From positions 62,001-126,000 of the IMG/VR virus record IMGVR_UViG_3300045125_000071: DNA of 64,000 nucleotides; one strand, written 5' to 3'. The position numbers and the translations under genes are program-made. The notes under the pieces are model-generated. The model searched no databases and was not told the origin of the DNA. It saw nothing but the letters and a program-made list of their open reading frames with translations. Shown in pieces: positions 1 to 64,000 of this stretch; within the stretch, counting starts at the first letter, position 1, and each line of letters begins with the position of its first letter.

Positions 1-2
1 AA

Positions 3-656
3 GGAATATCAAGCATACATGCATCTTATAAAGATAAAGTTCAATTTGTTCTTTGTGGTTTTGATTTAAGAGGGACGGTAACAGAAATCAAAAAAGAAAC
101 TGGCGAGCAAGTACAAAGACCAATACAACCACTAGAAACTGTTTGGTTTAAATATGAAAGCATATTCACAGACAAATATAGAACATTAGACCAAGAATAC
201 AAAACATATTTGTTTAATTTCACAGAAGCACCGTATAATGATACTAATAAACCATATGTTAGAAGATGGACAAAAAACATTAATACATATGCAACGAATT
301 ACAATCATTTTGATGTTTCATTGGCCCCTCTTGTAGAATCAATGTTTAACGCTAACAAATCACAGTTAAAAGTTATCGAAGCTGGTTTCCATAAAAAAGC
401 TATTATTGCAAGTGAAACAAATCCTTATACCATAGATTTGGTAAATTCAATAGAAAATGGTATATTTAACAACAAGGGCAATGCGCTTCTTGTTTCATCG
501 AGAAAAAACCATAAACAATGGGCGCAACATATGAAAAAATTAATCGAAAACCCTTCCATGATTGAAGACCTGGGAAATAGATTATACGAAACAGTAAAAG
601 ACACATATTCATTAAAAAAGTGTGTAACGATAGAGTTCAATTTTTTAAAACCATAA
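3..656 (+). CDS. Glycosyltransferase (GT-B/GT4-like), 5'-truncated by window edge
   Basis: Frame open from base 3; C-terminal FDVSLAPL...NKSQLKVIEAG...IIASE donor-binding motif. Confidence 0.7.
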   Translation, partial: GISSIHASYKDKVQFVLCGFDLRGTVTEIKKETGEQVQRPIQPLETVWFKYESIFTDKYRTLDQEYKTYLFNFTEAPYNDTNKPYVRRWTKNINTYATNYNHFDVSLAPLVESMFNANKSQLKVIEAGFHKKAIIASETNPYTIDLVNSIENGIFNNKGNALLVSSRKNHKQWAQHMKKLIENPSMIEDLGNRLYETVKDTYSLKKCVTIEFNFLKP

Positions 657-670
657 TAAACAAGTAAACT

Positions 671-904
671 ATGCATTATTTAGTAACAATCGGCTACGAA
701 ACGGAGCAAATGGACAGAAATGGAAATCCAAGACTCCAGAAATTAAAGTATGTTATTGAGGCAGAATCTGTTGAGGAAGCGACAATAATTGCTTCTAAAT
801 ACAGAGCAGAAGACATTAGGTCATCTGAAAGTATCTCTATTATGAAATTGCCAATAGAGTGTGTTATTGATTCAAAAAATACCCCGCAATACTATAAATC
901 CTAA
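671..904 (+). CDS. Hypothetical protein
   Basis: 77-aa ORF with ATG, fits operon spacing. Confidence 0.6.
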   Translation: MHYLVTIGYETEQMDRNGNPRLQKLKYVIEAESVEEATIIASKYRAEDIRSSESISIMKLPIECVIDSKNTPQYYKS

Positions 905-908
905 TAAA

Positions 909-1688
909 ATGGAATTCTACAACAGAGACATCCAAATTTTACGTCAGTCACAAAGCAAAATGGCTTTGGAATTTGTCACTCACATGGGTTTGACAATCAC
1001 ATTCGCAGAATTACAAAGAATTACCGATGTATTTGTGGAATGTTGTTTACGAGCCCAGGATGATGAATTAAAAGAAAGAATAAAAAAATTAGACGTTTGG
1101 TTAAAAAATAAAAAGATAACAATGAATAACATAAATTTAGAAGAACTAATCTCAAAATTAAGAGATGTTGAATCATCAATAAATGATGATACTGAGAATA
1201 GTACATCTTTTATGAAAGAATTAGATGACATTATGTTATTTTTAAATCCAAAAAATAACATTGTAAATGTCAATATCAAAAAACTCCATAAAGACGCTGT
1301 AATCCCTTCATACGCTAAAGATGGTGACGCTGGTTTGGATATGACAGCAACTGAAATTATATCAGAAACTGATGAAGATATAACGTATGGAACTGGTCTT
1401 GCTATGGAAATTCCAAGAGGATATGTTGGATTGGTATTTCCAAGGTCATCAATTAGGAAATATCAATTAAAGTTATCCAACTCAGTTGGTGTTATTGATA
1501 GTGATTATAGGGGTGAAATACAAGCAACATTTAAAAAGACAAGTGGATTTTTTAGCAAAGCGTATTTAGCGGGTGAAAGAGTTTGTCAAATTATAATTTT
1601 ACCATATCCACAGATAAAATTTAATGAAGTACAAGAACTTTCTGAAACTAATAGAGGGACTGGGGGTTTTGGAAGTACTGGTTTGTGA
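909..1688 (+). CDS. dut: dUTPase (trimeric) with about 110-aa N-terminal extension, or a fused upstream small gene (alternative start 1122)
   Basis: Motifs AGLD, PRSS, GVIDSDYRGEI, GERVCQ, RGTGGFGSTG. Confidence 0.93.
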   Translation: MEFYNRDIQILRQSQSKMALEFVTHMGLTITFAELQRITDVFVECCLRAQDDELKERIKKLDVWLKNKKITMNNINLEELISKLRDVESSINDDTENSTSFMKELDDIMLFLNPKNNIVNVNIKKLHKDAVIPSYAKDGDAGLDMTATEIISETDEDITYGTGLAMEIPRGYVGLVFPRSSIRKYQLKLSNSVGVIDSDYRGEIQATFKKTSGFFSKAYLAGERVCQIIILPYPQIKFNEVQELSETNRGTGGFGSTGL

Positions 1689-1728
1689 TATTTAATAATA
1701 TAATAAGTTATATTAAATTTTTAATTTC

Positions 1729-2445
1729 TTGAGAACAAAAACTAGGGTAGTTTCAGCGGAAGAAGAAAAAAGAACACCAAATAAAGAAAGAATTAGAGAA
1801 ATCATAAAAAAACCAAAAGAAAAGTTTTTAACAAAATCTCAAAAAGATTATTGGGATATTTTGGGTGAAAATGAAATAACAATTTGTATTGGACCAGCAG
1901 GAGTCGGAAAATCATATATTGCAATGAAAAAAGCAATTGATTTATTGCATGATGATAAAAACAAATATGAAAAGATTATCATTGTTAGGCCAGCAGTAGA
2001 AGCGGAAGAAAAATTGGGTAGTCTTCCAGGCGACCTTGAACAAAAACTCGACCCATACATCTTTCCATCATATTACCTATTAAACAAGATTATAGGTAAA
2101 CAAGCGAGGGAAAGATTAAAGAATGAAGAGTTTATTGAAGTTGCAGCTCTTGCCTACATGCGTGGTTGGAACGTCGATAATTCAATTCTGATATTTGAAG
2201 AAGCACAGAATTCCACCATTGGTCAAATGAAGTTGTTATTAACAAGAATTGGTTTTAATTCTAAATTCTTTATTTCTGGTGACTTGGAACAATCCGATAA
2301 ATTCAAAAATATCGAACACTCTGGATTGTACGATGCAAAAAGGAGAATGGAAGGTCTTCCAAATATCGGTGTATATGAATTTAAAAATCCTAAGGATATT
2401 GTTAGAAATCCGTTGATTACCGAAATTTTACATAGGTACGATTAA
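1729..2445 (+). CDS. phoH: PhoH-family ATPase
   Basis: GPAGVGKS Walker A, IIIVRPAVE, LGSLPGDL, AYMRG, EEAQN, GDLEQSD. Confidence 0.95.
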   Translation: MRTKTRVVSAEEEKRTPNKERIREIIKKPKEKFLTKSQKDYWDILGENEITICIGPAGVGKSYIAMKKAIDLLHDDKNKYEKIIIVRPAVEAEEKLGSLPGDLEQKLDPYIFPSYYLLNKIIGKQARERLKNEEFIEVAALAYMRGWNVDNSILIFEEAQNSTIGQMKLLLTRIGFNSKFFISGDLEQSDKFKNIEHSGLYDAKRRMEGLPNIGVYEFKNPKDIVRNPLITEILHRYD

Positions 2446-2489
2446 AATTTATCATTTATTTTTAAATCTCCATGTGTTATATTTAATGC

Positions 2490-2990
2490 ATGGAGATTTT
2501 TATTAGTATAGATGGCGTATTAAGAAATTTCATACAGAAATTTGATTATCACTATAAAGACGCATTCTTTGATAGTGAATTTGAAAATGATAACAATTTT
2601 GAATATAAAATAACTGAACCAGTTCAGAATAATAATTTATTAAACTCGTATAATTTTCAATCTATTGAAGAATACGAGTTTTTTCTTTTTGTTGAATATC
2701 CAATAGAAATTTTTGGGCACGCTGGTTTAAGTTATCCAAATGTTTTTACAGAATTAAATAAAATTATTTATGATAATCCAGAACATAATTTTACCATTGT
2801 TGGATTAAATGAGGTTGGTAAAGCAAAACCTGCAACATTGTTCTTTTTATCTAAAAACGGTTTCTTAGGTAGTAATATCAAATTTATAAAAACAGAAGAT
2901 ATTGGTAAATGTTGGTATAAATGTGATGTATGGATAAGTGATAATATTGATATTTTAAAATACGGACACAAAAAAATTATTCACCAATAA
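2490..2990 (+). CDS. HAD-like / 5'(3')-deoxyribonucleotidase-like protein (3' end frameshifted)
   Basis: N-terminal ISIDGVL and C-terminal DVWISD resemble HAD motifs; first catalytic Asp not canonical. Confidence 0.45.
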   Translation: MEIFISIDGVLRNFIQKFDYHYKDAFFDSEFENDNNFEYKITEPVQNNNLLNSYNFQSIEEYEFFLFVEYPIEIFGHAGLSYPNVFTELNKIIYDNPEHNFTIVGLNEVGKAKPATLFFLSKNGFLGSNIKFIKTEDIGKCWYKCDVWISDNIDILKYGHKKIIHQ

Positions 2991-3063
2991 AATTTAATAC
3001 AGATTATAATAAATTCTTTACTTGTGAAAAAGAAATATCTAAATTATCGGAAATAAAAGAATT

Positions 3064-3369
3064 ATGGTTAAAATATTCGGAAAATACTACTACATAGATA
3101 TTGAAGGTATTGTTGATAAATGTACGACAGTAATATCAACAGAAAATAAAGACAGTGAAATTGAAAATGAAATTAATTCAGGTCTTGAAATAAATGTATT
3201 CAAATACGAAATAATTAAAATGTGTCTAGAAAGAGTATTGAGTGAATTTCAAGAAAGGAATGAAGATGAAGATATTGGTATTTTTGCTTTATCTGATGTG
3301 AATATTTCATTAAAAATTGCTTTTAATACATTAATAAAATATAATATTTTAATTGAAGATGATGAGTAA
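3064..3369 (+). CDS. Hypothetical protein
   Basis: 101-aa ORF in operon. Confidence 0.6.
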   Translation: MVKIFGKYYYIDIEGIVDKCTTVISTENKDSEIENEINSGLEINVFKYEIIKMCLERVLSEFQERNEDEDIGIFALSDVNISLKIAFNTLIKYNILIEDDE

Positions 3370-4437
3370 AACGCAGGAAAATATAGAAAAATTAGAAACA
3401 TCGTTATTATCATTACATAACAACGATTGTGTCATATATTTTTTAACATATGATACAAAAATAATCCCAGAGCGTCTGTTAAACATATATACGACATTGC
3501 TCTAGTACTTAAAAAAACGGATTCAATTCTAAAATTTTAGTTGAAGATAAAACATATGTTGGTGTAAAAATTGGCTTGGTGACACATACAACGATTTAGA
3601 AATTGTATCAATTAAAGAAGATAAAATACAAATTAAATTAGAGGATGTGTTAGTTGTGCCTGAATTATATTCCAATGTTTTACAACAATTAAGTAATATA
3701 AAATGTACTAAAGTAATGCTTGTACAACAAAAAGAATATATATTCGAATCATTACCTATTGGTAGTAAATGGGATGATTATGGATTTGAGCAAGTAATAA
3801 CAACCACAGAAAAGGCAAAAGAGTATATTGAAGAATTTTTCCCAAAAGCAATGTATCTATCATTCCACCTATTATTGGTGACAATTTTAAAAAATCGGAA
3901 TTTCCGATTAAACCGTACATTGCAATATTAACTAGGGAAAGAGTTATTAGTAGAAAAATCATATCTGAATTTTATTTGAAATATCCACATTTACGTTGGA
4001 TTACATTTAAAGATATGGTACAATTAACATACGATGAGTTTGCCGACGCTCTTAATGAATGTATGGTATCTGTATGGGTAGATGACGAATCTACATTCGG
4101 AACCTTCCCACTAGAATCTATGAAATGTGACGTTCCTGTCGTTGGTAAAATTCCCGATACAGAACCAGATTGGTTAACAGAAAACGGTATGTGGACTTAT
4201 GATTCAAATAAGATAGTTGAAATATTGGGGACATATATTATTGCTTGGTTAGAAGGTATTGAATTAACGGCAGAAGTAAAAGAAAAAATGAAAGAAACAT
4301 TATTACCTTATTCATATGATATAACAGAAAAAAATATTGTAAAAATATTCACATCATATAAAAATAATAGAATTAATAAAATTCAATTAGCAATCGAAAA
4401 ACTTAAAAAGAGGAGGTTTCCGAATGAAAAATATTAG
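3362..4437 (+). CDS. Glycosyltransferase-like protein, split by indels
   Basis: Fragments 3647-3931 and 3976-4437; DDESTFGTFPLESMKCDVPVVG is a GT-B E-x7-E-like motif. Confidence 0.6.
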
Positions 4438-5211
4438 CATAATTTTACCATTACATAAGTTTAACGATGATTACCATAAGATGCTTACAAAATGCCGTCA
4501 ACTCAATTGATAGTTTCCATAATGATGTTAAATTGATTATGGTTTGTGTTGAAGATATTAAAAACGATATTGATAATCTTAATTTAACTGGTCAAATTAG
4601 AAGTTGTTAAATTATACTATAAAGGAGTATCTGACTTTTGTTCTTTAGTTAATTTAGGTATTAAATCTTGTGATACAGAATGGTTTTCAATTTTAGAAGT
4701 TGATGATGAATTTAAACCAATTTGGTTGAGTTCTATGAATGAATACATGAACGCTTACAAAGACGTATCGGTATTTTTACCTATTGTTAAAGATATAAAT
4801 AGTGAAGGTAATTTTATTAGTTTTACCAACGAATCCGTTTGGGCGTATGGTTTTACTGAAAACCAGGGATTCTTACAGAATGATGTTTTGTTAGAATATC
4901 AAAATTATCAAATATGCGGCGGTCTTTATAAGACTAAAGTTTTTATTGATAATGGTATGTTAAAAGAAAATATAAAATTAACATTTGGATATGAGTTATT
5001 ATTAAGATTAACATACAACGATGTTAAAATTATTACAGTACCAAGAGTCGGATATCAACATGTAAATTTTAGAGAAGATTCACTATTCTGGAGATATAAA
5101 AACGACCCAGAATTATTGCTTAGTGAAAATGAGGCTAAATTTTGGATTGACGCAGCCAAAAAAGAATTCTTTTTCAAAAATAAACGAGATTTAAATTATA
5201 TGGAAAAATAA
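4424..5211 (+). CDS. Glycosyltransferase family 2-like, split by indels
   Basis: Starts MKNISIILP; WFSILEVDD (DxD) motif; C-terminal ORF 4726-5211. Confidence 0.65.
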
Positions 5212-5907
5212 ATGCCGAGAAAGAGAACCCAAAAAATGTATTTTGGGGATTCTCAAGAAGAAGCGGTTGTAAGATATTTAAAATCTGATTCCGAAGAAGA
5301 AAAGAACAAGATATTCAATGAATATTTAAGAGAACCCTTATTATAATGGTCGAATCAATTATTCGACGATATAAGTTATATAGAAAAGATTATGAGTTTC
5401 AGGATATACACACCGATACTATGTCTTTTTTAATAACTAAAATAAACAAATTTGACCCATCAAAAAACCATAAAGCATACTCTTATTTTGGTACCATTTG
5501 TAAAAACTACTTAATGGGTGCCATTCAAAAAGACAATAAGGACAATAATCGAAATGTTTCATATGAAGATATTTCATCTGATATTGAAGATAGTCCAGAA
5601 CACTCATATGTTATTGACGCATATCAAATAGATTATCATAATGTTATAATTAAATTAGTAATCGAATTGGAAAATTTCATGGAATCCGAGGAATTATCGG
5701 ATAATGAAAAAAATTGGGTTATGCTCTTTAGAAATTTTTGCAAATTTTGATAAAATATTTCAGATAGGTGACGGTAATAAGTTCAATAAGAATTTAATTT
5801 TATTATCCATTAGAGAAATGACTTCGTTAAGCACAAAAGAAATCCGAATTTCTATGAGGAAATTTAAGAAACTATATGAGTGGTATTCTAATGGTTTTTT
5901 AGATTAA
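5212..5907 (+). CDS. RNA polymerase sigma-factor-like protein (possible late sigma), frameshifted twice
   Basis: Region-2-like KFDPSKNHKAYSYFGTICKNYL; C-terminal helical region. Confidence 0.65.
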
Positions 5908-5920
5908 TCTATTTATAATT

Positions 5921-6301
5921 ATGAAAGAAAAAAGAAATTTAATAACTCTAGAGGTTGATTCTGCATTGGCTTTAATGCAAGAAATCTATAATGATATTGT
6001 AGAACAAAAAAACTACGCCTCTATGATTATGAAAAAAATGTTGTCTTTTATGAAAGACCAGGAAGATATGAGTATGATTGGTCCAGTTATAAAAGAACAA
6101 CAAAAAATTATGAATGAATGTACAGAAAAGAAAATTTCATTAGTAAAGTTACAAGGTTTGTTATTAAAACAAACACAAGGTACTGGTAGTAAAAATATGC
6201 CAATCGGAAAACTTAATTTAACTGAAGAAGAAAGAGAATTATTAGATAAATTAGTAAAAGATGATGAAAAATCGGATGATGTAGGTAAGTATAAATTATA
6301 A
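5921..6301 (+). CDS. Hypothetical protein
   Basis: 126-aa ORF preceded by TATTTATA motif. Confidence 0.65.
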   Translation: MKEKRNLITLEVDSALALMQEIYNDIVEQKNYASMIMKKMLSFMKDQEDMSMIGPVIKEQQKIMNECTEKKISLVKLQGLLLKQTQGTGSKNMPIGKLNLTEEERELLDKLVKDDEKSDDVGKYKL

Positions 6302-8172
6302 TGAAAAAGTACAAGAAATAAAATCAAAATTAGGTGCGATAAGAAATACATTAGATGACAATAAATTAAATGTTAATGATGTATATGACACCTATTTGCA
6401 AGATTTACCAACAACTGATTCATTATTTGGTAAAAAACCAGACCAATTTTTAAGCAAAAAATTAAAAAAAGAGAAAATAAAAAAGATATTTTTCTGAATT
6501 ATTAGATATTGTTGAAACTTTTGTTGGTACTGATAAAAAAATTAAACTTGAAGACAAGTATCAAATAAAACAAATCATAAAACAATATATTTCCGAATCA
6601 ATTCAAGTAACACAAAAAGATAGCAAACAAATTATTCAAGATAGTATAAAGAAAATTTCTTTGCTGGTGAAGGTATTTGTGGTGGTAATTCTAAAATACC
6701 GATTGATAGTATTAAAATCTCACCAAAAGAAATCGATTTTATAAACCTACTGACTTTAGACCCTACATCAAATGCTGGTAAAATATTATATGAACCACAA
6801 TCAAATGTTGTAGACAGTTTTAATAGAGAACTGTATAATGTTTTTACAAATGGTTCATACGATTTTAAAAAAAATAATGGTGATACATTATTTTCAATAA
6901 ATTGGAATGTTACAAATCAAGAATTTGAATTATCTGGATTAAAACAAAATGGTAATGTTAATGTAATGGATTTTTTCGATGATTATTTTTCATCGATAAC
7001 ATTTCCAGATATATCTGGTGTAACAAAATCAGCCATGTTATTAACAATTCAAGGTGATAAAACAGAATCTTTAGACTTTAATGTTAGTCTTAATAAATTA
7101 GATAGATTGTTAAATAAATTATTTGCGATATGTGGCCAGCAAACAAATAGGAATAGTATAAAAAATCAAAATCCTACGGATTTATTTGATGAAAATGAAG
7201 AAGATATTGAATCTTATTTTGATTTTGATAATACAGATGAAGTTGATTTTGAAGCTGAAGATGCTCGAATTAGGGGTGTTTTAAAATTTGTTGATTGTGA
7301 CAACTTTGAGATTCCAGTAAATAAAAACAATATAGAAGATTTTGTTTATTTCGTACAAAAAAGAATCTCAATGATGTTGTTAATGAAACATTAGATAAAA
7401 CAGCAAATGATGTTTATGAAAAGTCAGATAAAGTTATTAGTGCGTCACAATTCAAATTATCATTATTAAACGAATTTAATTTAAAACTGCCTAAAGCATT
7501 AATTCTTAATATATTAACGCCAAAATTATTTTTACCAATAGTTACAATATATAAAATGTTTAAATCATTAACATTACAAAAACTAGATATTAATGATTTA
7601 TTAAAAAATTATCTAAATTATTTTATACGATTGTAAAAAATTTATTCTGGAAATTTATTACTGAATTTTGGGTAAGAATAAAAGCCGAATTGTTATCCTT
7701 TGTTAAAAATTTTGTTATAAAAATATTGAAAGATAAGTATAAAAGATATGTTGATATACTAACAGCAATTTTACAATCTTTAAAGAAAGTTGGTATAAAA
7801 GAAATAGATAATTGCGAAAATCTTTTTAATATTATTTTACAAACATTAGAAAGTACTGGTATGCTAAAAGGTAAACCAAGAATACCTGGTTTATTATTAG
7901 CGGCCTCAAGTGCTTTACCAGGGTTAAGTAAAACTAAAATGATGACTGATGTTATAGAATTTTTAGAATCTAAAAACATCCCAACAGGTGATATTAATGG
8001 TGATAGAAATGAATTAATATTAACTATTGATTCTGTTTATGGTACTTTATTGAAAAATTTAGATAAATACGCTTTTGTTGACGCATCTAATAAACCTTTA
8101 GTATTAACATCACCATCTGGTCCAGTAATAGTACCACCAGGTGTTTTGAAAATATCAGGGAAACTATTTTAA
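6301..8172 (+). CDS. Large hypothetical (probable virion) protein, fragmented by indels
   Basis: Consecutive same-strand fragments including 6966-7394 and 7690-8172. Confidence 0.45.
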
Positions 8173-8173
8173 T

Positions 8174-8377
8174 ATGACGCAAGAAAAAATTTATGAGGTT
8201 GTCAAAAATGTTCAAGACAAACCTAACAAAGATTTGATGGCATGTTTAAGTTATTTAAGCGAAGAATATGAAAAAACAAAAGAATTGATTATTGATTTAA
8301 CAAATCATATGGATAATGTTGAAGACATGTATAATATTATAAATAAAGAATTAAGTAAAAGAACAGTAATTAAATGA
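8174..8377 (+). CDS. Hypothetical protein
   Basis: 67-aa ORF abutting neighbours. Confidence 0.55.
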   Translation: MTQEKIYEVVKNVQDKPNKDLMACLSYLSEEYEKTKELIIDLTNHMDNVEDMYNIINKELSKRTVIK

Positions 8378-9902
8378 AAATAATTGATATCGCAATATGT
8401 GTTGATAACATTGACCCTAAGGGTATTGGTAGAATCAGATGTGTTCGATATAATGATTATGTTGGTGAAAAAGAAAAAGCATTAAATTATGATAAATGGG
8501 GTGATTTGGACCCATTTGTCGCTTTACCATTTTTACCAAATAATATTAATATGATTCCAGAAATTGGTCAATCAGTAAAGGTATTAAACTATAATGTTGA
8601 TAAAGAAACCGTAAACCAAGAATATATTGCAGGTCCATTCACAACAATGTATGATTATAATTCACAAAGCTTTTCTCAACAAATTGAAAATACTACATAT
8701 GGTGTTGCTGTTAAAAGAAAAGATGGTATTAGAAGAGCTACTGGAGAATATATTGAAAAAAATAGCGAATATGTTTTTGCCAAAGAAACTGATTATGGTA
8801 TATATGGTAAATATGGGTCAGATATTTTATTTACTGAAAATGGTTTGGAATTAAGAGGTGGTAAATTATTATCTAAAGACGCTGCAAATGTAACAAATAG
8901 AAAAAAACTAGTATCAAAACCAATTTATGCTAATAAAATATCAAAATTACATTTAAAAAAATATCCCAAAAGTGCTAGTTTAGTTGATTTAAAAGAACAT
9001 TAGAAAGAACTGAAAACATAAGTTTAAATTACATTATAGAATACGAAATTGATAATTTAACAACACCAACCGAAATTAAAATATATGCATACAAAATTAT
9101 CAAAGATTTAGGCGACATATATAAAACAGATAATTTTAATGATAATAGCCCAATTGCAATTATTGGTGATGCACCACCGTTAAAACTTATAAATACGGAT
9201 AATTCATTTACAGGAGCAACATATACTATTTCAGTTGATTCAGAAACAAATAAAACAATATTAGCTAAAAATATTGCAATTGAAATTAGAAATATAATTA
9301 ACCAATTAAGCCAAAGTGGGCTAAGTAGTTTAAATGCGATATATGGTGGTGGAGATATTCACCCATTTTATTTTAGAGCGGCAGAAAACTTTAAAATTTT
9401 TACAGGTACGACAGAGGAATTAAATTTCAAAGATTTAATTTTAAATGATATTAAAGTAAAAAATGTTGGTCCAGCTAATGGACTGATTTGGTCATATTCA
9501 GATGCAATACAACCTCCTAAAACTTATGATGTTTTAGAAAAAGTATTCAAATATGATAATGATGCTAAAGAACAAACTTTCGCTTCTTTATTATCAGATA
9601 GAATATTTTTATTATCCACAGACGCTAATGAAACAGAATTAAAAATTGATTTTGACGCATTAGATAAGTATGAATTTAGCCATGAAAACTATATTAAAGA
9701 TATTGAACCTAAGACATACGCATCAGTAAGAGGTGAAAACTTATTAAAATTTTTAGAAGCTTTATATATTGTTCTTATAACACATAGACATAATTTACTA
9801 AAACCTTATGCAAGAACACAATACGAAGAACATAATGTTTTAGAAAGATTATTTAATAATTTAAAAAATGACATATTAAATAACTCAATTAGAATTAACT
9901 AA
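8374..9902 (+). CDS. Baseplate hub/spike (gp5/VgrG-like OB-fold N-terminus), frameshifted
   Basis: IAICVDNIDPKGIGRIRC matches the gp5-type V.D..DP...GR.R motif. Confidence 0.55.
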
Positions 9903-9924
9903 TTGATATTTATAGAATAAAAAC

Positions 9925-11298
9925 ATGTCATATTTTCGTTCATATTTTGAAAAAAATAATACTATTATTAAGGATTCTTTGGTTAATACCGCAAAAAACC
10001 CTACCACACAATTATATTACGGTGATGGTTTTTCAAAATATATATTTAAAATAGATTTTACTGATTTACAAAACAAAGTAGATAATGGTGATTTGATTAT
10101 AAATGAATATACAAAACATTATCTTAATTTAACTAATACAATTTTTGGTGATGAAACATTCCTGGGTGCAATGAGGGGGGATGGAAAAGAAAGAACAAAT
10201 TCTTTTGATTTAATATTATTTAAAGTAAATGAATTTTGGGATGAGGGTGTTGGTTTTGATTACAACGATGCTGGTTATGATTTTACCGCTGGAAATAAAA
10301 CTTATGATGTTAGAGCATCAAACTGGTATAATAGAACAACCACAAATACTTGGGCGATAAATGGTATATATTCTACGGGTGCAACAATTGTAAATACAAT
10401 ACATTTTGATAGAGGTAATGAAAATATAGATATTGATATTACAGATTATGTTAATGGAATTATCGTTTCTGGTAATACAAATCATGGTTTAGGTCTAGCA
10501 TTTGCAATAGAATATCAAGATTTAGAACCAGCAAATGAACAATCTGTTGCTTTCTTTACGAAATACACTCAAACATTTTTTGAACCATTTGTCGAATCTA
10601 TTTTTTTAGATAATATCACCGATGCCAGAAATAATTTTGTTGAGGGGGTAACACAAAATCTTTATTTATATGTCACAAAAGGAAGTAATTTTTATAATTT
10701 AGATAATTTACCATTAGTAAACATATATGATAATACAAATACAATAATTCCAGGATTATCTGGTTTAACAACCACACAAGTTAGAACTGGTATTTATGAA
10801 CTTTCTTTTGGTATTTCTGGTTTAACATGTGATGGTAAGAAATTTTTTTATGATAAATGGACAAATTTATCTATTGATGGTGTTTCAATAAGCGATGTAA
10901 CTCAAAAATTTATACCTAAACCACTTAGTTCAAAATATTCGATAGGTTCAAATCCAACAGAATCCAAGGATTACAAAATCCAATATCAAGGAATTAAGCA
11001 GAATGAAAAAATTAGACGTGGAGAACTTAGAAAAGTCTCTGTTATTTTCAAATCTATACAATCATTAAAAGCTGATATACTTGATGAAGTATATTTTAGA
11101 ATGTATATATTTGAGGGTAGAACTGAAGTTATTGTACACGATTGGACATTATTAGATGTCACAAATGAAAATTCTTTTATTTTAGATACTTCAATCTACA
11201 TACCTAGAGAATATTTTATAGAAATTAAAGCAAAATCATTTGGTGAAGAAATTTATTATGATAACATAATAAAATTTGAAATTGTATCAGAAAAATAA
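9925..11298 (+). CDS. Probable virion structural protein
   Basis: Intact 457-aa beta-rich ORF, late-type motif upstream, next to baseplate gene. Confidence 0.6.
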   Translation: MSYFRSYFEKNNTIIKDSLVNTAKNPTTQLYYGDGFSKYIFKIDFTDLQNKVDNGDLIINEYTKHYLNLTNTIFGDETFLGAMRGDGKERTNSFDLILFKVNEFWDEGVGFDYNDAGYDFTAGNKTYDVRASNWYNRTTTNTWAINGIYSTGATIVNTIHFDRGNENIDIDITDYVNGIIVSGNTNHGLGLAFAIEYQDLEPANEQSVAFFTKYTQTFFEPFVESIFLDNITDARNNFVEGVTQNLYLYVTKGSNFYNLDNLPLVNIYDNTNTIIPGLSGLTTTQVRTGIYELSFGISGLTCDGKKFFYDKWTNLSIDGVSISDVTQKFIPKPLSSKYSIGSNPTESKDYKIQYQGIKQNEKIRRGELRKVSVIFKSIQSLKADILDEVYFRMYIFEGRTEVIVHDWTLLDVTNENSFILDTSIYIPREYFIEIKAKSFGEEIYYDNIIKFEIVSEK

Positions 11299-11310
11299 AT
11301 ATTTATTTAT

Positions 11311-12065
11311 ATGAATTTAGAAAATAAAATCAAGAAGCAATTAATGCAATTAAAAGAAAGTCATGACGATGCTGGTCATCAAAACTACATGTTTTTTGGT
11401 AATTTACAACAAATGCATAGACAAACTAAATTGTTAATGCAGGAAGACCATAATATGATTGATAATATATTAAAAGAGCATGATTGGGCGCAAGACCATA
11501 TTGCTGAAGCAAAAGTCTTCTTGACCAAGTTTTTGATTTTTTAATGAATGAAACAAAAAAATCACATGGTCAGGAAGAACATGATATAAAAAACATGGCC
11601 ATTGGTTTTGTTGGCGATATGATGAATGAGTCGCAAGAGATTGACGAAAGTAAAAACAAACCCACAAATCCCAAATTATGGGCAGCATCTTTAGCGTGGG
11701 CAAAACGTAGATATAAAGTGTGTCCAAGTGCATATTGTAATGGTGCCGCTGCAAAACATTATAAATCAAAAGGTGGAGGTTGGAGAAAATCAACAAATGA
11801 AAGTTTGCAAGAAGAAAAGAAATCAGAAAAATCTGATGTTTATCATAAATCATACACATCCGCAATAAATTCGGCATTAGACTATGCTGAAAAAAGAGGG
11901 TATGAATATGACAAAGAAGAAACAGCAACTAAAATAGGTTCTGGACCCAAAAAACCTGCTGATGGTAAAACTAATAGATTTACAATCTCTTTATATAAAG
12001 ATGGTAAAGAGCAAAAAAATCATTACATATACAGGTCTATGGTATGGGTGAAAAATATGAATTAA
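11311..12065 (+). CDS. Hypothetical protein(s); probably one gene split at about 11540
   Basis: ORFs 11311-11544 and 11544-12065; KPTNPKLW...PSAY..G...K.YKSKGGGW domain recurrent in large phages. Confidence 0.55.
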
Positions 12066-12083
12066 ATTGTTATATAAGTTAAT

Positions 12084-13091
12084 ATGAATATTAGGGTATC
12101 TAAAGAAGATTTAGAATATATCAATGAGTCATTAGAATCTGGTGAAGTCCTACAAGAGGATTTAAGAAGATGGTTTAAAGAAAAATGGGTTGATGTGAGT
12201 AGAAAAGTAGGTGGGAAACATCCGCCATGCGGAAGAAGTAAAGCATCTACAAAAGGATACCCCAAATGTAGACCATTAAAAAAAATATCTAAAGAAACCC
12301 CTAAAACTGCTGGTTCTTTTTCTAAGAAAGAAAAAAGTCAATGACAACACAAAAAAGAAAGGCAGAAAAGAAAGAACCAAAAACAGGAACTGGAAATAAA
12401 CCAACCATGACTCATTATGATGAGGGTAAACAAATAAATGAATCATATATGAATATTAATTTACAAAATAAAATTGTAGAACTTGTATTAGATGAAATAC
12501 ATGATTTACATGAAAATAGACCCCCCAAATTAGTTTTAAAAGAATCGATAGAAATTATATCTGAAGGTTTAATGTACCATATCAACAATAGTAAACCATT
12601 AACAGAAAACGTATATAGAGTTTATTCAAACAATTTTTTTAAATTATTTAATGAAGCTAGAGATTTATATAATTTAGGAACTATAGAATTTTTGGAAATG
12701 ATTTAGAATTAATTAAAACAGATATTGGAAAAGTAGGTATATACGAAGGAGAATACGTTTATTTAGATTTACCATTTATTGATGGTGAAGAAAACCATTT
12801 AGTTGAGGCAAAACATAGGGGTAGAAATGTTAAATTAAATAAACCATTCAGAACACCAGGTGGTCCAAAAAAATTCGCCGTATATGTGAAAACTCCAGGT
12901 GGTACTATAAAAAAGTGACATTTGGTGACCCTAATCTAAGAGTTAGAAATGCTAATAAGAAAGCTGCAAAATCTTTCAGAGCAAGACACAAGTGTAACCA
13001 AAAGAAAGATAGAACAACTGCGGGGTACTGGAGTTGTAATATTTCTAGATATAGGTCTTCCCTCGGCTTATCCTCAAAAAGAAAATGGTGA
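12084..13091 (+). CDS. Conserved large-phage hypothetical protein(s), fragmented
   Basis: LRRWFKEKWVD...PCGRS...YPKCRP and KLNKPFRTPGGPKKFAVYV...RARHKC...TAGYWSC modules. Confidence 0.55.
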
Positions 13092-13167
13092 GGACTAAAA
13101 TCATTTCTACCATGGTAAAATAGACTTTACTTTTATAGTTTTCTTGTGTATTTATATAAAAAAGAAT

Positions 13168-14298
13168 ATGCAAGTCTATAAAATAACAAATGTTGTTAAT
13201 GGTAAAATTTACATAGGAAAAGACACTATTTCTGACAAAAATTATTATGGTTCTGGTGTTTTAATTAAAAGAGCAATTGAAAAATACGGTAAAGAAAACT
13301 TTAAAAAAGAAATATTAGAAGAATGTAATTCTAATAATGAATTGTGTGAAAAAGAAAAATATTGGATTAATTATTACAATTCCACAGATTTAAATATTGG
13401 TTATAACATATCCAAAGGCGGTGATGGGGGTGACACACTATCCAACAATCCAAATATTGATATTATTAAATCTAAAATTTCAAGAGTTAGAAAGGGAAAA
13501 AAATATGAAGATTTTTTACCATTAGAAAAAGTAAAATCATATAAAGAAAAATTAAGTAATATTTCAAGAAAAAGATTGAAAGGAAAAACATTCGAAGAAA
13601 GATATGGTATTGAAAAGGCAAAAGAAATAAAAAATAAATTATCTATTTCACAAAAAAAAGACAAGATAATATACAAAAAAAGTAAAAATAAAATTAACAA
13701 AAGAAGAAATAGAACAAAAAAGAATTAACAATTTAAAAATTAAATATCAATTTATTGATAATATTGAAATTTTAAAAAGAAAATATTTTGGTTTTAGACA
13801 AAGAAATAATTTAAAATTGTTTATTGAACTAATTGGGGAGGAAAAATATCAAAAAATAATTGATGAATTAAAAAAACCATTCAAACACAAAAAAGAATCA
13901 ATAGATAAAATAATTGATATTAAATTAAAAAAATATCTAAAAAGAAAAAATGAACTAATAGAATTTTTAAAAAATAATCCAACATCCACAAGAAATGACT
14001 TTTATCAAAATTTATCTTCTAAAGAAATATCTAATAGGGTTAGAAATTTATTACACAATAATTTTTCATACTTATTAACAGAAGAAGAAAAAATTTAATT
14101 AAAAAAATACCAAAACAAAAAAATAATATTTCTCAAGAAAAATTGTCAGAATTAAAAAGAAAACTTAGTCGCCCAATTATTATTGATGACATAGAATACA
14201 TATCCGCATCTGAAGCATCAAAAATATTAAATATTGATAGAGGAACGATAAGATTTAGATTGAAAAGTGATAATTATCCTAATTATAAATATTTATAG
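13168..14298 (+). mobile_element. GIY-YIG homing endonuclease gene (free-standing), frameshifted
   Basis: VYKITN...IYIG, YYGSG, GYNI..GGDGG, C-terminal NUMOD1-like helix-turn-helix. Confidence 0.85.
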
Positions 14299-14316
14299 TT
14301 ATTATATATAGGTAAT

Positions 14317-14685
14317 ATGAAAAGACTAATAATAACTGAAAATCAATTAAAAAAATTAACTAAGTCATTGGTTAATGAACAAGTCCAAACAAGTTTATTT
14401 GATGTACCTGTCACATTAAATTTATCTGGTGATGTTGAAACTAATCCATCTTATGGTGCATTAACATTTAATGTAGGTAATAAAAAAATAAATGTAAGAT
14501 TATTTACAACAAGATATGGTAATGTAAACATTGTAAAATTAATACCAAAGGATAATGGTGCCTATATAAAAACATTAAAAGGTAGAGAACAAGTCTTAGA
14601 TAAAGATACAGTAAATAAACTTATTGATTATATTAAGAATCCTATTGGTGAAGTTGAAGTTAGATTCAAGTTTATTGATTGGTGA
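14317..14685 (+). CDS. Hypothetical (possible internal head) protein
   Basis: N-terminal MKRLIITENQLKKL leader. Confidence 0.6.
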   Translation: MKRLIITENQLKKLTKSLVNEQVQTSLFDVPVTLNLSGDVETNPSYGALTFNVGNKKINVRLFTTRYGNVNIVKLIPKDNGAYIKTLKGREQVLDKDTVNKLIDYIKNPIGEVEVRFKFIDW

Positions 14686-14708
14686 TTTAATGGTCAAAAA
14701 ATTATAAT

Positions 14709-15587
14709 ATGAAATTACCATTTGAAGAAAATATTGAAAATGGATTTAATATTAGAACATTTTCATCAGATATAAATGAAAATGAACTAAAATGGCATTT
14801 TGACGAGGAAGATAGAATTGTTGTGTGTGAACATGAAACAGATTGGCAATTACAAATAGATAATGAATTACCAACAAAAATAGAAAAAAATAAAAAGTAT
14901 TTTATACCTGAAGGAGAATATCATAGAATAATAAAAGGTAATGGGGATTTAATTGTTAAAGGTAAAAAAATAAAAAATTTACAAGAACAAATCGATACTA
15001 AATTACCAAGAGTATCTAAAGATGCTACATATGTGGCTAAAAATGATTATTCACATTATAATTTAAAAGAACCTAATAAAAAACCATCATATAAAGATAT
15101 TTCATTTGATAAAATAGTAACTCTAACAATAGATAATATTGAAGGCGGTTATTATAATCCAAATACACACTATGATTCTGGTATGGGTTCTTCTGGTGAA
15201 ACCATGTTTGGTATGGATAGAAAACATGGTTCAGATTTCACAAAAAGTAGTGCTGGTCGTTTATTTTGGTCTTTAATAGATAATGATAGAAAAATAAACC
15301 CCAAAAAATGGAAGAGATATTATAAATTAGATGATAACACACAATTAAAAACAAAATTAATACAAATTATAACCAATAATTGGTTGATACCAAAATATGA
15401 GACATTAACCTCTAGGTATCTTACAAAAGAAGCAAAAAATATTGTTGATAAAGATGGTTTTCTTAAATATCATTTTTCATATGCTATCTGGAATGGTGAG
15501 GGTTGGTTTAAAAAATTTGCGAATGTGATAAATAAAATCTTAAATTCTGGATATAATGATTTAAAACCCTTCACGGTTATGCCATAA
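14709..15587 (+). CDS. Cupin-like N-terminus fused to GH108-like lysozyme domain (3' end frameshifted)
   Basis: WHFDEEDR...FIPEGEYHRIIKG; NIEGGYYNP...GETMFG resembles the GH108 EGGY...GET motif. Confidence 0.5.
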   Translation: MKLPFEENIENGFNIRTFSSDINENELKWHFDEEDRIVVCEHETDWQLQIDNELPTKIEKNKKYFIPEGEYHRIIKGNGDLIVKGKKIKNLQEQIDTKLPRVSKDATYVAKNDYSHYNLKEPNKKPSYKDISFDKIVTLTIDNIEGGYYNPNTHYDSGMGSSGETMFGMDRKHGSDFTKSSAGRLFWSLIDNDRKINPKKWKRYYKLDDNTQLKTKLIQIITNNWLIPKYETLTSRYLTKEAKNIVDKDGFLKYHFSYAIWNGEGWFKKFANVINKILNSGYNDLKPFTVMP

Positions 15588-15666
15588 ATTCAAGATTATA
15601 CAGTGGTAATAAATATTTAGCAAAATCTGGCAGAATTATTAGAGATAAAATATTATCTAATTTATT

Positions 15667-16152
15667 TTAATCATAAAAAATAACTTCTACCCCACATTCT
15701 AAAAATAATTGTAAACTTCTCTTTTGAGATTCTTCCCATTTTTCTTTATTCTTTGTTGTACAGACTTCTTTACAGTAAACGATTTTTATTCCAGCATTTA
15801 CAATTGCCTTTGCACAATCAACACATGGGATACCAGATGTTATATAGATTGTCGAATCTTTAAGTTTTGTACCAACCCTAGCAGCGTTTAATATTGCATT
15901 AAGTTCGGCATGTACCATCCAGAAGTATTTTTCGGGCCTTTCCTGGCGTTCTTTTAAATTATCATCTAATCCCCTTGGAAAGGAATTATAACCTGTAGAA
16001 AGCACCTCATTGTCCTTACCAACGATAACCGCACCAATCTGTGTTGATAGGTCTTTAGATTTGAGTTTTACTGTTTCAGCTATCGCTAAAAATATTGAAT
16101 CCATTCCATATTGGAAATATAAGAAAATTATCCAATAATGAAATGGATTCAA
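15667..16152 (-). CDS. dCMP deaminase (ComEB-like)
   Basis: STQIGAVIV, GYN, HAELNAI, PCVDCAKAI zinc motifs. Confidence 0.92.
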   Translation of the reverse strand: MNPFHYWIIFLYFQYGMDSIFLAIAETVKLKSKDLSTQIGAVIVGKDNEVLSTGYNSFPRGLDDNLKERQERPEKYFWMVHAELNAILNAARVGTKLKDSTIYITSGIPCVDCAKAIVNAGIKIVYCKEVCTTKNKEKWEESQKRSLQLFLECGVEVIFYD

Positions 16153-16173
16153 AAAATAATTATTATAAATTAA

Positions 16174-16446
16174 TTATCCCAAAGCACCATCACCTTCAGC
16201 AAATTCATCTGATACTGAAAAATCGTCTGAATCGTCGGAAACATCATCATCTTCATACATAGACATATCTTCACTAAAATCATCTGTTTCATCCATAGGC
16301 ATTTCTTCTTCAAATTTGGCCATATCAATATTTGACAATTCCTCCTCCATTTCATACGATTCATCGTAATTTTCATTAAGCAATTTTTTATTCATTCTTT
16401 TAATTGCCAATATTTCTTCTTGTAATGTTAGTTTTACTTTTTTCAT
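16174..16446 (-). CDS. Small acidic hypothetical protein
   Basis: 90-aa D/E-rich ORF with late motif upstream. Confidence 0.6.
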   Translation of the reverse strand: MKKVKLTLQEEILAIKRMNKKLLNENYDESYEMEEELSNIDMAKFEEEMPMDETDDFSEDMSMYEDDDVSDDSDDFSVSDEFAEGDGALG

Positions 16447-16510
16447 AATTTATTTTACTAATAAATATCTGAAAATTTTTAATAACCAATTTTTTATATA
16501 TATTTTTTCA

Positions 16511-16879
16511 ATGAAATTTAATAGTAATTTTGAATATGACTTACAAATTGGTCAAGAGGGTGAACAAAAAATTGCAATGATTTTTGATTCTCCAGTTGAA
16601 AAAATTGAGGTCAAAAGAGACATGAAAGCAATTAAAACTGGAAATTTATATTTTGAATATGAAAGTAGAGGAAGAAAAAGTGGTATTGCAACAACAAAAG
16701 CAGAATATATTTTTATAATTGTTGAAAATAGTGTCGGTGGTCTATTTTTTGAAACAAATAAACTTAAAAAAGTATTAAGACCACTTATACCAACGCATAC
16801 AAAGTTAGGCGGTGATTCTGATACTAGTAAAGGAATATTAATAAGTATATCTGAATTAATGAAGTTATATACTAAATAA
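16511..16879 (+). CDS. PD-(D/E)XK-like nuclease-fold protein
   Basis: KIEVKRD...TGNLYFEYESRG..SG. Confidence 0.55.
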   Translation: MKFNSNFEYDLQIGQEGEQKIAMIFDSPVEKIEVKRDMKAIKTGNLYFEYESRGRKSGIATTKAEYIFIIVENSVGGLFFETNKLKKVLRPLIPTHTKLGGDSDTSKGILISISELMKLYTK

Positions 16880-16882
16880 AAA

Positions 16883-17056
16883 CTACTTTTTAGTTCCTTT
16901 TATTTTTAATGGATTTTCATTCACCAAATCTTTATGGTTTTTTACATCGAAACTTTCTTTTTTTCTTGTTAAATCTTCTTCGTTAAGATTTGTAATAATA
17001 TTTTTTATAATATTTTTCAATTCCGTTTCTGTTAGTGTTATCGTTTTTTTCGCCAT
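16883..17056 (-). CDS. Small hypothetical protein
   Basis: MAKKTITLTETELKNII leader; TATTTATA motif upstream. Confidence 0.55.
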   Translation of the reverse strand: MAKKTITLTETELKNIIKNIITNLNEEDLTRKKESFDVKNHKDLVNENPLKIKGTKK

Positions 17057-17090
17057 AATAATATTTTTATTATAAATATTTAAATAAAAC

Positions 17091-17119
17091 AAAAAACCCC
17101 TCAATGTTGAGGGGTTTTT
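17091..17119 (-). terminator. Intrinsic terminator downstream of major capsid gene (bidirectional shape)
   Basis: aaaaaacccctca-atgt-tgaggggttttt. Confidence 0.8.
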
Positions 17120-17144
17120 GCTAAAATAATCTTACGGGATTATC

Positions 17145-18863
17145 TTAAAGTGTCGAGACTGAATGTAGCCAACCTTTCACATCAATTACACCGAAGTAAC
17201 GGTTGTTAACCATTTTCTTAGCGTAACGGGTCATTATACCCTTGATTGGTGTGAAATTGAATGGGTTATACATTGTTGGGGTTAATTGTAAGGGCACATA
17301 AGGTGCATATACATAACCAGCGTCTAACAAGGACTTACCCTTATGTCCGATAAGGACTTTACCAGCTGGGAAATATGGGTCACGATATACCTGATATCTA
17401 CCTGCGAGAGTACCGATTTTCTCAATACCCATGTTGTATTGGTCTTGCTCAGGATGAGCGTTAGACACATGGAAATATTCAAGGTCATCAAACACTGCGG
17501 AAACTTCAGAGGATACAACAATCCAGTTAGCACCACCTCTTAAAGTTGTTTTATGGATTTGAGCAGAAACCTGGTTGATTTTGGTAATCAATGTTTGGTT
17601 CCAGTCTTTTTGTGTATAACCCTGGAATGTACCACCGCCAGATGCGCCGTACTTCCATTCGTTATAATCCCACTTAGCTTTCCATGCAGCACCTTTTCTA
17701 AGGTCACGGAGAATTTCCCTATCAACTTCAGCTGCGATTTGCTCGGAGAGAAGTGCGGTTAATTCAGCCTCAGCGTCGATATTGTGGAACGCGCTAACGT
17801 CTTGTGCTAATTCAGGAGACCAGCTAGCTCTGAGTTTTCTTTCAGTTACAGAAACTGTAACAGACTCAAGGTCAAAAGAAACTTCACCGATAGCATCTTC
17901 AAATTCGAGAGTAGCATATTGGCGATAAGTTGCTACGAAATCAGAACCTGCTAATGTTGTAGCTACTGTATGGTCAGTGAAACCAGATGTTGCACTGTAT
18001 GTTTGTAAATCAACACTTAAGTAAATTGTACCTTCTTCATCACAAATGTCATTGTATCTGCTAAGACCAGAACCACTCTTCTGTCCGTACTCAACAATAC
18101 CTTTACCATATTTCTGAGTTACAACGTTTAATGGTAATGATGCGCCGCTTTGAACTTTTGATGCTGAAACTTGTAATGATGCTAAGAATTCTTCACTATC
18201 CATTTCATTACCGTTAGCACCAATTAATTTACCCTCACCTGTCTTGCTGAATCCAGTAATCTTTAAAATTACACTTGATACAGTGTTACCAGTTGTATAA
18301 GTAACAGCGTTACCAGCAGAACCAGCGGAGAAGGTATGAAGTGAAGTACCTGTTAATGATATTGTACTGAAATCACCTTTTGAATAATCAAAAAGACCAG
18401 TAGATGCGTCATCACTTGTTTCATAGAAACGGTCATAAAGGTTGATACCAGTGTAACCAGTAGAAGGGTCTGTACCACCAGCAGTTCCAGGAATACCAAA
18501 TGGTGAATAGTGCGCACCATTATTTCTGTCCTGGATTTTAGGTACAAAATAGAACAATTTACCAATTGGTAAGTTCATAGCTTGTACGGAAACGATGTCG
18601 TTTGCCAACAACTTGGAGAATACTCTCCTGATGATTGGGAAAACCACAGTTTCAAATGAACCAGAAGCATCAGATACTGCTGCCTCGTTGATTAAATATG
18701 ATGCTTGGTTTTCATACAATTGCGCGATGTTATCTTTCTGATGGCCATCGAGACCGTCAAGAAATCCTAAATCATCCCATTTTCTAATAGTATCTTCTTT
18801 GATAACACGAAGGTGCTTAAGACCGATGTTACCAACCATACCTGATTCTAATAATGCTCCCAT
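17145..18863 (-). CDS. Major capsid protein, T4 gp23-like
   Basis: VSVQAMNLPIGKLFY, TERKLRASWSPELAQD..AFHNIDAEAEL, EIDRE-like VDREI, YAPYVPL, GIMTRYA. Confidence 0.95.
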   Translation of the reverse strand: MGALLESGMVGNIGLKHLRVIKEDTIRKWDDLGFLDGLDGHQKDNIAQLYENQASYLINEAAVSDASGSFETVVFPIIRRVFSKLLANDIVSVQAMNLPIGKLFYFVPKIQDRNNGAHYSPFGIPGTAGGTDPSTGYTGINLYDRFYETSDDASTGLFDYSKGDFSTISLTGTSLHTFSAGSAGNAVTYTTGNTVSSVILKITGFSKTGEGKLIGANGNEMDSEEFLASLQVSASKVQSGASLPLNVVTQKYGKGIVEYGQKSGSGLSRYNDICDEEGTIYLSVDLQTYSATSGFTDHTVATTLAGSDFVATYRQYATLEFEDAIGEVSFDLESVTVSVTERKLRASWSPELAQDVSAFHNIDAEAELTALLSEQIAAEVDREILRDLRKGAAWKAKWDYNEWKYGASGGGTFQGYTQKDWNQTLITKINQVSAQIHKTTLRGGANWIVVSSEVSAVFDDLEYFHVSNAHPEQDQYNMGIEKIGTLAGRYQVYRDPYFPAGKVLIGHKGKSLLDAGYVYAPYVPLQLTPTMYNPFNFTPIKGIMTRYAKKMVNNRYFGVIDVKGWLHSVSTL

Positions 18864-18917
18864 TTTAATTTTTGTTTTTTTTATTGGTTTATTATTTAAT
18901 TTTTACCATCAATTCCT

Positions 18918-20101
18918 TCATTCTCTTGAATTGAGGATTCTCGTATGCTTTAGATTCTGCGAGAACTTCTTTTGAAGAAGAACTTTTGGTGTTGCAGAGA
19001 TTTTATCAGCAACAGATTCTGTTACTGGTTTTTTAGAATTTAATTCGCCTTTAATTGTTGAATAAAGTGTTTTAGATTCGTTCATTGTCGAAACTGAATC
19101 GAATCTCTTTAAAATATTCAGTTTCTCTTGTTTTGTGGTTGAATGCTCAGTGAATAAACGTGTAGCATATGCAAGACTAGCATTAAATACCGCAACCTCA
19201 TTAAGTTTTTCTTTAAAAAGAACTAAAGCTTTTTTATATTCTAAATTTTGTTCTTTAAGTTTTTCAACTTCTTCATTAACAACACCAGAACCCGCTTTAT
19301 ACATTTTCTTAGATTTTAAACCACCATGAGGCGCAGGTCCCTTAAAGCCATGCGGATTTGATTTTGTTCTAGCTGCTTCGGTTGCTTCTACTTTTTTACG
19401 CCCTTAGCTGCTTTAAACGGTTTTTCAATTTTGCTTTCTTTTGTTTCTTCTTCTTCAGGTTCGTCGAGTTCAATTTCATAAACAGTTTCTTCATCATCTG
19501 CTTGCATTGACTCTTCTTCCATGTCCATTTCTTCAGACATTTCTTCTTCCATATCCTCAGTCATGTCTTCTTCCATTTCTTCGGACATTTCACCACCTGG
19601 AACCTCATCCAATTTAATGACGTACTCATCGCCATCAATGTTTATATCAAGGTTGTTACCATCTCTTTTTACCACAATACCATCATCTGGTTTCATAGCT
19701 TTAAAAACTTTAACGACTTCTTCATCAGATGCATTTGTCATATCCATAACAGTATCATCGGACGCCATTTCGTCGTCTTCATCTTCTACACTAGACATAT
19801 CATCTGGTTCAACAACCCCATCTACTGAATCAGACGAATCATCATCTGCTTCCATGTCTTCTTCATCATCTTCCATTGAATTATCGTCGTTCATTTCAGG
19901 CATTTCGTCGTCGTCTTCTTCGTCGACATCTTTTTTGCTTTCATCTTCGACATCATCTTCTTCTTTCATTGATTCTTTAAGCAACCCATTGAGTTCTTGT
20001 TTCACAACTGAACCAAGTATACCTTTTGCATTTTGCTTTACAGCTTCTTCAAGATTTTCAATCTGAAGCAACGCTTGTTCTAAAATTGATTTTTCAGCCA
20101 T
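18918..20101 (-). CDS. Prohead core scaffold protein (gp22-like), frameshifted
   Basis: Very acidic; between protease and capsid genes; C-terminal LNEVAVFNASLAYATRLF. Confidence 0.7.
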
Positions 20102-20180
20102 TTTAAAAATTGTTTTATTATCAAATAAATATTACGATTTTAAAAAAATCTTTTTTAACTATATAATAACTTTATATTTT

Positions 20181-20869
20181 TTACCTTTTTGTCAAAAAAT
20201 TATCAAGTTTACCCATTAAATTTTTCATTTTATCTGTTTGTGGGGTTTTTTCTTGTATATTTTCTTGATATTGTTCTCTATCTGATGGGTCATTAAACAC
20301 ATATGCACCTGGGGTAGATGGTGATGATACTAAATCAAAACACACTAATTCAAAGTCATCTTGAACCATGTTTTGACCTTTTATTTGTTTTAATGAACCA
20401 ACACCTCTAGAGGATATACCAAGTGTTGCGCCATTCATAATAAGATTTGCTGCTTGGTCGCCTTTTGTTGATACAATACCCATTTTCTTCCAACCTGGGG
20501 AAGTGTATAATTTAATTTTACCCATGAGTATTTTACCATCCCACCATGTTTCTAAAATGGAATGTGATACTCTATCTAAATCAATATGGGATGATGTTGG
20601 GTGATTTAATTCGCTGAGAGCACCACCCTTCTTAATTAGTGTTTGATATTTTTCAATTTCTCTTTTAATATCGCCTCAGGATATATTCTTCCGTTTTTGT
20701 TTGGTGTATCATATTTCTGTAAAACAGCATAAAGGACTAGGTCTTGCGAAAAGTCCATGTCCTTTATTTCATTTATAAAATTTCTATTTTCAGATTGTGA
20801 GATATAACCAGCATCTTGCTCAATCAAATAACCCTTAACACCAAATTCGTTTGGTCCTAATATCTTCAT
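20181..20869 (-). CDS. Prohead protease, T4 gp21-like, frameshifted
   Basis: LQKYDTPNKNGRIYP, GALSELNHP, LGISSRGVGSL, FDLVSSPSTPGAY. Confidence 0.92.
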
Positions 20870-20906
20870 TTATAGTTTTTATACTATAAATACTTAGATA
20901 TTGATA

Positions 20907-21332
20907 TTAATTTTTTGTTTTATAAAAATTAAATAGGTTTTTATTAATTAAAGCTTGATTAATTATCTCAATACTTAAATTTTTAATATATTCTCTTACA
21001 ACATTATCCTTAATATCAAAATGATTGGTAGTATATAATGTAATCTCTAAATTCATAAAAGATTTTTTATCCGCTTTTATTCCTTTAGATTTTATATCCA
21101 AATCAACAATACTTTGTGGTCTGAATAAATTATTTGATTTGTTATAAATAATTTCTTTCACTAATCTTCTAGTTGTAGATATGATTAAATCAAAATCATC
21201 ATCATCATTTATTGGTAGCAACCAAGAATTTAATTTTACATATATTGTTTTTAAATTTCTAAAATCAACAGTACCAAATCCTAATTTTACATTTTCATAA
21301 TCACCTAATCGAATATACTTTCCTACTTTCAT
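20907..21332 (-). CDS. Hypothetical protein
   Basis: 141-aa ORF in head module. Confidence 0.65.
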   Translation of the reverse strand: MKVGKYIRLGDYENVKLGFGTVDFRNLKTIYVKLNSWLLPINDDDDFDLIISTTRRLVKEIIYNKSNNLFRPQSIVDLDIKSKGIKADKKSFMNLEITLYTTNHFDIKDNVVREYIKNLSIEIINQALINKNLFNFYKTKN

Positions 21333-21432
21333 TATATTTCATATTATTACATTTTTATGGTTATAATAAAATTTATAAAATTATTTTGTAAATTCCAAAT
21401 TTTTAACTATATTTAATATATAAAGAAAAACC

Positions 21433-21623
21433 ATGATTATTATTGACGTGAGCAAAGAGAGGGAATTGAATCTGCATTAAAAGTATATAAAGCTAAAGTT
21501 CTTAAATCAAAACAATTGCAGATTTTAAAAGATAGACAAACTTATGTGAAACCTTCTGTCGCAAAACGAGAGCAAATACAAAAAGCAATCTACTCTCAAA
21601 AATTAAAAAATGGTCTTGATTAA
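21433..21623 (+). CDS. rpsU: Phage-encoded ribosomal protein bS21 (one G missing near 21460; absent from ORF track)
   Basis: Corrected translation MIIIDVSKERGIESALKVYKAKVLKSKQLQILKDRQTYVKPSVAKREQIQKAIYSQKLKNGLD has the bS21 I..ALK.YK.K and KPS..R motifs. Confidence 0.85.
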
Positions 21624-22267
21624 TCAAGACCATTTTTTAATTCAAGTAATTTGTAATAATAGTATTTTGATGGTTTAATATCTCGTACTTCTTTTTCAAC
21701 ATTTTTTAATTTATTTTTGAGTTCATCATCTGTAGATTCCGATAATATATTTGAAAGTTTTTGTAAAATTTCTTCAGATAATTCTTGTGATTTTTGAACG
21801 ATTTCTTCATTATTTAAATTCAAAATGTTCTTTAATTTTGTTTTATCTTCTTCGGATAATGTTCTACCATAATATGAGTTAAAATCAGTACTGAATAATG
21901 ACATTAGTAATTTTTCTTTATTTGTGTGTTTTGTACTATATGATTCGTTTATATTCTTATTATTAGTTAAAAGTTCAACAAGTTTAATTTTTGCCTTAAC
22001 TTTATTTTCTAAATTTAAAATATTATCATGTTCCATTAACATGTCTAAAGTTTCATATAATTCGTTATTTTCTTGTTCCGATATATTAACTATGTTTTGT
22101 AGTTTATTACATGTTTTTGCGATGGTATTTTTTTTACCAGATAATGATTTACTTAGTTCCTCAACATAATATTTAGCCACATTTTCATTTTCAAAATTCA
22201 TATTTTCAATATTTTCATATAAAAGATATGTTTCTTTAAATTCTCTATCTTCATTAATCACATTCAA
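21620..22267 (-). CDS. Hypothetical protein (5' end probably frameshifted)
   Basis: 215-aa ORF between portal and bS21. Confidence 0.6.
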   Translation of the reverse strand: MNVINEDREFKETYLLYENIENMNFENENVAKYYVEELSKSLSGKKNTIAKTCNKLQNIVNISEQENNELYETLDMLMEHDNILNLENKVKAKIKLVELLTNNKNINESYSTKHTNKEKLLMSLFSTDFNSYYGRTLSEEDKTKLKNILNLNNEEIVQKSQELSEEILQKLSNILSESTDDELKNKLKNVEKEVRDIKPSKYYYYKLLELKNGLD

Positions 22268-22361
22268 TATGTTTTTTATTTTTTTGTGTCTTTCTTTGTA
22301 TATAAATCAGTAAACGTATTTAATATTGCTGATTTTGTTTTACCAAATGTATTTTTCATTT

Positions 22362-24178
22362 TTAATCGTTTAATATGTCTTTTATTTTAGTTTCCATTTC
22401 ATAAATATTCTTCTGTGCTTTTTCTATATTAAATAAATCAGATAAATTATTACCTTCGCCAAGAATATTCGTAAATTTATTTTTTGTTGATTCAGATAGT
22501 GGTGGTTCTCCCGTATCACCTGGCGGTGGTGCTGACATGGATGGACCCATTTCAGCACCTGGTGGTGCGGTTTCTTCACCACCAGTTTCATCGGCTTTTT
22601 TCTATCTTCTTCTGGTATACCATATTTTGAATCGACTTCATCAAATAATCTAGTTCTCTTAATTACATTCTGTGTGTTTGTTAATTCAAAACCAATAGCT
22701 CTTTCAAGTCTTTGTTGCTGTAAATCAAGAACTACTTCACTATCACTCATACCAAGTATATTCTTTTTAGCCCAAGTATGTGATACAGGTAATATACCTA
22801 TTTGTGATTGGTCAGATGTCGCGTCTTTATATAATGTTATTTTTTCCTTCCACTGTTCAATTTTTAACAAATCAGATTGTGATGATGGATTTGTTAATGC
22901 TAAAGTAAAATTACTTAATTCATCTTCAAGGCCTAATAAGTATAAATGAATTAACGCTATTTTATTTAATTCTTGTATTAATGATTTTTGTATTCTATTA
23001 ACAGTTCTTGCAAAACGAATATCCATCAAAGCTAATTGCTTACCATCACCAACAATTTCCTCAAAACCTAAAAACGCTTTTGGTATTCTTAATGCTGCTA
23101 GCATTTTCTTTTGAATATATTCAATATCCGCAATTTCACCCAAATTTTGAGCACCTGGTAAGGTATCTATTGGCGATGCCTGTGCTGGGTCACGAATAGG
23201 AATAAAGTAATCTTGGTCGATAGCCATTTGATTATAACGCATATCTACTTGACCATTTCTTGGGTCTTGTATAGGGTCTCTTTTAAACTTGTTTGCTACT
23301 CTTTGTACGTATGGTTCAATATCCTTATCGTCCATATTACCCACAAAGATTTTGAAAACTCTTCTTTCTGGTGCTCTCGATGTTCTATAAATTAACATCG
23401 CATCTTCAGCAAGAAGTAATTGTTTCCAAATCCTTCTGATTTTATCCAACATGGATGTACCATATGGTAGTTTTCTATCATCACCTAAAAGCCTGAAATG
23501 TGCTATTTCCCATGATTGAAATTCCATTTCTTTATTAGACCACTTGAATCTCAACTCACGACTAGGCATTGTTGTTTCAATGTTATTTGGCGTTTTTGAA
23601 GATGCTCCTTCCCATCTTTCAATTTCAATATTTGGTAATTGTTGACAACCAACAATACCTTCGTTTTGGTCTATCTTAAGATAAACAAAATTATCACCAT
23701 ACTTACACAAACCTCTCGTCCACATTTGTAGATTCGTATTGACATCTAATTTATTAATAAATAAATCTGTCAATATTTCTTTAACTCTATCCGACTCTGA
23801 ATATATTGATAATATTTCACCTTTTTCTGACATTGTTGTTGATTCTTCAGCATATATATCCAATGCTGCCGATATTTCGGGCGTGAACTCCATCGATTCA
23901 TAATCATAATACGCTGATAATCTATTTGGTTCGTAATAAACAGATTGATTATATAATGATTGGTCTAATTTCGTCCACTTATCTGCAATATATTGTGATT
24001 GTTGTGCTTGTAATAAAGCTTTTTCAAACTCCTCTTGCTTTGTGTTTTTAACAATTCATCTTTTCTAAAACTTACTTTTGGTACAGATTGCTGTTGTTCT
24101 CTGTCTTTTTTCATTAGGAAAACCAAATACTTGTGTAAGTTTTTGATATACTGTTAAATCTTTTTTAATATCTGCCAT
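22362..24178 (-). CDS. Portal protein, T4 gp20-like, frameshifted at both ends
   Basis: PEISAALDIYAEE, EDAMLIYRTSRAPERRVFKI.VGNM, DYFIP.R, IDTLPGAQNLGEIADIEY. Confidence 0.93.
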
Positions 24179-24230
24179 ATGTATAAATACCTTTTTATTT
24201 AATATAAAACAATTAATTTATATATTGTAG

Positions 24231-25436
24231 TTATCTTTTCCTACCAAATAACCAAGAATATTCTTTATACATCTCTTTAGTGTTATTCATTGGGTTATTA
24301 GCATGAAATAAACTATCATTTGTTTGTAATGCACCTAATGGGTCCATTGTTTGTCCATATGAATAAAATGATTTATTGACTTCATATGTTCTTTCAGATA
24401 ACATCCAGGAATCAATAACCGCCTTATTAACAGAATCTGTTCTTTCCAATTGATTAAAACACAAATCACCAGCATATAATGCAACGGATAAACTCATAAT
24501 AGAGTCATCATGCGCACCTTTCATGTGGTCTGGTCTACCATTTATATAGACAAATGTATTTAATTCGTTCAATAATCTACTTGACCTGATTTGAAATCCT
24601 TTTCTTAATTGTTCCTCAAATGCTGCAATAATTTGTGTTCTTTTATTATTGAAGTTGATACCAGGAATTTTTTCTAAAGTCTTTTTGTTGTATTCCCAAA
24701 TATTTTGAGTATTGATACCGTCGATGAATAAATTTTTATAATTCATTTCTTGCAACTTTCTAGATGTTGCAATACCCATACCACCTGTAATATCTATAAC
24801 AATAAAAGCATTACCATATAAAATACCCCATTTATATGCAATAGCGGCTAAATCATCTGGCGGTATTTTTCCAATATATTCAACAACTTGTTCTCTTTCA
24901 TCAAAATCAATTATATTAATAGAGGAAAAGTCTTCACTATCCCCTCTTGATACGTCGATTCCAGCAATATATCTATGACCTTGAATTGGTTCTTTCCATT
25001 GCCAAAATGTACCTTGCATATATTTTTCTTTCGGAACTCTAATCATGTTCTTGGCAATGTTTTCCTGTACATCATTTGGTATAACACCATCACCCGAACC
25101 TAAAAAGTCACAGTTATGTGATACAATATTATTTGTAAAATATAAATGCATTTCACCTGCGTCTACAATATCATAAACATCGCTTTCATATTCGTAATCA
25201 ATTATTTTTTCAATTGTAAAATACCCATCGTGTGATTTAATTAAATCTTCTTTTTTTACATTTTTTATTAATATCTCATTACCATCGAAATCAAATATTT
25301 TGTGATTATAACTTGCTCTTAATGTTAATCCATTAGTAAAAAATATTTCTCTTGTTTTCTTTTTCAATTTTTGTATACCCAAAAAGTCAACAAACCCTTC
25401 GGGTGATAATATTTCATATTTTGTATTAAGTTTCAT
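24231..25436 (-). CDS. terL: Terminase large subunit C-terminal (nuclease) half with N-terminal IntC split-intein fragment (25113-25436, 108 aa)
   Basis: IntC ends ...YFTNNIVSHN then CDFLGSG; downstream YIAGIDVSRG, HDDSIMS nuclease motifs. Confidence 0.9.
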   Translation of the reverse strand: MKLNTKYEILSPEGFVDFLGIQKLKKKTREIFFTNGLTLRASYNHKIFDFDGNEILIKNVKKEDLIKSHDGYFTIEKIIDYEYESDVYDIVDAGEMHLYFTNNIVSHNCDFLGSGDGVIPNDVQENIAKNMIRVPKEKYMQGTFWQWKEPIQGHRYIAGIDVSRGDSEDFSSINIIDFDEREQVVEYIGKIPPDDLAAIAYKWGILYGNAFIVIDITGGMGIATSRKLQEMNYKNLFIDGINTQNIWEYNKKTLEKIPGINFNNKRTQIIAAFEEQLRKGFQIRSSRLLNELNTFVYINGRPDHMKGAHDDSIMSLSVALYAGDLCFNQLERTDSVNKAVIDSWMLSERTYEVNKSFYSYGQTMDPLGALQTNDSLFHANNPMNNTKEMYKEYSWLFGRKR

Positions 25437-25463
25437 CTATTAAAAATTTTATACATTTTTCAA

Positions 25464-26588
25464 TTAAATTATTTGGTTTCTTTTTTTGTTGTATTCATCC
25501 GAATCAATTACAAGTAATTTGTAACCATGATTTGTATAAAATTGGTTTCTTTCATCGTCCTTATCTTTGTTATGCCAATATTTTCCATCATATTCAATAA
25601 TTTTATTTTTATATACAAAATCAGGAAAATATAATTTACCATCATTATGTAAAAAAATTTCTTTATTTAATTCATGAAAATAACAATTGTTCTTATCTGA
25701 TAATCTATTATATATTTCCCAAAATAATTCTTGTGAAATTTTAGAAACTCTTTTAGTTTTTAATTTTAAAATTCTTTCAACTTGACTATCAATATATTTT
25801 TTTCTTTTTTCTTCAAAATCATCACCATATTTTTTTATAAACCAATTAACACTATTCACTTTAAATTCAGTAATTTTGTCTCTATTAATTTTATAGTGAA
25901 CTTCCCATTCTTCACCATATTTTTCTTTGAACCATTCTTTTTGTGGATATTTTATTATTTTTTCATTAAAACATTTTTTACAATATTTGTTAAAATAGTT
26001 TTTTTCATAACTAAATAAACAATAATTTTTATTACATATCGGACATTTTAATTTATTAAAATCACCATTATAATCTCTTATAAATAAAACTCTTGATGGA
26101 AATTTTTTTGTGGGTGTATTTAAAATATCTAATGATGATGAATAATGGTATATTGATTTATATAATTTAGGATTTTTCGACATTATTTTTCTGTTTGTTG
26201 ATTTACCAAATATTTCATTATCAGAAAGACTTTTTTAAAATTTCTATCGTTTCTTCTAAAGAAAATATATCAACAGACTCTATTATTTGATTTTTTCTTC
26301 CCATCCAGTTTTAGCGGAATTTTTTGATTTTTTTACGAAATCATCTTTTTTTCTGTCAAAAGTTAACCATCTATCATCATATCTTAAAAGATTCAAATTA
26401 TTTTTATATTTTAAAAGAAAAATAACTCTACTTCTTAATGTTTTATTTACACAATATGTTTTTTCAATTTGACTTGTTAATTTATATATTTCTGTAAATA
26501 ATTCAGGGTATTTCATGTGGAATGACATACCAATTTTTTTATTTTCTAAATATCCAGTATCAATTATATCTTTAATTATTTTTTCCAT
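25464..26588 (-). mobile_element. Vsr/DUF559-like homing endonuclease between the two terminase halves (fragments 26283-26615 and 25464-26183)
   Basis: CPICNK...YCKKC zinc knuckle; YFPDFVYKNKIIEYDGKYWH catalytic motif. Confidence 0.75.
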
Positions 26589-26627
26589 ATTAATAAATAT
26601 TGAAGAATCACACAAAAGATAGTACCA

Positions 26628-27613
26628 CTACAAACTATTGTATAATTCTTCTATAGTCATATTTATAATTTCATTAGTTTCTTTATTTCTTACGGTAACA
26701 GTAGTCGAACCATCAACACATTCCAATTCTTGGGCAATTTTTCTTCTATCGTATTTAAATTTTTTAGACATTGATTCAAACCACGAAGAAAATGGTTTAT
26801 ATCCTTGCTCTTCGTATTCTCGATATTTTTCAATGTCAAAATCCCACAACGTAACTTCATCATCATTGTATAGTTCTCTATTTAACATATAATGTACAAT
26901 GTCATTACATTTTACCCATTTTAAATCTTTTGTATAACGAGGGTCTTTAAACCAACGTAAATCTGTTATATGAAAATCATTTATTCTTCTTATTGCTTGG
27001 TCATATACACCATAATAAATTGGGTCGTAGCCATTAGGTGTTGAAATAAGAATAATCTTACCACCAGTTGAAAGAGATGCCATAGATGCGGCCCAAAAGT
27101 CCTCACCAGCCTCAATATATGCAGCCTCATCAAATACTAGAATGGTTGGTGTATAACCACGAAGTGCGTCAGGAGAAGTTGCTACCGCCTTTACTTCACA
27201 ACCATTGTTTAATCTAAATCTACTTTCAGAGTTCTTATCTGGTGAAAAACCCACATTAATCCATTCTGGCCATTGGTCTAAAAAGTTTCTTATCTTGTTC
27301 GCCATTTCAATGGCGGTATCTCTTTATTCGCAATAATCAGAACTCTCTCAGGATTCTCAGGTTTTGCCACTTGCAATAGTTTTGATACCCATGCTGCGGT
27401 TACAGTTGTAACACCCGCTTGTCTATATTTTCTTGTTATATTTTCATTATATCTTTCATAATCATTAATGAGTTGTATCTGGTCAGGAAATAATTCTAAT
27501 GGTACATATCTTTTTTGCGTATTATCATATGTTTGCAAATATGTTCTTAATGCGTATGGAGTGTCTCTGATAATCTTCGCATATTCTTTTAATTGTTCTA
27601 ATTTTTGATTCAT
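26628..27613 (-). CDS. terL: Terminase large subunit N-terminal (ATPase) half ending in IntN split-intein fragment (26631-26720, 30 aa); one indel near 27325
   Basis: KYRQAG.TT Walker A, ILVFDEAAY Walker B, ISTPNG; ends QELE-CVDGSTTVTVRNKETNEIINMTIEELYNSL-stop. Confidence 0.9.
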
Positions 27614-27674
27614 ATATATAAATATAAAAAAAGTGGTCAAATTTGACCACTTTTGAAATTCATGATGTTTTTTG

Positions 27675-28935
27675 CTATTTAGATAAACCAATACCTAATC
27701 CTGCAAGCATGTTATTTATATCATCATCTGATGTTTTATCAGATAATTCTTTGATTAGTTTTTTAAATTCTGATTCTTCCTCAGTAACAGCGTCCTGACT
27801 CCTTAACCTTGACATATCATAGTGAAGCGCAGCCATTAACTTTTTTGATTCTTTACTGTCCGAGAATATTTCTTTATATAAAATCAAATATTCTTTAGTT
27901 GGTAAATTTGCTACGTTAGAAACCAAATAAAAAATAAATTTTCTTTTATCATCTTCAGTTCTTAATGATAATGGTAATTTAGAATAGAATTTTCTCCATA
28001 TTGCTGGACCTAATCTTATATCCCAAGTTTCAGCCTTTAAAGTATCTTCCAATCTTTTAGCTTCAACGTATGTTGGTTTATGCTGAGGTTTTCTTTTATC
28101 CCCAAGATATGACATTACACCTTTAATCCCTTCATGTATTAAAAATGGAAACACAACAGCTTCAGCCCAAACTTTTGGCGGTTTTTCCTTGTTGTGAATC
28201 CGCTCTTACCACCAGCACTCGCTTCATTTATAGATATTTTAGATTCTTCTAAACCCATTTGTGATTCTGACATTTGCCAATATCCAAATAACATAACTGA
28301 AGTAAAAAAACCATATTTTTCAATTATTTTATCATCACCAGTCAATTTTATTAATTCATCTTTAGAATTTTCATAAATCCAATGCCCATCAACAGATAAT
28401 CCATGTGTCATGGCATTCTGTATTCTCCTTTGCATTCTCTCCTCATCTAGATTAACTAAATCTTCAGCCAATTTTTCTTCCTTTTTTTGTAATTCCATTT
28501 CACTTGGCTCATCATCAATTTTAATTGACTCCCTATTCAATTTTAATTCTAAAACCAACGCTTGTTTTGGTATTCCAAAATAATCTCTTAATATCTTTTC
28601 TGCTAATTCTTCTAATTCATCTTTTTTATTGCTTTCTAAAGCTATTATTTCTTGCATAATTTGAAATGCTTTAGAAGATAATTCAAAAAACTTACCAGAA
28701 GTACCAGTACCAATATCACCAACACCAGTATATTGAATTAATTTTGAAAGTGCATTTTGATATTCATCTGATGCTAAAAATTCTTCATAATTTGAATAAT
28801 CAGTGTCTTTATGCTTTGGAAAATCTATTTTACCATAATCGGTATCCCTGGCTTGTAATTTTTTTCAACCTCAGGATTAGGACGACTTCCATGATAAAAT
28901 TTCATCGCTTCATTTTGCTCTCCGTGTTTTGGCAT
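27675..28935 (-). CDS. Conserved hypothetical protein, fragmented
   Basis: Consecutive fragments 28139-28657 and 27675-28154. Confidence 0.5.
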
Positions 28936-28936
28936 A

Positions 28937-29834
28937 TTATTTATTTTGGTTATAATAACGAATTAAATTATCTAATTTCATAAACTCAGGCATTTCAGAA
29001 TCACTTTCATATTTAGGTGCTTCATCTGGGTTTTCTCCTGGTGTTTTCCACGGGTCAAAAAATGGTTCATCATCGGTATCTGGATTTGGGTCAAAATCTG
29101 GCGATGTGTATGGTGCTACTTCAGGCGCAACTTCAGGTTCGGCAATAGCTGGACTTTGTTCATTTAACTTCAACCTGATTAAATCTAAAATTTCTTGTTT
29201 AGATGTTATAGGATGATATTCCATTTCAACTAAAGCGTTTAGCCAATTTCCAACTTCATGGTTTTCTCTTTTAATATTTTTCCACATTGCAGCAGCAGCA
29301 ACTTTTTTACCCTTTTCTTCGCTACCATATTTCTCAGCGGCTTTAGATGCTATTTTTTCAAAACCCTTACCTTTTTTACCAATATCTTTACCTGTTTTTG
29401 CGGCTTTTACTACTTCTGATTTTTTCTTATCTGTTAATCCAGCCGATGGTTTTTTCTTTTCTTCAACTGATTGCTTTTTAGATTTTAAAATTTTAAAATC
29501 TTGTGCATCAATTTTACCATTATGATTTTTATCTAATTTTTTTGATTACCTTTCAAATTCTCACTCACTTCTGCTTGTCCTTCACCAGTCGTAACAACCA
29601 TACTACCATTTGGCTGTAATGATACTGTGCCGTCTTTAACACTAACACCCTGTCCCTTTTGTTTATTGGTATTAACTTCTGATGGTGAGTAAACAGTTTT
29701 TTAACAACAGATTGTGTTGCTTCATTAAGCATTCTTGATGCTAATGCGTTAATTTGTTTATCACTAAAATTTGCTAAAGTTTTCTCAGTCATACCTTCTT
29801 TGACCAATCTTTTTATAATGTCTTTACGATTCAT
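28937..29834 (-). CDS. Hypothetical protein, fragmented
   Basis: Fragments 29565-29834 and 28937-29287. Confidence 0.45.
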
Positions 29835-30232
29835 ATGTCATTAATTTTAATTTCTTGATTTATTAAAAAATAATTTCTTTCTTTCAATTTTCTTGAAACA
29901 TTTTCAATTGTTTCACCAAAACGAAAATAAAGTCTGTCTTCCTCTAATTCATTATCATACTTTTCCCACGCCAATGAAACAATACCATCAACAGCATCTA
30001 TAACACCAAAATAATCAGAGTTTTGTATCAACTCTAATTGTAAATTAGTATCTTTTAATAAACCTACTGCATTTATATATTCTATATCTGGTGATAAAGA
30101 TTCTAATGAGGAGGATGCGGGTATTGTAAACCAACCATCTATATCAAGTTCGGTAGATTTACTAAAAACAAATTCATATTGTTTTTGTCCTTTATAATCA
30201 ATACCGATTTCATTGACATATATGAGTTTCAT
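29831..30232 (-). CDS. Hypothetical protein
   Basis: Intact 133-aa ORF. Confidence 0.65.
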   Translation of the reverse strand: MKLIYVNEIGIDYKGQKQYEFVFSKSTELDIDGWFTIPASSSLESLSPDIEYINAVGLLKDTNLQLELIQNSDYFGVIDAVDGIVSLAWEKYDNELEEDRLYFRFGETIENVSRKLKERNYFLINQEIKINDI

Positions 30233-31265
30233 TTATTTGAAATATTTACCCAAAGTTTCATTAACGCTTTTTGCGATTTGTTTCTTAATTTCATCCATAT
30301 CTATTTCAACAACCTCTTCTTTTTCATCAGCCATACCTTCAGTTTCTTTTATAGCATATGTCGCAAGGTCGTCAGTCCTCATTCATGTCATAAGAATTAT
30401 CAGAAATAAATCTTTCTAGTTTCATCATAGGGTCATCTATTTCACCTAAATCTTCCTCAGGTTCTTCTGGTTCTTCTTCTGGTACCTCTGGTTCTGCTGG
30501 CATTTCTTCACCACTTTCAATACCCTCTTCTTCCCTTTCAAATTTTTTTACCGATTTCTTCTAAATCTTCTAAATCTAATTTATCTAAATCAACAGCAGA
30601 AATAATCATATTAAGAACATACTTAATATCGTCACTTTCCATTTTTCGCCCTGGTCTCTAATTTCTTGACCTAATTTCCCAGCATATTTTTGTATTTCCG
30701 CCATATAATCGGACTTCTTAGCAGCTTCAGACTCACCACCTTCGGAACCGATACCTTCTGGTTCTGCAGGCATTTCTTCACCACCCATATCATCTACTGG
30801 CGGCATTTCGGCTGGTACATCAGCAGATGGTATGTCACCTCCTGGTGGGGGTGGCATTTCATCAGATGGTGGCGGCATAGGAGCGTCCATTTCAGGTGCT
30901 GGGGCAACGCCCTCTTTGGGTTTTTGTTTTAAAACATATTTAGTTGCTTCCTGTATTTGCTCTTGACCTTTTAATAATTCTAATCTTTTTAATGCCTCAG
31001 CATATGAAGAAAATTTATTTTTGTTCTTCATAAACATACCACCGATATAATCTAAAGATGATTCATTAATACCTTTTTTTACATAATATTCATCTTTTTC
31101 TTTAACGATACCGTATACGCCGCCAGAATTAGATTCTTTTACCAATTCTGCTTTTGTATTTTTATTTTTTGCATTATCTCTATTGTAGTATGTTAACTCT
31201 AGAATTCTTTTTAACTTTTCATCAGAATTCAATTTTTCACTACCTAGCGGTTTGTATTCTCCCAT
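30213..31265 (-). CDS. Acidic, Pro-rich hypothetical (probable head-associated) protein, frameshifted
   Basis: ORF 30606-31265 plus downstream continuation. Confidence 0.5.
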
Positions 31266-31333
31266 TTTAGTTTTATTAATTAAAATTATTCTTATCTAAT
31301 AAATACATAGATAATATAAAAAATATGTTATTG

Positions 31334-32074
31334 TTACTGTTTAAGCGATAATTTTTTGTCTATTGAATGGTTTTTTAAATTTATTAATTTTTCAATTGTA
31401 CCATTTCTTCTCAAAAGTTTAAATGTTAAATTTTCATATGAAAACTCACCATTTTTAGTTAAACCACTTTTTCTGAACTTAGAAAGTTTTTTTAATAATT
31501 TATCTACACGCACACTTATATCTTTTTGTTTAGATAATTTTAATAAATTTTCATATTGTAAAAAAATATCGTCAGCTTTATCTAAAATTTTTTTGTCATC
31601 TATATTTGCCTTTACTTTTATTGGTTTTCTCACCCATTTATTTCTTAATACCGAATAAATACCAGAAGCGGTATGTGTTTCATTCACATCCTGAACATAA
31701 ATCTCAACCTCAAAATTTTTAATTTTTATATCGTGTGTATTATTCCATGACGATTTTTTAGCTGCAAAAAATTCTTTTAATAATTCTAAACTATATTCAC
31801 TATCTTCAAAATCGACTAATATATGTAAATCAACATCCGAATACTCTGACCACATATAATTAGATAAAGAACCTGTTAATATTATATCATGAATAAAAAA
31901 TTCAATCCCAAGATATTCTAAAAAATTATCTGATATTTTTAATAATTTATTTCTAACATCTTCATGCATTTTTTGATTTTTATCAAAAATAGAATCAGAT
32001 AATGTACTCCTAATATCAAAAGATTGTATTATATTTTCATCTTCTTTTGTGTATTCTTCAAGTTCTTTATTCAT
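31334..32074 (-). CDS. Pol-beta-superfamily nucleotidyltransferase-like protein
   Basis: LTGSLSNY...SDVDLHILVD (GS + DxD) and VEIYVQD third Asp strand. Confidence 0.7.
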   Translation of the reverse strand: MNKELEEYTKEDENIIQSFDIRSTLSDSIFDKNQKMHEDVRNKLLKISDNFLEYLGIEFFIHDIILTGSLSNYMWSEYSDVDLHILVDFEDSEYSLELLKEFFAAKKSSWNNTHDIKIKNFEVEIYVQDVNETHTASGIYSVLRNKWVRKPIKVKANIDDKKILDKADDIFLQYENLLKLSKQKDISVRVDKLLKKLSKFRKSGLTKNGEFSYENLTFKLLRRNGTIEKLINLKNHSIDKKLSLKQ

Positions 32075-32316
32075 TTTACTTTTTGATATTGATATTTTCT
32101 CGCTATATTAACATTAAAATATTTTCCCTGGGATTCTGCTATTCTTAATTTAACAAACACTTCCCATGGAACATCTTTGTATAAATAAATACTTTCATTA
32201 ATAAATGTGATAGTCAAGTCTTTAGTTTCTGTATCATATTTAGCACTCTTCAGATTTGTTGAATTAATATCAACCTCTATTGTTTTTCCTTCAATACGTT
32301 CAGATAAAATTGCCAT
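32071..32316 (-). CDS. KTSC-domain protein
   Basis: INSTNLKSAKYD...L.ITF...Y.Y.DVP....L..AES.GKYFN..I. Confidence 0.85.
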   Translation of the reverse strand: MAILSERIEGKTIEVDINSTNLKSAKYDTETKDLTITFINESIYLYKDVPWEVFVKLRIAESQGKYFNVNIARKYQYQKVK

Positions 32317-32355
32317 AATATATTTTTTATATAATATAAATAATTAAAACAAAAT

Positions 32356-32385
32356 AAAAAACCCCTCAATTAAAAGGGGTTTTTT
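32356..32385. terminator. Intrinsic terminator-like hairpin
   Basis: aaaaaacccct-caattaaa-aggggtttttt. Confidence 0.65.
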
Positions 32386-32576
32386 ATTATTCTATCGGTA
32401 TTAATCTTTAACAGATATACATAGTTATTATTTTTATATGCGAATATTATCAAAATATTTACCAAATTACTAATATATGACATTATGTCAGCTATATCTA
32501 AAAAATTATGACATAATGTCTTACTTGATTTTGTTGATTTTTTTGTTATGTTTGTAATATTAAAATCAAATAAAAT

Positions 32577-34592
32577 ATGTCTGTAGATTATTTTGAGGAA
32601 GGACAAACTATGAACCCAAAAAGAGTGAAAAAAGTTCATCAACACCTATTCTTGATACATTTTCAAGAGATTTGACAAAATTAGCTGGAGAAGGTAAAAT
32701 AGACCCAGTTGTTGGTAGAGATAATGAAGTTAAAAGAATTGCACAAATTCTTTCAAGGAAAAAGAAAAATAATGTTGTAATTGTTGGTGACGCTGGTGTT
32801 GGTAAATCCGCATTGGTTGAAAAATTGGCATTAATGATTCATAAAGGTGATTGCCCAACCAACCTCCTAGATAAGAGAATCGCTTCTTTAGATTTAACGT
32901 CATTGGTTGCTGGTACAAAATATCGGGGGCAATTTGAAGAGAGGATTAAGGCAATTTTGAATGAATTGGTTGAAGCACCAAATGTTATTGTTTTCATTGA
33001 CGAATTACATACTATGGTTGGCGCTGGAAATGCTAGTGGCGCAATGGATGCTGCAAATATTTTAAAACCAGCATTAGCAAGAGGTGAAATTCAATGTGTT
33101 GGAGCAACAACATTTGATGAATATAAAAAACACATTGAAAAAGATAGTGCGTTGGTAAGAAGGTTTCAAAATTAATACTCAAAGAACCAACAATAGATGA
33201 AACCATAGAAATTCTAAAAAATTTGAAAAAAACATATGAAGAATTTCATAAAGTATCCTATCAACCAGATGTTATTGAAACAACTGTGAAACTCTCCCAT
33301 AGATATATTACCGATAGACAATTTCCCGATAAAGCCATAGATTTATTAGATGAATTAGGTTCGGAAAAGAAAGTAACAAGTAAAATACCAGAATCAATTG
33401 AATTATTAAAAAAGAAGTTGAAGAAATAAAAAGAAAAGAAACTGCACGTTGTTAAATCTCAAAATTATGAACAAGCGGCAAAATTAGAGAGATGAAGAAA
33501 GAAAAGTTCTAAAAAAATTAGAACAAGAAAAACAAATTGGGAATCAAAGTCAAAAGAAAATAAGAAGCCAATTAGTATTGATGATGTTTATGAAATGATA
33601 AGCACTAACACTGGTGTACCAATCAACAAATTGGATGCTAAAGAAAGTAAAAAATTATTGGAATTAGAAAAAGACATTACAAGAAAATATTATCGGTCAA
33701 GACGAAGCTATTAATCTTATTTCCAAAGCAATTAGAAGAAACAGGGTTGGTATTAAAGATTATAATAAACCAATTGGTTCATTTGTTTTTCTTGGTTCAA
33801 CTGGCGTTGGTAAAACACATTTAGCTAAAACATTAGCACAAGTTTTATTTGGAGATAAAGACAAAATCATAAGAATTGATATGAGTGAATATATGGAGAA
33901 GCATAATGTTTCTAAATTAATTGGTGCACCTCCAGGTTACGTTGGTATATGATGAAGGGGGCAATTAACCGAAAAAGTTAAAACAAACCCATTTTCGGTC
34001 ATTTTATTAGATGAGTTAGAAAAGGCACACGGAGATGTTTATAATATTTTATTACAAATTTTAGATGAGGGGCATTTAACAGATCTTTTGGTCGAATGAT
34101 TAATTTCACAAATACACTCATTATCATGACATCAAATGTTGGTGCCAAAGCGGTATCTGATTTTGGTGATGGTATTGGTTTTCAATCCTCAACAAGTAAC
34201 AAACAGAATTACGAAGTTAAAAAATCAATTATTCAAAAATCATTAAAAAACAATTTAATCCAGAATTTTTAAATAGAATAGACGATATTATTTTATTTAA
34301 TTCTCTTGATGAAAATGTTTTGAAAAAAATTATTAATATTGAAATTGATAAATTGTTAAAAAGATTGAATGAAAAAAATTATAAAATAACGTTTGATAAA
34401 TCGGTAATAAACAGAATTTTTGAATTAAACAGTGAAGAACAATATGGTGCAAGACCAATAAAAAGAATTATTCAAAATTTATGTGAAGATTTTATTAGTG
34501 AAGAAGTATTAAAAAATAACATTAAAGAAAATCAAGAAATTATCATTAAATACAAAAACGATAATTTATTTATACAAAAAGTTGATAAATAG
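32577..34592 (+). CDS. ClpC/ClpB-family AAA+ ATPase lacking the N-terminal Clp domain; multiple indels
   Basis: [40 protein letters not shown]-like [33 protein letters not shown]. Confidence 0.88.
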
Positions 34593-34766
34593 TTTGTCTT
34601 TTTGAAATTTTTTATATATTTATATTTTCAAGGGCAGTCTTTGCCGTATGCTCTTTTCGTTTAAAATTACAAAGTGGTGTTGAAGCCACGCATGACCTTA
34701 AAAACCCTAACACCTAGTTGGGGTTTTTTATTTTATTCAAAAACACTATATTTGTAAAAAAGAACT

Positions 34767-35183
34767 ATGGTGAAAATTTATCTCGATGATGTTAGAGTTC
34801 CAGTTGATAAAACGTGGATTGTTGTTAAAAACTATGATGAATTTGTATTAAAAATAAGATATATTGGTTTAGAAAATATACAATTAATTTCTTTAGACCA
34901 TGATTTGGGTAAGCAAGCAATGCAAGAATACTATAATAATGTACAAAATAATTACACATTAAATTATGATAATATCGTCAATGAAAAAACTGGTTATGAT
35001 TGCGCAAAATTTTTAGTGGAACAAAGCATTGACAAAAATATACCGCTACCTAAAATCCAGGTTCATTCAGCAAATCCAATAGGTTCTGCAAATATTATAG
35101 GTTATGTAAATAATTATTTGAAAAATTGTAGACTACCACAAACTTGCGATAGGGCTATTGTTCAACATTTTATAAACTATTGA
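34767..35183 (+). CDS. Cyclic-phosphate-processing receiver (cREC)-like protein
   Basis: IYLDDVR.P, ISLDHDLG, KTGYDCAKFL, VHSANPIG. Confidence 0.75.
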   Translation: MVKIYLDDVRVPVDKTWIVVKNYDEFVLKIRYIGLENIQLISLDHDLGKQAMQEYYNNVQNNYTLNYDNIVNEKTGYDCAKFLVEQSIDKNIPLPKIQVHSANPIGSANIIGYVNNYLKNCRLPQTCDRAIVQHFINY

Positions 35184-35240
35184 CGCTCTTTAATAGTTTA
35201 ACCCTATTTTTTGAAAAATTCGCACTAAAAACGCAAAACC

Positions 35241-35576
35241 ATGAAAAAAATTGAATCACAAAAAATTAAAACACTCAAAATCGATGGTAAATACAATGAT
35301 TTCCATACTTTCTATGAAAAAAATAAAAAAATTATATATGATTCAATATTAGAAACTTTTTGATGAATTTGTTGATAATTCAGAAAACAAACATCTAATA
35401 CTTTTTATATCAACAAATATCGAAGAAGAGGGTTGGGATACTGAATTTAAATTCAAAAAAGAAGATTATATAATTTTGAAAAGGGATTTGAATGCCGATA
35501 TTATGAAGAAATCGAAGATTATGAAATGTGTTCAAAAATAATTGAATTGGATAAACACTTTACATCTACATTATAA
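35241..35576 (+). CDS. Hypothetical protein, frameshifted
   Basis: ATG at 35241; EEIEDYEMCSKI C-terminal helix. Confidence 0.4.
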
Positions 35577-35657
35577 TTTTATAAATTATATTATATAAAT
35601 GTAAAGTACGTTTATTATTTTTTTGTCGAAACCCTAATGTATCCACATTAGGTTTTT

Positions 35658-35950
35658 TTAATCAATTACCTCATCATCACCATAAGATTGGACTGATGAA
35701 TTTTCATCTTTCTCTTTATCTTCTTTTTGAATTAATGTACTTATCAACAGATGCTATTCCAAAACACCTCTAATGTTAAAATTAAAAATGAATTAAAAAT
35801 AAAATCTGTAATTATCAGTTCTTTCCCTATATAACCAGTTACAATATCGGCAATAGCAAATATTGTCATTATTGTAAAAGATGCGAAACCGATGATTGAT
35901 TTTTCATTAATATGATTATCGTCAGAAAATAAATTTTTAAAGAATCCCAT
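35658..35950 (-). CDS. Small membrane protein (holin-like), frameshifted
   Basis: MGFFKNLFSDDNHINEKSIIGFASF with two hydrophobic segments. Confidence 0.45.
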
Positions 35951-36034
35951 AGTTATATTTTTTTGTCTACATATAAATATACACAAAATCAGTAGAGCAA
36001 TTGTTTATTTCTAATTAATATTTTCTTACCTAAA

Positions 36035-36361
36035 TCAATCCTGGTTTCGATTTGTGGTATAGAAAAAATCAATAATTTCGACGATTTCATATATTAAATG
36101 ATTCTCTAAACCTTTTATTTTAGAATTATTTTCAAAATAAATGTATTTGTGTTTTTCTAAATTGAACTTTACGTCTTTATATATAAATTTAAAATTATTT
36201 AATTCATTCCTAATTTTTTCCAAATTTAATAAATGAGGAGACAATTTTTTCTCAATAAACGAATTATCAACCTTTTGTAAGTAATTTAATAAAACATATT
36301 GTTTATGTTCGAAATCTATGGGGGGTTCTATGTACCAATCAATTTTTAATATATCCAACAT
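36035..36361 (-). CDS. Hypothetical protein
   Basis: MLDILKIDWYIEPPIDFEHKQYVLL; late motif upstream. Confidence 0.55.
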   Translation of the reverse strand: MLDILKIDWYIEPPIDFEHKQYVLLNYLQKVDNSFIEKKLSPHLLNLEKIRNELNNFKFIYKDVKFNLEKHKYIYFENNSKIKGLENHLIYEIVEIIDFFYTTNRNQD

Positions 36362-36467
36362 CGCATAATTTCTATATAAATATTTTTTCAAAATTAATAT
36401 TGCTCTTATGTTTTTATTCTTTTTTTGATTATTTATTGTTGTAATAATCATAATAAAGATTCACTAA

Positions 36468-37533
36468 ATGTATTTGGAGCCTAAAGTTTTATTCATCCTA
36501 AAAAGAAGACATGATTATAATTCAGAAAAACATATAAATGTTAATTTAAGTACTGGATTATATAATTCAGCATCATTCATGAATGATATGTTAAATGAGA
36601 ATGAGTGCTGAGTCTAACATTGTTGTTGTGCTTGATAATAATGAAATAGATAAGTATGTTACAAAATACAAGCCAACACATGTTATTATTGAAGCATTAT
36701 GGGTTGTACCAACAAAATTTCATATATTAAAAAGCTCCATCCAAACGTAATCTGGATTATAAGATTACATAGTGAAACTCTCATTTTAGCAAATGAAGGT
36801 ATTGCATTTGACTGGTTAGGTGATTATTTAACATTTGATAATGTAATTATTGCAGTAAACGCTAAAAGAATATTGAACGAATTAAGGGAATTTATAAAAA
36901 GTAAATTTCATCCTTACGTTCATATAGATTTTATTGAAAATAGAGTTATATATTTACCTAATTATTATCCACAAACATATACAATAAAAGAATTTGATAG
37001 AGAAAAAGACCATGTGGATATTTCCTGTTTTGGCGCAATCAGACCATTAAAAATCATATGGTACAAGCATTAGCTGCTCTAAAATTTGCTGAAAGTATTG
37101 ATAAAAAATTGTATTTTCACATAAATACTGGCAGAATCGAACAAAAGGGGGATTCAATTTTAACTAATTTACAATCACTTTTTCACATATTCATAATAAC
37201 GGACATAGGTTGATTAACCATGGCTGGATGCCAAGAGAAGAGTTTTTAAAGGTATGTAAAACAATAGATATTGGTATGCAGGTTTCTTTTTCAGAAACAT
37301 TCAATATTGTTGCGGCAGATTTAATTACACAAGGTGTGCCAATTGTTGGGTCTAATGAAATTCCCTGGACAACAAAATTATTTAGCACGAATCCAACTGA
37401 CAGTGATAAAATATCTGATAAACTTTATTTCACCTATAAATTCCCGAAATTGAATTTAAAAATACATAAATATTTATTAAAAAGATATACTAATAAAACC
37501 ATAAAAATATGGTTAAAATTTCTAAACAGATAA
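36468..37533 (+). CDS. Glycosyltransferase (GT4-like), fragmented
   Basis: FGAIRPLK, DIGMQVSFSETFNIVAADLITQGVPIVGS. Confidence 0.7.
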
Positions 37534-37536
37534 AAA

Positions 37537-37731
37537 ATGAACATAAAATTAAGACTTACAATTTTTGATTGGGATAATGGTGTATGGGGTAATAGAAATT
37601 ATTATTTTGCAACATTGGAAGAAGCGAAAAAAAGAATGAAAAAAGAAAAAGGTAGAGGAAAAATTTACAACATGAAAGGTCAGGTTATTCATTCTGAAAA
37701 CAACACAGGCAACAATTATTCCGAAAACTGA
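37537..37731 (+). CDS. Hypothetical protein
   Basis: 64-aa ORF. Confidence 0.5.
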   Translation: MNIKLRLTIFDWDNGVWGNRNYYFATLEEAKKRMKKEKGRGKIYNMKGQVIHSENNTGNNYSEN

Positions 37732-37735
37732 TATT

Positions 37736-38629
37736 ATGAAATTAGCCAATTTGCTAACAGAAGATAATAGTTACAAGGTATCATATTCTGGCGTTATCCT
37801 TGACGAAAATTCAAAAAAGATTTATTAAATCATGTTCAAATCCCATCTGGTTGGAAAACATATGCCCACCATATGACAATCTGTTTAGGACCCTTACCAG
37901 AAAATCTTAAAGATTTAAAAGGGAAAAAACAAACATTAAGAATAACTAAGATAGGTAAATCAGAAAAAGCAATAGCATTTGGAATTGAAACCGATTTATC
38001 ATTGAATAAAATACCTCATATTACAGTTGCCATAAATACATCTATCGGTGCGAAACCAAAAGACAGCAATGACATAACCGAATGGGAAGACATTGAACCA
38101 TTTGTTGTGTACGGACGAGTTGATGAGGTTATGGTACAACCACCATTTAGACCAAGCGGACAACCCTTAATACTAAATGTTTTGATTTTGATGGTACACT
38201 TATGGATTCACCCACACCAGAAATTGGTAAACCGTTGTATAAAGAATTAACGGGTTCTGACTGGAAATATAGAGGTTGGTGGGGACAAGTTGACAGCTTA
38301 AAACCTTTTGATGTAAAACCAATAGAGAAAACACAAAAATTGTATCACGCTTATACTTCATTACCCAACTCGGTGAGTATATTGATGACAAACAGAATAC
38401 CCAAGTTTGAACCTGTTGTCAGAGAAAAACTTAAAGATTATTATATCTTCGATTATTATGATTTCAAAATGACCATAGAGAAAAACCTGATAGGATTATG
38501 GACATTTTGAGGTTAAACCCATCAATTAAAGTAATAAATATCTTCGATGATATGGATGAACAAATCGCCAGGTTCCAAATATTCAAGGAACAACATCCAG
38601 AATATGAAGTGAATATTTATCAGATTTGA
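37736..38629 (+). CDS. RNA end-healing enzyme: 2H phosphoesterase (CPDase) plus Swiss-army-knife-type HAD phosphatase; three indels
   Basis: HHMTI and PHITVA 2H motifs; after correcting gtttt, NVFDFDGTLMDSP (HAD motif I), GWW..SL, LMTNR, IFDD. Confidence 0.75.
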
Positions 38630-38699
38630 TTGATTATCAATGAGTTATACATTTTTTAAAAAAATCTATCAAAATTCTTTTTTATAACCATTATTTCCC

Positions 38700-38744
38700 T
38701 ATATTTGTTATAGAAATGTCACAAACGACATTGTTCTTTGACAT
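38700..38744 (+). promoter_or_regulatory. Bacteroidota-type -7 promoter element plus boxA-like antiterminator
   Basis: TATATTTG at 38700-38707; GTTCTTTGACAT at 38733-38744. Confidence 0.6.
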
Positions 38745-38756
38745 AATGGTAAAGAT

Positions 38757-39047
38757 GGTCGAGTGATGAAATTGGTAGCACATGCAAGACTTATACAATT
38801 TGAGTGCACAAGAGGAAACTCTTGATGTAGAATTCCGTAAATTCGGTGAACCCTGTAAAATGGGAATACCGAGCCAAGCATCAGCAATGATGAAGGTGTA
38901 GAGACTAGACACGGAACACCTAAATCGTAAGATATGGTGAAGGTATAGTCCAGAGTACAAACACAGCAATGTGGTAGTGAAAACTATAGTACTAAGAAAA
39001 TCTTGTGGGCAGTAATGCCCGTGTGGGTTCGAACCCCACCTCGACTA
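38757..39047 (+). tRNA. trnL: tRNA-Leu(UAA), intron-containing (exons 38757-38792 and 38997-39047)
   Basis: Spliced: GGTCGAG/CTCGACT acceptor, CAAGA-CTTAAAA-TCTTG anticodon arm, long variable arm GGGCA-GTAA-TGCCC, GTGGG-TTCGAAC-CCCAC T arm. Confidence 0.92.
38793..38996 (+). mobile_element. Group I intron (204 nt, trnL/IC3-like), no ORF
   Basis: Inserted after U34, ends in G; P AAATTCGGTGAA, Q AATACCGAGCCAAG, R GTAGAGACT, S AAGGTATAGTCC; P3 TTCCGT/ACGGAA. Confidence 0.9.
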
Positions 39048-39093
39048 CAGGACGTATTTTGTACTTTTTCGTGGTATTTATTATAAAAAATAA

Positions 39094-39723
39094 ATGCCAA
39101 GAAAAGAACATGATTATCACTACATTTATAAAACAACCAATCTATTAAATGGTAATTTTTATGTTGGGATGCACTCAACAAGTGATTTAAACGATGGTTA
39201 TTTAGGTAGTGGTGTAAGAGTAACAAGGTCAATAAAAAAACATGGTAAAAAAATTTTAGTATTGAAATACTCGAATTTTTACCCAATAGAAAAGCCTTAA
39301 AAGAAAGAGAGAAAGAAATTGTAAATGAACAATTTTTACAAAATGAAAATTGTTTAAACCTCCAACCTGGAGGTGGTGGTGGGTTTGTCAATAGTAACCA
39401 CAAAGAAAAATTTTTTGAAGGTTCCAAAAAATATCAGTTTAAGACTGAAGATGCTGCAAAAGGAAAAAAGATTTTTTAGAGCGTTATTATAATGACGAAG
39501 AATTTAGAAAATATTATAAATCAAGATTAAGACCTTATAATTGGACAGGTAGAAAACATAAAGAAGAAACAAAATTCAAAATAAGTATAATCAATTCTGA
39601 AAAACAAAAGGGAGACAAAAATTCCCAATTTGGTACTTGTTGGATTACCAATGGTATAGAAAACAAGAAAATAAAAAAACAGACGAAATACCTATGGGTT
39701 GGAGATTGGGTAGAGTAGTTTAA
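39094..39723 (+). mobile_element. GIY-YIG (Seg-like) homing endonuclease gene, frameshifted
   Basis: YIYKTTN...FYVGMHST...DGYLGSG; NUMOD-type KHKEETK; C-terminal GWRLGR. Confidence 0.85.
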
Positions 39724-39815
39724 AATATCGTACTTTTTGATTAGAGCAGTTGGGTTCATCAACCCTTCGGAATGCAGACAGCGGAGATGAGCGACCCGTC
39801 TAATCATTTTTACAT

Positions 39816-39888
39816 AGTCAGGTGGCGAAATTGGCAGACGCAATGTGAAACGGTACAACTTATACTAAAGTAACATGGAGAAGTCCAC
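39816..39888 (+). ncRNA. Truncated tRNA-scaffold element (5' part only)
   Basis: 70/73 identical to 43040-43112 but lacks T arm and 3' acceptor strand. Confidence 0.75.
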
Positions 39889-40094
39889 GTACTATTAAAA
39901 TAATTAAAAACAAAAAGGTATGAAAAAATATCATTTAACAATTTTGAGAAACGATAACTATGAAACTGTTTTTGGTGAAATGAGTTCAATAGTGAGTTTC
40001 TTACTGATAGAGAAAGAAATTGGAAATAAAACCCATATATTGTATTCGCGAGAACTAACTGAGTCAGAGTGGGAATTAGTTAAGTAAAACAAAT

Positions 40095-40223
40095 AGTCAG
40101 GTGGCGGAACGGGGTATCAGATACTCTTTGGCAGACGCTAATATGCTGAGTCCTTTTGGAGCTAACATCCTTTCGCGATTGGATTAAATGGGGGACGTAT
40201 AGGTTCGAATCCTGTCCTGACTA
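40095..40223 (+). ncRNA. tRNA-scaffold RNA 1 (129 nt)
   Basis: AGTCAGG...CCTGACT-A; D loop with inserted hairpin; ATAGG-TTCGAAT-CCTGT; branched insert. Confidence 0.85.
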
Positions 40224-40401
40224 CAAAAACTATAAATCGTGGAAAAAATAAAAGTAAAATATCCTCACTTATTAAAGTTCCTAATAGGGTTTTACAAGCC
40301 TCTTTAGCTTTTTATATGATTTATCATTTTAACTTTTTACACTTAATAGGTTATTTAATTTTATTAATAAGTCTTCATAGTATTAAAATGTATAACATAA
40401 T

Positions 40402-40425
40402 CAGGTTCGAATCCTGCCCTGACTA
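40402..40425 (+). repeat. Orphan 3' half of a tRNA-scaffold element
   Basis: CAGGTTCGAATCCTGCCCTGACTA with no upstream AGTCAGG partner. Confidence 0.75.
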
Positions 40426-40441
40426 CTTAAAATTTAAAAAA

Positions 40442-40633
40442 ATGGAAAGATATAAGTGTATTCGTAATTATCCTGGTGGACCTGGAAAAGACGTGGTAGT
40501 ATACCATCCACATAAAGAAGTGGCCTATAAGGATAGATATTTCAAACAAAAGAATGAAGAAAATTCTCGTAACTATATTTTTTTTGATGAAGACTACGTA
40601 AAAAAGTTTCCGAAATATTGGAAAAAAATATAA
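40442..40633 (+). CDS. Small hypothetical protein between array elements
   Basis: ATG at 40442 after an A-rich leader. Confidence 0.5.
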   Translation: MERYKCIRNYPGGPGKDVVVYHPHKEVAYKDRYFKQKNEENSRNYIFFDEDYVKKFPKYWKKI

Positions 40634-40641
40634 TCTAAAAT

Positions 40642-40745
40642 AGTCAGGTGGCGTAGTGGTATCGCAGCACCCTCACGGTTGAGACTAACGGCTAATGGCA
40701 CTCTGTATGATAAAGCTGACGCAGGTTCGATTCCTGCCCTGACTG
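40642..40745 (+). ncRNA. tRNA-scaffold RNA 2 (104 nt)
   Basis: AGTCAGG...CCTGACT-G; GCAGG-TTCGATT-CCTGC; insert closed by CAGC/GCTG. Confidence 0.85.
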
Positions 40746-40765
40746 CTAATCATATTATCTTCTTT

Positions 40766-41249
40766 GAAACAACTGTTGGTCAACACTGAACAAGTAACAG
40801 ATAAATCAGGTATGTAGAACCTAAAATTCTATAAAAGAATGGATGGTGTCTACATTGAAATTATCTACAATCCTCAACGTCAAGGTTGGAATTAATGACG
40901 AAATATAAAGGACAAAAACCTTTGCAGCTCCCACTGCTAAAGAGATGGGTAGAAACAAGTGTAGAACTATATTATCTGTTTAGTCTCATGGTTCTAAGAC
41001 ATGAGTAGGGTTTGGGTTGACGTGTAGTTTATTGTAAGAAAACTGAGCAGTACCTTTTATACTGGTACAATTAAATTTCCCGTCTTAGAGGGCGACAGTT
41101 GTTTCTTTCTTATGTGCTTTACACTAGAGATGGTAACACAGAATGTGTGTATTGCAGTCAATAAGATGTGTGTTGTTCTCTTGAGAAAGGAATGAAGGAG
41201 TAACAAGTTTATCGTTAACACCACTGGGGACTTCTCATCCCCATTTTTT
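40766..41249 (+). ncRNA. Large structured ncRNA candidate (about 480 nt), family unassigned
   Basis: Long-range helices 40766-75/41096-105 and 40796-804/40972-80, many local hairpins, no ORF, boxA-like motif upstream, terminator 41225-41249. Confidence 0.7.
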
Positions 41250-41273
41250 CTATTCTGACTAAAAATTAAAATT

Positions 41274-41429
41274 ATGGAAAACGAATTGGAGAAGAAAGAA
41301 AAATGTAAATGTGGTAATTCACCACAAGAATTGCATACATGTCCTTATGCGGAAGATGTACAAGGGGATAGTATAACCTTGTGCAATTGTTGTTCGGATT
41401 GTGAGAATCAATGCATTGCAGACATATAA
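41274..41429 (+). CDS. Small Cys-rich protein (51 aa)
   Basis: MENELEKKEKCKCGN...HTCPYAEDV...LCNCCSDCENQC; below ORF-track cutoff. Confidence 0.6.
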   Translation: MENELEKKEKCKCGNSPQELHTCPYAEDVQGDSITLCNCCSDCENQCIADI

Positions 41430-41590
41430 AAATAGCCAGGTGGTATCAGTTGTTTCTTTTTTATGTGTTAATGTTCATATTTTCTCTTGTTCACGTAACG
41501 TGAACAAAGAAAAATAAAACAGACCCACGCTTCCCATCTCGAAGGATAATGAGAGGGAATAATACGTCCTTTAAGGTCTGTTTTTAATAT

Positions 41591-41720
41591 AGTCAGTGGC
41601 GGAATTGGTTAGACGCGGTAGAGTCCGAAAGGTTAGCACTCTATGACTGCAAGCGAAACTCTGACTGCTAACACAAAGAGGAGTATAATTGCAATGCAGG
41701 TTCGAATCCTGTCCTGACTA
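41591..41720 (+). ncRNA. tRNA-scaffold RNA 3 (130 nt)
   Basis: AGTCAG(G missing)TGGCGGAATTGGTTAGACGC...GCAGGTTCGAATCCTGTCCTGACT-A. Confidence 0.85.
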
Positions 41721-41857
41721 CCGATGGTTAAAGTCCCTACGAGTTGTGACAATTAAAACGATGTTGTCATTATCGAAAGATACCTCACCATAAAACTCTG
41801 GGCAAACTCCCCTAACAGGAAACTGAACGGGTTGACAGCTTGGAAAGACAAGCAAAT

Positions 41858-41947
41858 AGTCAGGTGACGGAATGACATCCGTTAGAAAAGGTGTGAGGGC
41901 GAACGTGGTCGGAAAGCACCTAGTAGGTTCGAATCCTGCCCTGACTG
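41858..41947 (+). ncRNA. tRNA-scaffold RNA 4 (90 nt)
   Basis: Same acceptor and T arm; D stem ACGG/CCGT; insert closed by AGGTG/CACCT. Confidence 0.85.
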
Positions 41948-42065
41948 CTGATTCAGTTTGCCCGTGGTAACGGATTGATGGGAGAAATCCTTGCAATCTT
42001 CTGTAATCAAAATCCAATTATTGTCTCACTGGTAATTGGGCTAAATGTGAGAAAAAACGGGACAT

Positions 42066-42183
42066 AGTCAGGTGGCGGAATGGTGCCAAAGTATAAAACA
42101 AAGGGCAGGACACAAAGTCACTGAACACAGAGGAGAGGTTGAGGAACTCCCATTACTTACAGGTTCGAATCCTGTCCTGACTG
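42066..42183 (+). ncRNA. tRNA-scaffold RNA 5 (118 nt)
   Basis: Same scaffold; multi-hairpin insert closed by AAGTA/TACTT. Confidence 0.85.
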
Positions 42184-42276
42184 CTAAAACAACTAAGTTG
42201 ATTAACACCAGACAGTAACAAGAGGAAGCAGCACTATACCAGTTAAAGTCTGGGATTGTTACCTCATAATCTAAGA

Positions 42277-42342
42277 TATGAGTGGTTTGGGTTAATGTAT
42301 GACAGTTTTGAACAGAGAGTGGTTCGACTCCACTATTCATAC
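42277..42342 (+). pseudogene. Degenerate tRNA-like sequence
   Basis: TATGAGT/ATTCATA acceptor and AGTGG-TTCGACT-CCACT T arm; no credible D or anticodon arm. Confidence 0.4.
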
Positions 42343-42469
42343 TCTACTTAGAAGGCAGCTTAGTTGTTTTAAACTTATACTGGTTTTTGATACCGCTTTA
42401 CCGTTAGGAACGGGTATACCCCAAAACAGAATACAAAATGGTATGACAAGCCTGGAGAGACAGGCAAAT

Positions 42470-42609
42470 AGTCAGGTGGCGGAATTGGTAGACGCAGGGT
42501 CTACCTCAAGCGATTAGAGTATACGAGACGGGTGAAAGTTCCTCATTCCAAGTTGACCACGCTTACCCTTTAAAGGCAATTATACAGGTTCGATTCCTGT
42601 CCTGGACTG
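42470..42609 (+). ncRNA. tRNA-scaffold RNA 6 (140 nt)
   Basis: Leu-type D arm GCGGAATTGGTAGACGC; insert closed by AGGGT/ACCCT; one extra G in 3' strand. Confidence 0.85.
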
Positions 42610-42722
42610 CAAAAAATTAAACATATAGTGTATATCGATAAATGCATCGTTAATTATTTTGGCGATTATGGGTATTGTGTTTTTGGGGTATTGTTACACA
42701 AAAAGGTGGATTATAAAGATAT

Positions 42723-42799
42723 AGTCAGGTGGCTGAATTGGTGACAGAGGCACACCGTTAAACGACGGGTGGATGCGGGTTCGAATCCTGTCCTGACTG
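42723..42799 (+). ncRNA. tRNA-scaffold RNA 7 (77 nt)
   Basis: tRNA-sized but anticodon-position hairpin CCGT-TAAACG-ACGG is non-canonical. Confidence 0.8.
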
Positions 42800-42885
42800 C
42801 TAGGTAAGTTGCAAGTAAATGTCGTGATTCATGAACTTACGACCACTAGAAAGGAGCTGACTGCTGGGAAACGAGACAGCACTAT

Positions 42886-42962
42886 AGTCAGGTGGTGTAA
42901 TTGGTAGCACAACATCCGACAAGGGATGGAGGAGTCTAAAGGTTCGATTCCTGTCCTGACTA
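42886..42962 (+). ncRNA. tRNA-scaffold RNA 8 (77 nt)
   Basis: CATCC-GACAAG-GGATG 6-nt loop lacking U33. Confidence 0.8.
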
Positions 42963-43039
42963 CGATTAGAGGTATAGGGGTACCCTGAGGCGAAGTACAA
43001 GCCATGGTCACTGAATGTAAACCAACTCTAAACTAATTT

Positions 43040-43140
43040 AGTCAGGTGGTGAAATTGGCAGACGCAATGTGAAACGGTACAACTTATACTAAAGTAGCTT
43101 GGAGAAGTCCACTTTACAGGTTCGAATCCTGTCCTGACTA
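43040..43140 (+). ncRNA. tRNA-scaffold RNA 9 (101 nt)
   Basis: Same scaffold; insert duplicated at 39816. Confidence 0.85.
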
Positions 43141-43157
43141 CAAAAAACAAAAAAACT

Positions 43158-43337
43158 ATGAGCAACAATTCAAGTTCCAGTGGTATTGGTTTACCAACAA
43201 TTCTTTTTATTGTATTTTTGGTATTAAAACTAACTAATTACATTGATTGGTCATGGTGGTGGGTAACTTCTCCATTATGGATTTCTGCAATATTATATAT
43301 CATTCTCATTGTTGTTATTGAGAAAATTTTTCGTTGA
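43158..43337 (+). CDS. Small membrane protein (59 aa)
   Basis: MSNNSSSSGIGLPTILFIVFLVLKL...IDWSWWWVTSPLW. Confidence 0.7.
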   Translation: MSNNSSSSGIGLPTILFIVFLVLKLTNYIDWSWWWVTSPLWISAILYIILIVVIEKIFR

Positions 43338-43355
43338 CTTTGAAAATTAAATAAA

Positions 43356-43583
43356 ATGGACTATTCGGATGCAAGAATAAAAGCATTGTATCTTAAATGG
43401 AAGACATCTACATGTGACCAAGGAGAAAAGTGTTGGTGTCGTGTGATTAAATGCGAAGAATCATTGATGTATAAGGAGTATGAAGGTGATGATGAACAAG
43501 AATACAATGTGGTGGGCCCAGGGCTATTGGACAAAGAAACTGTTGAACATATTGTCAAACTTCACAACGATTCAATTAAGTGA
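43356..43583 (+). CDS. Hypothetical protein
   Basis: 75-aa ORF with C.QGEKCWC motif. Confidence 0.55.
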   Translation: MDYSDARIKALYLKWKTSTCDQGEKCWCRVIKCEESLMYKEYEGDDEQEYNVVGPGLLDKETVEHIVKLHNDSIK

Positions 43584-43599
43584 ATCTCAAAAAACAAAC

Positions 43600-43945
43600 A
43601 TGAACAAAGTCGTAATTAACGGAAACACAGTAAGTGGTAATTTTGCTGCCGACAACCTTATTATAATTAACGGAAAGGTTTTTGTCAATGGGAAAGATGT
43701 TACACCTGATGCAAAAGAAATAAACATTACCATTCAAGGGTCTGTTGAAAAATTGGAGGTCGATGCTTGTTCAAAAATAACCATTGATGGTGATGTCCAT
43801 AATGTCACAACCAAAAGCGGTGATGTCGATATTTCGGGGAACGTTAGCGGTAATGTTCAAACCATGTCTGGGTGATGTTGATTGCGGAAATGTCAGTGGT
43901 TCGATTTCAACAATGAGTGGTGACATTAAGCACAAACATATTTAA
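43600..43945 (+). CDS. Beta-solenoid-like hypothetical protein (one indel near 43870)
   Basis: Repeating GDV/GNV..V.T.SG units. Confidence 0.6.
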
Positions 43946-43952
43946 ATAAAAC

Positions 43953-44068
43953 AGTCAGGTGGCGGAGTGGTAGACGCAGAGTTTAGGGTTACTGATGTAG
44001 ATAGGTAACTGGTCACGCAGCGAGATAGCGTACTCTTTCTATCGCAGGTTCGATTCCTGTCCTGACTA
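43953..44068 (+). ncRNA. tRNA-scaffold RNA 10 (116 nt)
   Basis: Insert closed by AGAGT/ACTCT with GTTAC/GTAAC hairpin. Confidence 0.85.
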
Positions 44069-44137
44069 CTAATCTTTTTTAACTTCAGATTAACCATAAA
44101 AAGAAAAGTTAATGACATCTTGGAAAGACAAGAAAAT

Positions 44138-44227
44138 AGTCAGGTGGCGCAAGTGTGAAGAATAATCACCATGGGTAAGCGAGCTGTGGAAACACGGAGG
44201 TTGTGGGTTCGAATCCCACCCTGACTA
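44138..44227 (+). ncRNA. tRNA-scaffold RNA 11 (90 nt)
   Basis: Compensatory T stem GTGGG/CCCAC; hairpin in D loop; anticodon position is CTGTG-GAAA-CACGG. Confidence 0.85.
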
Positions 44228-44241
44228 CAAAAATAAAACTT

Positions 44242-44394
44242 ATGAAAAAGTATAACGTCCTATTGGGTATTATTGGGTATATTTTGACAGTGTGTGTAGC
44301 GCCAGCATTGTTTATTGAAAAACATTACATATTAGCACTAATATCTTTTATAGGGGGAATTGCAGTAATCGATTATAACAGAGGTGGCAATTAA
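44242..44394 (+). CDS. Small membrane protein
   Basis: Two hydrophobic segments. Confidence 0.5.
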   Translation: MKKYNVLLGIIGYILTVCVAPALFIEKHYILALISFIGGIAVIDYNRGGN

Positions 44395-44400
44395 TTACAT

Positions 44401-44547
44401 AGTCAGGTGGCGCAATGGTAGACGCTGTAAAAGTAAGATATGGGGATTGTGCACTCGGTGTTATCCTACGCACAAGGCTTAGATAGTTTTAGCAAAAACG
44501 GAAAGTCTTACAAAACTATTATACAGGTTCGAATCCTGTCCTGACTG
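44401..44547 (+). ncRNA. tRNA-scaffold RNA 12 (147 nt, longest)
   Basis: Same scaffold; branched insert. Confidence 0.85.
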
Positions 44548-44562
44548 CAAAAAATTAAAAAT

Positions 44563-44778
44563 ATGAAACAACCTAAAATACAAATTACGGACATCCACGG
44601 AGAAGATTGGGGTGTTAAAAAAGTCACACATCTTGGTTGGAATATTAATGGAAACTTAGTCGAAATAAAAGTTGACTTTATGGGTAATTATTACGACTTG
44701 ATGGTAATGTATGATATTGATTGTACTGGTACATTTACCAATATTCATGGTAACTTAAAAGGTAAACTAATTTTTTGA
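44563..44778 (+). CDS. Hypothetical protein
   Basis: 71-aa ORF between elements. Confidence 0.55.
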   Translation: MKQPKIQITDIHGEDWGVKKVTHLGWNINGNLVEIKVDFMGNYYDLMVMYDIDCTGTFTNIHGNLKGKLIF

Positions 44779-44788
44779 ATAAAAAAAC

Positions 44789-44895
44789 AGTCAGGTGGCG
44801 GAATGGTAGACGTAGAATCGGAAACCTAATGAGGTAGTGAACGAAAGATTTGGATAACTGCGGTTATCGTACAGGTTCGATTCCTGTCCTGACTG
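44789..44895 (+). ncRNA. tRNA-scaffold RNA 13 (107 nt)
   Basis: Variable-arm-like GATAAC-TGCG-GTTATC; anticodon arm replaced. Confidence 0.85.
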
Positions 44896-44909
44896 CAAAA
44901 AGGAAAAGT

Positions 44910-45173
44910 ATGATACTTTGGAAGTGGCAAAATGGAAGACAACATAATTGCGAATATCAGAAGTTCCCACTATGGTATTTTAAGTTATGGAAGTTTGGGT
45001 TTGATTGTTACATTCTCAGTTATAATGAGAACCAAACATTACCCAAACATAAAGACCCTATTGTGAATGGAAAACACTGGAGATTGAATATCGGATATGG
45101 TAATTCAAATTTTCTTTGTGAAAAATTAATTTTTGGTAAAAAAGATTGGATTATTATCCGTATATTTGTTTAG
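44910..45173 (+). CDS. 2OG-Fe(II) oxygenase-like small protein (3' end frameshifted)
   Basis: Y......LPKHKDP....HWRLNI (HxD motif). Confidence 0.45.
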   Translation: MILWKWQNGRQHNCEYQKFPLWYFKLWKFGFDCYILSYNENQTLPKHKDPIVNGKHWRLNIGYGNSNFLCEKLIFGKKDWIIIRIFV

Positions 45174-45258
45174 GCCTGATTTATATGAACATTCCCTTCA
45201 TATAATTGGGAAAACAAGAAAACTCTCTATTGGGTTTGCAAAGTATATGTAAGTAAAT

Positions 45259-45374
45259 GGTCAGGTGGCGAAATAGAGCAGACGCATGATGATAAAGTAG
45301 GGTCCGAATGTACTCGGAGGAAATTGATTCAATTAGGTTGCAAACTAATATAGGTTCGAATCCTGTCCTGACTA
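45259..45374 (+). ncRNA. tRNA-scaffold RNA 14 (116 nt)
   Basis: GGTCAGG/CCTGACT; three-hairpin insert (TCCGA/TCGGA, AATTG/CAATT, ATTAG/CTAAT). Confidence 0.85.
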
Positions 45375-45491
45375 CGAGGGAAATAATCTTAACCAGCCTC
45401 AAATGTTGAATCTTGTTGACCATTCCTGGTTTATACAAGTGCGAACGGGCCTAATGATGGTAAGGTTGACAGCGGGGAAAGACCCGACCAT

Positions 45492-45577
45492 GGTCAAGTA
45501 GCTTATAATGGGTATATGGGTATTAACTCTTCCTTTAAGTAGGTTTAGCATTGTGGGTTCAAATCCCATCTTGACCG
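45492..45577 (+). ncRNA. Divergent tRNA-like element (86 nt)
   Basis: GGTCAAG/CTTGACC acceptor, GTGGG-TTCAAAT-CCCAT T arm, no canonical anticodon arm. Confidence 0.65.
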
Positions 45578-45591
45578 CAAAATAAAATGTT

Positions 45592-46206
45592 ATGAAAAGC
45601 AAGACAGTGGAACGCATCATGGGAGAAATGGAAAAAGACCCGTGGTATGTCAAACTAAGAAGGTGGTGGAATCTGAAGGTGTGGACATGGAAATGTTTAT
45701 CCAGGAAATATTGGGACAAAACACATTCTGGTTATATCTTTAGAAAAAGAATCATGATTTCAAAAGAAACATTGGAAGCAGTTCGGGTTGGAATACTAAC
45801 GGACAAGCAATTGAATGAAGCAATTGAACACTATACTAAGTTAGAAGAACTTCTAAGATGTCATGGAGAAGTATATTCTCTTGTATGGAGCAATGTTTTT
45901 TATATACTTCATACGCTTGAAGGATATCAAACATCAAGAAAAAAGAGGGTTGATTGGGAAGGGATATACAATAACCTGATGGTGGAGGTAGTATATCTGG
46001 AGTTTGGAATCATCATAGTAATGCCAATCGTAAAAGGAGTTGTCCACGGAACCATCTTCTCCTTTCCTTTTTCATATAAAACAATTATTATGTTTTCAAA
46101 AACAAGAGTCAAGTTCAGACTTAAAGGAAGTGACGAAATCCAATTGGGGTTTTTGGAAAAAAATAAAGAATACAAAAAACAAATATCGTGTTTTATCCAT
46201 GGATAA
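45592..46206 (+). CDS. Hypothetical ORF(s); probably several small genes read through
   Basis: 204-aa ORF with internal ATG-led segments. Confidence 0.35.
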   Translation: MKSKTVERIMGEMEKDPWYVKLRRWWNLKVWTWKCLSRKYWDKTHSGYIFRKRIMISKETLEAVRVGILTDKQLNEAIEHYTKLEELLRCHGEVYSLVWSNVFYILHTLEGYQTSRKKRVDWEGIYNNLMVEVVYLEFGIIIVMPIVKGVVHGTIFSFPFSYKTIIMFSKTRVKFRLKGSDEIQLGFLEKNKEYKKQISCFIHG

Positions 46207-46270
46207 AAAATCTGGATATTGTATTTCTTTGTTAGATATGTTGGAAAAATTTAAATATTTAATAGAACAT

Positions 46271-46345
46271 AGTCAGGGTGGCTGAATGGCAACGGCAGTT
46301 CACGAGGTGTTACGAAGAATGCAGGTTTGAATCCTGTCCTGACTG
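46271..46345 (+). ncRNA. tRNA-scaffold RNA 15 (75 nt)
   Basis: AGTCAGG/CCTGACT-G; T loop TTTGAAT; non-canonical central hairpin. Confidence 0.8.
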
Positions 46346-46548
46346 TAAACAACCTGTACCCTTGGGAAACTCGTATTATTCAGCAGGGTCCAGCTTCAAC
46401 GCTGGACGTTCTACTAAAGAGGAGCGGAGTTTTAAGGAACGGCTGATAGATAAGCAGGTTGGTCCCGATATAAAAGGGTAAGAGAATAGGGACACTTTTT
46501 GGTGAATTGATTTAAAAATTTTACATTTGTCATGTAAAAGTTACTACC

Positions 46549-46829
46549 ATGATATTACCAACAGATTATACCGAATTAACAATTAAAGAAAGAAATTCAA
46601 GTAAGGGAACAATACATAAAAGAACAAAATAACAATTGTATGTATTGTGGTGAAAATTTATATGCTCCACCACCCGAAAGAATTACAAATAAACCCATCG
46701 ATTGGAATTTATTTCCACCAAATTTTTTAAAATATCCAATACATCTCCAACATTGCCACAAACAAATATGACCGAGGTGCTGTTCATAGTTATTGTAATG
46801 CGGTAATGTGGCAATACGAGGGTAGGTAA
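46549..46829 (+). CDS. Endonuclease VII-like zinc protein, frameshifted
   Basis: CMYCG...IHLQHCH...HSYCN; TACATTTG promoter element at 46522-46529. Confidence 0.5.
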
Positions 46830-46850
46830 TTATAAAACAAATCAAATGCC

Positions 46851-49550
46851 ATGGAAGGTAAATTTTATTCCGAAGAAGAAATGAAACACTTATTGGACAC
46901 AATGTATGCCCAAACAATTAAAGGTTTCATGGAATGGGTTGAAAAAGAAACAATAATTATCAATAGAGACACGAAAAGAACCAATATTAGATTGTGTTAC
47001 GGTTTAAAACCAGACCCCAAAAAGCCAAGCGAATACATTTTTCCAAAATTGAAGGAACATGGAATAACCATGAACAACAAATTTGAAATAACCGATGGAA
47101 TATAGAATTGTTGAAAAGTTAAGGTGATTTTCACAGAAGAAGAGTCTTTTTGTCCCCAATATAAAAAATGGTTGTTTTGGCGAAGTTTGAAAGAACTGAT
47201 GCTCAAACCATTGAGGAATTTTTATACCACATATGATGATGCGTTATCATTCTTGAAAGAAAAAATATCAAAAACCGTGTATCATTGTAAATGTGTTGAG
47301 AAACAAAGAATTGACAGAAATAAAAATTCACAATATCACCAAAGAGTAATAATGAAATACAGAGAAGTTAAAAAACTGCTCAATGATGCTGGATTTGCAC
47401 CCTTGAGGCAATTCAAACATCTTCAGAACTTGAAATGTTAAGTTTTGGCATCCAACAATCAAAGGTGAAATCTTTGTCGATTTCGGTCTTGATGTTAATA
47501 TACCACAAGATATATTGGATGGTAAAGAATTCTCATATAACGATGAGAAGGAAGAATGGTTGATGAATACCAATGTCAATATGGTTTCGTTTGACATAGA
47601 TGTTTCAATGTCATTTATGTCTGAAGATATTTTGGATACTTGTGGAAATACAAGCGAAAATAAAATCATTTTTATTTGGCGAAGATGTTGATTTAACGCC
47701 AAAGGTTCTATCAATTACGAAAAGCAGGACCGCGATGTGGGTTTATGAAATTTCAAAAAGAACACTCTGAAGAAATGAATAAGTTCTTTGCATGGGTTGG
47801 AAACATTCTTTCCCATACTTGAGAAATACAATTTAAAACTCGAAGCATTTTCAACAAGTGGTAATGAAGGAACATTATATAGAAATATTGCGTTAAGATT
47901 CTCGAAATCAAATATGGAATATATTGATTTTTATCTTGATATTTTAACATGGAGAAAGAGTATCACAATAAATATTGAACCAGGTTTTCTTGAAGATTCT
48001 GCATTTTTGAAAAGTGATTGTTCTCTTGGAGAATTTAAATCGGAATTGGAAAAACAATGGGATGTGTTAATTAAATTTGAAGAAAAAACAAAAAATTTTA
48101 GGTTTTAAAATGTCTGAAAAATACAAGAGAAATTACCATTCGGTAAGTTTTAAAATAAAAATTGACTCGTGGCGTAACTGGTTAACGCGGCTCGCTCATA
48201 ACGAGAAGATTGTGGGTTCAAGTCCCTCCGGAGTCAACTTTAAAATTCGTATAAAAAGGCGATAATAAAAAATATCGACAAATAATACGAATTATTGATT
48301 TTATCTATATTTGAATTACAAAAACAAAGTATCATGAAAATCAATCTACAAGAAAGGCTTGACCTTGAAAAGAAAAAAGACATGGAGGTCTTGATTCCGT
48401 TAAGGAAGTCAAACTTCTGTTAGCTGGAGACAGAATCTGAAGATACCAGGATTTTAAGGGACTTATCCGAAAATTCGAAATCAACAGGGTTGAAAAGATT
48501 ACCCAAACGGCATTGGAGATTGAAAAAATAGAATCCCAATACACTGGAAATGTCTTTACCATTTCAATCAAATCAAAAAACTTGCTGTCGAGTATCGTTT
48601 GAGATTTTTGAACACTCAGGTATTTCACTGGTAAGTTTGATGTTGAGGTTGCCGCAAAAATAAAAGAATTCGGAAAGGATAATAATATTTCATTTCAAGA
48701 TTATCAACTGAAAAACAGTTTCTTTGTTCTTGGTCCAAAAGAACAATTTGACCTCAAAAGAAGAAAAGTATATTGACCCAAGACCAGTCGACCCAGTTCT
48801 ATTCTACAGAGATAGATGAGAACCATTATCGTTTGATTCACAAATGGGAGTCAGACTTCACCGTTATGAGGTACCTGAGGGTTTCAAATGGAAAAATACT
48901 CTAAATCTATTTTTGGTACACCATTGTTTGCATGTCTTCCAATATTTCGCATTTTTGGTTGGACTTTTATATAGACTATCAATTGTTACAATTAAGCGAT
49001 TAGTAATATATTACTTAATTTATTTTTCATAGCTTTCCCAACGTTAGGATTGGTCACATTCAGAAATATCAGACAGAAAATCAGATGGTGATTGGGATGC
49101 TATTCGAGAATTCTTTACAACTGGCAATTGGACAAGCTCAAAAAATCTAATACGATGAAAAAAGCAATCATTTTTGGATACTTTATTGGAATGGCGATTA
49201 CTGACATATTTCATGTTCCATCTTGGTGTGTGGCTTGAGAAACGGTGATGGTGAAATGGAAATAAGTATACGTGAAGCTAATTTAAGTGTCAAAGAAGCG
49301 ACAGAAAAGGGATATTTAGACCCAAACATGATGTATTCACAAAAATATCAATGTTCAGTATACCTTTCATAAAACAAGGTTTGGGTATGATATTCAAGAA
49401 GACACTCTTGATGTGACAGACATTTCATGAAACTCGTAGGTAACATATTTATGTAAATGAAATTTGTTATTATATCATTGTTTATAGCGTTTGCAATTGT
49501 CAGACTTATTGCCGTTCTGATTAATGACAATGATAAAAAGGGATAATATG
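46851..49550 (+). other. Run of small hypothetical ORFs (46851-47105, 47124-47441, 47788-48108, 48334-about 49150 and others), many fragmented
   Basis: ATG-led same-strand ORFs with phage-like composition; no recognisable motifs. Confidence 0.4.
48164..48236 (+). tRNA. tRNA-Met(CAU) (or Ile2 if lysidine-modified); one C apparently missing in acceptor
   Basis: CTCG-CTCATAA-CGAG anticodon arm, GGG-TTCAAGT-CCC T arm, GACTC/GAGTC acceptor. Confidence 0.8.
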
Positions 49551-49552
49551 TT

Positions 49553-49625
49553 GCGGCCATGATGTAATGGATTAGCATGAAAAACTTCTAATTTTTCCGT
49601 ACAGGTTCGAATCCTGTTGGCCGTA
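49553..49625 (+). tRNA. tRNA-Arg(UCU)
   Basis: GCGGCCA/TGGCCGT acceptor; AAAAA-CTTCTAA-TTTTT; ACAGG-TTCGAAT-CCTGT. Confidence 0.9.
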
Positions 49626-49702
49626 CAAAATTTTTATTACTTTTGGTTCGATTCATGATATTGGTATAATTTAAAATAAATTCGAGTTTTGTTGGGGGCT
49701 AT

Positions 49703-50383
49703 GTGACTTTTTTAAATTTTGACCATACTTATAATAAGTATGGCAAATTTAAACACAAAAAAAAGTATCATTTTATTTACAAAACAACAAATTTAAAAAC
49801 TGGTCATTTTTATATTGGGATGCACTCAACCAATAATTTAAATGATGGTTATTTGGGTAGTGGTAAAAGATTAACACGTTCCATAAGAAAGTATGGTAAA
49901 GAAAATTTTAAATTAGACATTTTGGAATTTTTACCAGATAGAAAAACATTAGAATTAAAAGAAAAAGAATTAGTCAATGAAGAACAATTAAAAGACCCAT
50001 TATGCATGAATATATGCGTTGGGGGTCAAGGTGGTTTCATATCAATAGAAGGATGCACTAAAGGTGGTGTAATCGCAGCAAAAATTCATGTTGATAGAAT
50101 AAAAAATGATTCAGAATATAGGGAAAAACATATATTGAGGTTTAGTGAAAAAGTAAAAAAACTTTGGAGAGATGGTGTTCTTAAACAACACGATTTTAGA
50201 GGTGGAAAACGGAAAGAAGAAACTAAAAGAAAAATAAGTGAAACAAATAAAATAAAACAAAAAGGAATTTTAAATTCACAATTTGGAACTCGATGGATTA
50301 CTGATGGTTCTGAAAATAAAAAAATAAAAAATACCGAGACAATACCAAATGGATGGGTCTTAGGTAGAAAAATGAAAAAATAA
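49703..50383 (+). mobile_element. GIY-YIG (Seg-like) homing endonuclease, paralogue of 39094
   Basis: FIYKTTN...FYIGMHST...DGYLGSG...GGQGG...GWVLGR. Confidence 0.88.
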
Positions 50384-50404
50384 TTTGAATTAAAATAAAA
50401 AACT

Positions 50405-50743
50405 ATGAAAACAATTTTATTAATTTTTGCATTTTTGTTAATCGGAACAACATCAACATTGAACACAAAGACGATTACTCATGAAATTTTTTATGAGAAA
50501 CTTGTTGAATATGATATAAAACATCCTGATGTTGTTTTTGCTCAAGCACTTCTGGAAAGTGCAAATTTCACATCCAAATTGTTCAAAACACAAAACAATT
50601 TATTTGGTATGAAATTGGCTATGAAAAGAAAAACAACCGCTGTTGGTAAAAATAAAAGTGGTTATGCAAAATACAATAGCGTTGACGATAGTATATATGA
50701 TTACTACTTATTCCAGGAATATGCTATGAGGAAAAAGAAATGA
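50405..50743 (+). CDS. Glucosaminidase (GH73-like) cell-wall hydrolase with signal peptide; 3' end frameshifted
   Basis: VVFAQALLES...NNLFGMK...YAKY. Confidence 0.75.
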   Translation: MKTILLIFAFLLIGTTSTLNTKTITHEIFYEKLVEYDIKHPDVVFAQALLESANFTSKLFKTQNNLFGMKLAMKRKTTAVGKNKSGYAKYNSVDDSIYDYYLFQEYAMRKKK

Positions 50744-50853
50744 GTAAAAAGGAATACATATCATATATCGGTAGAAACTATGCATATGATAAAGCATATG
50801 TGCAAAAACTAAATAAAATAATTAAGAATTATACGGAGATTCTGTATAAGGAC

Positions 50854-50926
50854 TAGGGTGTATATCAATCGGTAGATTTCGCGTTTTGGGTACGTGAGGT
50901 TGCCAGTTCGAGTCTGGCCACCCTAA
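50854..50926 (+). tRNA. tRNA-Pro(UGG)
   Basis: TAGGGTG/CACCCTA acceptor; CGCGT-TTTGGGT-ACGTG; GCCAG-TTCGAGT-CTGGC. Confidence 0.9.
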
Positions 50927-50928
50927 CA

Positions 50929-50958
50929 AAAAAGGTGCAATAATTAGCACCTTTTTTT
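50929..50958. terminator. Bidirectional terminator
   Basis: aaaaaggtgc-aataatta-gcaccttttttt between convergent units. Confidence 0.75.
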
Positions 50959-50977
50959 ATTTAAAATATTGCAGATA

Positions 50978-51166
50978 TTATTCTGCTGGATTTTCAGGTG
51001 CGACAGCTTTTTTAGAGGTCACTGACCATACAGCACCAACCAATGTCATAATTGCACCGAGAGCTTCTTGTAACATTCCATCGTCTAAAAGACCTTTGGT
51101 AACCAAAAAGCCACCTATGAATGTCAACCCGTGTCTAATAACACCTAATACTTGTTCTTTTGTCAT
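50978..51166 (-). CDS. Small two-TM holin-like protein
   Basis: VLGVIRHGLTFIGGFLV...GAIMTLVGAVWSV; adjacent to hydrolase. Confidence 0.55.
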   Translation of the reverse strand: MTKEQVLGVIRHGLTFIGGFLVTKGLLDDGMLQEALGAIMTLVGAVWSVTSKKAVAPENPAE

Positions 51167-51639
51167 AATTGTTTTTTTAAGATTTATTATATACCATAAA
51201 TATCTTATACTTATAAATAAACAACATTATGTTTTCAATTATTGCAGATATGACGATGAAAATCGTCGATTTGATTAATCAAAATGAAAAATTAAAAAAG
51301 AAGACAAAGAAAAAATAAGCAATGTTTTAAATGAAATATCTGAAATTATTTTAGATACATCGGTTAAATTAAAAAAAGACGAATATCCACATAATAATTG
51401 TATCGTTTTGGAGCGTCTATCAAATAGTTTACATTTTAGTTTGATTGATTATATCGAACAAAACGAATTGGATAAATTACATCAACTACTAGTTGAATCT
51501 TCAAATATTGAAAAATTATACGCTTATAGACATAATAAAGATATTATCAGAGATTTAATGAAAATTTCTGGTGAATTTAAAGCTATGTCAATTTTGTTAT
51601 TAGTTTAATTTTTCTTATATTTTTATAAAAATCATTTGT

Positions 51640-52104
51640 ATGGTTGACAAATTCAGAACGTTATATGGTAGAACAATTCCCAACATTGTTGAGTATATAA
51701 AAAATTTCATGTCTGAAAATCCGAATTCAGAATTATTAATTGGCGCGGATTCCCAATCTTATGAGAATAGGATAACAAAATACGGTATTGTTATTGCACT
51801 TTATACACAAGGTAAAGGGGCGCACGTTGTTTGCATGAGAGAAATTGTTCCCATTGAACATAATATGCAAATGAGATTAATGAATGAAGTTTGGAAATCG
51901 GTTGAGGTTGCTGAATTCTTAAAGGAAAACAATTTACCGAAACCTAAATTCATTGATATTGATTTGAATCCAGACCCAAAATATAAATCAAATACAATAT
52001 TGCGCCAGGCTATTGGTTTAGTTGAGGGTATGGGTTATAATGTGAGATACAAGAAGAACGGCGCAGCTATTCAGTATGCGGCAAATCATTTGGTAAGAAT
52101 TTGA
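51640..52104 (+). CDS. RNase H-like YkuK/DUF458 family protein
   Basis: LIGADSQ...GKGA...RLMNEV.KS...IDIDLN...KSN. Confidence 0.75.
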   Translation: MVDKFRTLYGRTIPNIVEYIKNFMSENPNSELLIGADSQSYENRITKYGIVIALYTQGKGAHVVCMREIVPIEHNMQMRLMNEVWKSVEVAEFLKENNLPKPKFIDIDLNPDPKYKSNTILRQAIGLVEGMGYNVRYKKNGAAIQYAANHLVRI

Positions 52105-52153
52105 TACTTTCTTTTTAGAAATAATTTCTTATAATTAAACATATATAATTAAC

Positions 52154-52548
52154 ATGGAAAAATTTGAACAATTTGAACCGAAAACAAAAAATAGATTTAT
52201 TATAAATGTTGTGGGAACCGATATCCCGCATCATTTATTTAAAAGCTATAAAATGTATAATCAGGGAAAAACAATTGTTGTTGATGTGGAATTTTATGAA
52301 ACAACTGAATGGACATTCAACCCCAAGAGTTTTTTGATATTGAGGATTTATTGATTCAACACGTAAACGCTGTGGGCGATGTAATCACAACATTAGATTT
52401 TAAGGTTGATGAAATTGAATATGAACAAGTCGGTAGTTATGCTGATGATGGATTATTAATGAATAAACTAAAGTTTATAACTAGCAATTGTGAACTAATT
52501 AAAACAGATAGTGAAATCATAAAAACAAAAGAAAATGAAGTGTATTAA
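52154..52548 (+). CDS. Hypothetical protein, one indel (tail-tube-like FEPK.KNRF start)
   Basis: Fragments 52154-52354 and 52309-52548. Confidence 0.4.
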
Positions 52549-52816
52549 AGTAATCAAAGAATTGAAAACCCAGAAGATAGGGGATATCAGTAGAGTATCT
52601 AATGAAGATGCTGATGAAAAAGTAAAGTCTGGATATTTTATGTATGCCCCAAAGTCAGAATGGAAACAGATGACAAAACAAAAGGTTGAATCCACTGAAA
52701 CATCTAAAGAAAACACTAAAACATTGAAAAAAATCAAAGAAATAACGAAACCGATAAAAAAACTAAAAATCCTAAAAAAACAAAGCAAAATAGTTGATTA
52801 TATCAGAATTAGTTCT

Positions 52817-52859
52817 TACTTTTGTATTGTTATCGGAAACGAAACAAGCTCTTTGAGAA
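52817..52859 (+). promoter_or_regulatory. Bacteroidota -7 element plus boxA-like motif
   Basis: TACTTTTG 52817-52824; GCTCTTTGAG 52848-52857. Confidence 0.55.
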
Positions 52860-52864
52860 AAAAT

Positions 52865-53045
52865 AAGCAAACGAAGACTGTGGTGTAACCCCACGGTATA
52901 TGAATCCTAAGACCCGTTTTATTCGCGGTATGGGCGGTGAAGGTAGAGACCACTATAAGTTGGGAGTTGCTGCCTAATACGAAATGTGGCCGCTGGCGCA
53001 GGGATGTGTTAGTCATGATGTGTAACGGGCACGAAAAGTTTGCTT
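52865..53045 (+). ncRNA. Structured ncRNA candidate (about 180 nt)
   Basis: Ends pair (AAGCAAAC/GTTTGCTT); CTGTGG/CCACGG hairpin; CCCGTT/AACGGG; GC-richer than flanks; U tract after. Confidence 0.6.
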
Positions 53046-53058
53046 TTTTTTAAAATAT

Positions 53059-53125
53059 TTTGGTAATTCGATTTTTTTACTTACCTTTGTTTAAGAATCG
53101 GAAAACGATAAAAGTTCTTTGAAAA
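53059..53125 (+). promoter_or_regulatory. Full Bacteroidota sigma-ABfr-type promoter plus boxA
   Basis: TTTG 53059-62, 19 nt, TACCTTTG 53082-89; GTTCTTTGAAAA 53114-53125. Confidence 0.75.
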
Positions 53126-53129
53126 TATA

Positions 53130-53975
53130 AATGGGCGGTCTATAGTCCAGTAATGACTCGAAAGAGTTGTTATAAAAATAAACTATGAAAGTAGTATAAA
53201 GTGGTCTCCTTGGTTAAAAGAGACTGCGGTTTATCGCAAGATGAACTTGAGTAGAAAAGCGAGACATCGTTTGACCCGTAGTAGCGAGGGTAACACTGTA
53301 GTGAAAGGGGTTGAATGACTGGGCGATGTGGGTCGTCTGGTTGAGGTGGGAACACCAATAAGAGTAACTCGTAGGGTAGTTGCAAGAAATATGGTCATCC
53401 AACTATATGATTGCGGTATCCAATACAATGGGTGTCTTAAAGTTGAAAGACATGATGAAAAACAGGTGGTGCTGTTATCATCCTTAGTTAGAATCTACCA
53501 AGGTTCTGATTATGAAGAAATCCAAAAGTATGGAGGTAGGGATATCTCAGAGAGTAGTTGTGTATTTTGCGGTTCAAAAGACTGTGAAGCACTGGTGACG
53601 GACCACTACTTTCAAAATCCACAAACCAAAAACTGTTACTTTTGACTAACAAGTTTAAAAAAGCAGGAAAAGTGTCCGTCAGTCATCAGAGACAGGTGGC
53701 TACTCAGTAACGAGTTGTTCGTTGCCACAAAGGGTCCCAAGCCCAATGTGATTTTTGTGAAAGTTCTCTAATCCCGCAAGGATGAGTTGGTGAGGCATCA
53801 TCGAAGAGCAGCGATTAGCAAGAGAGTATCTGGTGACTCAAGGATTGGTTAATCTAATTGACCGCCATTGATTGGTACTACTCAAAAGGTAGTGGATAAG
53901 AAGAGAACCTCAAAAGGGATAATGCTTCGAAAGTCAATCACAAGAACTTGTAATCTCAGAGTTTTTACTTTAATT
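53130..53975 (+). ncRNA. Giant structured ncRNA (about 850 nt), probably GOLLD-like
   Basis: Own promoter and terminator; GGCGGTC(53134-40)/GACCGCC(53860-66) long-range helix; numerous hairpins; phage tRNA-island context. The family name is inference from size and context. Confidence 0.65.
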
Positions 53976-53979
53976 GCTT

Positions 53980-54005
53980 ACCCAACCCAATCGGTTGGGT
54001 TTTTT
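53980..54005 (+). terminator. Intrinsic terminator
   Basis: acccaacc-caatc-ggttgggt-ttttt. Confidence 0.85.
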
Positions 54006-54076
54006 ATTTTTATATATTTATGAATATATTTGGCTCGAATTTTGTACTTTTACCATAAAATTCATATATTTATTTT

Positions 54077-54535
54077 ATGAAAGAAAACATTATCAACTTG
54101 AATAAAGCAATGCCCAAAAATAAGTCAGACAAACAATCAATAACCTCCAGGTTAATTGAATTTATAATATATGTGATGAGTGCTGCTGTCATCATGTATT
54201 ATCTTTTTAAAATTGTTTTTGGGTCACCAGGTCAACTTAAAGAAAACAATGAAACTATTGGTGCGATAAATAGTAAAATAGATTCGATATATGCATTACA
54301 AGATTTAACGCAACAAGGGATAACTAATTTAAAAGATGACCAAATCGAATTAAAAAATATGATTAACAATAATCAGATAATGATTAAAGAGAATAATGAG
54401 GAAATTTCAGCGTTAAAAAAAGTTGTTAATCAAAAAATCAATATGGCTAATCAAACTATTAATACACAAAATAGAAGAATAGTTGAATTAGAACAAAAAA
54501 GTTACAATAGTCTTGATAGTTTTTTTAGAGCATAG
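54077..54535 (+). CDS. Membrane-anchored coiled-coil hypothetical protein
   Basis: One TM segment then heptad-rich region. Confidence 0.6.
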   Translation: MKENIINLNKAMPKNKSDKQSITSRLIEFIIYVMSAAVIMYYLFKIVFGSPGQLKENNETIGAINSKIDSIYALQDLTQQGITNLKDDQIELKNMINNNQIMIKENNEEISALKKVVNQKINMANQTINTQNRRIVELEQKSYNSLDSFFRA

Positions 54536-54567
54536 ACAAAATAAAAATAAATAATTTTTTATGACTT

Positions 54568-55029
54568 ATGAAAAAAGTAATTCTATTATTATTTTTATTA
54601 ATTTCATATGTACAAGTAAATTCTCAAGATTTTATATCTAAAAATAGATATGCTGGGGATACTCTTTTGATTTTATTCATAATTGGTGGGGAACTAAATA
54701 CAGATACGGGGGTACAACAAAAAAAGGGATAGACTGTAGCGCTTTTACATTGAAATTATTTAATGATGTTTATGACGTTAATTTACCCAGAACCGCACAC
54801 GAACAATACAGAGCAACAAAAGAATCTCAAAAGAAGATTTAAAAAACGGAGATTTGGTTTTTTTAGAACCAGATACAAGTCTGGTTGGCATGTCGGTGTT
54901 TATTTAATCGATGGTTGGTTTGTACATTCAAAATCAAGGGTTGGGGTTGCTATTGACAATTTGAGAAATCCTTCTTATACTAGAATTTACTATGGTGCTG
55001 GTAGACATAATGAAATAAAACAATTTTAA
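54568..55029 (+). CDS. NlpC/P60 peptidase, frameshifted
   Basis: WWGTKYRYGG...GIDCSAF...LPRTA.EQ...VFF...HVGVY...FVHS. Confidence 0.85.
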
Positions 55030-55086
55030 TTTTCCTTATTTTTTAAAATAAGGTGGTGGAAGCATAACTATAACGGTTTGCCCAAT

Positions 55087-55112
55087 AAAGTCAGGTTTTC
55101 CTGACTTTTTTA
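55087..55112 (+). terminator. Intrinsic terminator whose stem equals the array acceptor stem
   Basis: AGTCAGG-TTTT-CCTGACT-TTTTT. Confidence 0.75.
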
Positions 55113-55142
55113 TTTGATATATTTATTTAATAAAGAGTTATA

Positions 55143-55811
55143 ATGGGTAAATTTATATTAACAGAAGAAGATAGGAATAGAATAAAAAAACTACATAATA
55201 TACAAGAACAATCAACAATTTTAGCACAAGTAAAAGGTGACTATACTGCTAGCAATTGTGATGAATTACATGCGTTCCAAGGTACTGGTGGTAAAACAAT
55301 TGGAAATATGAATGGTATCGTTAAAGATAAGATTTTGGAATTAAACAAACAAGGTCATAAAGTAAAAGTCACAAAAGTTAGTGTTGTTGTAAAAGGAATG
55401 AATGTTATTTGGACGGTTGATATAAGTAAAAGTGATGATAATAAAAATTGGGTAGGGTTTACTAGTAGAGGTGCTGGATGTAATAGTGATATTCAAAGAA
55501 GATGGAATAATGATAGTGTCGGCAATGGTGCTGCCTCAATAAAAAATAAAATTGAAAGTTCTGGATATGGTGCTGTTGATGAAATTGAATTAGTAAACAC
55601 ATTTACACATACGAGTGATGAGAATTCTTTCATTCAAGGATTTTATAGGTATTGTTTAATGGAAAATAATCAATCAACAAATATACAACCATCAACCAAT
55701 CAGCAAACAAACCAAGAAGAATATATTGTAGCATCATCAAATGATGCGAACACTTTTTACAAGAAATTAAAAATAAAACAAGAAATCAAAATATTGATAC
55801 AAGCTCAGTAA
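55143..55811 (+). CDS. Hypothetical (possible internal head) protein; continues to about 56040 after indel
   Basis: MGKFILTEEDRNRIKKLH leader. Confidence 0.55.
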   Translation: MGKFILTEEDRNRIKKLHNIQEQSTILAQVKGDYTASNCDELHAFQGTGGKTIGNMNGIVKDKILELNKQGHKVKVTKVSVVVKGMNVIWTVDISKSDDNKNWVGFTSRGAGCNSDIQRRWNNDSVGNGAASIKNKIESSGYGAVDEIELVNTFTHTSDENSFIQGFYRYCLMENNQSTNIQPSTNQQTNQEEYIVASSNDANTFYKKLKIKQEIKILIQAQ

Positions 55812-56042
55812 AAATTTCTTTTGAACCAGCGAGTAATTATTACAAATTAAAAATAAAAAAAGGAAAAACAGCTGTAAAACTTTTAGTATTAACATTAAAT
55901 ACAATTGATGATGATAAAGCTAACGTGTTTCCATCGAAAGATAATATATTAGCAAAAAATCCTGGTTCATATGTTATTAACCAAGAAAGATTTTCAGATA
56001 CCAATGGTATGAGAAGTTGGGCATTAATTGCTATTATCTGAT

Positions 56043-57515
56043 TTATTTTATCAAATATTTCATTATTCTTTTCATCTCGTTGATTTGATTATCAACTTGT
56101 GTTCTCTTTGCAATTTCAATTGCATCATCATAACTTAAATTAGGATTTTCATAATATGCATCCTCAACCGCAGCCATAGCAGCACCAATAGCTTTACCTT
56201 GTTTAAACCCGATGTTTATCAAATCATTTCCATTAATTGGTAATTTTGGCTTATTCTTATCCAATTGCATATTTAATTTTTCTAATCTATTCTTAACAAT
56301 TTCAATTTGTTCTGGCATGGAAGAATGTTCGCTATGCGCAATATTGTCCGCATGAATTAAATCCAAAATATCCTCAAGATTTTGACCAACTGTAACAACG
56401 AATTTCCTTAATGTCTTATCTGATATATTTGCAGCATCTGGTCCTCCATGTTTTAATCTCATATGGTTTTTTACACCAGCAACGACAGCATCAATCAATT
56501 CATTTGGATATTTTAACCTTATCATAATTTTTTTGACCATATCAGCCCCAACTTCCTCATGTTGATAAAAATGGACCGAACCTTCTGGTGATACAGTCTT
56601 CGTTAGAGTCTTGCCAATATCGTGAAATAACCCCATTAGACGCGTTTTAAGCCTGGGCGGTGTCTTTGATAGAACATCCATGCTGTGCATGAAAACATCG
56701 TCTTTATGGTGCGCATTTTGCCTCATACCAACAGCAGAATCAAACTCCCCTATGATATGTGACAATAGACCCGTAACCTTCATTAATCTGAACGCTTTTC
56801 TTGGGTCAGTAGTCATTAACATCTTATCTATTTCATCTCTAATTCTTTCAGATGAAATTGTTTTAATAAGTTCAGCATTCTTTTTAATATTTTTTATTAC
56901 GCTGGTTTCCATATCGAACCCATATTTGCAAGCAAATCTAATTGCCCTTAACATCCTCAATGGGTCTTCTTTGAATATTAATTCAGCGTCCTGCGTGGTT
57001 CTTATAATACCATTTTTGATGTCATCAATACCTTTACCACTAATATCTAAAATTTCACCTGTTGAAACATTTTTTAATAATGAATTTATAGTTAGGTCTC
57101 GCCTCAAAGCATCGTCCTCAATTTTACCAGCAACAACTTCAGGTTTTCTTGAACCAGGTGTATATTCTTCTTTTCTTGGTGCAACAAATTCTAATTCAAT
57201 TGATGGTAAATCTTGATTGTTATTATTAAGTGACAATTTGGCAGTTCCAAACTTAGGATATATGACAGGATTGCTGTCTTGTTTAAAATTACCCAATTCT
57301 TTACCTAACCATGTTGCGAAATTTATACCAGCATCTAAATTACCGATAACAGTAAAATCTAAATCCTTTGCTGGTTTACCCATTATTTCATCTCTCACAG
57401 CACCACCAGCTAAAAATACTTTATTCTCCCATTCTGTACCTTGAATTTTATTTTTCAAAAATTCTAATACAGTATATTCATCTGTTGATTCTAAAATTAA
57501 TTTTTTATAATACAT
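56043..57515 (-). CDS. cca: CCA-adding tRNA nucleotidyltransferase with HD domain
   Basis: LAGGAVRD...KDLDF, RKEEY..GSRKP loop, EDDALRRDLTINSL, EDPLRMLRAIRFA, ERI.DE, HH..DV..HS, FHDIGK. Confidence 0.92.
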   Translation of the reverse strand: MYYKKLILESTDEYTVLEFLKNKIQGTEWENKVFLAGGAVRDEIMGKPAKDLDFTVIGNLDAGINFATWLGKELGNFKQDSNPVIYPKFGTAKLSLNNNNQDLPSIELEFVAPRKEEYTPGSRKPEVVAGKIEDDALRRDLTINSLLKNVSTGEILDISGKGIDDIKNGIIRTTQDAELIFKEDPLRMLRAIRFACKYGFDMETSVIKNIKKNAELIKTISSERIRDEIDKMLMTTDPRKAFRLMKVTGLLSHIIGEFDSAVGMRQNAHHKDDVFMHSMDVLSKTPPRLKTRLMGLFHDIGKTLTKTVSPEGSVHFYQHEEVGADMVKKIMIRLKYPNELIDAVVAGVKNHMRLKHGGPDAANISDKTLRKFVVTVGQNLEDILDLIHADNIAHSEHSSMPEQIEIVKNRLEKLNMQLDKNKPKLPINGNDLINIGFKQGKAIGAAMAAVEDAYYENPNLSYDDAIEIAKRTQVDNQINEMKRIMKYLIK

Positions 57516-57564
57516 ATTTTAATAAATATTTGGTTTTTTATGTTCAATTTGTTATATTTTAAAT

Positions 57565-58321
57565 ATGAGACTCGTCTGCATATCGGATACCCATACAAAA
57601 CATAGGGAAGTTTTCAATGATTTAAAAAATATATTAATCCGAATGACTTCAATGTTTTGATTCATGCTGGTGATATTTCTTTTAGGGGTACTGAAAATGA
57701 AGTTACAAGATTTATATATGACTTGATGAATATTGATTTTTTGATTATAAAATATTCATTTCAGGTAATCATGACTGGTGTTTCCAAAAGATAAATGAAC
57801 CACATCATAAAGGTGATTATGATTGGTTTAAACATTTGATATTTGAGGAGAACTTAGCACAATCTAATGTAATTTATCTTGAAGATAAACAATTAATAAT
57901 TAAATCACCAGAGTTATCTAGACCCATAAAATTTTATGGTACACCATGGCAACCTGAATTCCATAATTGGGCTTTCAATTTACCCAGAAATGGTGAGGAA
58001 TTAGAATCTAAATGGAGCAATATTCCTGAAGATACTGATGTCTTAATTACACATACACCACCATATGGAATTGGTGATTATACATTAAGTAATCATCGCG
58101 CTGGATGTGAATTATTAATGTTTCGTTTGGAGCAAATAAATCCATTAGTCCATATATACGGACATATCCATGAAGGATATGGTGTCCAAATCAAAAATAA
58201 AACGATATTTGTAAATGCGTCAACTTGTGATAGAATGTACAACCCAACAAATGCACCGCAAATAATAGATATTAATGAAATATATGGTGAAGTTATTGCA
58301 TCACATTTTTATGCAGAATAA
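57565..58321 (+). CDS. Calcineurin-like metallophosphoesterase, frameshifted
   Basis: ISDTH, IHAGD, GNHD, THTPP, GHIHE. Confidence 0.88.
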
Positions 58322-58366
58322 CATTTACAATATCCTAAATATTTATTAATTATATACAAAAACAAT

Positions 58367-58552
58367 ATGGTAAAGAAATTTTTAGATTTTTTGAAATTGT
58401 CTTTTGCAAAAACACCAATTACTAAAAATGTAGTTGATGTCGAATTGAAAAATTCCGTATCTTTGTCATCTGAACCAGCAACAGATGTTGTTGAAAAAAA
58501 GAAAAGAGGTAGGAAGAAAAAGAAGAGTCTGCACAATAATATATGGGGGTGA
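58367..58552 (+). CDS. Small hypothetical protein
   Basis: Late motif upstream; basic KKKRGRKKK tail. Confidence 0.45.
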   Translation: MVKKFLDFLKLSFAKTPITKNVVDVELKNSVSLSSEPATDVVEKKKRGRKKKKSLHNNIWG

Positions 58553-58941
58553 CAGGTTTTGACAGGTAGTTGAATGGCAAACAGGCATGTCGGAGCAGAT
58601 TTAACTCCGTATAATCTGAATCAAAAAACAAAAGGCGAAGTTTATCGCAACATGGAAATTGCAGGTCTTCTTGCAACTTCTAAAGTGGCTGCCTAATTAG
58701 CACCTACTTAACGGGTCGATGGACACATAACCTTGGAACAGAAGTCCCTACGGTGTGGTTTCTACCAAAAAAGGAATAAAGGTCTCGTTAGGGGTACTAC
58801 CGATTAAAGTGAACCCCCACAGTTGTAGGTGATGATGGAAAAATAAGAACCTTCTATTTGTTGGTTATGAACTAATCAAATAAGCATGTAGGCTGTTTGT
58901 TAATCATTACTCTGGACTTGGCTTCAATGCCAACACCTCCA
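58545..58941 (+). ncRNA. ssrA: tmRNA; predicted tag (A)GEVYRNMEIAGLLATSKVAA at 58634-58696
   Basis: GGGGGTG/CACCTCC-A acceptor with G3:U70, 5' GACAGGTTTTGAC, T arm, tag ORF ending AA-TAA. Confidence 0.92.
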
Positions 58942-58944
58942 CTC

Positions 58945-58975
58945 AAAGGAGTCACAACTGTGACTCCTTTTTTTT
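58945..58975 (+). terminator. Intrinsic terminator after tmRNA
   Basis: aaaggagtcaca-act-gtgactcctttttt. Confidence 0.85.
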
Positions 58976-59112
58976 GTTTATCAATAAGGTATATAACGAA
59001 CAAAGAGACCTTTAGGGCCTCTTTGCCGAGATTGAATACCTCCTTTTCGTTTAAAATTTATCATCTAACGGTGACCAAACCAATTAGAGTCTATAATAAA
59101 TATCATGAATTT

Positions 59113-62100
59113 TTATAAACTTTGGGCTAAATTTTTTAAAAATTGTAAACCAAAAAATTTTCCAAAACCACCTGTTTTAGTGGGCGCATTTTCGGACCTA
59201 GAACCTATCATAGAAAGTTCATCTTCTGTTGTAACATTACCAACTAAATTTGAAAATGCTGGATTTCTAGCTAATTCATCTCTAAAATCAGCATCATTTT
59301 CAAATCTTTCTTCAAATGTTGTTATGCTCGGTATACCAAACGTATCTAATAAATTATTTGCCATTATAAATTTTCGAATATATGCCTTTCTATCTCTTGA
59401 ACCTTTGTATACAATGTTCCACCAATAAGATAACCAATTAGATGGTACTTTACCATTTTTTTCTAAATATTTTGCAAGTCTATCACCTCTAAAATATTTT
59501 TTTACACCCATAGCAACTGGTCCAGTACCAGTAACGGTTTTTAAAAGTGAACCAGTATTTGTTTCTAACTCTTTACCTATTGATTTACCAATATTAATTG
59601 GTTTTTTAAATATTCTTTCTAATACACTAGCATGTTGCTTAATAGATTCTCTCATACCTTCAGCCGCCTTTACACCAATGCCTGGAACCTTTTCTACCTG
59701 ATTGATTGTTTTACCAATTAAAGGGCTATCAATGTGGTTAGCTAACCTCATATACATTTTTTTCGCTTCAGGATTTTTTCTAAATATCTTATTAAATCAT
59801 CAGTACTCCTAAGAGCCAAACTAGTTGCTTTTCTACCTTTTTAAAAGATATATAAATGGTTTTGCTATTATATCACCAACAGTTGGGATTAATGCAATTA
59901 ACATAAGACCCGCATAAAGATATTTTCCTTGTAACAAATATCTGATAATAAGAATTATATCGGCTATTTCACCTATAACTGGTACAAAACCGACAACCAT
60001 TAAGGCATTCTCTATAAAATCTTCATTTATTAATATCTTTTCGTTTTTCATTCATGAATAATTTTACATAATTGATTTGCTATTGCTTCTGATGTTGGTG
60101 TCTTTCTTATAACATCACCAACAATATTGCCTAATCCTATTTCTGGAATATCTGACCAATTGTATTCATCATAACTTAACATAGGTGTATATTTTTTACC
60201 TTCTTTTTTTGCAAGTTTAGCTTTTTCTAACTCAATCTCATCTTCCATTTTTGTTTTCTTAAACCTCAACTTCTTATTCATTATATCTCTAATTATTACT
60301 TCTAAAATTGCATCTAATATATTCGGTAAATGTTTATTACAATATTCTCTGTTTTTGAATGGTATAAGTAAATCTTTATATGATAAATCCGCAAGTGCTA
60401 TTCCTAATTTTGTTGAAACTGATGGGCTGAAACCTATATATTCTAAAATGAATTTGATAGCAAATTCTTTTGCCATTGAATACATAGAGTCTTTAAACGC
60501 CTGACCATAATCAAATTTTGTGTTTGTTAAATCTTGTATGGAATTGCTTGCTTTATCAATATAATCAGTTATTTCATTAATATCATATCCCTCATTGATT
60601 AAATTAACAGCAACTATTGCATGTTTTTTAATCAATTCGTTATATGTGTTAGTTTCATTAATAGCAAAAGATTCCTCTAAAATCTCATTTCTTTTTTGAA
60701 TAAGATTTTTTGATACAATGTTTTTAACACTTAGATTTATTTGATTATTATTTCGCATTTGGTTATAACTTATTTTAACGAATCTGGTGTTTTTATTGGT
60801 TCTGGATTAAACTTACGATACCCTTGAGTTTGATAGTCTTTTTAAATTTATCCATAACCGCACGTTTTATATTTTCCGATGCTTCAGGTTCAGTTGTTTG
60901 TTTACCAGGACAATTTGCCATTATAGTATCATACATATCTTTTGTAATTACTTCTTGACCAGTTGTTGTTCCAAATAATTTTCTTCTTGTTTTTGGTCCA
61001 AAATATCCCCAAGCTGGTTCGATACCCTTACATATTTGAATATCTTTAATCATATCATTTTTACAACCATATGGTATATTATCTTTAATATCTGGACAAT
61101 CGCGGTATCTTGGTTCAGTACTTTTACGTTTTTTCAGAATCATCGTCAGTTTTGACTGGTTCTTCACCAAATTTAAAATTAATTTTACTTAAATCATCAT
61201 CTGTTGTTTCTCCGCCACTAACAACTTCACCACTTTCACCAGATTCTATTTTATCAATTAAATCTAATAATTGTTTTTTGATTCTGGAACCTTGTGCGGT
61301 TGTCATATATGATGATTTCACATCACTTCTTAACTTTGTTTTTGGCAAGACCAGCATCATAATATGCGTCTAAAAATTTTTGTCCTTTATTTGCGTTACT
61401 ATATCGCAAGAGTGTATTATATGCGTTTATCAAATTATTAGTAAATACTGGAGTATCTAACCAATCTATCATTTTTTCAACATCAGCATCCATAGATTCG
61501 TCAGATAATTCTGGATTAGTGGTTGCTTCGTTAATGAGATTTAAAAATATGTTTTGTAATTTATTTTTTCCATTTTAAAATGTTTTATTTACAATTATAA
61601 CTTGTTGATTCCCCAGTTTTTTGCGTTTATTACGTTTCCGTTTAGATAAAATTTAAGTCCATCTGGATATGTTGGTGTTTTAATAAATGCATATCCTTCA
61701 TCAAATAATTGAGCTTTATTTGCATCAATTAATTCAGCTACACAAGGTGGAAACCCTTCTGATTTTTTTGGTGCAGGTCCTTTATTTGGGTCGTCACTTC
61801 TATTCCACACAAGAAACGCTGGAATACCAATAACGGCTAATGCAGTAGCTGCTGTTTTATATGGATTTTTCTTAATGAAGTCTTTCCAATTACCAATAGA
61901 AAATTTACCACCGCCTCCAGGACCAGGACCAGGTGTTGGTCCACTACCTCCTGGTCCTGGTGTTGGTCCACTACCTCCAGATGCGGCACCTTGCGCTGCT
62001 TTTGTTTCAGCTGCAACAGCAAATTGTCTACTTTTAGCTTTGTTTTTTTCTATTATTTTTATTATATCATCACCATTCAATACTGTTTTAGAATCCATTA

Positions 62101-63859
62101 TTTCCTTAACAGCTAGCATTTTTGACGCTTCTTTTGTTTTTGGACCAACAGAAATACCTTTACCTAAAAATCCTGCTCTAATATCTGCATTAATAGCTGA
62201 TTTTAATTCTTTTTCTAACAAAGAGAACTCTTTACCTAATGCTGCATTTATAGCTTTTTCAGTTGTTATGAATTCTCTCGCTAACAATGAAATTTTAGCA
62301 TCTCTACTTAATGTTTTTAATTCTCTAGCAACTTTACTAATATCAACCTCACTCACCTCAAATTTTGATTCATTGATAAAATCACTAATTGTTTTTTTTG
62401 GAATGGTTATATCTTTTTTCATATTAAATTTTTTATTTTTTTTTAATCAAATGGGTCTTTACCACCATAATATTGGCGTATATTACTTAAAGTTTCTAAA
62501 TTTTTTCGTTGTGTTTTATTTAATCCTGTTTTGTATGTTGCATATGTATCCACACCTTTTTCAAAACCATACAAAACACCACTAGTTGATGCACCAGCTT
62601 TTAAAGCTGCTGGTGATTTCTTGCCTAATAATGATTCCAAAGATGATACAAACCTTTTCATTATTGATGAAAACCAGTCTAATGCTTGTGAAATAAAGCT
62701 GGCACCTTTAGGAAAAGTTTTTGCCATTGCTGATTTTGCCTGAGTTAAAAATTTAGGAACTTTACTTGCACCAGAAATCATAGATTTTATTAAACTAGCT
62801 AATTTAGGATTTTTACTTACTGCTACCTGTGCTTGTACTGGACTCATTTTTTTAGCGGTAATAAAGACGCTCTAGCGTTTTTTGCTAATACGCCAGTTGT
62901 GACTAAACCTAAAATATCAGTACCTAAATCAAAAAAATGCCCTAGCATAGAATCATTTTTTCATTTTCTGGCCAATCATTAGAAGTAATCTGATATATAT
63001 CTAATGCGGTTATTATTGCCCATGGTATCCAATGAAATGCTAAACCAACACCCGTGGCAATTAAAATTGCGTCAGCAATCATAACAACTGTGCTATACAT
63101 AGCTTCTTTTAATTTTCTGAAAACCCAACGTACACCCTTTGCTAAGGAAACTAAAATTTCTTTCCACTCACCTTTTGAGATTACAACACCAAATTCTTTT
63201 AATCCTTCCCAACCTTCTATAAACGCATCTTTTACACCCTTCCCAGCATCAGCTAATTTTTCACCAAACCACGTATCTTGAAAAAATTCCATTCTAATAA
63301 TATATTTCTTAGACCATGTAAATTTTGCTTTTCTTCAAATATTGGTAATTTTAAAATATTTTCTTTAATATTTTGATATTCTTTATTATTTTCTAACGAT
63401 ATGTTATTAAATATTGTTTTGAAGATATCAATTGAATCCCATAAGTTACCCAAACTACGTTGTTCTTTTATATCAAATACATCATCTTGTAGAATGAAAT
63501 ATCTACCATCAACGGTTGTACATAATTCAAAAATGTAATTTCTTTTGTTTTTTAAATTATACAATCCCTTAATTCTATTTTTTCGGATTCGTTTAAGTTA
63601 AACGGTGTATACATTTTTCTAGTTTACAATATATAAATATACAATTATAGTAAAGTGTTCCCCTTTCCTCTTTTAAAGATTGTCCAACAACATCTTTCCA
63701 TTTTGTAACAGCAATTTGATTTGCAGGACCTCTTGTAACACCGCTTTCCCATTTTGTTACTTGTGGGTATCCAGTACCACCGCCTTGTGTTGGTGTTGTT
63801 GATGCAGCAGCTGCGGCATCCTGTTCTTTCATTTCTTTTTTATTATTATAATAATTCAA
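59113..63859 (-). other. Minus-strand run of hypothetical (probable virion/internal) proteins: 59113-60051, 60048-60758, 60793-about 61575, 61595-62422, 62443-63564, 63593-63859; several fragmented
   Basis: Contiguous minus-strand ORFs with I/L-x-E-rich N-termini, Gly/Pro linkers and TM segments; no catalytic motifs recognised. Confidence 0.5.
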
Positions 63860-64000
63860 TATAAAATCATTTCCATACCCAGTACTAGATATTTCTTCTA
63901 TTGAAACTTCAATTGGTTCAATATTATTTTTTTCTCTTTATAATCTTCTAATTTTTCGGCACCAAAACCCTCAAAATATACTATAGGTTTACCATTAACC

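What the first reader, a model, noticed from the sequence alone, without database searches (positions are those of the whole stretch)
53059..54005. GOLLD-sized giant RNA as a self-contained transcription unit
Seen: a canonical Bacteroidota promoter, boxA, about 850 nt of GC-enriched hairpin-dense sequence closed by GGCGGTC/GACCGCC, then a terminator. Known: GOLLD RNAs are about 800-nt phage RNAs of unknown function found near tRNA clusters. Inference: a GOLLD-like member in a Bacteroidota jumbo phage, co-occurring with the scaffold array.
Basis: partly seen in the sequence, partly recalled or inferred. Interest (0 to 1): 0.65.

Follow-up and report, generated by a model that had tools for sequence, protein, structure and literature searches.

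The report
GOLLD giant RNA gene in phage
This is a genuine, full-length copy of the known ~830-nt phage "GOLLD" RNA, which self-assembles into RNA-only nanocages, carried by a freshwater jumbo phage as its own small gene with a Bacteroidota-type promoter, an rRNA-style boxA leader and a terminator.

Summary
Rfam's GOLLD model (RF02032) matches window 53550-53962 (+) end to end at 307.7 bits, against a cut-off of 150. That model covers only the conserved 3' domain. The 417 nt before it (53133-53549) are the GOLLD 5' domain: they align with 103 IMG/VR loci and two 635-642 kb huge phages. They share the opening motifs of env-38, the GOLLD solved by cryo-EM as a 14-mer cage.

The unit is self-contained:
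- -33 TTTG at 53059-62
- -7 TACCTTTG at 53082-89
- boxA GTTCTTTGA at 53114-22
- ~830-nt RNA at 41% GC, against 30% for the window
- intrinsic terminator at 53980-54000 followed by a T-run

One detail fails. The "closing helix" GGCGGTC/GACCGCC exists in the sequence and in the single-sequence fold, but covariation in 46 homologues rejects it. Each arm belongs to a different, well-supported helix.

The boxA leader is kept in 43 of 44 homologues, and the same motif sits in Bacteroidota 16S leaders. Contacts that bridge chains in the solved cage (L20-J13/15, L21a) covary here.

Freshwater metatranscriptomes hold abundant GOLLD-sized contigs of relatives. Verdict: a new member of a known family. 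Its biological function is still unknown.

The parts
53059..53062 (+). -33 element TTTG of a Bacteroidota sigma-A-type promoter
   Evidence: Sequence. It sits 19 nt before the -7 box. Consensus as quoted in PMC7366714.
53082..53089 (+). -7 element TACCTTTG (TAnnTTTG). The predicted start of transcription is about 53094-53097 (inferred, not mapped).
   Evidence: Sequence. The same motif lies upstream of the boxA-like element in 38 of 44 homologues, against 20.6% of background 250-nt windows.
53097..53109 (+). Small leader hairpin ATCG-GAAAA-CGAT just before boxA, in the position of a boxB-like stem. Weak on its own.
   Evidence: Sequence. Relatives have a hairpin at the same place, for example GTTCTC-AACG-GAGAAC in L155, L127, L209 and L211.
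53114..53125 (+). boxA-like element GTTCTTTGAAAA in the transcribed leader
   Evidence: YTCTTTRA occurs within 250 nt upstream in 43 of 44 homologues, against 5.8% of background windows. GTTCTTTGA lies 84-216 nt upstream of 16S rRNA in 16 of 24 distinct Bacteroidota leaders.
53133..53549 (+). GOLLD 5' domain (the 'cap' domain in the env-38 cage), starting GGGCGGTCTATAGTCC
   Evidence: nhmmer and alignment to 103 IMG/VR loci and two huge phages. Covariation-supported helices. It shares the opening motifs of the env-38 construct.
53138..53143 (+). 5' strand of the first long-range helix (GUCUAU). It pairs with 53251-53256 (GUAGAA).
   Evidence: Five pairs hold in 46/46 and one in 43/46. Two pairs have compensatory changes.
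53328..53332 (+). Loop GUGGG of a 5'-domain hairpin. It pairs with UCCAC at 53618-53622, just after P14. Whether this is within one chain or between chains was not determined.
   Evidence: Five columns are paired in 44-45 of 46 sequences, with GC/AU/CG and UA/CG switches.
53550..53962 (+). GOLLD conserved 3' domain (P14-P27). It includes the P14 hairpin at 53560-53592, an A-rich variable linker at about 53624-53680, and the last hairpin with loop GUAAUCUCA at 53946-53962.
   Evidence: Rfam RF02032, 307.7 bits, E 3.7e-87, model positions 1-416 of 416.
53666..53667 (+). GG in linker J13/15 that covaries with CC at 53737-53738 in the loop UCCCAAG. This fits the published L20-J13/15 kissing contact (bridge B7 of the env-38 cage).
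   Evidence: Column pairs 657-731 (GC 37/UA 9) and 658-730 (GC 30/CG 15/AU 1), each 46/46. The bridge is described in PMC12286853.
53771..53783 (+). Hairpin AUCC-CGCAA-GGAU with the self-complementary GC at 53776-53777. It fits loop L21a (symmetric kissing loop, bridge B8).
   Evidence: In the family 35 sequences have ..GC.. and 11 have ..CG.. at this loop. This is the same GC/CG switch that PMC12286853 reports for L21a.
53846..53864 (+). Local hairpin UGGUUAA-UCUAA-UUGACCG.
   Evidence: Rfam consensus hairpin. Its top four pairs are paired in 44-46 of 46, with GC/AU compensation.
53980..54010 (+). Intrinsic terminator: 8-bp stem ACCCAACC/GGTTGGGT followed by a T-run
   Evidence: Terminator scan. 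Most homologues have a comparable G+C stem and T-run directly after GOLLD.

Best explanation
Window 53059-54010 (+) is a complete, stand-alone gene for a GOLLD RNA (Rfam RF02032), carried by a T4-like jumbo phage from fresh water that most likely infects a member of Bacteroidota.

How it most likely works:
1. Host RNA polymerase starts at a sigma-A-type promoter (-33 TTTG, -7 TACCTTTG).
2. The ~38-nt leader carries an rRNA-type boxA (GTTCTTTGA). I infer that it recruits the host NusB/S10 antitermination machinery, so that a ~0.9-kb untranslated transcript is completed rather than cut short by Rho.
3. Transcription ends at the intrinsic terminator at 53980-54010.
4. The ~830-nt core (53133-53962) folds into two domains, a 5' 'cap' and a conserved 3' 'ring'.
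5. Like the solved env-38 and Streptococcus GOLLDs, it self-assembles into a closed, dihedral, RNA-only nanocage. Most likely this is a 14-mer, because the RNA appears colinear with env-38 and keeps P11a, P21a and a candidate P21b.
6. The cage acts during infection in an RNA/translation context. The gene sits among phage tRNA genes, a CCA-adding enzyme and a tmRNA.

What is shown: family membership, domain architecture, covariation of the helices and of two contacts that bridge chains in the solved cage, conservation of the promoter, boxA and terminator frame, and abundant RNA of relatives in nature.

What is inferred: the start site, Nus recruitment, the oligomer number, the host, and any cargo or cellular role.
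For: Identity:
- RF02032 matches at 307.7 bits against a cut-off of 150, over the full model. It is the single copy in the 251-kb record.

5' domain:
- It aligns with 103 IMG/VR loci and with LR756502 and LR745206, both of which also pass the Rfam cut-off.
- In 46 non-redundant sequences RNAalifold gives 191 pairs, 147 with compensatory changes.
- The env-38 construct starts with the same motifs..GGCCGC.TATGGTCG..AAATAAA..CGAAAG..GGATAAAGTGG...

Cage contacts:
- J13/15 GG pairs with loop CC in 46/46 on both pairs, with GC/UA and GC/CG switches.
- The L21a loop switches between GC and CG. Both agree with PMC12286853.

Transcription unit:
- Promoter and terminator.
- boxA is present in 43/44 homologues against a 5.8% background. 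The -7 box is present in 38/44 against 20.6%.
- The identical motif occurs in 16/24 Bacteroidota 16S leaders.

RNA in nature:
- In four freshwater metatranscriptome runs, contigs of relatives lie almost only on 53088-53941. Depths reach the thousands, and contigs are 681-798 nt long.

Phage context:
- Gp23 capsid, Gp20 portal, terminase, tRNA nucleotidyltransferase, tRNAs and tmRNA.
Against: - No read set shows this exact locus transcribed. The RNA-library contigs are 85-99% alike and come from relatives. Contigs cannot show ends or strand, and RNA libraries can contain DNA. The empty flanks may only reflect flanks that differ between phages.
- Oligomerisation is inferred from homology and covariation. 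It was not tested, and stoichiometry differs between GOLLDs (10, 12 or 14; PMC12990946).
- Colinearity with env-38 rests on the ~190 nt of its 5' end shown and on position arithmetic. I made no full alignment.
- The boxA role rests on sequence identity with rRNA-leader motifs and on conservation. No binding or antitermination data exist.
- One GOLLD from another phylum's phage (Caulobacter phage Ccr34) has no such motif upstream, so boxA is not a general GOLLD feature.
- The host is not identified. The genome-wide pattern scan gave one true hit, on a short contig binned to Saccharibacteria, which is probably a mis-binned phage piece.
Confidence: 0.85

Rival explanations
1. It is a new family of giant RNA that only resembles GOLLD.
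For: The Rfam model says nothing about the first 417 nt. The window has an extra hairpin at 53149-53173 that most homologues lack.
Against: The match covers the full model at twice the gathering score. The 5' domain shares the opening motifs of env-38, the type structure. The extra hairpin is an insertion at a variable site, and L214 and L140 also have one there.
Confidence: 0.02
2. The two ends of the RNA are clamped by the helix GGCGGUC/GACCGCC, so the molecule is a single closed domain.
For: The complement is a perfect 7 bp. Both the MFE and the centroid fold of the single sequence pair these arms. Many close relatives keep 5-7 possible pairs.
Against: There is no compensatory change. The proposed pairs are standard in only 25-46 of 46 sequences, with uncompensated G-to-C and U-to-C changes. 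Each arm has another partner that is well supported: the 5' arm's in 43-46 of 46 with compensation, the 3' arm's in 44-46. The chance of an exact 7-mer complement somewhere in 830 nt is about 5% by my own arithmetic. In the env-38 cryo-EM structure the 5' and 3' regions form separate domains.
Confidence: 0.05
3. The stretch is protein-coding, or it is a decayed remnant that is no longer used.
For: A 105-codon GTG-started frame lies at 53328-53645.
Against: Substitutions across 46 homologues follow base-pairing rather than a reading frame: 147 pairs carry compensatory changes. Every model position is matched. The promoter, boxA and terminator are intact and conserved. Relatives are abundant in RNA libraries.
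Confidence: 0.02
4. The GTTCTTTGA motif is not a Nus-binding boxA. It could instead be a processing signal, or a site for a phage factor shared by the phage's non-coding RNA genes.
For: The same short motif also follows a tRNA-like gene at 40760 and precedes other non-coding units at 38733 and 52849. No binding data exist. The distance to GOLLD varies from 15 to 111 nt.
Against: It is letter-for-letter the motif found at a fixed zone upstream of 16S rRNA in a phylum-wide sample of Bacteroidota. In several relatives it is preceded by a hairpin, as in rRNA leaders. NusB:S10 interface residues are reported as conserved in Bacteroidota (PMC13753749).
Confidence: 0.3

Closest known systems
GOLLD RNA env-38 (JCVI_SCAF_1096627009515/1239-410; PDB 9MEE, D7 14-mer nanocage; Kretsch et al. 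2025, PMC12286853)
   Same: - Length: about 830 nt here, 833 nt for env-38.
- Domain boundary: the 3' domain starts at about position 418 here and 421 in env-38.
- Same opening motifs of the 5' domain.
- P11a-type hairpin with a GAAA loop.
- The L20-J13/15 complementarity and the L21a self-complementary dinucleotide sit at matching places (position 644-645 here, 656-657 in env-38).
- A-rich variable linker after P14.

   Different: - The 5' end reads GGGCGGUCUAUAGUCC here and GGCCGC.UAUGGUCG in env-38.
- This RNA has an extra hairpin at 53149-53173.
- It is not preceded by tRNA-Met. It has its own promoter and boxA and follows an unknown ~190-nt RNA unit.
- I could not align the whole env-38 sequence, and multimerisation of this RNA is untested.
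GOLLD RNAs of the huge phages LR756502.1 (642 kb) and LR745206.1 (635 kb) (Al-Shayeb et al. 2020 genomes)
   Same: They are full-length GOLLDs at 275-287 bits. They are 65-70% identical to the window over both domains and start with the same GGGCGG..UAUAGUCC. LR745206 has GTTCTTTGA 69 nt upstream. Phages of this size class are predicted to infect Bacteroidetes.
   Different: They are embedded between tRNA genes, with a tRNA directly downstream in LR756502 and upstream in LR745206, rather than ending at a terminator. LR756502 has neither motif within 250 nt upstream. The source paper does not mention GOLLD.
Streptococcus agalactiae GOLLD (PDB 9L0R dodecamer) and the GOLLDs of Lactobacillales, Mycobacterium and Caulobacter phages
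   Same: The conserved 3' domain is the same, and they too sit in phage or prophage regions next to tRNAs.
   Different: Sag GOLLD is 700 nt, lacks P9, P11a-c and P21b, and forms a 12-mer. Mycolicibacterium and Ccr34 carry a tRNA inside the linker; this one does not. Ccr34 has no boxA-like motif upstream.
ROOL RNA (RF03087-type nanocage RNA)
   Same: It is a large phage-associated RNA near tRNAs that forms an RNA-only cage.
   Different: Its sequence and fold are unrelated, it forms an 8-mer or 6-mer, and its two halves are intertwined. No ROOL match was found in the window.
rRNA operon leader antiterminator (boxA, NusB/S10-dependent)
   Same: The motif GTTCTTTGA is identical to that in Bacteroidota 16S leaders. 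It lies between a promoter and a long, structured, untranslated RNA, and is sometimes preceded by a hairpin.
   Different: It is here on a phage gene for a non-ribosomal RNA. Function is untested, and no boxC was looked for.

Membership tests
GOLLD RNA (Rfam RF02032) | Covariance-model score at or above the curated gathering score (150 bits) | tested here: met
   307.7 bits, E 3.7e-87.
GOLLD RNA (Rfam RF02032) | Complete conserved 3' domain (P14-P27) with its signature loops | tested here: met
   Model positions 1-416 of 416 are matched with no truncation. UCAAAAG in L14 and GUAAUCUCA in the last loop are both present.
GOLLD RNA (Rfam RF02032) | A ~400-nt 5' domain, giving a total near 800 nt | tested here: met
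   53133-53549 aligns to 103 IMG/VR loci and to the start of env-38. The total is about 830 nt.
GOLLD RNA (Rfam RF02032) | Helices supported by covariation | tested here: met
   191 consensus pairs in 46 sequences, 147 with compensatory change.
GOLLD RNA (Rfam RF02032) | Nucleotides of intermolecular bridges (L20-J13/15 kissing loop; self-complementary L21a) | tested here: met
   GG 53666-67 pairs with CC 53737-38 and covaries in 46/46. The L21a loop shows the GC/CG switch in 35 versus 11 sequences. My assignment to the published bridge names is by position and description, not by a residue-level map.
GOLLD RNA (Rfam RF02032) | Self-assembly into a closed homo-oligomeric cage | not testable with these tools
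   This needs mass photometry or cryo-EM of the transcript.
GOLLD RNA (Rfam RF02032) | Phage or prophage location near tRNA genes | tested here: met
   The record encodes Gp23 capsid, portal and terminase. tRNA-Pro lies at 50854-50927, with further tRNAs and tRNA-like genes at 40.6-49.6 kb, a tmRNA at 58545-58944, and a CCA-adding enzyme at 56043-57515.
GOLLD RNA (Rfam RF02032) | Expression rising during lytic growth | not testable with these tools
   There are only RNA-library contigs of relatives, with no time course and no cultured host.
rRNA-type boxA antitermination element | Sequence equal to the boxA of the host phylum's rRNA leaders | tested here: met
   GTTCTTTGA occurs in 16 of 24 distinct Bacteroidota 16S leaders, 84-216 nt upstream.
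rRNA-type boxA antitermination element | Position in the transcribed leader, conserved among homologues | tested here: met
   It lies 25 nt after the -7 box and 11 nt before the RNA core. It is present in 43/44 homologues against a 5.8% background.
rRNA-type boxA antitermination element | Binding of NusB-S10 and read-through of Rho-dependent termination | not testable with these tools
   This needs biochemistry or reporter assays.
Bacteroidota sigma-A promoter | -7 TAnnTTTG with -33 TTTG about 19-21 nt upstream | tested here: met
   TTTG at 53059-62, 19 nt, TACCTTTG at 53082-89. The consensus is quoted; the 19-21 nt spacing is from my own knowledge. The start site is not mapped.

The most novel reading that the evidence does not exclude
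In the large freshwater, Bacteroidota-phage branch of GOLLD, the RNA is made as an rRNA-like transcription unit. A host-type promoter is followed by a conserved boxA, often with a preceding hairpin. The nanocage RNA would then be synthesised, and perhaps folded co-transcriptionally, by the same Nus-modified polymerase that makes ribosomal RNA.

I found no paper in the searchable library that links GOLLD with boxA or with Bacteroidota. GOLLD is also unmentioned in the paper describing the largest phage genomes, two of which carry it.
Probability: 0.45. Interest if true: 0.55.

Novelty: new member of a known kind. Interest (0 to 1): 0.38.

Why it matters
GOLLD is one of the largest bacterial and phage non-coding RNAs. 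It is now known to build RNA-only cages larger than a ribosome, yet nobody knows what the cages do. This copy does not change that picture.

It does place a canonical, env-38-type GOLLD in a defined genetic frame: a host-type promoter, an rRNA-style boxA, the RNA, and a terminator. That frame is shared by dozens of freshwater phages, several with contigs of 260-480 kb, and the RNA itself is also in two of the largest phage genomes known (635-642 kb).

If the boxA leader is functional, it links cage-RNA synthesis to the ribosomal-RNA transcription machinery. It also offers a simple handle, boxA mutants and Nus factors, for expressing and perturbing GOLLD in Flavobacterium or Bacteroides. The abundance of GOLLD-sized contigs in lake metatranscriptomes shows that these RNAs are made at high levels in nature.

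Tried and rejected
- An exact 21-mer from P14 found nothing in IMG/VR.
- The 5'-end pattern in genome contigs returned 120 rows and then stopped at its limit. nhmmer found only one to be a real GOLLD (L296, a 5.9-kb contig binned to Saccharibacteria). It therefore gave no host.
- Weinberg 2009 (PMC4140389) and Morgado 2020 (PMC7549688) are not held. What I say about the original description rests on later papers and on my own knowledge.
- I could not find the residue-level tables of env-38 bridges in the supplements. My naming of L20-J13/15 and L21a is therefore by position and description only.
- The 5-bp pairing GUGGG 53328-32 with UCCAC 53618-22 could not be matched to a named published contact.
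- The capsid-nearest genomes do not carry GOLLD: Flavobacterium phage immuto, Microcystis phage Mel-JY01, LR756508 and LR756511. No cultured system turned up.
- Caulobacter phage Ccr34's GOLLD has no boxA-like motif upstream.
- I avoided count of structure pairs because it would need a ~1000-character typed structure string. I computed the same counts by script instead.
- The ~190-nt unit upstream (52862-53050) folds no better than shuffles (z = -1.63), matches no Rfam family, and has no homologue among the fetched loci beyond its promoter.
Full report
**What is there**

Rfam release 15 was scanned over the whole window at gathering thresholds. GOLLD (RF02032) matches at 53550-53962 on the + strand with 307.7 bits (cut-off 150, E 3.7e-87), covering model positions 1-416 of 416 with no truncation. 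It is the only copy in the 251,358-bp IMG/VR virus record that holds the window, which CheckV rates 75% complete.

The Rfam model describes only the conserved 3' domain of GOLLD. Published work describes GOLLD as a universally conserved 3' region plus a less conserved 5' region. The env-38 RNA is 833 nt, with 5' residues 1-420 and 3' residues 421-833 forming separate domains of a D7 14-mer cage (PMC12286853).

**The 5' domain**

The 417 nt before the Rfam match (53133-53549) are not covered by Rfam, so I looked for relatives.

- blastn against GenBank phages found two uncultured huge phages, LR756502.1 (642 kb) and LR745206.1 (635 kb). They align over both halves and both pass the GOLLD cut-off at 275 and 287 bits.
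- From the three-way alignment I took the conserved 5' end GGGCGGYYTATAGTCC as a pattern. It has 111 exact matches in IMG/VR.
- An nhmmer profile shows that 103 IMG/VR loci fetched by my two pattern scans are real homologues, most of them full length over both domains. Several lie on contigs of 260-480 kb.
- After removing near-duplicates, 46 full-length sequences remain (alignment A2).
- The env-38 construct printed in the supplement of PMC12286853 begins with the same succession of motifs: GGCCGC.TATGGTCG, AAATAAA, CGAAAG, GGATAAAGTGG, GAGGGTAACAC. It is clearly of the same 5'-domain type as a sub-group of A2.

The window therefore holds a canonical, env-38-type, full-length GOLLD of about 830 nt.

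**Structure**

RNAalifold on A2 gives 191 consensus pairs, 147 of which have at least one sequence with both sides changed and the pair kept. The single sequence folds better than all 20 shuffles, with z = -4.63. The stretch is 41.4% G+C in a 30.1% window.

- GGCGGTC (53134-53140) and GACCGCC (53860-53866) are truly complementary, and both the MFE and the centroid fold of the single sequence pair them.
- Across the 46 sequences the seven proposed pairs are standard pairs in only 25, 35, 44, 37, 46, 31 and 33 sequences. The changes on the 5' side are never compensated.
- The 3' arm is part of a local hairpin, 53846-53864. That hairpin is in the Rfam consensus. Its top four pairs are paired in 44-46 of 46, with GC-to-AU compensation.
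- The 5' arm's GUCUAU (53138-53143) pairs with GUAGAA (53251-53256). Five pairs hold in 46/46 and one in 43/46. Two pairs switch between UA/CG and among CG/UA/AU/GC.

The RNA is therefore not clamped end to end. This agrees with the separate 5' and 3' domains seen by cryo-EM.

**Signs that it can build the cage**

Two contacts that the cryo-EM paper describes as intermolecular bridges can be followed in A2.

- The paper reports a kissing interaction between L20 and the linker J13/15, and a symmetric kissing loop L21a whose internal dinucleotide switches between GC and CG.
- In A2 the linker dinucleotide (GG at 53666-53667 in the window) and the loop dinucleotide (CC at 53737-53738, loop UCCCAAG) are complementary in 46 of 46 sequences on both pairs. 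The switches are GC/UA and GC/CG/AU.
- The hairpin at 53771-53783 has loop CGCAA with GC at 53776-53777. In the family, 35 sequences have the GC form and 11 the CG form.
- The window also has the P11a-type hairpin with a GAAA loop, and a hairpin at 53788-53803 that fits P21b. Streptococcus GOLLD, a 12-mer, lacks both.
- A further 5-bp pairing between a 5'-domain loop (GUGGG, 53328-53332) and UCCAC just after P14 (53618-53622) covaries strongly. I could not tie it to a named published contact.

These data make assembly into an env-38-like cage likely. I put this at about 0.75 for some closed multimer, and lower for exactly 14 chains. They do not prove it.

**The transcription unit**

- The promoter fits the Bacteroidota consensus: TTTG at 53059-62, a 19-nt spacer, TACCTTTG at 53082-89.
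- The terminator scan finds an 8-bp G+C stem at 53980-54000 followed by a T-run.
- Between promoter and RNA lies GTTCTTTGAAAA (53114-53125).

Among 44 non-redundant homologues with at least 150 nt of upstream sequence:

| Motif | Upstream of GOLLD | Background 250-nt windows of the same loci |
|---|---|---|
| YTCTTTRA within 250 nt (mostly 15-111 nt before the RNA) | 43 of 44 | 5.8% |
| TAnnTTTG upstream of that motif | 38 of 44 | 20.6% |

Most homologues also end in a comparable terminator. 15 of 43 have a tRNA within 300 nt upstream, mostly tRNA-Met as for env-38. 4 of 43 have a tRNA directly downstream.

To test the 'boxA' label I fetched 16S rRNA leaders from a phylum-wide sample of Bacteroidota genomes. 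GTTCTTTGA lies 84-216 nt before the 16S start in 16 of 24 distinct leaders. The motif is thus the same as the rRNA-leader element of the presumed host phylum.

In several relatives it follows a short hairpin, as in rRNA leaders. In the window the hairpin is only 4 bp (53097-53109). That this element recruits NusB/S10 is an inference. NusB:S10 interface residues are reported as conserved in Bacteroidota (PMC13753749), but nothing has been measured for GOLLD.

A GOLLD from a Caulobacter phage has no such motif upstream. The leader is therefore a trait of this branch, not of the whole family. No paper in the searchable library mentions GOLLD together with boxA or with Bacteroid*.

**Is it expressed?**

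The word index found parts of the stretch in lake and freshwater metagenomes and in six metatranscriptome runs, with no run holding more than 20% of the sampled words.

I laid four RNA-library runs from three studies on 52600-54400 at 85% likeness or better. Their contigs lie almost only between 53088 and 53941. Summed depths are in the hundreds to thousands, and nothing lies on 53942-54400. Several contigs are GOLLD-sized: 681, 758, 783 and 798 nt.

These contigs come from relatives, not from this phage. Contigs cannot show ends or strand, and the flanks differ between phages, so empty flanks prove little. The result shows that RNAs of this GOLLD branch are abundant in lakes. It does not show that this locus is transcribed.

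**Context and host**

- The window encodes a T4-type major capsid protein (17145-18863, -), a portal (22424-23893, -) and a terminase-like protein.
- Near GOLLD lie a tRNA nucleotidyltransferase (56043-57515, -), a GIY-YIG homing endonuclease (49703-50383), tRNAs and tRNA-like genes (40.6-50.9 kb) and a tmRNA (58545-58944).
- The capsid's nearest cultured relative is Flavobacterium phage vB_FspM_immuto at 41% identity. That phage has no GOLLD.
- Al-Shayeb et al. predicted Bacteroidetes hosts for the phages above 634 kb. Two genomes of that size class (635 and 642 kb) carry the closest named GOLLD relatives. Their paper does not mention GOLLD.

**Verdict**

It is a new member of a known family, so the novelty is modest.

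The closing helix should be dropped.

Three things are worth keeping:
- the conserved promoter-boxA-GOLLD-terminator frame in a large freshwater branch, most likely of Bacteroidota phages
- the presence of GOLLD in two of the largest known phage genomes
- the covariation support, within this branch, for two of the published cage contacts

The biological function of GOLLD remains unknown, and this locus alone does not resolve it.

Noticed in passing
window 38700-38960 (+): A Bacteroidota -7 box (TATATTTG, 38700) and a boxA-like GTTCTTTGA (38733) precede about 200 nt of non-coding sequence. Its core is CCGAGCCAAGC ... GATGAAGGTGTAGAGACTAGAC ... CACCTAA. From memory only, this looks like the P7-P9 core of the Azoarcus-type (IC3) group I intron. 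Rfam's Intron_gpI does not detect it at E <= 0.1. The same core occurs at 76-88% identity, unannotated, in unrelated phages: the 735-kb LR756501, Pelagibacter phage HTVC120P, Agrobacterium phage Atu_ph07 and Ralstonia podophages.
   Followed up: partly
window 52817-53050 (+): A separate ~190-nt non-coding unit lies directly upstream of GOLLD. It has its own -7 box (TACTTTTG, 52817) and a boxA-like CTCTTTGAGAA (52849). It contains GGGCGGTGAAGGTAGAGACC (52929-52948), a partial copy of the motif at 38889-38905. It shares ATGGGCGGT with the GOLLD 5' end. It matches no Rfam family, has no homologue in the fetched loci beyond the promoter, and folds no better than shuffles (z = -1.63).
   Followed up: partly
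window 40642-45577 (+): Rfam finds a run of tRNA-model matches that are 86-116 nt long: 40642-40745, 43040-43140, 43953-44068, 44138-44227, 44789-44895, 45259-45374 and 45492-45577. These are tRNA-like genes with inserts, and ARAGORN calls only one of them. One ARAGORN call at 42886 has a two-base anticodon '(ca)'. A boxA-like TTCTTTGA follows the first one at 40760.
   Followed up: no
window 58545-58944 (+): Rfam detects a phage-encoded tmRNA at 85.5 bits over the full model. ARAGORN does not report it. The tag peptide was not read.
   Followed up: no
L002 (LR756502.1 434685-435091) and L003 (LR745206.1, locus 2353-2758): Two of the largest published phage genomes, at 642 and 635 kb, each carry a full-length GOLLD flanked by tRNAs. 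The paper describing genomes of this size class does not mention GOLLD.
   Followed up: yes
window 53149-53173 (+): This GOLLD has an extra hairpin with a GAAA loop (GACUC-GAAA-GAGUU) near its 5' end. 43 of the 46 aligned homologues lack it. L214 and L140 have a different insertion at the same site.
   Followed up: no
L388 (Caulobacter phage Ccr34, KY555147.1 102772-103258, minus strand): The record annotates a tRNA-Gly at 103122-103193 inside the span that the Kretsch alignment lists as GOLLD. This is another case of a tRNA embedded in the GOLLD linker. No boxA-like motif lies upstream, but there is a sigma-70-like TTGACG-N17-TAGAAC.
   Followed up: partly
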